Translations under genes and position numbers: made by a program
Notes under the pieces: model-generated
Databases searched by the model: none
What the model saw: only the letters and a program-made list of their open reading frames with translations
Told to the model about the DNA's origin: nothing
Assembly (NCBI GenBank): GCA_012295275.1
Contig: CM022675.1
Coordinates: 4,402,001 to 4,466,000, forward strand
Direction of reading: 5' to 3'
From: Chrysomallon squamiferum
Lineage: Eukaryota > Animalia > Mollusca
Length of the DNA stretch: 64,000 nt
Shown here: in pieces, positions 1 through 64,000 of the stretch
How the letters are laid out: each line of letters begins with the position of its first letter
Numbering within the stretch: the stretch's first letter is position 1

Positions 1-453
1 CAACAATAATAACGACGACAACAAACAACAATAATGAGTGTGATGAAAATTAAATAACTGCATAGCGTAACAACAATACGCAATATGATTAAACATAACA
101 GCATAAACTGGCACGTTATGACATATATTAAAAATAAACTATTTACTATAAATGCAAAATTAGCTCACATATTTTGACGTAGCTAAGTATAAATAACAGC
201 AATATTATATATATAATAACGTAACATAACAATAATAATAACGAAACAATATTACATATTACAAAATTGTATATCATCACATAACTAAGTAATTATTTAT
301 AAGTTTAGAAAACATAACATTATGAACATGTGTAAATGTTTACAATATAAACAAAATACATTTGTATAAATGTATATATAATATCGTAACATAAAATTTC
401 ATCAACATAAAGCAACATAAATAATTAAGATAAATATTAATAAATGAACACAG

Positions 454-506
454 GTCCGTGGTCTGACAGAAAACAAGAAGAAATGTTAGAAGAATATTTT
501 ACACTG
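454..506 (+). pseudogene. Truncated exon-2 fragment of a CTLD/WSC receptor paralog (preceded by intron-1 sequence at 1-453)
   Basis: acacag|GTCCGTGGTCTGACAGAAAACAAGAAGAAATGTTAGAAGAATATTTTACACTG matches the start of exon 2 at 2738, 13120 and 27110 (PWSDRKQEEMLEEYFTL), then breaks off into spacer-like sequence. Bases 1-453 align with intron 1 of copy B (about 12661-13119). Confidence 0.85.
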
Positions 507-2737
507 AATTCTTTACACTGATCTAAAAACAGCCTCAGTTGAGATTGTTTATTCTGTGATGTTTGCTTTTCTGATTTGAATTTTCCACTTCACCTTGTGC
601 CCCATTTAGATTCATATTACAAAGTTTGTAACTTGTGTAAGTACTGTGATAACACTGTAGCTGATTATAATCGTCATTTTTGGTCCAGGTATTTTATTTT
701 TTTTTTCTCATATACTCTCAGCTATTGAATTTTATTTCTACTGCGATATAGGAATTAATTAATTCAAATTTAGTTTACTTGTCAAAAGACAAACGTACAA
801 AAAGAACTTGTGAAGTGAAGCGAAACTGGTGCGGGGGTGGTAATGTTTGACATTTTAGAAGTTGGTGTTCAACAACCGAGATTTACCACAGCTTTGTTTG
901 TTTGTTTGTTTGTTTGTTTGTTTGTTGTTGTTGTTGTTGTTGTAGTTATTCTTTTCAGAAAATAAATTCAGGTACAAACATTACAAGCTGTACTAACAAC
1001 CTCCATTCAATGAAGTCAGTTTCGGAGAGTGGCGAGCTCTCTAAATGAGAGAAACTTAACTGTGAAACTTAGTTTAATGTAATGTACTAATTTTATTTTA
1101 ACTGTTTTTGTGAGACAGTTGTACTTGATGTTCACCATATGGGAATCATCGTTTTTGACGCGAAAACAGTCTGAAGTTTCAGTTATTTGATTATTTCAAA
1201 CAAACAGCAAACTTTAACTAACAGAGTGACTTTCATCTCAAACCAGTATTATCAGTCACATATTTATCACAGATCATATAAATGTAATTGTAAATTCAAA
1301 AATAATAAAAGAAAAATAATAACAAAATAAAATAATAATAATGATGATGATAGTAACAACAATAACGATGTATTAATGATATTTAAGGTAAAGAAATAAC
1401 AAGACAATAAGAGATGGAGAGGTAACGAGGACGTGGGTGACAACGTCATTATGTAATTGTCTGGTTGTGTTTTCTACGCAATTTGCTGATGTGCGCTATC
1501 TTAAGACTGCGCTGCTCATTCTTAAGATCGGTAGAACACGCGGAATTCGAGGAAATTAAACTAACATACAAAATGTGACCTCATGTACACTAACTGAATA
1601 CAAACATGTTTTATGTTTGAAATCAAGGAGATTTACTGATAATATAATAGGATACAACTAAATAAATAGATAAAGACAACATAAAAACAAAACAGATATC
1701 TAAAATTAATATTTTATAATATTAGCTTTAGTACTAATGACAAATTTAGTATCTCATATGACACTAGTCTACATGCACTGATGTTTACAGATGGTCCCAT
1801 AGTTCGGTCGAGTACGTTAATGGTACGCGCCAAGTACGATACAGAATTTTAAAAATACATTAACTACATTACAGGTAGAACTTAGACAACTGTAAAGATG
1901 ATCTAAATTCATTATAGCTGTTTGTTTAATTAGTATTAACATTCTCTGTATGACTGAGTGTTATAAAACTGAGATATACTACTTGTGTAATCTCTGTCCC
2001 AGATTTTTATGTTTCAAAATCATTCTGTAAGAAAACAACTGCTTTCAATTATTTATATTGCTCAGCTCTTCCAACATCGCATTTTAGTTGATAAAATGAT
2101 ATTTTTACAATATACACCAATGCTTGAAATTTACAAGCTTAATATTAATTGTTTTAAACAAATGTGACAGTTCAAAGTTTGTTATTTGTTAACAATTTAT
2201 CAGTTTTGCAAAGAACTGAAGTAGACACTGGTCTTTAATCTAATACTGTCTATTCTCCTTTAATCTGTGACAATAAGCTGTGAATACGTCTGTATGTGAA
2301 AATCAACTGTGTTTGTATCTGTTGTGTCTAAATGTGTGTATATAAGCATGTATTAATGTATGTATGTAAAAGAAGTACATAGCGTAACACCAAAAGATAA
2401 AACAGTTGAACTGAGAGTTTCGACATAAGATAACATGTTTTAATATAACAGGTAAACATTGAATAATAGCCTAAACTAGCATGTTTTAACACAATATCTT
2501 TTAAAAATAAACTACTTACTATAAACGCAAAATTACATAACATAACATAATACCTACAGCAACATTATATATAAAATAACATAACGTAACATAACAAAAA
2601 TAATAGTAGCAGTATCACATATTACAATAAGACATAACTTGACTAAAATACACAATAACATAAAATTGTAATATTTATATATTTTTGCAACATAAAGCAC
2701 CATAATAATTAAGATAAATATTAATAAATTAACACAG

Positions 2738-3330
2738 GTCCGTGGTCTGACAGAAAACACGAAGAAATGTTAGAAGAATATTTTACACTGGATAAAAAAC
2801 AAACTTGGTGGGAGGCAGCGTATTCTGGCTGTGAGGAGGCAGGAGGCAGACTCGTTGTTCATCATTCTGGTTTAGACGAAAACAAACTTTTTTCTGTAAT
2901 GGAAGAAGACAAAGATTATTGGGTAGGAGCTTTAGAGACGTATACACCGTGGATGTGGACTGGTAGGTATAGTTTACTGATTTCATTTTGTGTTTATAAA
3001 TCTGAGTTCAGTAACAAAATACAGTTTTAAATTGTTGTCACTTTCCCAGAGACAGATGAACCGTTATTTCAACACAAAGGAGAAACAGATACAACTGAAC
3101 TTACAAGTGATTACACGTTACAAGATAACAGCGCATTCTCTTGTTTCATCAAGTGTAGAGCTTCTTCTCATACTGTGGGTCTACAAGTAAGTTTGTCTGT
3201 CTGTCATTTATTTTGTTTTGTGTTATTTATTTGTTTATTTTTATTTACTTTTGTTTGTATGTTCATTTATTTAAATTATTTCTCATTTTCGAATTTTTTA
3301 AACGAGGACAACAACAACAAAAACAACAAT

Positions 3331-3365
<35 letters not shown>

Positions 3366-3809
3366 ATAATAATAATAATAATAATAACAATAACAATAAC
3401 AATAACCATAACAATATCTACAAGAAGAAATAACACGAAAGTTGTTTTGTTTTCAGGGTAGACGTTGTTTTTGTAAAATTGCTGACAGTGGACTAAGTAA
3501 GAGAGAAGATTGTGTCAGATGTGCAGGAAGCTACTCAGAATTCTGTGGTGGAGAACACTTTATTTCTGTGTACAAGATTGGTAAGAGTCGAAATGAAATT
3601 TTAAATATTTTTTACTTTTTTTTTTTATAAATAACTAATGATATTTTAAGTGTACAGTGTTTTTAAATACAAAGTGTGTTATACAGGGTACCTGTTTAAG
3701 ATTATTTACAAAGAGTAGCCAAAAATATCATGATTTAGCAAAGTGATATGTGATTAATTTTAATATTTATGTATATACGTATCTATGCGTCTGTGTTAGT
3801 GTATCTAAC

Positions 3810-3863
<54 letters not shown>

Positions 3864-5905
3864 AAGTTAGATACATTACACAGGTGTGTATATATATATA
3901 TATATATAAAGTTAGATACATTAACACATTATATATATATAAAATATTAAGAAATATTCCGTTCCTTGGTGATTATAAAATAACTGATTCTCTATGAGAA
4001 GATTTGAACCAGAGTCGTCTGTGTCTCATCATTTATTATGTGTGTGTTGCAGATTTACCAGACTCGGTGAAAGTCATTGCCAACGTTGCTGTCAACAGCA
4101 ACTGTGGCTACGTCAAATACAACAGAAATTGGAAAGTGTTAGAACTGGGATTTCAAAACTGTGAGAATTATGAAAACCGTGTATGTCATAGTAAGTTATT
4201 TTATATAATTTTTCAAAACATTAAAATAATAATAACAATAACAACAACAACAACAATAATAATAATAACAGTATCAGTATTAATAGTAGTAGTTATAACA
4301 ATAGTAATAGTAATAGTAGTAGTAGTAGTAGCTATTGCTGTGGTCGTTATTATTATTAGTAGTAGTATTGTTGCTGTTGTTGTTGCTGCTGTTGTTCATA
4401 AAGTGCTGATTATTTTTATTTATTTAGATAATTACAAAGTGGAGTGGCCAGGGTTAAAATGTACGTCTGAAATATGTATTACAAAATGGCCAAAGAGAAA
4501 GACAACATGGACCATCTCGGATCGTATATGTGATCTGTCCAAAGTAACAAACAGTTCAGTGTCAGACTTGACAACTCTACTGTCACAAAGCAAATACTGG
4601 GTGGGTCTGCAGAGAAAGTCTGAATGGCGATGGGTTACTGGTAATAAAATTATTACATCTTCTTATTATTTATTTATTTATTTGTTTATTTTGTCATTAA
4701 AAATTAAATTATTTCTAAAATATTTGTTGTATTTATGCATATATATCTATGTACGTGCGTTTGTATTTACGTCTGTTTGTATCTATTATGTGTATATATG
4801 TGTATATGTTTGGGTATTTATGTGTGTATGTATGTCTATGCATGTATGTGAGTGTAAGTGTGTGTGTGTGTGTGCGTGTAAGTATATATTCATGCTTTTA
4901 TTGGGTTATTGGTGACTTATAAGAAATATTATATCTCTGATTTTATATCTATCTATCTATCTATCTATCTATAAATTCTGCTCAAATTCTTGGTTAATAA
5001 AAATCTGAAACTGTTATAGACACGATCCTTGGCTAAACGTTTGGAGTTTGATATCTTGTGGAATTCTCTTTCCAGCAACACTAACATTATAAAGACAGGT
5101 CCAGTGGTTGTGGAGATATTGTGATCTAAAGACTTTTGGTCAATTATGTCAAAAAATGTCAAATTTCGAAGATCGGTATATCCAGAAGTACTGGTCGGAT
5201 GAAGACGAAATTCGATGTTTGGCCGTTTGAAACCAGAATCGTTTTATCAAAATGTGAATAGGTCGGGTTACACCCGCTCAGTGAACTGACATGTATCTGT
5301 CTGTATGTCTGTATGTATGTATGTGTGTGTATCTGTATGTATGTATGTGTATGTGTAAGCAGGGGTATGCAGTTGTGTTTCTAATAGTAGAATCTGTGAC
5401 GTCTGATCTGAAGTGACAGCAGTGGTGTGGTAGTAGTTGTTGTGATGATAATAATAATATGATGCTTTAGTTTTGAAATGTTGATGTATACGTCTTTTTA
5501 ATCAGAAAATAATTTGATTTCATACACAGGTGAAGAGTTCTGGGTAGATTCCGATTATTCCAATCACGAAAAACATGAAGCCATTGTATGGACAAAAGAA
5601 TTTCATTTTTATTATGGATATAAAATGAAGTGGTATGTTTCTTCATCAGATGTGAACAACAGTGTGGCTTGTCAAAAGTGTGAGTATCGTGTACACACAA
5701 ACAATAAACAAACAAACAAACAAACAAATAAGTGTTCATTACTCTACATCTCCACTAAATATTTTAATTAACAGTAGTTCTAAACAACCAGTTATTGTTA
5801 TTACTGTTATTATTATTATTGTTACTATTATTATTATTATTATTATTACTATTATTATTATTTTTACTGTTATTATTATTATTATTATTACTATTATTAT
5901 TACTG

Positions 5906-5945
<40 letters not shown>

Positions 5946-6424
5946 TGTTGTTGTTGTTGTTGCTGTTGCCGTTGATGTTGTTTTCATAGTCTTTGTTTTG
6001 TTTTTCTTCATTCTTCATTTCTTCGTAACATGGCTCTCTCTCTTTCCTTTTTTTACTTCTTTCTTTTTTATTCTTGTTGTTTTTTGTTATCTCGACATTT
6101 CTCCTTTTTGTTTTCTGATTTGTTTTACTTTATTGCAGATAAAAACACAAAATCGACAGCAAAGGCATCGTCAACAACAGCAGAATCCTCGACTACTACG
6201 GCAAAGACGAAAAACCCAGATTCGATGTCTTCAGCACCACAGTTTACTACAGAGAACATGAGTCCAGTATCAACTTCTCAGCCTAAGAGAAGGGACATAA
6301 CTTCACCTAAAAGTAGCGCACAGGCTGACAACAGACAAAATATACCAGGTTAGTTTGTTAGTATTTATTAGTTTCTCCGTTATCAAACAGAGGTTACATG
6401 TAAACCACTAATAATGATAATAAA

Positions 6425-6505
<81 letters not shown>

Positions 6506-7585
6506 ATACATTTATATATTTAAAATAAATGTTAATGTCTCTAATCTTTTTTTTCAATTTCTGTGATTTTGTAGCACTTGCTGGTGGTGTTGTTGCTGCT
6601 GTTGTAGTAGTGTTAATTGTCGTAGTTCTCATTTTACTGTGGACTAAACGGTAAGTTTTTTCTTTGTTTGTTTTAGTTTTTTGTTCATTAAATAAAAATA
6701 ATAATAATAATACAATTATTGACAAATGAATAATATTTAGATATTTGTATGTCGATAAGTCTGTATATATGTAGGTATGTTTGTTTTTACATATATGAAG
6801 TATACAATTTTTAAAATATTTAACTTTAATTTTTTCCCAGATCACGTCGATTTTGTTTTAAAACTCAGAAGTTACCAGAATCAAGAATTAATTTTAACAA
6901 AAGAAACAATGAAATCAGCTCTGCTGAAGATTTACAACGTGGTCACACAAATCCGAGTTATGAGGTAACAACGACATCGACGTCGGCAGATTATGAATTT
7001 GAATCAGAAAATCAAGGAAACCACAGTGTTTACTGCAACGTCCCAAGCGGAGTTACAGTCAACATGGAAAACAGAAATAATAACGACTACGACATCGCAG
7101 ATGTTAAAGCAGATGTTAAATCACTTCCCATTAACAGATCTACTGCTGACGACAACGATGGAGACAACGAAACACCGTATATCAACACGGCAACGACTAC
7201 GACATCTACAGTAGACAAACACGTCTCAAGCAGTCATGAAGGAGACTACGACAGCACAGATACAACAAATACAACAACTCATAGATCTAACATCTACAAC
7301 AACCTTGACGGTGACTACGATACCTGTGATAAGAAAAAGAAAACAACTACGTCTGATGTCTACAACCGGCTTGGTGTTGACAATGACAGCGACTACGACA
7401 GCACAAATAGAGAAAAGACAACTGCAACTGTATCCGACGTCTACAACCACCTCGTTGATTCTGAAGACTACGACACCATGGACAGTAGACCTCCAACATC
7501 AACAACAACATCAGACCTGTATAACCATATTGACCAACCTGACAGCGACCTCTACGACATCGCTGATGCTGTTACTTCTGATTAA
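2738..7585 (+). CDS. Receptor copy A: CTLD(WSC insert)-CTLD-S/T stalk-TM-Tyr-rich tail, exons 2-10; exon 1 absent locally
   Basis: Exons 2738-2962, 3050-3186, 3457-3580, 4053-4190, 4428-4640, 5530-5679, 6139-6348, 6575-6650 and 6841-7585 are all GT-AG and phase-compatible. Motifs: WWEAAYSGCEEAGGRL..YWVG..WMW (CTLD N-half), CFC..CAGSYSEFCGGEHFISVY (WSC-like), TM ALAGGVVAAVVVVLIVVVLILLW followed by TKR, and a tail with repeated DYD/YNxL. Confidence 0.85.
4975..5290. mobile_element. Probable interspersed-repeat insertion in receptor intron 6 (also about 29250-29550)
   Basis: Complex, more GC-rich block flanked by simple repeats in copies A and C, absent from the short intron 6 of copy D; family not identified. 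Confidence 0.35.
6426..6501. repeat. (CT)n microsatellite in receptor intron 8 (paralogous tract at about 30746-30845)
   Basis: Direct observation. Confidence 0.95.
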
Positions 7586-7867
7586 CCACATCCCAGTCTG
7601 TATGGAGACACTGCCTCATCTAACAATCAAATTCCTACTAGGAAATCAGAAATCTCTGAGAACGTCCACGACGATTCCGACAACAATGACAACGTTTCTG
7701 AAGGCAGTGGAAATTTTTAGTTTGTTCTGGAAAATTCTGATTTAAAAGATAATGTCGCAAGTTACTGGATCGATATTTTCATACAAAATTTGTCGTCTGC
7801 TGTGAAGAGTTTTTTGAAATCCATCTTAACTGTGTCTCATACTACTTTTTTTTAATTTTTTTTTCTT

Positions 7868-7898
<31 letters not shown>

Positions 7899-8254
7899 TT
7901 ATTATTATTATTATTATTTATATATATATATTTAATTTTTTAATTTTTTTTGTTATTTTCTTATTTATTTTCTTATTTATTTGGATCTTGTTGTTGTTCT
8001 TGTTGTTATTTTTTATTTTTCTATTGTTATTATTTGTTATATTTCTTATTTATTTATGTTTTGTTTCTTTATTATTATTATTTTTTTCTTATTATTATAA
8101 AAGGTTAAGGAAAGTTTATTCAAAAATTCAGAAATCCTAAATTCCAGTTTGTGATGTGTTATAGTTTTCCAATAGATGAAGCAATCACAAGCCTTACTTT
8201 ATTCACAAATTTATTACAAATATTAAAATACCTCAAGACCATCTGTATACTTTT

Positions 8255-9013
8255 GCACGAGTGCCTAACTTACGAGTTTTTCGAGTTACTTCGAGTTACA
8301 AGCAGTCGACATCCAATTTTTTGCTTTGAGTGGCGAGCCAAAATCCCAGTTACGAGCGAGTTAAAGATATGCTGCCGCTAATTGGCGCAACGAACAACAA
8401 AACATCCGCCCAGCATCCTGCTGCTGACTCGTTTACTTCACGTGGTTACCTCGACGCGGAAACATCTCTGTTGTGTTGTGTTCGCGTTTTGTGTAATTTT
8501 CACAAATTTCTTTTTCCTGACCATGGATTGTAAGAAAGTGAGTGCAAAGGACAGTGCTGAGAAGAAGAAGTGGATGTTATCTATTGAATTAAAGCATGAA
8601 ATCATAGAAAAACATGATCACGGTCTGCATGTAGTCGACTTGGCTTGGCAGTACGAGCGTAGTACTTTTACGATTTGTACCATACTGAAGCAGAAGGAGT
8701 CGATAAAGGCTGTAACTCCAGCCAAAGGCGTTAAAATAATTTGTCTGATCGCCAAGATAAATGCACTTTACAAAACCAAGTTATTTCTTTTCATTCTCTT
8801 TTATTTTGTTTTTATACAATATTTTCCATTTATAAATACATTTTTGTTATTTAAAAGCACGTTACAAAAATTTAGTGTGTTTTAAGGGGGGGCTGGAACG
8901 GATTAATGGTATTTCAATTAATTTCATTTAGAAAACTTGATTTGATATACGAGCTAATTGAGATACGAGCTAGGTCGCGGAACGAATTAAACTCATAAGT
9001 CAAGGTACCACTG
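8255..9013 (+). mobile_element. Non-autonomous Tigger/pogo-type DNA transposon with a remnant N-terminal HTH
   Basis: Right end ..cataagtcaaggtaccactg|TA; left end degenerate. Internal frame [49 protein letters not shown] resembles the CENP-B/Tigger HTH. Three related copies lie in the window. Confidence 0.8.
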
Positions 9014-9729
9014 TATATCTATATATAGTAAAATAATAAATGAAAAACATCAACGTAGAAATGACTATACATATCTTTATATTACATTACTTCATATACA
9101 CCTATTCTATATAATCATCTAAGGATATTTTAATATTTTATTTTAATAATTTTTCATATACGTTTTGCATTTTCTGTTTCTAGTCGAAGTCTGTTTTATA
9201 CTAACATTTTTACTATTGCTCTAACTTTATTGTGATATAGTAAACCTCGCTACTATTCAAATGGATTATCCGGTAAATTAATATATATTTTGACTTTCGA
9301 ACGATTGATTTATTCTCTGTTTCAAGTGTTATTTGAATAAAACATTGAAAAATGGAAAATTTGAATTCTTATCTTTGTGTTTATTGCATGAGTGTTACCT
9401 TCTGAAGAAAAAGGTTTAATCTCAGTTCGAAGTACTTTGGCATAGCGGCCATTTTGTTCTTGTTCTCGGAACGTGTATCACGAACATCGTTCATACACTA
9501 TTTGTTACGTTCTCGAGGTTTTGTCTGCGAACTTTCTTCATATAAACAGCCTCGACCAAACACAAATCAAATATTTTAGCTTCATCTGATTGTACAGTAT
9601 AAAAGATTTTGTCACCCGAAAGTAGTAGAAAAAACCTTATGAAACTTTCTGTAATGTCTGTTAACTATTTTCCAGAGAAAATGTCGGTTTAGAACGAGCC
9701 CTTAAATTTGAACATTAGAAATTACATCG

Positions 9730-9970
9730 CCACACACACACACACACACCCATACGCATACATGAACACACACACACACACACATGAACACACACGAACA
9801 CTCTTTCTCTCTGACAAACACACACACACACACACTCACACGCACACACTCACACACACTCACACTTTTTCTCTCCGACAAACACATACACACACACACT
9901 CTCTCACACACACATAAACGCACACACACAGTCTTTCTCTCAGACACACACTCACACACACACATACGCA
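9730..9970. repeat. Imperfect (CA)n/(CT)n tract
   Basis: Direct observation; explains ORFs 9702-9984. Confidence 0.9.
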
Positions 9971-10712
9971 CGATGTCTTTCTAGAGGTATATTCGTGTTT
10001 ATGTGGGTTATAATATTTTATATTTCAGCATCTGAACATTCTAAAAGTTGATTTTCAAGAACCTAGGTTTACTACAGCTTTGTTTTTATTTTTCACAAAA
10101 TAAATTCAGACCCAAACATTTCTAGCTGCATTCAGTGAAGTCAGACTTTGAGAGTGACGAGCTCTCTATGTGAGGGAAATACATCTGTGAAACTTAGTGT
10201 AATGTAATATATTAATTTTATTGAACTGTTTTGTGAGAAAATTGTCCTTGATGTCTCACCATATTGGTATGATTGCTTCTGAGGCTTCACAGACTGGGTC
10301 CATCATTCAAAAAAACAGACTGAAGTTTCAGTTAATTGATTACTACAAACAAACAGCAAACTTTAACTAACAGAGTGACTATCATCTCAAACCAGTGTTA
10401 TCAGTCACATATTTCTCACAGATCATATATATTTAATAATGTAAATTTAATAATAATAATAATAATAATAATGGCGATGTATTAATGATATTAATAAGAA
10501 TGGGAGGGTAAGAAAGAACAAGAAAGATACAATCTGACAGTAAGAGATAGGAGAGATTATGACGACGTGTGTCACAACGTCATTATGTAATCGTGTGTTC
10601 TGCGCTATTTTAAGACTGCGCTATTTTAAGACTGCGCTATTTTAAGACTGCGCTGCGCATTCTTACGATCGATAAAACTCGCGTTATTTTCCAGATCGCT
10701 CAAGTCAAATCA

Positions 10713-11057
10713 GTCAGCACTTACACACATCCTAACTGTTAAACTGAATGTTTCACTAGAGACAGCACTTACACACATCCTAACTGTTAAACTGAATGTT
10801 TCACTAGAGACAGCACTTACACACATCCTAACTGTTAAACTGAATGTTTCACTAGAGACAGCACTTACACACATCCTAACTGTTAAACTGCATGTTTCAG
10901 TAGACACAGCACTTACACACATCCTAACTGTTAAACTGAATGTTTCACTAGAGACAGCACTTACACACATCCTAACTGTTAAACTGAATGTTTCACTAGA
11001 GACAGCACTTACACACATCCTAACTGTTAAACTGAATGTTTCACTATAGACAGCACA
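10713..11057. repeat. 48-bp minisatellite, about 7 copies
   Basis: Unit GACAGCACTTACACACATCCTAACTGTTAAACTGAATGTTTCACTAGA, near-identical copies. Confidence 0.95.
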
Positions 11058-11474
11058 TCATTATTAAATAAAATAAACAGTGAAAACCTGCCAGATTTTA
11101 TTTTTGTTTGTGACAACCCCCACGTGAATTTGAGGAGAACATTTCTCATAATTAAAGTAACATAAACAGTGTGGCTTAATGAACACTGATCTATAAATTA
11201 AATACAAACAGGTTTTATGTTTAAAATCAAGAAGTTTCACTGATAATATTACAGGATATAACTAAGTAAATAGACAAAGTGAATTTAAAATGAAAAAACG
11301 TGCAATTATAAACGATAGAAAGATAATATTTTGTTTACAAACAGGACAACAAATTCTTAATCATTTAATTTTAATAACAGAACAATACATACATACATAT
11401 ATACATATGTATAGACAATGTTCGTGCAGCTAACACTTCACTATCATTTCCTCGTCTTCTAGACATGGTAAAAA

Positions 11475-12020
11475 GTTAGTATGTGATAGTTAGTATATGT
11501 TAGTGTATGTTAGTATATGTTAGTATATGATAGTGTATGATAGTTAGTATATGTTAGTGTATGATAGTGTTGTGAAAAAAATAAAATGAGTTTGGATATG
11601 CAGTTCTGTGTGTTTGTATGTGGATATTTCTAGGGTGTGTGTGTGTGTGTGTGTGCGTGCGTGTATCTATGTATTTATTTGTATATGCATTCCTGTATGT
11701 ATTTGTATATGCATGTATGCATAGATGCATATATTTATGTGTCAGTGTATGTATGCGTTATGTATGTAAGCATTATGTATGTATGTTTGTATGTTTGTAT
11801 CAATCTATGTATGCATTTTTGTGTGTATGCATTATGTATGTATGTATGTTTATATGTTTGTATCTATCTATGTATGTATTTTTGTGTGCATGCATTATGT
11901 ATGTATGTTTGTATGTTTGTATCTATCTATGTATGTATTTTTGTGTGTATGGATTATGTATGCAGTATCGTTGTATGTATGTATGAATTAGTAAATGTAT
12001 GTATTTATGAATGTATGTAA
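11475..12020. repeat. Low-complexity (TAGTATATGT)n and (TATG)n/(TG)n tract
   Basis: Direct observation; explains ORFs 11618-12020. Confidence 0.85.
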
Positions 12021-12310
12021 AAAAGACGGAGTCATATAAATACATACACATATTATTAATAAAGCAACTTATTGTTAAAATAAACTCATACAACTTATAT
12101 TAGTAAAACGGACGCATCACTTATAATTATACCAACACAAAACTACAAACAGTGTCATCCGTAATCTAAGTAGCCAGATTCATGCTCTGTTTTCCTCTTT
12201 CTATTAATATCTGATCTACTTCCTTGTCGGTTTTAGCAAAACTCGGTTTTATATTGTCTTGCGTAAGAATTGCGTATATAAAAATAAAGAGAAGAAAACA
12301 AAAAGAAATA

Positions 12311-13617
12311 ATGAATTTAGTAACAGCAGTGATTATATTAACTGTCTACAATCAGGTTACACGTTCAGAAAGACTAAGTAAGTTTATTATTCATTTAAAT
12401 TAATTTATTCATTGTACTTCATTTGAAATATGTATAAGGCTAGGGGAGATAACTTAAAATTTTATATTTTATTTCAGTTTTATTTATTGTTTAATGGGGA
12501 TTTTATTATTGTGATTTCTTGTATATGATGATTATGTTAAAAGAAGACCTTTCTCAAAATAGAGCCTTCTGAATGTTTAATCGATGAAATGTTCATTCAT
12601 AGTTAATAATAACAACATCAACGACAGTAATAATAATAACAGTAACAACATCATCAACAGCAATAATAACGACGACAACAAACAGCAATAATGACAGCGA
12701 TGAAAATTAAATAACAGCATAGCGTAACAACAGTATGTAATAGGATTTAACATAACAACATAAACTAGCACGTTATAACATGTTTTAAAATAAACTATTT
12801 ACTATAAATGCAACATTAGCTAACGTATTTTGACCTAGTTAAATATAAATTACAGCAATATTATATATAAAATAACATAACATAACGTAACATAACAATA
12901 ATAATAACGTAGCTGTATTACATATTACATAACCTGACTAAAACAACAAAGTAATTATTAAGAAATTTATAAAGTATAACAGTATAAATATGTATGTGTA
13001 AATTTGTACAATTATAAACTAAATACGTATGTATAAATGTATATATAATAACGTAACATAAAATTTCATCAACATAATGCAAATAAATAATTAAGATAAA
13101 TATTAATAAATGAACACAGGTCCATGGTCTGACAGAAAACAAGAAGAAATGTTAGAAGAATATTTTACACTGGATAAAAAACAAACTTGGTGGGAGGCAG
13201 CGTATTCTGGCTGTGAGGAGGCAGGAGGCAGACTCGTTGTTCATCATTCTGATTTAGACGAAAACAAACTTTCTTCCGTAATGGAAGAAGACAAAGACTA
13301 CTGGGTAGGAGCTTTGGAGACGTTTACACCTTGGAAATGGACTGGTGAGTATTCTGTTATTGAAAAGAAATAAATGTTTAATGTTTTATTAAAGTTTTAC
13401 TTTATAAATTGTTCATTATCTACGACATCAACAATAACAACAAAATCACTAATTTTGTTGTTTTTATTGTTGTTGTTGTTTTCAGAGACGAATGACAAAT
13501 TATTCCAGTACGTTGGAGATATCGATGTTGGGAGTTTGAGTAGTAAATACTCAATACAAGACAATGATGCTTTTAAATGCTTCCAGCAATGTAAACCGAG
13601 CAATGGAAAATTTGGTT
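12311..13617 (+). CDS. Receptor copy B, exons 1-3 (partial, runs into assembly gap)
   Basis: Exon 1 12311-12377 (MNLVTAVIILTVYNQVTRSERL, signal-peptide-like, donor A|GTAAG), exon 2 13120-13344, exon 3 13486-13617 (ETNDKLFQYVGDIDVGSLSSKYSIQDNDAFKCFQQCKPSNGKFG) cut by Ns a few bases before the expected donor. Confidence 0.85.
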
Positions 13618-13817
13618 NNNNNNNNNNNNNNNNNNNNNNNNNNNNNNNNNNNNNNNNNNNNNNNNNNNNNNNNNNNNNNNNNNNNNNNNNNNNNNNNNNN
13701 NNNNNNNNNNNNNNNNNNNNNNNNNNNNNNNNNNNNNNNNNNNNNNNNNNNNNNNNNNNNNNNNNNNNNNNNNNNNNNNNNNNNNNNNNNNNNNNNNNNN
13801 NNNNNNNNNNNNNNNNN
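13618..13817. other. Assembly gap (200 N)
   Basis: Run of exactly 200 N; probably a placeholder of unknown true size. Confidence 0.99.
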
Positions 13818-15970
13818 GAGTTAAAAAAAAAATTTTTAAAAAAATAATAATAAAAAATTGACCTGTCACAGTTGTTTAAAAATTAATGTAGTAATAAATC
13901 TGTAAATTTGGTTGTTTATCAAAATATAATTTTATCAACTAAAATGCAATGTTTGAAGATCTGTGAAATATAAATAATGGAAAGCAGTTGTTTTCTTACA
14001 GAATGATTTTGAAACATAAAAATCTGGGTGGGGTATTACCTGGGACAGAGATTACACAAGTAGTATATCTCAGTTTTATAACACTCAGTCATACAGAGAA
14101 TGTTAATACTAATTAAACAAACAGCTGTAATTAATTTAGATCATCTTCACAGTTGGCTAAGTTCTACCTGTAAAGTAGTTAATGTATTTTTAAAATTCTT
14201 TATCGTACAAGTAAAGAATAATAATCTTTGTCTGCAGATAAATGCTTTAAATTGATTCAGTTTCAAATTCTGTTTGCCTGTTCTGTGTTTTTGATTTGAA
14301 GATTGTTTATAACAAAATAAAGTAATATACTGCAAAATCTTACTAGAAACTTGTCATTAGTATTAACATTTTAATTTTACATATTTTTGGTTTTTAAGTT
14401 CAGTTTATCTATTTATTTACTTGTATCCTGTGACATTGTCTATAAATCTACTTGATTTTAAACACAAAACCTGTTTGTATTCAATTTGTAGGTCAGTGTA
14501 AATTAGGTAACACGTTTTGTATTAGTTTAATTACGGAAAAAGTGCAGTTCAAATTCACAGAATGTCACAAATAAAAAAAAAATGTGTTTAATAATGATGT
14601 CTCGCAAAAACAGCAGAAATAAAATTATTACATTAAACTTAGTTTCACAATTGTGTTTCTCTCCTTTAGAGAGCTCCTCACTCTCAGAAACTGACTTCAT
14701 TGAATGGAATTTGTTAGTACAGCTTGAAATAGACCTGAATTTATTTTGTGTAAAAAGAAAAAAAAAAAGTCTCTGAATCTGGGTTCTTGAAAATCAACGT
14801 TAAAAATGTTCAAATGTTGACTGAAATGTCAAACTCTCGACCCCCCCCCCACCAGTAGCGCTTCTTTTGACAAGTACTTTTCACGTTTATCTTTTGGGAA
14901 GTAAATTAACTTTGAATTAATTAATTTCTGTGTTGCAGTAGAAATGTAAAACAAAAATAAGCTGACTTCACAGTTGTCTTCTCTTGGTGTTAATCAGTGA
15001 CGTCTTTTTTCAACATCACATTTCTATAATCTGTGTTCTAATGTTTAGCAATGCCTGAACAACTATTCTTGTATAAAATCCTCCAATTACAAATGTAAAT
15101 CCAAATTTGTTTCTGAAACAAAATGTTTTCTCCGAACTCTGGAACATAAATAACCAGGATTCAGACTGAGTCTCTATAAATATAAGTAAGAACTGTTTAC
15201 TTCATTCAGAATTTATTACAAAATGAAAAGTAACATAACACAAATGAATACGAATATACATCCAGAAAGACGTGTATGAGTGTTTGTGTATGTTCATGTG
15301 TGTGTGTGTATATGTGTTGTGACGTCAGTTAAATAGTCCAAAAGCTACGCATTTTTTTATGTTCAATTTATTTTGGTGACGTTTGCACACAGTTGCTGTT
15401 TTGAGGAAATCTGTAACTTCAAAAGCTCCTTCGGAAACGAGATTGTCTCCCGAAAATAGTTGACAGACTTTACAGAAATTTTTCACTAAGTTTTTCTACT
15501 ACTTTCGGGTGACAAAACCTTTTACACTGGACAATCAGATGTACCTAAGATATTTAATCTGTGTTTGGTCGAGGCTGTTTATATGAAGAAAACTCGTAGA
15601 CAAAACCTCGAGAACGTAACAAGTAGTGTATGAACGATGTTAGTGATACACGTTCAGAAAAACATACAAAATGGCAGCTGTTCCAAAGTATTTCAAATAA
15701 AACTAAAATATTTTCTACAAAGTAACACTGGTGCAATAAACACAAAATTAAGAATTCAAATTTTCAATTTATCCAGTTTTTATTCATCAGCCCTTGAAAC
15801 AGAGAATAAATCAATCATTCGAAAGTCAAAATATATCGATTTACCTGATGATCCATTTGAATAGTAGCGAGGTTTACTGTATCACAATAAAGTTAGATTA
15901 ATATTAAAAAGTTAGTAGAAAACAGACTTCCAGTACGAAACGGAGAACACAACAATATAAACAAAAACAA

Positions 15971-16040
<70 letters not shown>

Positions 16041-16365
16041 GAACAAAACAAAAAAGTAACTGTTAACGTGGATTTTAGAAAACACTTCCTTCAAGCGACA
16101 CATTTTGCATCAGTGCAGATTAATACTAAAAATGTTAGTATAAGAACAGATCTCACATAACTCAGGAATAATTTGAAAAATAAATCGCACTAACAAAAAG
16201 AACATTTAGATATTGGGATAAAGCACAAATACAACATATAGCAATGTAAAGAAAAATACAAATAATGCAAACAATGAAAACGCTATGAGAAACTATTAAC
16301 ATGGGATTTAAAAAAAAATAACAATCAAAAAACAAGTTGTTAGGAAACACTGAAATAGGGTGTAA

Positions 16366-16432
<67 letters not shown>

Positions 16433-16639
16433 TTAATATTAATAATAATATAATATAATATAATATATTATGAAACACTTGTAATGTAAAAAAATAACAA
16501 CAAAAACAACAACAACAAAAATAAAAAAATGAGAAAGTAATAAAAGAAACTCTGGTTTGAGACTCTGATAACATAGGTTTAAAAAACAAAACAATTCCTA
16601 GCAGAAACACATCAAAAATATCGATCGAGTTACTATTGA

Positions 16640-17282
16640 GATTCTTTTCAATACAAATTTTCCAGAACAAAATAAACAGATCAGCTGCTTTTAGAAACGT
16701 TGTCGTTGTTGTCGGAATCGTCGTGGATGTTATCAAATATTTCGGATTTCCTAGTGGGAATTAGATTGTTAGACGAGGCAGTATGTCTACACAGACTGGG
16801 GAATGGTAAAGCTGACGTAGCAGTATCAAGCGATGTCGTAGTTTCACCGTCAGGTTGGTTAAGATGGCTGGCTATAAGGTTCTGATGTTGTTGTCGATGT
16901 TGCAGGGTTTCTGTCTATGGTACTGTAGTCTTCATAATCATCGAGGTGGCTGTAGGCGTCAGTTAGTTGTCTTTTCTTTGCTTGTGCTGTCGTAGGCGCT
17001 GTCATTGTCGAAACCAAGCTGGCTGTAGACATGAGACGTAGTTGTTACCTTTTCCTTGTTGTAGGTATCATAGTCACCGTTGTCGTCCTCAGCAAGGTTG
17101 TTGTAGATGTTAGATGTACGAGTTGTCGTATTTGTTGTGTCTATGTTGTTGTAGTCTCCGTCATGGCTGCCTGAGAGATGATTGTCCACTTCAGACGTTG
17201 TAGTAGTTGCTGTTTTGATATCCGCTGTGTCATAGTCTCCAGTAGATCTGTTAATGTGAAGTGCTTTAACGTCTGCGATGTC
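16640..17282 (-). pseudogene. Decayed distal cytoplasmic-tail sequence of copy D, downstream of the premature stop
   Basis: Homologous to the copy C tail (GDYN, NIYNNL, HVYSQL, AYDS) but lies after TAA at 17283-17285 and carries frameshifts near 16960 and 16870. Confidence 0.75.
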
Positions 17283-20200
17283 TTAGTCGTTATCATTTCT
17301 GTTTTCCACGTTGACAGTAACTCCGTTTGGGACGTTGTAGTAAACACTGTGGTTTCCTTGTTTTTCTGATTCAGGTTTATGTTCTGCCGACATCGATGTC
17401 GTTGTTACATCAAAACTCGAATTTGTGTGATCACGTTTTAAATGTTCAGCAGAGCTGATTTCATTGTTTCTTTTGTTAAAATTAATTCTTGATTCTGGTA
17501 ACTTCTGAGTTTTAAAACAAAATCGAAGTGTTCTGAAAAATGAAGACATTATTTAAATTTAAACTGTGAAATACTAAATTAGTTTTATTATACGAGTTTC
17601 TGTCGTGACGACTCTGATAATTCAAAGGAAAAACTGTTTTACATGTCAAATTAAACTGACGTTAACTGAGAAGAATAACAATGAAATCTGTAGATTTTTT
17701 TGTTTCATTCATATTTTTATTTCACCATGTTTTATTTTGTTTTAGCATTTCTAACCAATATGATAAAGAAGACATAATTTTTCTTTCTTTTTTCATTCAT
17801 TCTTTCTTTTTTCCTTCTTTATTTTTTTCATATGTCATCCTTTTTTCCCCTATGTTTCTGCTTCATGAATTTCATAATTTTCTTTAATAATTGATTACAA
17901 CAAATGTTCACCGTTTAGTCCAAACTACGACGACAGCAATAACAACCAACACCAGTACAACAGCAGCGACAGCACCACCAACATATGCTGAAAATGATTA
18001 CATAATAACATTGAATTTAATCTAAGAACAATTATCTATGTAAATGTTTATTTATTTATTTATTTATTTAATTAGTTAGTTATTTTTTGTCACTTAGTAT
18101 CGAAATAGTCTTTGTAAATTATTTTTCCATTTTTCACATGAAATTTGCTAAGTCAAAAGAAAAAAGAGATAGTTACAAAGAATACTGATATATATATATA
18201 TATATATTTAATTAAATTTAATAAGATTACCAGAATAAATCTAGTAAATTAACACAAAGCTAGTAAAATAAAGTTAGTAAATTAAAAACAAGTGAAATAA
18301 TTCATGTAAATTAAATAAGCCATCTAGCACAGACAAACAGGTATAGAAAGAAAGAAAAAATTTAAACTATTAAAACAAAATAGTAAAATTAAAACTAACC
18401 TGACTTTTTTGATGGAAGTTTTATGTGAGCGGATTGTTTAGTTGGAATTATCGCCCCTGATCTTGTTGGTTCAGAAGTACTAGAAAATGATGGAAGTTGT
18501 ATGTAAGCGGATTGTTTTGTTGGAATTATCGCCCCTGATCTTGTTGGTTCAGAAGTACTAGAAAATGATGGTTTGGAGAAAAGCATGGAAGTTGACACTT
18601 TTGGCGTAGTAGCTGGGGTTTTTTGGGGGGTCTGGTTCGCAGTTGTTGTCACTGATGTTGACGTTGATATTGGTGCAGTTACATTATCTGTAAATATATA
18701 AAAGATTATCTCGAAAAGCCATTAGATTGTTTTCATAAAAACTTTTTAAAGACATCTTTTAGCCTTATTATTATTATTATTATCATTATTATTATTATTA
18801 TAGACAGATGATGCTGAAATGGAAAAATATGTTAATTATGACATGCATATTACATACCTACATATATACATAACAAGATTTGAAAAAATGCACACACGTA
18901 TTTATGACTGGTAGTTTATACTCACATTTCTGACAAAGAGTCTGAAGTTCTGTGTGTGGAGAGTAATAATAATAATCATTTAATTCATCATCTGTACTCT
19001 GAACAAACCAAACTAAACTCCTAAGAAACTTCCTTTTGTCAGAAAAATGTTTCAAGTACCACAGCTCATTTCCTGAACAATAAGCAAATAAATGAATAGA
19101 ATTAAACAAAGCTTGAATATATATATATATGTAGACAAATACATAAATAGACTAGATAGATAGATATAAATATTTGAGTATGGAAATAAAATAAAATGGA
19201 ATAAAACAAAAACGTAAAATAAAATAAATAAATAAGTCTAAAGATTCTAAAGATACCGTTAATCGACCTCCATTTAACTTCTCTGTGAAGTGCAATCCAG
19301 TATGATCGCTTCTGTCTTTCTGGTTTTGCTAAAAGTATTTTCATAGCTGAGAGTGTATTGTTCGTTAGCTTAGATAAATTGATCCGATAATCCGCATTAT
19401 TCCAGGTGATCTTGTTCTTTAGTGAAATACATATCACAGATGTGCAAAGTGAACTTTCGATCCACCATTGAAGAAGTGATGTTAATGCGTTCATCTCTAA
19501 GAGAGACAGTAAAAAATAAGTAAATAATAAAAAAAAAAAATAAAATAAAGTTTAAAAAAGAAGAAAATAAATAAATAAATAATTAGAAAAATTCAAAAAG
19601 AACAAAAAAATAATAACAAGAAAAGAAATAGAAAAAAAAAAATTAATAAATAAGGAAGAACAAAGCCAACATGTATTGTAAACTGTAACTGATCATTTAT
19701 TTATTTAATTACTTCATTACTTACTACTTACTCCTACTCTTGGTACTACTACTATACTAATACTACTTCTACCTTTACTTTTGATACTTCAACTAATTTT
19801 CCTTTTATTATTATTATTATTATTAATCATTCATTCATTCATTCATTACTTTGATTATAGTCATTGTAACTGAAAATACTGACTGAACTGTTTTAAAATA
19901 AAATGACCTGTGTACACTACGTATGCTCTGTAGCTGTCACAGTTTTGGAAACCAATTGTAAAACTGTCAGAATTGAACTTGACGTAGCCGCAGCGCTTGA
20001 TTCCGTCAGCGCTGTCGTCGATTGTAACTGAAGACGGAAGATCTGTAATGAAGTGATTTATAAAATTATCACTCTTTCGATGCATCTTAAATCATTGACT
20101 GATTCATTCATTCATTTGGTCGTCCGTTCGGCCATTCGTTCATTCATTCATTCATTGGCTCGTACTTTTATATATTCATATACTCGTTTGTTTATTCATT

Positions 20201-20412
20201 CAAACTCACAACCTTAAAACTTCATCTACTGATGATACTATAAATTAACAAAAAATATATATATTAAAGTTATTAGTGTCACCTGTTCTATAAATGGAAA
20301 TTGTGTTTCTTCCTCCGCAGTATTCTTCATATGTCCCTGCACATCGAACTCGTTTTGTAGTTGACTTCACAGGACTTGCTGTGTCAGATATTTTACAGTA
20401 ACACCGCTTTCC
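17283..20412 (-). CDS. Receptor copy D, exons 4-10 (divergent paralog, short cytoplasmic tail; exons 1-3 not found upstream on this strand)
   Basis: Minus-strand exons 20412-20283 (GKRCYC..CAGTYEEYCGGRNTISIY), 20042-19908, 19496-19257, 19072-18926, 18687-18400, 17987-17912 (TM YVGGAVAAVVLVLVVIAVVVVWTKR) and 17532-17283 ending in TAA. Intron phases match copies A and C. Confidence 0.8.
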
Positions 20413-20554
20413 CTACAAAACACAAAATTAATAAAAATAATTACAAAAAATAACCTAGAAAAATGTGCAAATAAATTGTAGTAATATTACTCACACTCGT
20501 CCTTAGAGCTCAGTTGTATGCTTCACTGGGGAAGTCGACAAATCTGTTTTGTTC

Positions 20555-20725
20555 AGAACCGGGACGTAGAACAAAAAAAGTCCCGGGACGTAGACATGTC
20601 TAACTGGTTGGGAAAATGCATATAAAAGATCCCTTGCTGGTTTTTATTTGGTAAGAGTAGACCATTCAGCGGGTTTCTTATTATTATCTCCGTGATCCTT
20701 AACCTTAATGTGTGACGCCAATAGA
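20555..20725 (+). mobile_element. Degenerate SINE core/tail fragment
   Basis: gcatataaaagatcccttgctg..ggtaagagtagaccat..gcgggtttc..ccttaacc..gacgcca resembles, from memory, the conserved core of mollusc tRNA-derived (Meta-domain-like) SINEs; followed by (TATT)n. Not database-verified. Confidence 0.5.
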
Positions 20726-20737
20726 TTTATTTAATAT

Positions 20738-20780
<43 letters not shown>

Positions 20781-20785
<5 letters not shown>

Positions 20786-22618
20786 CTAGTACTATAATAC
20801 CCACAACATATTAACTAGCGTTGTAATATCCACAACGTATTAACTAGCGTTGTAATACCCACAACGTATTTACTAGTATTGTAATACCCACAACGTATTT
20901 ACTAGCATTGTAATACCACAACATGTTAACTAGTATTGTAATACCCACAACGTATTTACTAGTATTGTAATACCCACAACATATTTACTAGCGTTGTAAT
21001 ATCCACAACGTATTTACATAGCATTGTAATACCCACAACGTATTTACTAGTATTGTAATATCCACAACGTATTAACTAGCGTTGTAATATCCACAACGTA
21101 TTAACTAGCGTTGTAATATCCACAACGTATTTACATAGCATTGTAATACCCACAACGTATTTACATAGCATTGTAATACCCACAACGTATTTACTAGTAT
21201 TGTAATATCCACAACGTATTAACTAGCGTTGTAATATCCACAACGTATTTACATAGCATTGTAATACCCACAACGTATTTACTAGTACTGTAATACCCAC
21301 AACATATTTACTAGTATTGTAATACCCACAACGTATTTACTAGTATTGTAATACCCACAACGTATTTACTAGTATTGTAATACCACAACGTATTTACTAG
21401 CATTGTAATACCCACAACATATTTACTAGTATTGTAATACCCACAACCTATTTACTAGTATTGTAATACCCACAACGTATTTACTAGTATTGTAATACCC
21501 ACAACGTATTTACTAACAATTGTAATACCCACAACGTATTTACTAGCATTGTAATATCCACAACATATGTATTAGTATTGTAATACCCAAAACGTATTTA
21601 CTAGCATTGTAATACCCACAACGTATTTACTAGTATTGTAATACCACAACGTATTTACTAGCATTGTAATACCCACAACGTATTTACTAGCATTGTAATA
21701 CCCACAACGTATTTACTAGTATTGTAATACCCACAACGTATTTACTAGTATTGTAATACCCACAACGTATTTACTAGTATTGTAATACCCACAACGTATT
21801 TACTAGCATTGTAATACCCACAACGTATTTACTAGCATTGTAATACCCACAACGTATTTACTAGCATTGTAATACCCACAACGTATTTACTAGTATTGTA
21901 ATACCCACAACGTATTTACTAGCATTGTAATACCCACAACGTATTTACTAGTATTGTAATACCCACAACGTATTTACTAGCATTGTAATACCCACAACGT
22001 ATTTACTAGCATTGTAATACCCACAACGTATTTACTAGTATTGTAATACCCACAACGTATTTACTAGTATTGTAATACCCACAACGTATTTACTAGTATT
22101 GTAATACCCACAACGTAAACTAGCATTGTAATACCCACAACGTATTTACTAGTATTGTAATACCCACAACGTATTTACTAGTATTGATATACCACAACGT
22201 ACCCACTACGTAAACTAGCATTGTAATACCCACAACGTATTTACTAGTATTGTAATACCCACAACGTATTTACTAGCATTGTAATACCCACAACGTATTT
22301 ACTAGTATTGTAATACCCACAACGTATTTACTAGTATTGTAATACCCACAACGTATTTACTAGTATTTACTAGTCATTGTAATACCCACAACGTATTTAC
22401 TAGTATTGTAATATCCACAACGTATTTACTAGTATTGTAATACCCACACCGTATTTACTAGTATTGTAACACACACAACGTTTTTACTAGCATTGTAATA
22501 TCCACAACGTATTTACTAGTATTGTAATATCCACAACGTATTTACTTGTATTGTAATATCCACAACGTATTTACTAGTACTGTAATATCCACAACGTATT
22601 TACTAGTATTGTAATACC
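20781..22618. repeat. 29-bp minisatellite, about 63 copies
   Basis: Unit GTATTGTAATACCCACAACGTATTTACTA with recurrent variants (GCATT, GCGTT, ATCCAC); head-to-tail with no spacers. Confidence 0.97.
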
Positions 22619-22629
22619 AGAGCAATATG

Positions 22630-22712
22630 AACTGAGATTAAGCTCGATCGGTAGAGCGTTTGAATAGGAAACTTGACACATAGGATCGAACCTCCTTAGT
22701 GGACTCATTGCA
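22630..22712 (+). mobile_element. tRNA-derived SINE head fragment
   Basis: A-box-like agctcgatcggtagagcg and B-box-like ggatcgaacc; I could not fold a full cloverleaf. Confidence 0.45.
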
Positions 22713-23586
22713 CGTTTGTTGTGTGTGTGTGTATGTGTATATGTGTGTGCATGTGTGTGTGTATGTGTGTGTGTGCGTATGTGTGTCTGTTTGTGTATGT
22801 ATGTGTGTGTGTGTGTGAGAGAGAGAGAGACAGTGGAGGCTTTGAAGATGAATTCCATTTTGTATCAAAATGTTTGTTTTATAATGATAGTAGAGCATCA
22901 CATTTATAGAAATATTTGTATACAAGATTATCTACTTTTAACATAATCAATCATTTGTCCTCAGAAAATATAAAACCTTTAAGGAATCTTGATGAATATG
23001 TAATTTAAATTGTAAATATATGCTTATATTATTATTATCCTTACGTCTAATATTTTTTTCCCTGTATTTGTATACTGTAACCTATTACAACTGTTTCTGT
23101 TTTATAACTGTATTCTTCTCTGTTTTGTGTTTATAGTCACACTAGTTTTGCCAGATAGATAAACTGAGTTGAATTGCAGTTATAGTTGTAGTAGTAGTAG
23201 TAGTAGCTGCCGTACAGTATCATCTCGTTGTTACGTTTTGACTGCGCACACCGTCACCCAGGTAAAACACAATTAATGAGTAACGGGACATCGACAGATC
23301 CTCACTGGTACATTTCAGCTTGTCCCGCTAAGTTGACACAATTTTGAGATGATTTATACAAGTTGTCGACTTGGCGGGCAATAACCGCTTCACTAGTGAT
23401 AGCATATAGTTATTAAATAAAATATACAGGGACAAATTGAACAGGTAAATTTTAGTTTTATTTATGACACACACCCACGTGATTTTGACGTAATTATACT
23501 AATACTAAAAAAATGTAGCCTACAAACACATTTTCTGTATAAAATCAAGCAGATTCACAGATAATGTTACAGGATATAACTAAATA

Positions 23587-24512
23587 CAGTGGAACCTCGG
23601 TTACGAACGCCTCGAAGCTCAAACAAATCGGATTACGAAACGTGATCTGGAGCAAGTTTTGTCTCGGTTTACGAATAATGTTCCGAGTTACGAACTACAG
23701 CGACGCGCTACTACAAGCTTTCTTTTGACGTCGGTTTTGACGTCATCATCTACAAAAGATAAGAATAGATGCTTACGTCAAAATCGAGGTCAAAGTAAGG
23801 ATTATAGGCAATGCCCTATAGCAAATATAAACACAGGCTGACATTCGAAAATCCGGCAACCTCCGGACCCGAGGAGTGCCGGATTTTCAAAAATGCCGGA
23901 TGTTTTATGGCTGTGTGTGCTGTATATATTTAACAGAAAATTACCACCTGTATACAGCAGCAAGTAAATGATAAAATGAGAAGGAATGAGCAGGAATGTC
24001 TGTTAGCAGCTGCAAGCAAGTCTAAACAGCTGATTCTGGAGTACCGCTCCATGAAAACATAAACGACACCTCCAGAAAACAGTCGCGCGCCAACACAGTA
24101 AATTTCAAAATGCGCTCCAAAATCCATGCCAGAAATCTGACGAAACCAGATTTTCAGTAGCCAGATTTTTTAATGTCAACCTGTATTCAAATGAATTAGG
24201 GCCTTTAGTCTTCGATACGCAGGTGCAGCTCAATAGCTTTTGCATTCAGATTCCGTGCTCACATTTTTTAAAGTGTTGCTGCTTATTTAATATATTTTAT
24301 TATACCCTATCCAATACGGCGCCCAAGTAAACAAAAAGTGAAAGAGATAATGCTGGTGGAAAATATGAACGTATCAAGTACAGGTTAAGAAAGAAATAAA
24401 TGCAAAACATGAGAGTGACATTCGTGTGTCTGACATCTCTTCGGTTTCCGGTCAATTCGGTTTAACAACCAACTTCTGGAACGAATTAAGTTCGTAACCC
24501 GAGTTTCCACTG
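23587..24512. mobile_element. Tc1/mariner-pogo-type MITE with TA target-site duplication
   Basis: TA|CAGTGGAACCTCGGTTACGAAC ... GTTCGTAACCCGAGTTTCCACTG|TA. The flanks rejoin to match the empty paralogous sites at about 11251-11290 and 1648-1680. Confidence 0.85.
23834..24183. mobile_element. Second MITE nested inside the 23587-24512 element
   Basis: TIRs CAGGCTGACATTCGAAAATCCGGC and GCCAGATTTTTTAATGTCAACCTG|TA (left flank CA rather than TA). Confidence 0.7.
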
Positions 24513-24532
24513 TAAATTGAGAAAACGAATTT

Positions 24533-24563
<31 letters not shown>

Positions 24564-26333
24564 CTAATTATTATTATTAATATTATTATTATTATTATCA
24601 TTATTATATGACGCCAGTCTACACGCTTTTGAACTGATGTTTACAGTTGGTCCCATAGTTCGGTTTAGTACATTAATGGTAAGTCCCAAGTACGCATCAC
24701 AAATAGCGCAGAATCGGTAAAATGCGCAGGAGATGCCTTGCGCAATTTCGCGGTTGTTGCGCAGTCACTTGATCTAAGAATGCGCAGATGGACAAATCGC
24801 GCTCAACATGTTAACTCGTGGTTTCTATAGTCCAGTTCATTCGGCTTCACTTTAGACTTTTTTTTCTTTTCTTTTTTATAGCGAGATGTTGCAATATATT
24901 ACTTATCACAAACATAGTACTAAAACGTGGTGAGTACAAAAATGTGACAAAACACGTTGTTATCTCATTACTACCTGGGAGACCTGACATTCGTCAATTT
25001 CAAAGTTTCTAGTTTAACACAGTGAAACAAGTAATTTTGTAGTATGTAGTATGGAGTGTGACTGTCATCACTAAACATAAACAACACAAGCGACATTATT
25101 TTGTTATAAACAATCTTGAAATGAAAATCACAGACAAGCAGAATTTGAAACTGAATGAATTTAAAGAATTTATCTGCAGACGAAGTTTATTATTCTTTAC
25201 CTGTACGTCAATGAATTTAAAAAATACATTAACTACATTACAGGTAGAACGTAGCTAACTGTGAAGATGATCTAAATTAATTATATCTGTCTGTTTAATT
25301 AGTATTAACATTCTCTGTTTTACTGAGTGTTATAAAACTGAGATATACTACTTGTGTAATCTCTGTCCCAGGTAATACCCCACCCAGATTTTTATGTTTC
25401 AAAATCATTCTGTAAGAAAACAACTGCTTTCCATTATTTATATTACACAAATTTTCAAACATCGAATTTTAGTTCATAAAATGATATTTTTATAATTGTT
25501 TTTAAATAAATGTGACAGGTCAAATTTAATTTTTTTTTTTTTTAGAAGTAGACACTTACTATGTCATTAGAACCAGATTCCGAAACTTCTCGTATTTATC
25601 AGGTTTACAAAGAACTGAAGTAGACACTGGTTTTTAATCTAATATTGTCTGTTCTCTCTGTAATCTTACCTTGTCATCCTGAAAAATAGCTGTGAATAGA
25701 TGTTCACGAAAACAGGCAAAGAACGCGTGTATATAAAAATAAACTGGAAATAGGTATATATATATATGAAAATAGTCTGGGAATGTGTGTTTATGTGAAA
25801 ATTAGCTTGAGTATGTACGCCTTAGTCATGTAAGCATGTTTGATTGTATTTATCTATGCAATTCATAGAACTTACATTAGCAAAATGGACGCCTCACTTA
25901 TAACTCTACTAACACAACATTACAAACAGTGTCTTCTGTATTCTAAGTACTCATAAACTTTTATGTTTGATTGTATGTATGTATGTATGTAAGTGTCAAA
26001 GTAATTTATACAACTTACATGAGCAAAATGAACACCTCACTTATAACTATACCAACACAACGTTACAAACAGTGTTTTCTGTATTCTAAGTATCCATCCA
26101 TTGATAAACGTTTATTGTGAGGCCACTAGCTGTCTGGGCTATAATACACTCGTGTTCATTGATAAACGTTTATTGTGAGGCTGCTAGCTGTCTGGGCTAT
26201 AATACACTCGTGACCTGTTTACCTCTTTCTATTAATATCTACTTCCTGGTCGGTTCAAGCAAACCTGTTTTTATATCGTCTTGTGTACGAAGTTTTGTAA
26301 ATAAAAATAAAGAGAAGAAAACAAAAAGAAATA

Positions 26334-32073
<5,740 letters not shown>

Positions 32074-32157
32074 AAATAATGTCAGTAGTAACTCGATCGA
32101 TATTTTGATGAAAAAATTGTTCCATGTTAAGTGTCTCATACCACATTTTATTATTAA

Positions 32158-32215
<58 letters not shown>

Positions 32216-32718
32216 TAACAGTGCTTCGTACCATTTTTTTTATTTTTGATACATTTTTTCGTTGTTTTATTATTTATTTTATTATTTATTTTGATGTTGT
32301 TATTTTAAACACGATGTTAATATGTCTAACACCACTTTTATTGTTTAATTATGTGTATTATAATTTTTACCTTTTACTTTGTATTTGTACTTTACCTAAA
32401 TGAACTTTTCTTCAGTACGATTTTTTTTTAACTTCTTATTTGTTATTTTTCTATTATTATCATTTGTTATTTTTATTATTTATTTATGCTTTCTTTGTTT
32501 ATTATTATTATTTTTTGTTATTATTATAAAAGGTTACGGAAAGTTTATTCAAAATTCAGAAATCCTAAATTCCAGTTTCGAATGTGTTATTGTTTTCCAA
32601 TCAAAAGCCTTACTTCATGCACAAATTTATCACAAATATTATATAAATACCTGAGGACAATCTGTGTATTTTTGCACGTGTATATATTTCTCTATGTGTC
32701 TATGTATGTTTGTATATA

Positions 32719-33488
32719 CTGTGCTACCTCGATTTACGAGTGTCTAACTTACGAGTTTTTCGAGTTACGACCAGTCGCGCTGCCGACGTTTTTGCTTTCA
32801 GTGGCGAGCCAGAATTCGAGTTACGACCGAGTTTCAGATACACTGCCGTTAGTTGGCGCAACGAACAGCACAACATCCGCCCAGCATCCCGCGTCTGACT
32901 CGTTTACTTCATGTGGTTACCTCACCGCGGAAGCATGTCTGTTCTGTTATCGTCGTGTTTTTGTGTAATTTTCACAATTTTCTGTTTTCTGACTATGGAT
33001 CCTAAGAAAGTGATTGCAAACGACAGTGCTGAAAAGAAAAAGCGAATGATGTCCATTGAATTAAAGTTTGAATTCACAGAAAAACATGAGCAAGGTGTGC
33101 ATGTAGTCGACTTGCATAGGCAGTACGAGCGTAGTACTTCTACGATATGTACCATACAGGAGCTGAAGGAGTCGATAAAGGCTATAAATCCAGCCGAAGG
33201 CGTTAAAATAATTTGTCTGATCTCAAAGATAAATATACTTTATAAAACAAAGTAATTTCTTTACATTCTCTTTTATTTTGTTTTGATACAATACTTTTCA
33301 TTTTTAAATACATTTTTTTTTGTATCGAAAAACACGTTACAAAAATTTGGTGTGTTTTTTTTGCGGAGTGGAACGGATTAATGGTATTTAAATTAATTTC
33401 AGTTGGGAAAATTGATTTGATGTACGAGCAAACTGAGATATGAGCCTGGTCATGGAATGAATTAAATTTGTAATTCAAGCTACCACTG
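32719..33488 (+). mobile_element. Tigger/pogo-type element (chimeric, at the receptor/DNAJB11 junction)
   Basis: TA|ctgtgctacctcgatttacgag ... gtaattcaagctaccactg|TA (imperfect TIRs, TA flanks); remnant [40 protein letters not shown]. Confidence 0.85.
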
Positions 33489-33575
33489 TATATATATATA
33501 TGTACATAAGAAAAACACTAACATATAGAAAGGTACCTACTTATTTAATTTAATTTTTTTTTTTTTTTTTTCAAG

Positions 33576-36500
33576 GTATTATCAGACAGTGAGAAAAGAA
33601 AGATTTATGATAAACATGGAGAAGAAGGTTTGAAGAAAGGTGACATGTCAGGAGATCATTTCTCCAGGTGAAAAATCTTTATTTTAATTACTGTAAATTT
33701 ATTCATCCAACTTTATAGAAATAATAATGGCATCATAATCAGATAAGACTTATTTTTAGAGGTTTTTTTTGACTATAGAACTGTTTTGGGGAAAACAATT
33801 AATTGTGTGTTTATTTCAGTTTTAATTTTGGATTTGGTGGCGGGGAGAAGAGTGATGAAGTTTCCAGAGGAGGAGACATTGTTTTGGATCTTTATGTTAC
33901 TCTTGAGGAACTCTACATAGGAAATTTTGTTGAGGTGATTTTATAAAATTACTTTGTAATGAAAACTTTCTATTTGATTTGGGAAGTTGAGTTCAATTAC
34001 AGTTAATTTGCTTTTCAGAATTCAAATACAGTCGTAGTACTGTCCTAAAAATCTCAGTTACAGTTATAATTGTCAGTCAAAATGTTTTTCAGTGTCCAAA
34101 AATGCCAACAGTTTTTGTGGAGTGTCTCTAAAAATTATTAATAATTAAACATTTGAATGAGTATATTTAAAAAGTATTTTTTTTTTAATGGCATGACAAA
34201 ATGTTTTTTTTTTATTGTAGTTTTAATGTTATTGTATTTGGTAAACTTATTTTAGTCTCAAAGTGGAACACAATCAAAAGGACATACTGAGGAGTGATTC
34301 TGCTATCTGTTATTTTGAGATAAAGCATGCTTGAGCTATAATTAGTAATATACATTTAAAATATAAAAAAAAGGTATATCTATATAAATATTCTATTAGT
34401 GTATAATAAAGTCAGTTTGTTCAATCAAGGTTGTTCGTTACAAACCTGTGGCTGTAGCAGCTAAAGGAACAAGGAAGTGTAACTGTCGTATGGAGATGGT
34501 CATTCAGCAGCTTGGTCCAGGCAGGTTTCAGATGATGCAGCAGCAAGTGTGTGATGAATGTCCTAATGTCAAGTGAGTTGTGAAATGTTTTTTCGTCAAT
34601 GTTTTTTTTTTGGTGGGAGGGGTATTTTGAAACTGGTATTATATAAATGCTGAATAGTTGAAAATGATTTAAGTTTTCATTTGAAGTAAAGACAGCCTGT
34701 ACTGTCTCTTTGTTATGATTTATTTCCCCTGAATATTAACGAAACAAACGGCTTCAAGTAAATATAGTAAGATATATATTCTACTTGAATTTTGTATAGT
34801 CTGGATCTTGGAGCAGACTTTTTACCATATATTATCTCAACAGCTGTGTTATGTTTTATTTCTCATTAATTAAGACATATAACCTAATTAAAATATTGAC
34901 TCCTATATTTTCTGTTTTAGATTAGTTCCTGAAGAAAAACTCTTAGAGATAGAAATAGAAGCTGGCATGAGAGATGGACAAGAATATCCTTTTGTAGCAG
35001 AAGGTTTGTTATAATTAATTTGATGTTTAAAAACAGAATATTAACCGGTTTTTTTTTTTTCTTTTTTTTAAAAAGAATTTACTCTACATTAAGAAACATT
35101 ATTAATGAACAAGTTTGACAAAATTCAGTTTGTTTTATTACCGTGTCTAATAAAACAATCTATTTCTTCTAGATCCTTAAATTACAAATTAATTTCCTGT
35201 TAAAATTTGTTTCACTGTGTTTATAAAAAAAAAAAAAAAAAAACATTTAAAATATTAGGTATTTTACACTGATCTTATTTTTAGTTTGTTCTTTTACTGA
35301 ATAATCTTTTTTAACAACTATCACTGAGCTTATCCTGTGAAAACTTAGTATATGAATACAAACTGTCTTTTAGTAATTTTTGTTTCTAATATTTACTTCT
35401 ACAATATACATCTACAGTGTACAAACAAGATACAGCTTTTTTACTATTAGTTCTTTAAACTTAGATAATTATTTTTGTTCATATGAAATTTCACTTTCCA
35501 CTTAGTTGCAGTATTGATATAATTTGTTTGATTTATTAGGAGAACCACATATTGATGGAGAACCAGGAGATCTGAGGTTTAGAATTAAACAGATAAAGTA
35601 AGTTTCTTTGTTGATTAAAGCAAATATTAAATACTTTATTATATTTTCTAATTTAGGTACTGATGTAGTGTAAACAAGTATAATAAAAATTGTAAAATAT
35701 AATTTATATACATTTTTTCAGACACCCTCGTTTTGAAAGACGTGGTGATGATCTTTACATGAATGTAACAATACCTTTACAAGATGCACTGACAGGCTTT
35801 GAAATGGACATAAAGCATTTAGATGATCATAAGGTACAGATTATTACGATATTTTAAAACAATAATTAAGCTCTGATAAACATTTAATACCGATACAAAG
35901 TTCATTAGACTTAATATAGGAAAAAAGCTTTATTTTAGATTATTCAGTTTCAAGTGTAAATATTTTTTTGCCTTGTACGAAATATTTTTAACAATATAGT
36001 ATTTAATCTTTTACTATGTCAATTTAAATGTAATCTGTGGTTTATTGAGCCTAACTGAAATTTACAAAATACCTCAAACTGTTTTTATATATTTAAAAAA
36101 AAAAAAAAAAAAAAAAAAAGTAATAAATAACAAATATATTATTTCTAGTACTAACATGGTTTAAATTCTGTTGTTTTTTGATGTAACATTTGATTTCAGT
36201 ATTTAAATTTTGCATGTTTGATTATCTCTAAATGGTTCCACCAGTGATTAACCCGTTTTTGACTAGGTTCACATAGTAAGAGATGAGATCACCTGGCCAG
36301 ATGCTCGAATGAGGAAAAGCAATGAAGGCATGCCCAACTATGAAAATAATAATGTCAGAGGCTCCCTTTACATTACATTTGAGATTGACTTTCCTAAAGG
36401 CAGCCTTTCAGAAGAAGCTAAAAAAAGGTATGTAATTATGTTGTATTAGTATTAGTATTAAGAATAAATAGAGTAGATAGTTTTTTTTTTTTTTTTATAC

Positions 36501-36985
36501 TTCCAGATATTGATTTGTTATTATTATTATTTCACATATCAGTAAATGTAATAAACAAACTGCATTTAACAGACACAAATTAATACACTTTAAAGCAGAG
36601 TCTTTTGGATTTTAATTAATCCACTTAAAATTCTTGCATTTCTGCTGCTTTGAGATGTGCTAATGAATGAAAAGCACAGCAAGCTGAAACAGATGATCAC
36701 TGAGTGGAGAGAGTCAGCTGAACTGGTGTGTGACCAGCGGCACAAACTAAGTCAGTTTTGTCAGAACCACATTAATGGTTTGATACAAGTAATGGAAAAG
36801 AAAGGAATAAACATGAAAAAAAAATTGCAAGCCAACTAAATATGTATATTTTAAATATCAGTAAAGAAACATTTTGCATATAAATAAATGTGTATGTATA
36901 TATATATAATTTTAGTTTTTTTGTTTTTTTGTTTAGGTGTGAGAGAAATACTGAAAATGGAATCAAAAGAAATGTATATAATTGA
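33576..36985 (+). pseudogene. DNAJB11: DNAJB11/ERdj3-like copy 1, 5'-truncated (exons 3-10 only)
   Basis: Starts at exon 3 ([20 protein letters not shown]) with no exon 1 or 2 upstream. Exon 4 has an 18-bp deletion; exon 9 is 161 nt vs 160 in copy 4. Confidence 0.85.
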
Positions 36986-37224
36986 CGACTTTTTAGTGTT
37001 AGTTTTGAGAAATTGTTTTTGTCTTTGAATGTGGTGTGATAGTTGTTTGTATAAAACTGAATGTATGTTGGTTGAATGTGGCTATTTTTAATCCTAAAGA
37101 TGTATTTATATGTGAACATACATGAAGAAGATTTCCCATCACATTTGCAAAAAATCACAAAATAAAATTATTTGAAAGTTATTTATTTTTATCATATGTA
37201 AGTAATATTTTTAAAAAATCTGTT

Positions 37225-37256
<32 letters not shown>

Positions 37257-38868
37257 CTTTTTTTTTTTATATGATATAATGACATATGACTTAGCTTATT
37301 ATATTAATACATAATCCATTATTATATTAAAATTATTTAGAGGATACTTGTGTAACAGTTTGCACAGAATGTTGACATTGACTAGAAAACTAGACAATCT
37401 AACAGCATTTTAAATAATCTGTTTTAGAAACCAACTTAGGTTTTTCTGTTGATGGATAATAAGAAAATGTACTTTATTTATAGTGAAGAAAGTATACCAT
37501 TTTATTATTATTATTTATTTTATTTCATTTCCACCTTTATACTTGGTTAAAGTAACAGTGATAGACTGCAATTAACTAGTATTACTGGTAGGAGCATGTT
37601 ACATCAGTGAAGGCATACAGTGGTATATTAAAAATAAGAAAATACTTCTGTAGGTCTGCACAAATATCGTTTAAGAAATTTCACTTATGTAAAACTGTTT
37701 CTGAAATTCTGTAGTAGTTGTAAATTATGCAAATCACAAGGTTTTATAGGGAAATGCACTTTTAAAATTTCGGGTGGAAGAATTTACAATTTGGGATTTT
37801 TCATTCACCATAAATATGTACATATATTCATGTATATCTGATCATAACATCATAGCTTTTACAAATACAAAACCATTTTGTTTATTTTTTTTTTTAAATT
37901 TTGTTTAATGCAGTCCCATTTTGATACGTGAGTTAATTTAATTTCTCATATTTTGAATACTTCAAATAAAATCAGGTATTGTTCATTGGATCTTAAGCTA
38001 TATATAAAGAAATAACAAAATGGAAATCAGAGTTTCATAATCTCTAGTACTGCCTAGTACTATTTTGTATTTCATATACTCACAATGATTTTGTGTTATT
38101 TGGAACTAAACAAATATTAAAATTAAAAAAGAGATAATCAGAAATTGTGTTTTTTGTTTTCTTTTGAATGTTGATCATTTTACAAATGTGTGTGTAAATA
38201 AATATTTGGGGTAATTGTTTCCTTACAGATTAATATTTATCTTCTTACAACTGAGTGACAGTGTATATTTTACACAAAAAGGTGATGTAACTTATGTGGT
38301 GGTCTTATTAATACTATCATTCTCAGCATGTACATTTGGATTAAATGAAATATTTTTATGTTGTTTTATGACATTTGCATCCATTTATCTCATTATATAT
38401 TAAAATGATGTAATGTGTTCATAAAAATGTTTTTAGTATCATGCAACTATTTGTGAACAAATTATTAAAATAAACTTTGTATAAATTTAAAAGAAAAATT
38501 TGTAATGTTTATCATTGAAATTGTTACCTGCTTTGAGGGAAGCTAGCACTGAACTTGTTAAATTAGAAAAAAATGTGTGTGTGTGTGTTCGATATTGATA
38601 TAAAAAATCATCGCTCTGTTAAATTTTAACATTGATTTTCTGTACAGCACCTATTATACACCGTATACTGTGTGAACTTTGTTGCATATTTAAAACAAAA
38701 AGTGTTTGGGAAATATTGATTACTTTTCGGGTACATTTATTTGCCGTACTCGTAAATTTTGCAATCTCAAAACATTCCTGACAACGAAATAGCAAGATTT
38801 CTAGTCTTTATTTACAAAATAAATAAATAAATACAAACATTTATAAAATGAAATAAAAATAGATAAAT

Positions 38869-38904
<36 letters not shown>

Positions 38905-39342
38905 ATCAACAGAACCAGTTTCAAAAATATGTTTAGATCATTAATCAGTTTAGATCATTAATTTTCTCCAGTGTGTTAAACTAATATTTATAATAAACAT
39001 ATAACGAATTCACAGAAGAATATATTCGAGTCATTCTAAATTTGCGTTTCTATTTATATGAATTTCAAAATCCTTAACATCGTAAATGATTCATCTTTGT
39101 CAGTGTGTTATACCATATGATAGTATTATTATTATTCTTTTTAATCGTTATGTTCAACTTACATTAAACCCCACTGATATGAAGTTCTTAAATTAATTAA
39201 TTATTAATCAAAATATCTGTACTGTCTCATTTTTTTGTTTAAAGAAATAAATCTGTAAACGCCGGTTTTAAAATGATGGGCGATGTTAAAGATTTCGGTA
39301 TATTCCGTTTGTCTTCGTTAAATCAGTGTATATTTAGTCGGG

Positions 39343-39371
39343 CCGGAAACCGGAAGTTTATTAAAATGGCG
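39343..39371 (+). promoter_or_regulatory. Tandem ETS-like CCGGAA sites plus a YY1-like AAAATGGCG overlapping the DNAJB11 start codon (also at about 48251, 54572 and 63462)
   Basis: Sequence ggCCGGAAaCCGGAAGTttattAAAATGGCG in a local CpG-containing patch; typical of housekeeping promoters (motif match only). Confidence 0.55.
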
Positions 39372-42300
39372 TCGCCGGTGATCTGGTATCTCTTCGCAGC
39401 AAATGTCTTCGTGATTTTTGTTCAAGTACTTGGCGGGTATTAACTCAAATTAATTTCGATGAATCGAATTTTTCTTTAAATATCATTTGTTTGGATGTAG
39501 TATATTTTGGGGTTGCTTTTATGTTTGTTACATACATCTTTTCATGTTAACTGAATGCATTCCCTCTTTTGATGTCGTGGTAATCTGTCATTAGTCAGCA
39601 TTTTAACTTAATGGTTTTCATAATTTAACTAAAACATTAACAAAATGTACATTTTTAATGTATGTATTTATTTATTATTTTTTAAACTGAAGAAGATTTT
39701 GCATTTGTTTAATAAATGCTTATAATTATAATATTTGTTGAAATGTATTGAATGCTACATCATCTAGTAAATAATCATAAAACTAGTAGTAGTTATGCTT
39801 TAAATTATAATAATTTTATTATAAATGATAAATTAGGTAAATGATAAAATATTTAGTATCACCAGAAGGAATACCTTAATAGTCACCCCTAGATAAAGGA
39901 AATATGTTGCACAATAAAAGGACCAACAGCATTTTTAATTTTATTATTTACTGCTAATTTGCTATATAATATATGTATTTTATTTTTATTATACAGCACT
40001 AAGAAATAGGTATATAACAAAATCATTTTCACAGTTAACTGTGTACATCACCAGATCTAGTGTTATAGTTAATCATGTTTAAAATTTCTGGAATAAAAAA
40101 ATCTTTTTAATAACTTAGCACACATATTTCTTCATTGATATAGACTTTTTCTTTGTACTGTTATAGAAGTATTTTTAAAAATTCTGATGAAAAATAATTA
40201 CATGTAATCAGTTTGAAAATAAAAAACCTAGTGTCATTTACTTCAAGAAATAGTTCTGTTGTAAGTCAGGTGTATTTGTGTAAAATGTTATCAAAATCCG
40301 ACTCTTGCACTATTATTATAGATCTGCCAAAATCATCTGAATTTTCCCATATGGGTCATAAACAATCCATTATGACTGTCTGCTTCATGATCAAATACTG
40401 CAGTTTGATTGGACGTTTGTTTTATTCTACATCAGTAGATTAAATGTTTACATATTTGTACAAAAATAATTACCTGTAACTTTAGGTAACTTAGAATCTG
40501 AATTATTCTGAAAATTCACTTTTATTCAGTATTTCTGAACAAAGTTTTCTTTCGTTAGAGAATTAATTTTGCTTTGAAAAGTGTATTTATCAGTACTCTG
40601 GCAATCTGAAAAGTACATATGGTTGAGGACAAGAGATGTGAATTCTTGAAGCCAATCAGTGGGCTTGAAATCAGTTTCAGAACTAAATCCTAGTGAAATG
40701 AATCAAATTACGTCAGTTTCTGCTTACTTGTAGCATTTTCAATTTAAAACTTCTTTTAATTTGTTTCTTTTTTTCTTAGCTAATTAATTAGTTATCATTA
40801 TAATACATTGTGAAATAGTATTGAATATGGGAAATAATTTTTTGAAATAAATTTGCAGACGAGATTTCTACAAAATTCTTGGCGTACCCAGATCAGCATC
40901 AACAAATCAGATTAAAAATGCATACAGAAAACTGGCAAGAGAGTTACCTCCAGACAAAAACCAAGATGACCCAGATGCAGAACAACAGTTTCAAGATCTC
41001 GGTGCAGCATATGAGGTATTTCAAACTATCATTATTTCACTGCTTCAAGACAATCCTACATTCTATTTATTTATGTACAAAGTTCTTAAAGTATTGAAAT
41101 ATAATTAATAATTAAAAAAACATTTCTGTAAATCATAATGGTATTTTAAGTAATAATAATAAGAAATTGAAATGTAGGCCAAAAACAAACTAATATTAAA
41201 GTCAAATTCAAATGATTAAAACCTGCGAAATAGCAATGACAAATTACCTCCCTTGAAATTGCTTTGATAAACAAAAATACAAGTACTTTTTTAACATCTG
41301 GAGCTAGAAATATATATATATATAATTCCTTTGCTATTCATGTATCACTTCATGGTAAGTCCATTAAAACACATACTTAGGTTTTTCCACAAACCATTCC
41401 CACTTGGTTAGCAAAAACATGGACCAAAGTTCTTAACATGGACCACAAAGTGTTCTGTGATTTTGCTGTGATATCATCAGCATAATCTCTGCCATCTCAC
41501 TGTTTCCCAGATGACAGAAGAAGGCTTAAAATAAGTATCATCTGGGAAACAGTGAGATGGCAGAAATGAAGCTGTGTGTATTTCCTCACAGATGGGATGA
41601 CACAAAATATTGCACACTTTCAAACAAAAACAAACACTGCACTGGAAAGAGGAAATGTTGCTCTTTATGTGGTACACAATACATGGTGAGCCAGGAAGAG
41701 ATATCAACTGATTCAAACCTTGCATGCAGCTGCTAACGTTTGTATATAAATGTAACTGATTTTTACACATTAGGTTATTATAGAGGGAAAAAAAATAAAA
41801 AATTATATATATATACCTCGACTTACCAGTGCCCCAACTCATGAGTTTTTTGAGTTACGAGCAGTTGCCTGGTCGAGTTTTGGGTTCTGTTTTGCTGTGA
41901 TTGCATTTTGTGCAGCAGTATTTTGCCAAATTTCTTTTTTGTGGTCATGGATCCTAAGAAAGTGATACAGGGTTGAGAAGAAGAAGCGGATGATGTCCAT
42001 TGAATTAAAGCTTGAATTCATAGAAAAACATGAGCAAGGTGTGCATGTAGTAAACTTGGCTAGGCAGTACGAGCGTGCTCCTTCTGTACCGTACTGAAGC
42101 AGAAGGAATCAATAAAGGCTGTAATTCCAGCTAAAGGTGTTAAAATAATTCGATCTCCAAGATAAATACACTTTACAAAATCCAAATTATTTCTTTACAT
42201 TCTTTTATTTTGTTTTTTTTTATACAATATTTGTCATTTATAAATACATTTTTCTTATTCAAAAACATGTTACAAAAAAAAAAAAAATTAATTTCAGTTG

Positions 42301-45300
42301 GGAAAATTGATTTGATGTACGAGCAAACTGAGATATGAGCCTGGTCATGGAATGAATTAAATTTGTAATTCAAGCTACCACTGTATATATATATATGTAC
42401 ATAAGAAAAACACTAACATATAGAAAGGTACCTACTTATTTAATTTAATTTTTTTTTTTTTTTTTTTTTCAAGGTATTATCAGACAGTGAGAAAAGAAAG
42501 ATTTATGATAAACATGGAGAAGAAGGTTTGAAGAAAGGTGACATGTCAGGAGATCCTTTCTCCAGGTAAAAAATCTTTATTTTAATTACTCAAATTTATT
42601 CATCCAACTTTATAGAAATAATAATGGCATCATAATCAGATAAGACTTATTTTTAGAGGTTTTGTTTTACTATAGAACTGTTTTGGGGAAAACAATTAAT
42701 TGTGTGTTTATTTCAGTTTCTTTGGTGATTTTGGTTTTAATTTTGGATTTGGTGGCGGGGAGAAGAGTGATGAAGTTCCCAGAGGAGGAGACATTGTTTT
42801 GGATCTTTATGTTACTCTTGAGGAACTCTACATAGGAAATTTTGTTGAGGTGATTTTATAAAATTACTTTGTAATGAAAACTTTCTATTTGATTTGGGAA
42901 GTTGAGTTCAATTACAGTTAATTTGCTTTTCAGAATTCAAATACAGTCGTAGTACTGTCCTAAAAATCTCAGTTACAGTTATAATTGTCAGTCAAAATGT
43001 TTTTCAGTGTCCAAAAATGCCAACAGTTTTTGTGGAGTGTCTCTAAAAATTATTAATATTTAAACATTTGAATGAGTATATTTAAAAAGTATTTTTTTTT
43101 TAATGGCATGACAAAATGTTTTTTTTTTTATTGTAGTTTTAATGTTATTGTATTTGGTAAACTTATTTTAGTCTCAAAGTGGAACACAATCAAAAGGACA
43201 TACTGAGGAGTGATTCTGCTATCTGTTATTTTGAGATAAAGCATGCTTGAGCTATAATTAGTAATATACATTTAAAATATAAAAAAAAAAAAGTATATCT
43301 ATATAAATATTCTATTAGTGTATAATAAAGTCAGTTTGTTCAATCAAGGTTGTTCGTTACAAACCTGTGGCTCTAGCAGCTAAAGGAACAAGGAAGTGTA
43401 ACTGTCGTATGGAGATGGTCACTCAGCAGCTTGGTCCAGGCAGGTTTCAGATGATGCAGCAGCAAGTGTGTGATGAATGTCCTAATGTCAAGTGAGTTGT
43501 GAAATGTTTTTTTTCGTCAATGTTTTTTTTTTTTTTTGGTGGGAGGGGTATTTTGAAACTGGTATTATATAAATGCTGAATAGTTGAAAATGATTTAAGT
43601 TTTCATTTGAAGTAAAGACAGCCTGTACTGTCTCTTTGTTATGATTTATTTCCCCTGAATATTAACGAAACAAACGGCTTCAAGTAAATATAGTAAGATA
43701 TATATTCTACTTGAATTTTGTATAGTCTGGATCTTGGAGCAGACTTTTTACCATATATTATCTCAACAGCTGTGTTATGTTTTATTTCTCATTAATTAAG
43801 ACATATAACCTAATTAAAATATTGACTCCTATATTTTCTGTTTTAGATTAGTTCCTGAAGAAAAACTCTTAGAGATAGAAATAGAAGCTGGCATGAGAGA
43901 TGGACAAGAATATCCTTTTGTAGCAGAAGGTTTGTTATAATTAATTTGATGTTTAAAAACAGAATATTAACCGGTTTTGGTTTTTTTTTTTTTTAAAAGA
44001 ATTTACTCTACATTAAGAAACATTATTAATGAACAAGTTTGACAAAATTCAGTTTGTTTTATTACCGTGTCTAATAAAACAATCTATTTCTTCTAGATCC
44101 TTAAATTACAAATTAATTTCCTGTTAAAATTTGTTTCACTGTGTTTATAAAAACAAAAAAAAAACATTTAAAATATTAGGTATTTTACACTGATCTTATT
44201 TTTAGTTTGTTCTTTTACTGAATAATCTTTTTTAACAACTATCACTGAGCTTATCCTGTGAAAACTTAGTATATGAATACAAACTGTCTTTTAGTAATTT
44301 TTGTTTCTAATATTTACTTCTACAATATACATCTACAGTGTACAAACAAGATACAGCTTTTTTACTATTAGTTCTTTAAACTTAGATAATTATTTTTGTT
44401 CATATGAAATTTCACTTTCCACTTAGTTGCAGTATTGATATAATTTGTTTGATTTATTAGGAGAACCACATATTGATGGAGAACCAGGAGATCTGAGGTT
44501 TAGAATTAAACAGATAAAGTAAGTTTCTTTGTTGATTAAAGCAAATATTAAATACTTTATTATATTTTCTAATTTAGGTACTGATGTAGTGTAAACAAGT
44601 ATAATAAAAATTGTAAAATATAATTTATATACATTTTTTCAGACACCCTCGTTTTGAAAGACGTGGTGATGATCTTTACATGAATGTAACAATACCTTTA
44701 CAAGATGCACTGACAGGCTTTGAAATGGACATAAAGCATTTAGATGATCATAAGGTACAGATTATTACGATATTTTAAAAACAATAATTAAGCTCTGATA
44801 AACATTTAATACCGATACAAAGTTCATTAGACTTAATATAGGAAAAGCTTTATTTTAGATTATTCAGTTTCAAGTGTAAATATTTTTTTGCCTTGTACGA
44901 AATATTTTTAACAATATAGTATTTAATCTTTTACTATGTCAATTTAAATGTAATCTGTGGTTTATTGAGCCTAACTGAAATTTACAAAATACCTCAAACT
45001 GTTTTTATATATTTAAAAAAAAAAAAAAAAAAAAAGTAATAAATAACAAATATATTATTTCTAGTACTAACATGGTTTAAATTCTGTTGTTTTGATGTAA
45101 CATTTGATTTCAGTATTTAAAATTTTGCATGTTTGATTATCTCTAAATGGTTCCACCAGTGATTAACCCGTTTTTGACTAGGTTCACATAGTAAGAGATG
45201 AGATCACCTGGCCAGATGCTCCCCGAAGGAAAAAAAAGCAATGAAGGCATGCCCAACTATGAAAATAATAATGTCAGAGGCTCCCTTTACATTACATTTG

Positions 45301-45911
45301 AGATTGACTTTCCTAAAGGCAGCCTTTCAGAAGAAGCTAAAAAAAGGTATGTAATTATGTTGTATTAGTATTAGTATTAAGAATAAATAGAGTAGATAGT
45401 TTTTTTTTTTTTTTTATACTTCCAGATATTGATTTGTTATTATTATTATTTCACATATCAGTAAATGTAATAAACAAACTGCATTTAACAGACACAAATT
45501 AATACACTTTTTAAAGCAGAGTCTTTTTGGATTTTAATTAATCCACTTAAAATTCTTGCATTTCTGCTGCTTTGAGATGTGCTAATGAATGAAAAGCACA
45601 GCAAGCTGAAACAGATGATCACTGAGTGGAGAGAGTCAGCTGAACTGGTGTGTGACCAGCGGCACAAACTAAGTCAGTTTTGTCAGAACCACATTAATGG
45701 TTTGATACAAGTAATGGAAAAGAAAGGAATAAACATGAAAAAAAAAAATTGCAAACCAACTAAATATGTATATTTTAAATATCAGTAAAGAAACATTTTG
45801 CATATAAATAAATGTGTATGTATATATATATAATTTTAGTTTTTGGTTTTTTTTGTTTAGGTGTGAGAGAAATACTGAAAATGGAATCAAAAAAGAAATG
45901 TATATAATTGA
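39366..45911 (+). CDS. DNAJB11: DNAJB11/ERdj3-like copy 2, 10 exons; HPD->PPD; exons 9/10 frameshifted as assembled
   Basis: Exons 39366-39436 (signal peptide [23 protein letters not shown]), 40859-41015 ([37 protein letters not shown]), 42474-42565, 42717-42849, 43349-43491 ([24 protein letters not shown]), 43847-43929, 44461-44518, 44643-44754, 45182-45346 (165 nt) and 45861-45911. Confidence 0.85.
41488..41564. other. Perfect 27-bp inverted repeat with a 23-nt loop in DNAJB11 intron 2 (also 56718-56794)
   Basis: TCTGCCATCTCACTGTTTCCCAGATGA (41488-41514) is the exact reverse complement of TCATCTGGGAAACAGTGAGATGGCAGA (41538-41564). Confidence 0.9.
41814..42383 (+). mobile_element. Tigger/pogo-type element in DNAJB11 intron 2 (copy 2)
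   Basis: tacctcgacttacc ... caagctaccactg|TA with the same HTH remnant (atggatcctaagaaagtg..gaattaaagcttgaattcatagaaaaacatgagcaagg). Confidence 0.8.
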
Positions 45912-48273
45912 CGACTTTTTTAGTGTTAGTTTTGAGAAATTGTTTTGTCTTTGAATGTGGTGTGATAGTTGTTTGTATAAAACTGAATGTATGTTGGTTG
46001 AATGTGGCTATTTTTAATCCTAAAGATGTATTTATATGTGAACATACATGAAGATTTCCCATCACATTTGCAAAAATCACAAAATAAAATTATTTGAAAG
46101 TTATTTATTTTTATCATATGTAAGTAATATTTTTAAAAAATCTGTTAATTTTTTTTTTTTTGATTTTTTTCTTATTTTTTTTTATATGATATAATGACAT
46201 ATGACTTAGCTTATTATATTAATACATAATCCATTATTACATTAAAATTATTTAGAGGATACTTGTGTAACAGTTTGCACAGAATGTTGATATTGACTAG
46301 AAAACTAGACAATCTAACAGCATTTTAAATAATCTGTTTTAGAAACCAACTTAGGTTTTTCTGTTGATGGATAATAAGAAAATGTACTTTATTTATAGTG
46401 AAGAAAGTATACCATTTTATTATTATTATTTATTTTATTTCATTTCCACCTTTATACTTGGTTAAAGTAACAGTGATAGACTGCAATTAACTAGTATTAC
46501 TGGTAGGAGCATGTTACATCAGTGAAGGCATACAGTGGTATAGTAAAAATAAGAAAATACTTCTGTAGGTCTGCACAAATATCGTTTAAGAAATTTCACT
46601 TATGTAAAACTGTTTCTAAAATTCTGTAGTAGTTGTAAATTATGCAAATCACAAGGTTTTATAGGGAAATGCACTTTTAAAATTTCGGGTGGAAGAATTT
46701 ACAATTTGGGATTTTTCATTCACCATAAATATGTACATATATTCATGTATATCTGATCATAACATCATAGCTTTTACAAATACAAAACCATTTTGTTTAT
46801 TTTTTTAAATTTTGTTTAATGCAGTCCCATTTTGATACGTGAGTTAATTTAATTTCTCATATTTTGAATACTTCAAATAAAATCAGGTATTGTTCATTGG
46901 ATCTTAAGCTATATATAAAGAAATAACAAAATGGAAATCAGAGTTTCATAATCTCTAGTACTGCCTAGTACTATTTTGTATTTCATATACTCACAATGAT
47001 TTTGTGTTATTTGGAACTAAACAAATATTAAAATTAAAAAAGAGATAATCAGAAATTGTGTTTTTTGTTTTCTTTTGAATGTTGATCATTTTACAAATGT
47101 GTGTGTAAATAAATATTTGGGGTAATTGTTTCCTTACAGATTAATATTTATCTTCTTACAACTGAGTGACAGTGTATATTTTACACAAAAAGGTGATGTA
47201 ACTTATGTGGTGGTCTTATTAATACTATCATTCTCAGCATGTACATTTGGATTAAATGAAATATTTTTATGTTGTTTTATGACATTTGCATCCATTTATC
47301 TCATTATATATTAAAATGATGTAATGTGTTCATAAAAATGTTTTTAGTATCATGCAACTATTTGTGAACAAATTATTAAAATAAACTTTGTATAAATTTA
47401 AAAGAAAAATTTGTAATGTTTATCATTGAAATTGTTACCTGCTTTGAGGGAAGCTAGCACTGAACTTGTTAAATTAGAAAAAAATGTGTGTGTGTGTGTT
47501 CGATATTGATATAAAAAATCATCGCTCTGTTAAATTTTAACATTGATTTTCTGTACAGCACCTATTATACACCGTATACTGTGTGAACTTTGTTGCATAT
47601 TTAAAACAAAAAGTGTTTGGGAAATATTGATTACTTTTCGGGTACATTTATTTGCCGTACTCGTAAATTTTGCAATCTCAAAACATTCCTGACAACGAAA
47701 TAGCAAGATTTCTAGTCTTTATTTACAAAATAAATAAATAAATACAAACATTTATAAAATGAAATAAAAATAGATAAATAAAACACACACACACACACAC
47801 ACACACACGTGATCAACAGAACCAGTTTCAAAAATATGTTTAGATCATTAATCAGTTTAGATCATTAATTTTCTCCAGTGTGTTAAACTAATATTTATAA
47901 TAAACATATAACGAATTCACAGAAGAATATATTCGAGTCATTCTAAATTTGCGTTTCTATTTATATGAATTTCAAAATCCTTAACATCGTAAATGATTCA
48001 TCTTTGTCAGTGTGTTATACCATATGATAGTATTATTATTATTCTTTTTAATCGTTATGTTCAACTTACATTAAACCCCACTGATATGAAGTTCTTAAAT
48101 TAATTAATTATTAATCAAAATATCTGTACTGTCTCATTTTTTTTGTTTAAAGAAATAAATCTGTAAACGCCGGTTTTAAAATGATGGGCGATGTTAAAGA
48201 TTTCGGTATATTCCGTTTGTCTTCGTTAAATCAGTGTATATTTAGTCGGGCCGGAAACCGGAAGTTTATTAAA

Positions 48274-51200
48274 ATGGCGTCGCCGGTGATCTGGTATCTC
48301 TTCGCAGCAAATGTCTTCGTGATTTTTGTTCAAGTACTTGGCGGGTATTAACTCAAATTAATTTCGATGAATCGAATTTTTCTTTAAATATCATTTGTTT
48401 GGATGTAGTATATTTTGGGGTTGCTTTTATGTTTGTTACATACATCTTTTCATGTTAACTGAATGCATTCCCTCTTTTGATGTCGTGGTAATCTGTCATT
48501 AGTCAGCATTTTAACTTAATGGTTTTCATAATTTAACTAAAACATTAACAAAATGTACATTTTTAATGTATGTATTTATTTATTATTTTTTAAACTGAAG
48601 AAGATTTTGCATTTGTTTAATAAATGCTTATAATTATAATATTTGTTGAAATGTATTGAATGCTACATCATCTAGTAAATAATCATAAAACTAGTAGTAG
48701 TTATGCTTTAAATTATAATAATTTTATTATAAATGATAAATTAGGTAAATGATAAAATATTTAGTATCACCAGAAGGAATACCTTAATAGTCACCCCTAG
48801 ATAAAGGAAATATGTTGCATAAGGTATTATCAGACAGTGAGAAAAGAAAGATTTATGATAAACATGGAGAAGAATGTTTGAAGAAAGTTGACATGTCAGG
48901 AGATCATTTCTCCAGGTGAAAAATCTTTATTTTAATTACTGTAAATTTATTCATCCAATTTATAGAAATAATAATGGCATCATAATCAGATAAGACTTAT
49001 TTTTAGAGGTTTTTTTTTACTATAGAACTGTTTTGGGGAAAACAATTAATTGTGTGTTTATTTCAGTTTTAATTTTGGATTTGGTGGCGGGGAGAAGAGT
49101 GATGAAGTTCCCAGAGGAGGAGACATTGTTTTGGATCTTTATGTTACTCTTGAGGAACTCTACATAGGAAATTTTGTTGAGGTGATTTTATAAAATTACT
49201 TTGTAATGAAAACTTTCTATTTGGTTTCGGAAGTTGAGTTCAATTACAGTTAATTTGCTTTTCAGAATTCAAATACAGTCGTAGTACTGTCCTAAAAATC
49301 TCAGTTACAGTTATAATTGTCAGTCAAAATGTTTTTCAGTGTCCAAAAATGCCAACAGTTTTTGTGGAGTGTCTCTAAAAATTATTAATATTTAAACATT
49401 TGAATGAGTATATTTAAAAAGTATTTTTTTTTTAATGGCATGACAAAATGTTTTTTTTTATTGTAGTTTTAATGTTATTGTATTTGGTAAACTTATTTTA
49501 GTCTCAAAGTGGAACACAATCAAAAGGACATACTGAGGAGTGATTCTGCTATCTGTTATTTTGAGATAAAGCATGCTTGAGCTATAATTAGTAATATACA
49601 TTTAAAATATAAAAAAAAGGTATATCTATATAAATATTCTATTAGTGTATAATAAAGTCAGTTTGTTCAATCAAGGTTGTTCGTTACAAACCTGTGGCTG
49701 TAGCAGCTAAAGGAACAAGGAAGTGTAACTGTCGTATGGAGATGGTCACTCAGCAGCTTGGTCCAGGCAGGTTTCAGATGATGCAGCAGCAAGTGTGTGA
49801 TGAATGTCCTAATGTCAAGTGAGTTGTGAAATGTTTTTTCGTCAATGTTTTTTTTTTGGTGGGAGGGGTATTTTGAAACTGGTATTATATAAATGCTGAA
49901 TAGTTGAAAATGATTTAAGTTTTCATTTGAAGTAAAGACAGCCTGTACTGTCTCTTTGTTATGATTTATTTCCCCTGAATATTAACGAAACAAACGGCTT
50001 CAAGTAAATATAGTAAGATATATATTCTACTTGAATTTTGTATAGTCTGGATCTTGGAGCAGACTTTTTACCATATATTATCTCAACAGCTGTGTTATGT
50101 TTTATTTCTCATTAATTAAGACATATAACCTAATTAAAATATTGACTCCTATATTTTCTGTTTTAGATTAGTTCCTGAAGAAAAACTCTTAGAGATAGAA
50201 ATAGAAGCTGGCATGAGAGATGGACAAGAATATCCTTTTGTAGCAGAACGTTTGTTATAATTAATTTGATGTTTAAAAACAGAATATTAACCGGTTTTGG
50301 TTTTTTCTTTTTTTTTAAAAGAATTTACTCTACATTAAGAAACATTATTAATGAACAAGTTTGACAAAATTCAGTTTGTTTTATTACCGTGTCTAATAAA
50401 ACAATCTATTTCTTCTAGATCCTTAAATTACAAATTAATTTCCTGTTAAAATTTGTTTCACTGTGTTTATAAAAACAAAAAAAAACCATTTAAAATATTA
50501 GGTATTTTACACTGATCTTATTTTTAGTTTGTTCTTTTACTGAATAATCTTTTTTAACAACTATCACTGAGCTTATCCTGTGAAAACTTAGTATATGAAT
50601 ACAAACTGTCTTTTAGTAATTTTTGTTTCTAATATTTACTTCTACAATATACATCTACAGTGTACAAACAAGATACAGCTTTTTACTATTAGTTCTTTAA
50701 ACTTAGATAATTATTTTTGTTCATATGAAATTTCACTTTCCACTTAGTTGCAGTATTGATATAATTTGTTTGATTTATTAGGAGAACCACATATTGATGG
50801 AGAACCAGGAGATCTGAGGTTTAGAATTAAACAGATAAAGTAAGTTTCTTTGTTGATTAAAGCAAATATTAAATACTTTATTATATTTTCTAATTTAGGT
50901 ACTGATGTAGTGTAAAACAAGTATAATAAAAATTGTAAAATATAATTTATATACATTTTTTCAGACACCCTCGTTTTGAAAGACGTGGTGATGATCTTTA
51001 CATGAATGTAACAATACCTTTACAAGATGCACTGACAGGCTTTGAAATGGACATAAAGCATTTAGATGATCATAAGGTACAGATTATTATGATATTTTAA
51101 AAACAATAATTAAGCTCTGATAAACATTTAATACCGATACAAAGTTCATTAGACTTAATATAGGAAAAGCTTTATTTTAGATTATTCAGTTTCAAGTGTA

Positions 51201-52221
51201 AATATTTTTTTTTTGCTTGTACGAAATATTTTTAACAATATAGTATTTAATCTTTTACTATGTCAATTTAAATGTAATCTGTGGTTTATTGAGCCTAACT
51301 GAAATTTACAAAATACCTCAAACTGTTTTTATATATTTAAAAAAAAAAGAAAAAAAAAGCAATAAATAACAAATATATTATTTCTAGTACTAACATGGTT
51401 TAAATTCTGTTGTTTTGATGTAACATTTGATTTCAGTATTTAAATTTTGCATGTTTGATTATCTCTAAATGGTTCCACCAGTGATTAACCCGTTTTTGAC
51501 TAGGTTCACATAGTAAGAGATGAGATCACCTGGCCAGATGCTCGAATGAGGAAAAGCAATGAAGGCATGCCCAACTATGAAAATAATAATGTCAGAGGCT
51601 CCCTTTACATTACATTTGAGATTGACTTTCCTAAAGGCAGCCTTTCAGAAGAAGCTAAAAAAGGTATGTAATTATGTTGTATTAGTATTAGTATTAAGAA
51701 TAAATAGAGTAGATAGTTTTTTTTTTTTTTTATACTTCCAGATATTGATTTGTTATTATTATTATTTCACATATCAGTAAATGTAATAAACAAACTGCAT
51801 TTAACAGACACAAATTAATACACTTTAAAGCAGAGTCTTTTGGATTTTAATTAATCCACTTAAAATTCTTGCATTTCTGCTGCTTTGAGATGTGCTAATG
51901 AATGAAAAGCACAGCAAGCTGAAACAGATGATCACTGAGTGGAGAGAGTCAGCTGAACTGGTGTGTGACCAGCGGCACAAACTAAGTCAGTTTTGTCAGA
52001 ACCACATTAATGGTTTGATACAAGTAATGGAAAAGAAAGGAATAAACATGAAAAAAAAATTGCAAGCCAACTAAATATGTATATTTTAAATATCAGTAAA
52101 GAAACATTTTGCATATAAATAAATGTGTATGTATATATATATAATTTTAGTTTTTTGGTTTTTTTGTTTAGGTGTGAGAGAAATACTGAAAATGGAATCA
52201 AAAAGAAATGTATATAATTGA
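48274..52221 (+). pseudogene. DNAJB11: DNAJB11-like copy 3: exon 2 (most of the J-domain) deleted
   Basis: Exon 1 48274-48344; intron 1 is joined directly to the exon-3 acceptor at about 48820 (exon 3 starts 48824). Exon 1 (phase 2) spliced to exon 3 (phase 0) is out of frame. It also has extra substitutions (EEGLKKG->EECLKKV) and the 18-bp exon-4 deletion. Confidence 0.85.
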
Positions 52222-54594
52222 CGACTTTTTAGTGTTAGTTTTGAGAAATTGTTTTTGTCTTTGAATGTGGTGTGATAGTTGTTTGTATAAAACTGAATGT
52301 ATGTTGGTTGAATGTGGCTATTTTTAATCCTAAAGATGTATTTATATGTGAACATACATGAAGATTTCCCATCACATTTGCAAAAATCACAAAATAAAAT
52401 TATTTGAAAGTTATTTATTTTTATCATATGTAAGTAATATTTTTAAAAAATCTGTTAATTTTTTTTTTTTTGATTTTTTTCTTCTTTTTTTTTAATATGA
52501 TATAATGACATATGACTTAGCTTATTATATTAATACATAATCCATTATTATATTAAAATTATTTAGAGGATACTTGTGTAACAGTTTGCACAGAATGTTG
52601 ATATTGACTAGAAAACTAGACAATCTAACAGCATTTTAAATAATCTGTTTTAGAAACCAACTTAGGTTTTTCTGTTGATGGATAATAAGAAAATGTACTT
52701 TATTTATAGTGAAGAAAGTATACCATTTTATTATTATTATTTATTTTATTTCATTTCCACCTTTATACTTGGTTAAAGTAACAGTGATAGACTGCAATTA
52801 ACTAGTATTACTGGTAGGAGCATGTTACATCAGTGAAGGCATACAGTGGTATAGTAAAAATAAGAAAATACTTCTGTAGGTCTGCACAAATATCGTTTAA
52901 GAAATTTCACTTATGTAAAACTGTTTCTAAAATTCTGTAGTAGTTGTAAATTATGCAAATCACAAGGTTTTATAGGGAAATGCACTTTTAAAATTTCAGG
53001 TGGAAGAATTTACAATTTGGGATTTTTCATTCACCATAAATATGTACATATATTCATGTATATCTGATCATAACATCATAGCTTTTACAAATACAAAACC
53101 ATTTTGTTTATTTTTTTTTAAATTTTGTTTAATGCAGTCCCATTTTGATACGTGAGTTAATTTAATTTCTCATATTTTGAATACTTCAAATAAAATCAGG
53201 TATTGTTCATTGGATCTTAAGCTATATATAAAGAAATAACAAAATGGAAATCAGAGTTTCATAATCTCTAGTACTGCCTAGTACTATTTTGTATTTCATA
53301 TACTCACAATGATTTTGTGTTATTTGGAACTAAACAAATATTAAAATTAAAAAAAAAAGATAATCAGAAATTGTGTTTTTTGTTTTCTTTTGAATGTTGA
53401 TCATTTTACAAATGTGTGTGTAAATAAATATTTGGGGTAATTGTTTCCTTACAGATTAATATTTATCTTCTTACAACTGAGTGACAGTGTATATTTTACA
53501 CAAAAAGGTGATGTAACTTATGTGGTGGTCTTATTAATACTATCATTCTCAGCATGTACATTTGGATTAAATGAAATATTTTTATGTTGTTTTATGACAT
53601 TTGCATCCATTTATCTCATTATATATTAAAATGATGTAATGTGTTCATAAAAATGTTTTTTTTAGTATCATGCAACTATTTGTGAACAAATTATTAAAAT
53701 AAACTTTGTATAAATTTAAAAGAAAAATTTGTAATGTTTATCATTGAAATTGTTACCTGCTTTGAGGGAAGCTAGCACTGAACTTGTTAAATTAGAAAAA
53801 AATGTGTGTGTGTGTGTTCGATATTGATATAAAAAATCATCGCTCTGTTAAATTTTAACATTGATTTTCTGTACAGCACCTATTATACACCGTATACTGT
53901 GTGAACTTTGTTGCATATTTAAAACAAAAAGTGTTTGGGAAATATTGATTACTTTTCGGGTACATTTATTTGCCGTACTCGTAAATTTTGCAATCTCAAA
54001 ACATTCCTGACAACGAAATAGCAAGATTTCTAGTCTTTATTTACAAAATAAATAAATAAATACAAACAAACATTTATAAAATGAAATAAAAATAGATAAA
54101 TAAAACACACACACACACACACACACACACGTGATCAACAGAACCAGTTTCAAAAATATGTTTAGATCATTAATCAGTTTAGATCATTAATTTTCTCCAG
54201 TGTGTTAAACTAATATTTATAATAAACATATAACGAATTCACAGAAGAATATATTCGAGTCATTCTAAATTTGCGTTTCTATTTATATGAATTTCAAAAT
54301 CCTTAACATCGTAAATGATTCATCTTTGTCAGTGTGTTATACCATATGATAGTATTATTATTATTCTTTTTAATCGTTATGTTCAACTTACATTAAACCC
54401 CACTGATATGAAGTTCTTAAATTAATTAATTATTAATCAAAATATCTGTACTGTCTCATTTTTTTGTTTAAAGAAATAAATCTGTAAACGCCGGTTTTAA
54501 AATGATGGGCGATGTTAAAGATTTCGGTATATTCCGTTTGTCTTCGTTAAATCAGTGTATATTTAGTCGGGCCGGAAACCGGAAGTTTATTAAA

Positions 54595-57500
54595 ATGGCG
54601 TCGCCGGTGATCTGGTATCTCTTCGCAGCAAATGTCTTCGTGATTTTTGTTCAAGTACTTGGCGGGTATTAACTCAAATTAATTTCGATGAATCGAATTT
54701 TTCTTTAAATATCATTTGTTTGGATGTAGTATATTTTGGGGTTGCTTTTATGTTTGTTACATACATCTTTTCATGTTAACTGAATGCATTCCCTTTTTGA
54801 TGTCGTGGTAATCTGTCATTAGTCAGCATTTTAACTTAATGGTTTTCATAATTTAACTAAAACATTAACAAAATGTACATTTTTAATGTATGTATTTATT
54901 TATTATTTTTAAACTGAAGAAGATTTTGCATTTGTTTAATAAATGCTTATAATTATAATATTTGTTGAAATGTATTGAATGCTACATCATCTAGTAAATA
55001 ATCATAAAACTAGTAGTAGTTATGCTTTAAATTATAATAATTTTATTATAAATGATAAATTAGGTAAATGATAAAATATTTAGTATCACCAGAAGGAATA
55101 CCTTAATAGTCACCCCTAGATAAAGGAAATATGTTGCACAATAAAAGGACCAACAGCATTTTTAATTTTATTATTTACTGCTAATTTGCTATATAATATA
55201 TGTATTTTATTTTTTATTATACAGCACTAAGAAATAGGTATATAACAAAATCATTTTCACAGTTAACTGTGTACATCACCAGATCTAGTGTTATAGTTAA
55301 TCATGTTTAAAATTTCTGGAATAAAAAATCTTTTTTAATAACTTAGCACACATATTTTTCTTCATTGATATAGACTTTTTTTTTTGTACTGTTATAGAAG
55401 TATTTTTAAAAATTCTGATGAAAAATAATTACATGTAATCAGTTTGAAAATAAAAACCTAGTGTCATTTACTTCAAGAAATAGTTCTGTTGTAAGTCAGG
55501 TGTATTTGTGTAAAATGTTATCAAAATCCGACTCTTGCACTATTATTATAGATCTGCCAAAATCATCTGAATTTTCCCATATGGGTCATAAACAATCCAT
55601 TATGACTGTCTGCTTCATGATCAAATACTGCAGTTTGATTGGACGTTTGTTTTATTCTACATCAGTAGATTAAATGTTTACATATTTGTACAAAAATAAT
55701 TACCTGTAACTTTAGGTAACTTAGAATCTGAATTATTCTGAAAATTCACTTTTATTCAGTATTTCTGAACAAAGTTTTCTTTCGTTAGAGAATTAATTTT
55801 GCTTTGAAAAGTGTATTTATCAGTACTCTGGCAATCTGAAAAGTACATATGGTTGAGGACAAGAGATGTGAATTCTTGAAGCCAATCAGTGGGCTTGAAA
55901 TCAGTTTCAGAACTAAATCCTAGTGAAATGAATCAAATTACGTCAGTTTCTGCTTACTTGTAGCATTTTCAATTTAAAACTTCTTTTAATTTGTTTCTTT
56001 TTTTCTTAGCTAATTAATTAGTTATCATTATAATACATTGTGAAATAGTATTGAATATGGGAAATAATTTTTTGAAATAAATTTGCAGACGAGATTTCTA
56101 CCAAATTCTTGGCGTACCCAGATCAGCATCAACAAATCAGATTAAAAATGCATACAGAAAACTGGCAAGAGAGTTACCTCCAGACAAAAACCAAGATGAC
56201 CCAGATGCAGAACAACAGTTTCAAGATCTCGGTGCAGCATATGAGGTATTTCAAACTATCATTATTTCACTGCTTCAGGAAAATCCTACATTCTATTTAT
56301 TTATGTACAAAGTTCTTAAAGTATTGAAATATAATTAATAATTAAAAAAACATTTCTGTAAATCATAATGGTATTTTAAGTAATAATAATAAGAAATTGA
56401 AATGTAGGCCAAAAACAAACTAATATTAAAGTCAAATTCAAATGATTAAAACCTGCGAAATAGCAATGACAAATTACCTCCCTTGAAATTGCTTTGATAA
56501 ACAAAAATACAAGTACTTTTTTAACATCTGGAGCTAGAAATATATATATATATAATTCCTTTGCTATTCATGTATCACTTCATGGTAAGTCCATTAAAAC
56601 ACATACTTAGGTTTTTCCACAAACCATTCCCACTTGGTTAGCAAAAACATGGACCAAAGTTCTTAACATGGACCACAAAGTGTTCTGTGATTTTGCTGTG
56701 ATATCATCAGCATAATCTCTGCCATCTCACTGTTTCCCAGATGACAGAAGAAGGCTTAAAATAAGTATCATCTGGGAAACAGTGAGATGGCAGAAATGAA
56801 GCTGTGTGTATTTCCTCACAGATGGGATGACACAAAATATTGCACACTTTCAAACAAAAACAAACACTGCACTGGAAAGAGGAAATGTTGCTCTTTATGT
56901 GGTACACAATACATGGTGAGCCAGGAAGAGATATCAACTGATTCAAACCTTGCATGCAGCTGCTAACGTTTGTATATAAATGTAACTGATTTTTACACAT
57001 TAGGTTATTATAGAGGGAAAAAAAAAAAAATTATATATATATACCTCGACTTACCAGTGCCCCAACTCATGAGTTTTTGAGTTACGAGCAGTTGCCTGGT
57101 CGAGTTTTGGGTTCTGTTTTGCTGTGTTTGCATTTTGTGCAGCAGTATTTTGCCAAATTTCTTTTTTGTGGTCATGGATCCTAAGAAAGTGATACAGGGT
57201 TGAGAAGAAGAAGCGGATGATGTCCATTGAATTAAAGCTTGAATTCATAGAAAAACATGAGCAAGGTGTGCATGTAGTAAACTTGGCTAGGCAGTACGAG
57301 CGTGCTCCTTCTGTACCGTACTGAAGCAGAAGGAATCAATAAAGGCTGTAATTCCAGCTAAAGGTGTTAAAATAATTCGATCTCCAAGATAAATACACTT
57401 TACAAAATCCAAATTATTTCTTTACATTCTTTTATTTTGTTTTTTATACAATATTTGTCATTTATAAATACATTTTTCTTATTCAAAAACATGTTACAAA

Positions 57501-60500
57501 AAAAAAAAAAATTAATTTCAGTTGGGAAAATTGATTTGATGTACGAGCAAACTGAGATATGAGCCTGGTCATGGAATGAATTAAATTTGTAATTCAAGCT
57601 ACCACTGTATATATATATATGTACATAAGAAAAACACTAACATATAGAAAGGTACCTACTTATTTAATTTAATTTTTTTTTTTTTTTAATTTTTCAAGGT
57701 ATTATCAGACAGTGAGAAAAGAAAGATTTATGATAAACATGGAGAAGAAGGTTTGAAGAAAGGTGACATGTCAGGAGATCCTTTCTCCAGGTAAAAAATC
57801 TTTATTTTAATTACTCAAATTTATTCATCCAACTTTATAGAAATAATAATGGCATCATAATCAGATAAGACTTATTTTTAGAGGTTTTGTTTTACTATAG
57901 AACTGTTTTGGGGAAAACAATTAATTGTGTGTTTATTTCAGTTTCTTTGGTGATTTTGGTTTTAATTTTGGATTTGGTGGCGGGGAGAAGAGTGATGAAG
58001 TTCCCAGAGGAGGAGACATTGTTTTGGATCTTTATGTTACTCTTGAGGAACTCTACATAGGAAATTTTGTTGAGGTGATTTTATAAAATTACTTTGTAAT
58101 GAAAACTTTCTATTTGATTTGGGAAGTTGAGTTCAATTACAGTTAATTTGCTTTTCAGAATTCAAATACAGTCGTAGTACTGTCCTAAAAATCTCAGTTA
58201 CAGTTATAATTGTCAGTCAAAATGTTTTTCAGTGTCCAAAAATGCCAACAGTTTTTGTGGAGTGTCTCTAAAAATTATTAATATTTAAACATTTGAATGA
58301 GTATATTTAAAAAGTATTTTTTTTTTAATGGCATGACAAAATGTTTTTTTTTTATTGTAGTTTTAATGTTATTGTATTTGGTAAACTTATTTTAGTCTCA
58401 AAGTGGAACACAATCAAAAGGACATACTGAGGAGTGATTCTGCTATCTGTTATTTTGAGATAAAGCATGCTTGAGCTATAATTAGTAATATACATTTAAA
58501 ATATAAAAAAAAGGTATATCTATATAAATATTCTATTAGTGTATAATAAAGTCAGTTTGTTCAATCAAGGTTGTTCGTTACAAACCTGTGGCTGTAGCAG
58601 CTAAAGGAACAAGGAAGTGTAACTGTCGTATGGAGATGGTCACTCAGCAGCTTGGTCCAGGCAGGTTTCAGATGATGCAGCAGCAAGTGTGTGATGAATG
58701 TCCTAATGTCAAGTGAGTTGTGAAATGTTTTTTCGTCAATGTTTTTTTTTGGTGGGAGGGGTATTTTGAAACTGGTATTATATAAATGCTGAATAGTTGA
58801 AAATGATTTAAGTTTTCATTTGAAGTAAAGACAGCCTGTACTGTCTCTTTGTTATGATTTATTTCCCCTGAATATTAACGAAACAAACGGCTTCAAGTAA
58901 ATATAGTAAGATATATATTCTACTTGAATTTTGTATAGTCTGGATCTTGGAGCAGACTTTTTACCATATATTATCTCAACAGCTGTGTTATGTTTTATTT
59001 CTCATTAATTAAGACATATAACCTAATTAAAATATTGACTCCTATATTTTCTGTTTTAGATTAGTTCCTGAAGAAAAACTCTTAGAGATAGAAATAGAAG
59101 CTGGCATGAGAGATGGACAAGAATATCCTTTTGTAGCAGAAGGTTTGTTATAATTAATTTGATGTTTAAAAACAGAATATTAACCGGTTTTGGTTTTTCT
59201 TTTTTTTTAAAAGAATTTACTCTACATTAAGAAACATTATTAATGAACAAGTTTGACAAAATTCAGTTTGTTTTATTACCGTGTCTAATAAAACAATCTA
59301 TTTCTTCTAGATCCTTAAATTACAAATTAATTTCCTGTTAAAATTTGTTTCACTGTGTTTATAAAAACAAAAACAAAAAAACATTTAAAATATTAGGTAT
59401 TTTACACTGATCTTATTTTTAGTTTGTTCTTTTACTGAATAATCTTTTTTAACAACTATCACTGAGCTTATCCTGTGAAAACTTAGTATATGAATACAAA
59501 CTGTCTTTTAGTAATTTTTGTTTCTAATATTTACTTCTACAATATACATCTACAGTGTACAAACAAGATACAGCTTTTTTACTATTAGTTCTTTAAACTT
59601 AGATAATTATTTTTGTTCATATGAAATTTCACTTTCCACTTAGTTGCAGTATTGATATAATTTGTTTGATTTATTAGGAGAACCACATATTGATGGAGAA
59701 CCAGGAGATCTGAGGTTTAGAATTAAACAGATAAAGTAAGTTTCTTTGTTGATTAAAGCAAATATTAAATACTTTATTATATTTTCTAATTTAGGTACTG
59801 ATGTAGTGTAAACAAGTATAATAAAAATTGTAAAATATAATTTATATACATTTTTTCAGACACCCTCGTTTTGAAAGACGTGGTGATGATCTTTACATGA
59901 ATGTAACAATACCTTTACAAGATGCACTGACAGGCTTTGAAATGGACATAAAGCATTTAGATGATCATAAGGTACAGATTATTACGATATTTTAAAAACA
60001 ATAATTAAGCTCTGATAAACATTTAATACCGATACAAAGTTCATTAGACTTAATATAGGAAAAGCTTTATTTTAGATTATTCAGTTTCAAGTGTAAATAT
60101 TTTTTTGCCTTGTACGAAATATTTTTAACAATATAGTATTTAATCTTTTACTATGTCAATTTAAATGTAATCTGTGGTTTATTGAGCCTAACTGAAATTT
60201 ACAAAATACCTCAAACTGTTTTTATATATTATAAAAAAAAAAAAAAAAAAAAAAGTAATAAATAACAAATATATTATTTCTAGTACTAACATGGTTTAAA
60301 TTCTGTTGTTTTGATGTAACATTTGATTTCAGTATTTAAATTTTGCATGTTTGATTATCTCTAAATGGTTCCACCAGTGATTAACCCGTTTTTGACTAGG
60401 TTCACATAGTAAGAGATGAGATCACCTGGCCAGATGCTCGAATGAGGAAAAGCAATGAAGGCATGCCCAACTATGAAAATAATAATGTCAGAGGCTCCCT

Positions 60501-61123
60501 TTACATTACATTTGAGATTGACTTTCCTAAAGGCAGCCTTTCAGAAGAAGCTAAAAAAGGTATGTAATTATGTTGTATTAGTATTAGTATTAAGAATAAA
60601 TAGAGTAGATAGTTTTTTTTTTTATATACTTCCAGATATTGATTTGTTATTATTATTATTTCACATATCAGTAAATGTAATAAACAAACTGCATTTAACA
60701 GACACAAATTAATACACTTTAAAGCAGAGTCTTTTGGATTTTAATTAATCCACTTAAAATTCTTGCATTTCTGCTGCTTTGAGATGTGCTAATGAATGAA
60801 AAGCACAGCAAGCTGAAACAGATGATCACTGAGTGGAGAGAGTCAGCTGAACTGGTGTGTGACCAGCAGCACAAACTAAGTCAGTTTTGTCAGAACCACA
60901 TTAATGGTTTGATACAAGTAATGGAAAAGAAAGGAATAAACATGAAAAAAAAATTGCAACCCAACTAAATATGTATATTTTAAATATCAGTAAAGAAACA
61001 TTTTGCATATAAATAAATGTGTTTGTGTGTATGTATATATATATAATTTTAGTTTTTTTGTTTTTTTGTTTAGGTGTGAGAGAAATACTGAAAATGGAAT
61101 CAAAAAGAAATGTATATAATTGA
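54595..61123 (+). CDS. DNAJB11: DNAJB11/ERdj3-like copy 4, intact 352-aa ORF but J-domain HPD->PPD
   Basis: Exons 54595-54665, 56089-56245, 57699-57790, 57942-58074, 58570-58712, 59060-59142, 59678-59735, 59860-59971, 60400-60559 and 61074-61123 total 1059 nt in frame. Contains signal peptide, J-domain, G/F region, CxC..CxxC and C-terminal domains ([34 protein letters not shown]). Confidence 0.9.
57042..57607 (+). mobile_element. Tigger/pogo-type element in DNAJB11 intron 2 (copy 4)
   Basis: Near-identical to 41814-42383. Confidence 0.8.
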
Positions 61124-61358
61124 CGACTTTTTAGTGTTAGTTTTGAGAAATTGTTTTTGTCTTTGAATGTGGTGTGATAGTTGTTTGTATAAAACTGAAT
61201 GTATGTTGGTTGAATGTGGCTATTTTTAATCCTAAAGATGTATTTATATGTGAACATACATGAAGATTTCCCATCACATTTGCAAAAATCACAAAATAAA
61301 ATTATTTGAAAGTTATTTATTTTTATCATATGTAAGTAATATTTTTAAAAAATCTGTT

Positions 61359-61403
<45 letters not shown>

Positions 61404-63484
61404 TGATATAATGACATATGACTTAGCTTATTATATTAATACATAATCCATTATTATATTAAAATTATTTAGAGGATACTTGTGTAACAGTTTGCACAGA
61501 ATGTTGACATTGACTAGAAAACTAGACAATCTAACAGCATTTTAAATAATCTGTTTTAGAAACCAACTTAGGTTTTTCTGTTGATGGATAATAAGAAAAT
61601 GTACTTTATTTATAGTGAAGAAAGTATACCATTTTATTATTATTATTTATTTTATTTCATTTCCACCTTTATACTTGGTTAAAGTAACAGTGATAGACTG
61701 CAATTAACTAGTATTACTGGTAGGAGCATGTTACATCAGTGAAGGCATACAGTGGTATATTAAAAATAAGAAAATACTTCGGTAGGTCTGCACAAATATC
61801 GTTTAAGAAATTTCACTTATGTAAAACTGTTTCTGAAATTCTGTAGTAGTTGTAAATTATGCAAATCACAAGGTTTTATAGGGAAATGCACTTTTAAAAT
61901 TTCGGGTGGAAGAATTTACAATTTGGGATTTTTCATTCACCATAAATATGTACATATATTCATGTATATCTGATCATAACATCATAGCTTTTACAAATAC
62001 AAAACCATTTTGTTTATTTTTTTAAATTTTGTTTAATGCAGTCCCATTTTGATACGTGAGTTAATTTAATTTCTCATATTTTGAATACTTCAAATAAAAT
62101 CAGGTATTGTTCATTGGATCTTAAGCTATATATAAAGAAATAACAAAATGGAAATCAGAGTTTCATAATCTCTAGTACTGCCTAGTACTATTTTTTGTAT
62201 TTCATATACTCACAATGATTTTGTGTTATTTGGAACTAAACAAATATTAAAATTAAAAAAGAGATAATCAGAAATTGTGTTTTTTGTTTTCTTTTGAATG
62301 TTGATCATTTTACAAATGTGTGTGTAAATAAATATTTGGGGTAATTGTTTCCTTACAGATTAATATTTATCTTCTTACAACTGAGTGACAGTGTATATTT
62401 TACACAAAAAGGTGATGTAACTTATGTGGTGGTCTTATTAATACTATCATTCTCAGCATGTACATTTGGATTAAATGAAATATTTTTATGTTGTTTTATG
62501 ACATTTGCATCCATTTATCTCATTATATATTAAAATGATGTAATGTGTTCATAAAAATGTTTTTAGTATCATGCAACTATTTGTGAACAAATTATTAAAA
62601 TAAACTTTGTATAAATTTAAAAGAAAAATTTGTAATGTTTATCATTGAAATTGTTACCTGCTTTGAGGGAAGCTAGCACTGAACTTGTTAAATTAGAAAA
62701 AAATGTGTGTGTGTGTGTTCGATATTGATATAAAAAATCATCGCTCTGTTAAATTTTAACATTGATTTTCTGTACAGCACCTATTATACACCGTGTGAAC
62801 TTTGTTGCATATTTAAAACAAAAAGTGTTTGGGAAATATTGATTACTTTTCGGGTACATTTATTTGCCGTACTCGTAAATTTTGCAATCTCAAAACATTC
62901 CTGACAACGAAATAGCAAGATTTCTAGTCTTTATTTACAAAATAAATAAATAAATACAAACATTTATAAAATGAAATAAAAATAGATAAATAAAACAAAC
63001 ACACACACACACACACACACGTGATCAACAGAACCAGTTTCAAAAATATGTTTAGATCATTAATCAGTTTAGATCATTAATTTTCTCCAGTGTGTTAAAC
63101 TAATATTTATAATAAACATATAACGAATTCACAGAAGAATATATTCGAGTCATTCTAAATTTGCGTTTCTATTTATATGAATTTCAAAATCCTTAACATC
63201 GTAAATGATTCATCTTTGTCAGTGTGTTATACCATATGATAGTATTATTATTATTCTTTTTAATCGTTATGTTCAACTTACATTAAACCCCACTGATATG
63301 AAGTTCTTAAATTAATTAATTATTAATCAAAATATCTGTACTGTCTCATTTTTTTGTTTAAAGAAATAAATCTGTAAACGCCGGTTTTAAAATGATGGGC
63401 GATGTTAAAGATTTCGGTATATTCCGTTTGTCTTCGTTAAATCAGTGTATATTTAGTCGGGCCGGAAACCGGAAGTTTATTAAA

Positions 63485-63555
63485 ATGGCGTCGCCGGTGA
63501 TCTGGTATCTCTTCGCAGCAAATGTCTTCGTGATTTTTGTTCAAGTACTTGGCGG
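63485..63555 (+). CDS. DNAJB11: DNAJB11-like copy 5, exon 1 (gene continues beyond window)
   Basis: Matches exon 1 at 39366, 48274 and 54595, followed by the same intron 1. Confidence 0.85.
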
Positions 63556-64000
63556 GTATTAACTCAAATTAATTTCGATGAATCGAATTTTTCTTTAAAT
63601 ATCATTTGTTTGGATGTAGTATATTTTGGGGTTGCTTTTATGTTTGTTACATACATCTTTTCATGTTAACTGAATGCATTCCCTCTTTTGATGTCGTGGT
63701 AATCTGTCATTAGTCAGCATTTTAACTTAATGGTTTTCATAATTTAACTAAAACATTAACAAAATGTACATTTTTAATGTATGTATTTATTTATTATTTT
63801 TTAAACTGAAGAAGATTTTGCATTTGTTTAATAAATGCTTATAATTATAATATTTGTTGAAATGTATTGAATGCTACATCATCTAGTAAATAATCATAAA
63901 ACTAGTAGTAGTTATGCTTTAAATTATAATAATTTTATTATAAATGATAAATTAGGTAAATGATAAAATATTTAGTATCACCAGAAGGAATACCTTAATA

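What the first reader, a model, noticed from the sequence alone, without database searches (positions are those of the whole stretch)
2738..4190. WSC-like domain nested inside a split C-type lectin domain
Seen: exon 2 encodes the N-terminal half of a CTLD (W-x-EA..C..GGRL..YWVG..WxW). Exons 3-4 encode a Cys-rich WSC-like module (CFIKC..VGLQGRRCFC..C..CAG..EFCGG..ISVY). Exon 5 supplies the C-terminal CTLD elements (NCGYV..ELGFQNC..RVC). The exon 3-4 block is bounded by phase-1 introns on both sides. Established: CTLDs tolerate variation in the long loop after WIG..WxW, which carries the sugar/Ca2+ site, and symmetric phase 1-1 modules are typical of exon shuffling. Inference: one glycan-binding module was shuffled into the ligand loop of another, replacing the EPN/QPD-WND site (no such motifs seen). 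Whether this architecture has been described before is unknown to me.
Basis: partly seen in the sequence, partly recalled or inferred. Interest (0 to 1): 0.8.

Follow-up and report, generated by a model that had tools for sequence, protein, structure and literature searches.

The report
WSC module nested inside lectin domain
This likely snail gene encodes a predicted cell-surface receptor in which a WSC module lies between two halves of a C-type lectin-like domain that are predicted to fold back together, which would put a variable binding module where the sugar site normally sits; abalone and vent-snail relatives share the layout, and databases list them only as uncharacterized.

Summary
Exons 2-10 splice into one open 672-residue frame: lectin (CTLD) N-half, WSC module, CTLD C-half, a second uninterrupted CTLD, Ser/Thr stalk, membrane helix and tyrosine-rich tail. 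RNA contigs join exon 2 to 3 in 3 of 3 RNA runs laid, and exon 3 to 4 by loose ends; no skipping was seen. The same order occurs in three Gigantopelta and five Haliotis genes, all unnamed. WSC is well supported (yeast Wsc1 E 1e-4; top four fold matches all WSC), though it lacks one of four disulfides. That exon 5 completes the CTLD is moderately supported. The single-sequence test failed, but the family profile aligns in register (0 of 200 shuffles reach it), and a two-chain model gave weak support. No confident model of the split fold was obtained. The insert likely entered an existing phase-1 intron, which the second CTLD also has. It adds to the loop rather than replacing the sugar site, and glycan binding is unshown. 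Ten literature searches found no description. This scan noted CTLDs split by other modules (pentraxin, trefoil) in other genomes; I did not check those.

The parts
2738..2962 (+). Exon 2: N-half of CTLD1 (helix 1 with its single Cys, helix 2, YWVG strand, W-x-W-T)
   Evidence: Pfam Lectin_C 3-57/107, E 2.4e-4; PDB CTLDs best E 0.0013; Atlas Lectin_C 0.95; RNA
3050..3186 (+). Exon 3: N-part of the WSC module (C-x3-C helix, GLQ strand)
   Evidence: Joint 2961-3049 in 3 of 3 RNA runs, absent from run X5 of unrecorded type; family profile to Wsc1
3457..3580 (+). Exon 4: C-part of the WSC module (C-x-C, C..CGG, ISVY)
   Evidence: Pfam WSC 47-82/82, E 0.14; loose ends after exon 3 read exon 4 in 3 of 3 RNA runs
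4053..4190 (+). Exon 5: predicted C-half of CTLD1 (C-x18-C-x7-C)
   Evidence: Profile alignment in register with the CTLD C-terminal part, 0 of 200 shuffles as high; weak two-chain model; no single-sequence signal
4428..4640 (+). Exon 6: N-half of CTLD2 (YWVGL, W-x-W-V-T), ending in phase 1 at the same site as exon 2
   Evidence: Exons 6+7 score 21.2 bits over profile positions 16-123 of 132; phases
5530..5679 (+). Exon 7: degenerate C-half of CTLD2 (one Cys left in this copy)
   Evidence: homolog P0006 matches Lectin_C 2-106/107 here
6139..6348 (+). Exon 8: Ser/Thr-rich stalk
   Evidence: sequence
6575..6650 (+). Exon 9: transmembrane helix
   Evidence: hydrophobic run followed by KR; same place in homologs
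6841..7585 (+). Exon 10: 247-residue cytoplasmic tail with 14 Tyr, including four D/N-[VIL]-Y-N-x-[LI]..YD repeats
26334..31920 (+). Paralog C, with signal-peptide exon 1; exon 6 is frameshifted
   Evidence: CTLD1/WSC exons 84-98% identical to the finding's gene
12311..13617 (+). Paralog D, exons 1-3, running into an N gap; exon 2 93% but exon 3 42% identical
16800..20412 (-). Paralog B, exons 4-10 on the minus strand (exons 1-3 not found); exon 4 51%, exon 5 38%, tail about 70% identical

Best explanation
The gene encodes a predicted type I membrane receptor, likely of a gastropod, whose first C-type lectin-like domain is interrupted after its W-x-W-T loop by a two-exon WSC module and is predicted to close again with exon 5, so that the WSC would sit at the tip where the calcium/sugar site normally lies and likely serve in binding an outside ligand, signalled through a tyrosine-rich tail. 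Shown: the exon chain, reading frame, splicing of exons 2-3-4, WSC homology, the tandem paralogs and the conserved domain order in Haliotis and Gigantopelta. Inferred, origin: a phase 1-1 WSC cassette landed in an intron that already split the CTLD at this point (CTLD2 keeps that intron without an insert), before the Haliotis and Gigantopelta lines parted. Inferred, fold: the lone exon-2 Cys pairs with the last exon-5 Cys, the other two exon-5 Cys pair with each other, and six WSC Cys form three bonds. Inferred, function: the CTLDs lack the Ca2+ motifs and act as scaffold; paralogs keep exon 2, helix and tail but differ strongly in WSC and CTLD C-half, as expected of a variable non-self or microbe-recognition receptor; ligand clustering would let kinases phosphorylate the four Y-N-x-L/I sites and recruit SH2 proteins.
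For: Open 672-aa frame with canonical splice sites. RNA joints e2-e3 and e3-e4 in 3 of 3 RNA runs. Same order in P0001, P0006, P0016/P0043 (Gigantopelta) and P0046, P0048, P0050, P0051, P0052 (Haliotis). Family profile against PDB: CTLDs match positions about 24-91, mostly ending at W-x-W, and yeast Wsc1 matches 102-177 at E 1e-4. Fold search: 7PZ2 Z 7.0 (rmsd 3.8, 84 aligned), 9N3U Z 6.3 (3.2, 78), Kremen 5FWS Z 6.2 (2.9, 72), then PAN/apple folds. C-half profile scores 15.6 against shuffles 8.2 +/- 1.6, 0 of 200 as high; its HMM puts 8 of 196 generic CTLDs above the best reversed decoy, all 8 in their C-terminal part (CTLD2 C-half 18 of 196; WSC 0 of 196). N+C aligns over 105 columns against 61 for N alone. 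The last Cys spacing is x7 in 7 of 8 homologs (one ending in Gly) and in 82 of 91 scorable generic CTLDs. ESMFold2 on the two halves of P0001: 0.35 against best control 0.01, partner pLDDT at least 54, runs agree in at least 78% of contacts; the mark was reached by 51 of 78 solved and 2 of 108 mismatched pairs, a pass under 0.60 is weak, and halves of a known fold may pass by likeness to solved CTLDs. Paralog mosaicism.
Against: The single-sequence exon 2+5 join gains nothing over shuffles. HHalign probability for the C-half alone is only 5%, and the N+C score (68.25) barely exceeds the best of 60 shuffles (68.12). Neither AlphaFold model was confident (mean pLDDT 42.5 and 48.3). WSC Z-scores are under 8, which the tool flags as common. 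The canonical CTLD W-N-D strand is absent from exon 5. No ligand, tissue or induction data; an immune role rests on analogy. The tail has no canonical two-tyrosine ITAM: the YxxL/I sites are 22-27 residues apart.
Confidence: 0.55

Rival explanations
1. The nested architecture is right, but the receptor binds a host protein (adhesion, development or shell-matrix role, as Kremen's WSC binds Dickkopf) rather than microbes.
For: The Kremen WSC is protein-binding, and single WSC domains lack an obvious glycan pocket (PMC9024836 passages). Both CTLDs lack Ca2+ motifs.
Against: Tandem duplication, one frameshifted copy and 38-51% identity in the WSC/C-half exons beside 93% in exon 2 fit diversifying recognition better than a fixed host partner.
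Confidence: 0.27
2. There is no true nesting. Exon 2 is a leftover half-CTLD and exon 5 is a separate small disulfide module or linker, so the protein is a linear string of modules.
For: Exon 5 has no single-sequence CTLD signal. Profile probability is 5%.
Against: In-register profile match above all 200 shuffles, and HMM hits confined to CTLD C-termini. The lone exon-2 Cys is kept across the family and needs a partner. Exon 2's core Trp residues are conserved from Haliotis to this gene.
Confidence: 0.12
3. The halves reassemble out of register: exon 2 pairs with the CTLD2 C-half or with a neighbouring molecule (domain swap), forming dimers or a doubly nested unit.
For: Exon 2+7 scores 40.2 bits over profile positions 9-123, slightly above exon 2+5 (37.9), though within shuffle noise.
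Against: Exons 6+7 already form a contiguous CTLD. Gigantopelta isoform X2 (P0016) skips the exon-7 equivalent and keeps exons 2-5 intact.
Confidence: 0.06

Closest known systems
Gigantopelta aegis XP_041372159, XP_041371958, XP_041372371/373; Haliotis XP_046327813, XP_048259795/796, XP_071079563, XP_067681380, XP_046578255 (all 'uncharacterized protein')
   Same: Same domain order, Cys pattern, membrane helix and Tyr-rich tail (P0001 is a short 275-aa model without the later parts); closest is 51% identical over exon 2.
   Different: They are the same family, not a described system; Pfam sees only half a Lectin_C and a sub-threshold WSC. The window copy has an extra Cys in exon 4 and has lost two Cys of CTLD2.
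Canonical CTLD receptors (DC-SIGN/CD209, CLEC4 group, CD69, DEC-205/Ly75)
   Same: N-half sequence through W-x-W, predicted C1-C4 and C2-C3 disulfides, and YxxL-type tail motifs as in hemITAM receptors (PMC9630629 passages).
   Different: An 84-106-residue WSC insert in the long loop; no EPN/QPD/WND; the tail carries four spaced YNxL/I plus YD motifs.
WSC domains: yeast Wsc1 (7PZ2), human Kremen1 (5FWS), fungal glyoxal oxidase (9N3U); PAN/apple fold
   Same: Sequence and fold match; two helix-to-strand disulfides and the C..CG(G) loop bond are kept. Wsc1 also has a Ser/Thr stalk (recalled), a membrane helix and a tail.
   Different: Those WSC domains stand in series with other domains (recalled), not inside one. 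The first WSC-specific disulfide (Wsc1 C27-C86) is missing family-wide.
Polycystin-1 (WSC and CTLD in one ectodomain; recalled, not tested here)
   Same: Both domains occur in one membrane protein.
   Different: There they are separate, intact domains; no homology to this family was sought or seen.

Membership tests
C-type lectin-like domain (CTLD1, split) | Helix-1 W..A...C and WIGL-type strand followed by W-x-W | tested here: met
C-type lectin-like domain (CTLD1, split) | Four cysteines C1-C4 in canonical positions | tested here: met
   In-register profile alignment and C-x18-C-x7-C spacing; sequence level only; 1 of 8 homologs has Gly at C4
C-type lectin-like domain (CTLD1, split) | Double-loop CTLD fold formed by exons 2 and 5 | tested here: inconclusive
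   Weak two-chain pass, 0.35 against 0.01; AlphaFold models low-confidence, also for the uninterrupted CTLD2
Ca2+-dependent C-type lectin (CRD) | EPN/QPD and WND Ca2+/sugar motifs | tested here: not met
   None at these sites in the window gene or 8 homologs; WSD/WND hits lie before the domain
WSC domain (PF01822) | PAN/apple-type fold with the WSC L5 loop | tested here: met
   Top four of 48,161 chains are WSC proteins, Z 5.9-7.0 (Haliotis homolog model, most 10-residue blocks of the core at pLDDT 60-72); Foldseek 7PZ2 E 0.006
WSC domain (PF01822) | Eight conserved Cys, four disulfides | tested here: not met
   Six conserved; C1 absent in all aligned members, C6 absent in 8 homologs and paralog B. 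A reduced, WSC-like variant
WSC domain (PF01822) | Pfam gathering score 27.8 bits | tested here: not met
   Best 19.4 bits (P0006); exon 4 alone 12.8
WSC domain (PF01822) | CGG motif | tested here: met
   CGG in the window paralogs, P0001 and P0006; CGS/CGN/CGD in the others
ITAM/hemITAM receptors | YxxL/I pair 6-8 residues apart (ITAM; spacing recalled) or single YxxL recruiting Syk | tested here: inconclusive
   Four single YNxL/I at tail positions 152, 174, 201, 227; no canonical pair; kinase recruitment not testable
Glycan-binding lectin | Measured carbohydrate binding | not testable with these tools
   needs a glycan array

The most novel reading that the evidence does not exclude
An undescribed family of gastropod variable receptors uses a non-calcium CTLD as a display scaffold. 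A WSC cassette is plugged into the long loop through the old post-WIGL intron, and paralogs reshuffle near-identical scaffold exons with highly divergent WSC cassettes to change ligand specificity for microbes or symbionts while keeping one tyrosine signalling tail. With the pentraxin and trefoil inserts noted elsewhere in this scan (unchecked), that intron would be a general plug-in slot of the CTLD fold.
Probability: 0.3. Interest if true: 0.72.

Novelty: new variant of a known kind. Interest (0 to 1): 0.5.

Why it matters
CTLDs are among the most common recognition domains of animals. The review passage read here describes long-loop variation as present or absent (PMC9630629), not as carrying a whole domain. 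A domain nested in that loop is missed by annotation: Pfam sees half a lectin and a sub-threshold WSC, so these receptors are filed as uncharacterized and could drop out of immune-gene counts in abalone and vent snails. If paralogs swap the WSC cassette to change specificity, this gives a testable route to receptor diversity in a farmed animal (abalone) and in symbiotic snails. Domain insertion itself is a known principle, and the function is still unshown.

Tried and rejected
No whole genome was held. Word-index search with exon 2 found nothing (6 candidates, none scored). Exon 4 alignment against PDB gave antibody chance hits with Wsc1 at E 0.11. The single-sequence exon 2+5 test failed. AlphaFold model 1 (P0006 ectodomain, pLDDT 42.5) gave no meaningful match by Foldseek or VIA (best Z 3.7). 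It also failed on the uninterrupted CTLD2, so it says nothing on nesting. Model 2 (P0051 part, pLDDT 48.3) folded only the WSC, and no CTLD was among the 50 rows listed. Atlas search with P0006 19-232 gave only leads under 0.9 (PAN_3, Lectin_C, Lectin_C+PAN clusters) and structure rows under the naming bar, five of ten with WSC as the aligned part. A locus search could not be seeded from the alignment. No bivalve, cephalopod or other gastropod member appeared among named hits, but those searches are word- and length-limited, so the range is not settled. Contig depth was not used as copy number. Rejected: prokaryotic or artefactual origin (spliced RNA, homologs); recent lineage-specific shuffle (shared with Haliotis); pseudogene status of this copy (open frame). 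Literature, ten searches: WSC domain+C-type lectin+mollusc gave 1 paper; WSC domain+CTLD 0 (26); C-type lectin/domain insertion/long loop/invertebrate 24 with 3 of 4 terms, 20 listed, none on nesting by title or abstract start (46); WSC domain+lectin+gastropod 1 (57); interrupted/inserted-domain terms 0 (61); WSC/PAN/Kremen 4 (68); Gigantopelta terms 479, 15 listed (77); lectin+PAN+WSC+architecture 0 (80); mollusc ITAM receptor 2 (82); nested domain/exon shuffling 1, unrelated (85). The two mollusc WSC papers only list domain names (passages). Supplements were not read, and subscription journals are not in the library.

Full report
Observation. The window is AT-rich (24-35% GC) eukaryotic DNA with one 200-base gap. 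Nine exons from 2738 to 7585 have AG/GT ends and splice into one open frame of 672 residues. Exon 1, a 22-codon signal-peptide-like exon, is seen in two paralogs and by paralogy should lie about 300 bases before the window start (inferred from the 1-506 / 12658-13172 match). Phases are 1 at the starts of exons 2, 3 and 5-9, 0 inside the WSC block and 2 before the tail. The exon 3-4 block is therefore a 1-1 cassette, but phase 1 is the rule in this gene.

Expression. Five public runs hold part of the gene, four on record as RNA from one study. I laid three of the four RNA runs and the run of unrecorded type on bases 1-3200. The exon 2-3 joint (GT..AG, 87 bases) appears in 3 of 3 RNA runs and not in X5. 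Loose ends after exon 3 read the start of exon 4 in 3 of 3. One loose end before exon 2 reads the paralogous exon 1. The only other continuation after exon 2 is a D-type exon 3 (compare), not exon 5.

Relatives. A full HMMER scan with exon 2 gave 42 hits at E up to 0.001. Eight share family-specific features. Three are named Gigantopelta aegis genes; five are unnamed fragments, and P0020 closely matches the Haliotis protein P0046 over this exon. Two profile searches added P0046, P0050, P0051 and P0052 from Haliotis (one unrelated fish multi-CTLD, P0047, also scored), and a cluster look-up added H. cracherodii. All named members are 'uncharacterized'. All eight spliced proteins aligned show CTLD N-half, WSC and C-x17/18-C-x7/8-C segment in that order (one has a 37-residue spacer, one a terminal Gly), and the seven full-length ones go on to a second CTLD, stalk, membrane helix and Tyr-rich tail. 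The five fragment proteins diverge right after W-x-W-T, as expected if the same intron lies there. The window's organism is thus likely a gastropod near these groups (inference from homology).

The WSC module. A family profile matches yeast Wsc1 (7PZ2) at positions 102-177, E 1e-4, as the top PDB hit. CTLD structures match positions about 24-91 and mostly stop at or just after W-x-W. In an AlphaFold model of the Haliotis member P0051 (mean pLDDT 48.3, most WSC core blocks 60-72), the four best of 48,161 chains are WSC proteins: 7PZ2 Z 7.0 (rmsd 3.8, 84 aligned), 9N3U 6.3, Kremen 6.2 and 5.9, followed by PAN/apple folds. Z under 8 is modest, but the agreement of family is clear. Wsc1 has four disulfides, two shared with PAN domains and two WSC-specific (PMC9024836, passages). 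This family keeps six Cys and lacks the C1-C6 pair; copies A and C have one extra Cys near the C6 position. It is a reduced WSC-like domain, below Pfam's cut-off (best 19.4 of 27.8 bits).

Does exon 5 complete the CTLD? Against: with a profile built from 196 CTLD domains cut from 36 non-family proteins fetched here, exon 2+5 scores 37.9 bits, exon 2 alone 39.0 and shuffled controls 39.7 +/- 1.9, with 174 of 200 as high. For: the eight-sequence family profile of this segment aligns to the CTLD C-terminal 30 columns with all three Cys in register, score 15.6 (probability 5%) against 8.2 +/- 1.6 for 200 shuffles, none as high; five WSC slices and the reversed alignment score 9.0-11.6. Its HMM lifts 8 of 196 CTLDs above the best reversed decoy, all in their C-terminal part; the C-half of CTLD2 does so for 18 and the WSC for 0. 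N+C aligns over 105 columns against 61 for N alone, though its score only just exceeds the best of 60 shuffles. Cys accounting fits the C1-C4 and C2-C3 bonds described in PMC9630629 (passages): exon 2 has one Cys and exon 5 three. ESMFold2 on the two halves of P0001 scored 0.35 against a best control of 0.01, with partner pLDDT at least 54 and at least 78% contact agreement. The tool calls this weak (mark reached by 51 of 78 solved and 2 of 108 mismatched pairs; under 0.60 by 5 of 78 solved and all 4 mismatches that passed), and it may reflect likeness to solved CTLDs. AlphaFold gave no confident CTLD, even for the uninterrupted CTLD2, so it is uninformative. I put nesting at about 0.8.

How it arose (inferred). 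CTLD2 is split by a phase-1 intron right after W-x-W-V-T (exon 6|7), the same point at which exon 2 ends. An intron downstream of the WIGL motif is reported for fish CTLD genes (PMC514892, passage). The simplest history is that a 1-1 WSC cassette entered this existing intron and needed no new exon break. About 16 residues before the first exon-5 Cys remain, so the insert adds to the loop. No EPN/QPD/WND motif is at its site in either CTLD of any of nine sequences, so loss of the Ca2+ site is family-wide and not caused by the insert.

How it likely works (inferred). The tail has 14 Tyr, with four D/N-[VIL]-Y-N-x-[LI] repeats each followed by a YD motif, but no paired ITAM. Six homolog tails have 18-24 Tyr and 5-8 Yxx[LIV]. 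The window has three further copies or part-copies: C (84-98% identical in exons 2-5, exon 6 frameshifted), D (exon 2 93%, exon 3 42%) and B (exon 4 51%, exon 5 38%, tail about 70%). One RNA contig carries an exon 2 with 14 differences joined to an exon 3 with none. The three Gigantopelta genes share one contig length, as do the two H. rufescens genes, which suggests clusters there too. Constant scaffold and tail with variable WSC and C-half suggest a recognition receptor with changing specificity. The Gigantopelta hologenome paper reports many pattern-recognition receptors but does not mention WSC in its main text (PMC7895826, passages). No ligand is known, and a host-protein ligand remains a serious rival.

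Novelty. Ten full-text searches found no description of a WSC inside a CTLD. The two mollusc papers naming both only list domains (passages), and the library lacks most subscription journals. The scan's own notes hold nothing on this locus or sequence but two unchecked notes on CTLDs split by pentraxin or trefoil modules in other genomes. Verdict: a real, expressed, conserved but apparently undescribed architecture; a new variant of known domains and of the known principle of domain insertion. Interest 0.5.

Noticed in passing
window 33390-64000: Near-identical (about 98%) tandem repeats of 6-9 kb hold a spliced DnaJ gene in up to four copies (Pfam DnaJ E 6e-20, DnaJ_C E 2e-9). It looks like DNAJB11/ERdj3 (recalled), and the J-domain at 40851 reads PPD where HPD is usual. 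Recent amplification or uncollapsed assembly.
   Followed up: partly
window 12311-13617 (+) and 16800-20412 (-): Paralog D has only exons 1-3 before the N gap and paralog B only exons 4-10 on the opposite strand; they may be one gene broken by an inversion or a mis-assembly in intron 3.
   Followed up: partly
window 454-509 and about 410-2703: Intron 1 holds a duplicated acceptor with the first 56 bases of exon 2, followed by about 2.3 kb of extra DNA; one contig of run X1 lacks this segment (joint 409-2704), suggesting an insertion polymorphism or a paralog without it.
   Followed up: no
window 28778-28990: Exon 6 of paralog C is frameshifted (three reading frames in tblastn), so copy C may be a pseudogene or give a truncated product ending after the nested domain.
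   Followed up: partly
window 20674-22619: Tandem array of a 29-base unit, about 60 copies, directly upstream of paralog B's exon 4.
   Followed up: no
window 8382-8885 and 32899-33252: Related short frames downstream of copies A and C that resemble the DNA-binding start of a pogo/Tigger-type transposase (recalled; no Pfam hit).
   Followed up: partly
P0016 versus P0043 (Gigantopelta isoforms X2, X1): The annotated isoform X2 skips the exon for the C-half of the second CTLD, leaving a half-domain in a full-length receptor model.
   Followed up: no
Atlas search: A mostly molluscan cluster of 69 proteins carries Lectin_C (96%) and PAN_1 (51%) in about 236 residues; since WSC has the PAN fold, these may be a parallel or ancestral nested form. 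Score 0.81, a lead only.
   Followed up: no
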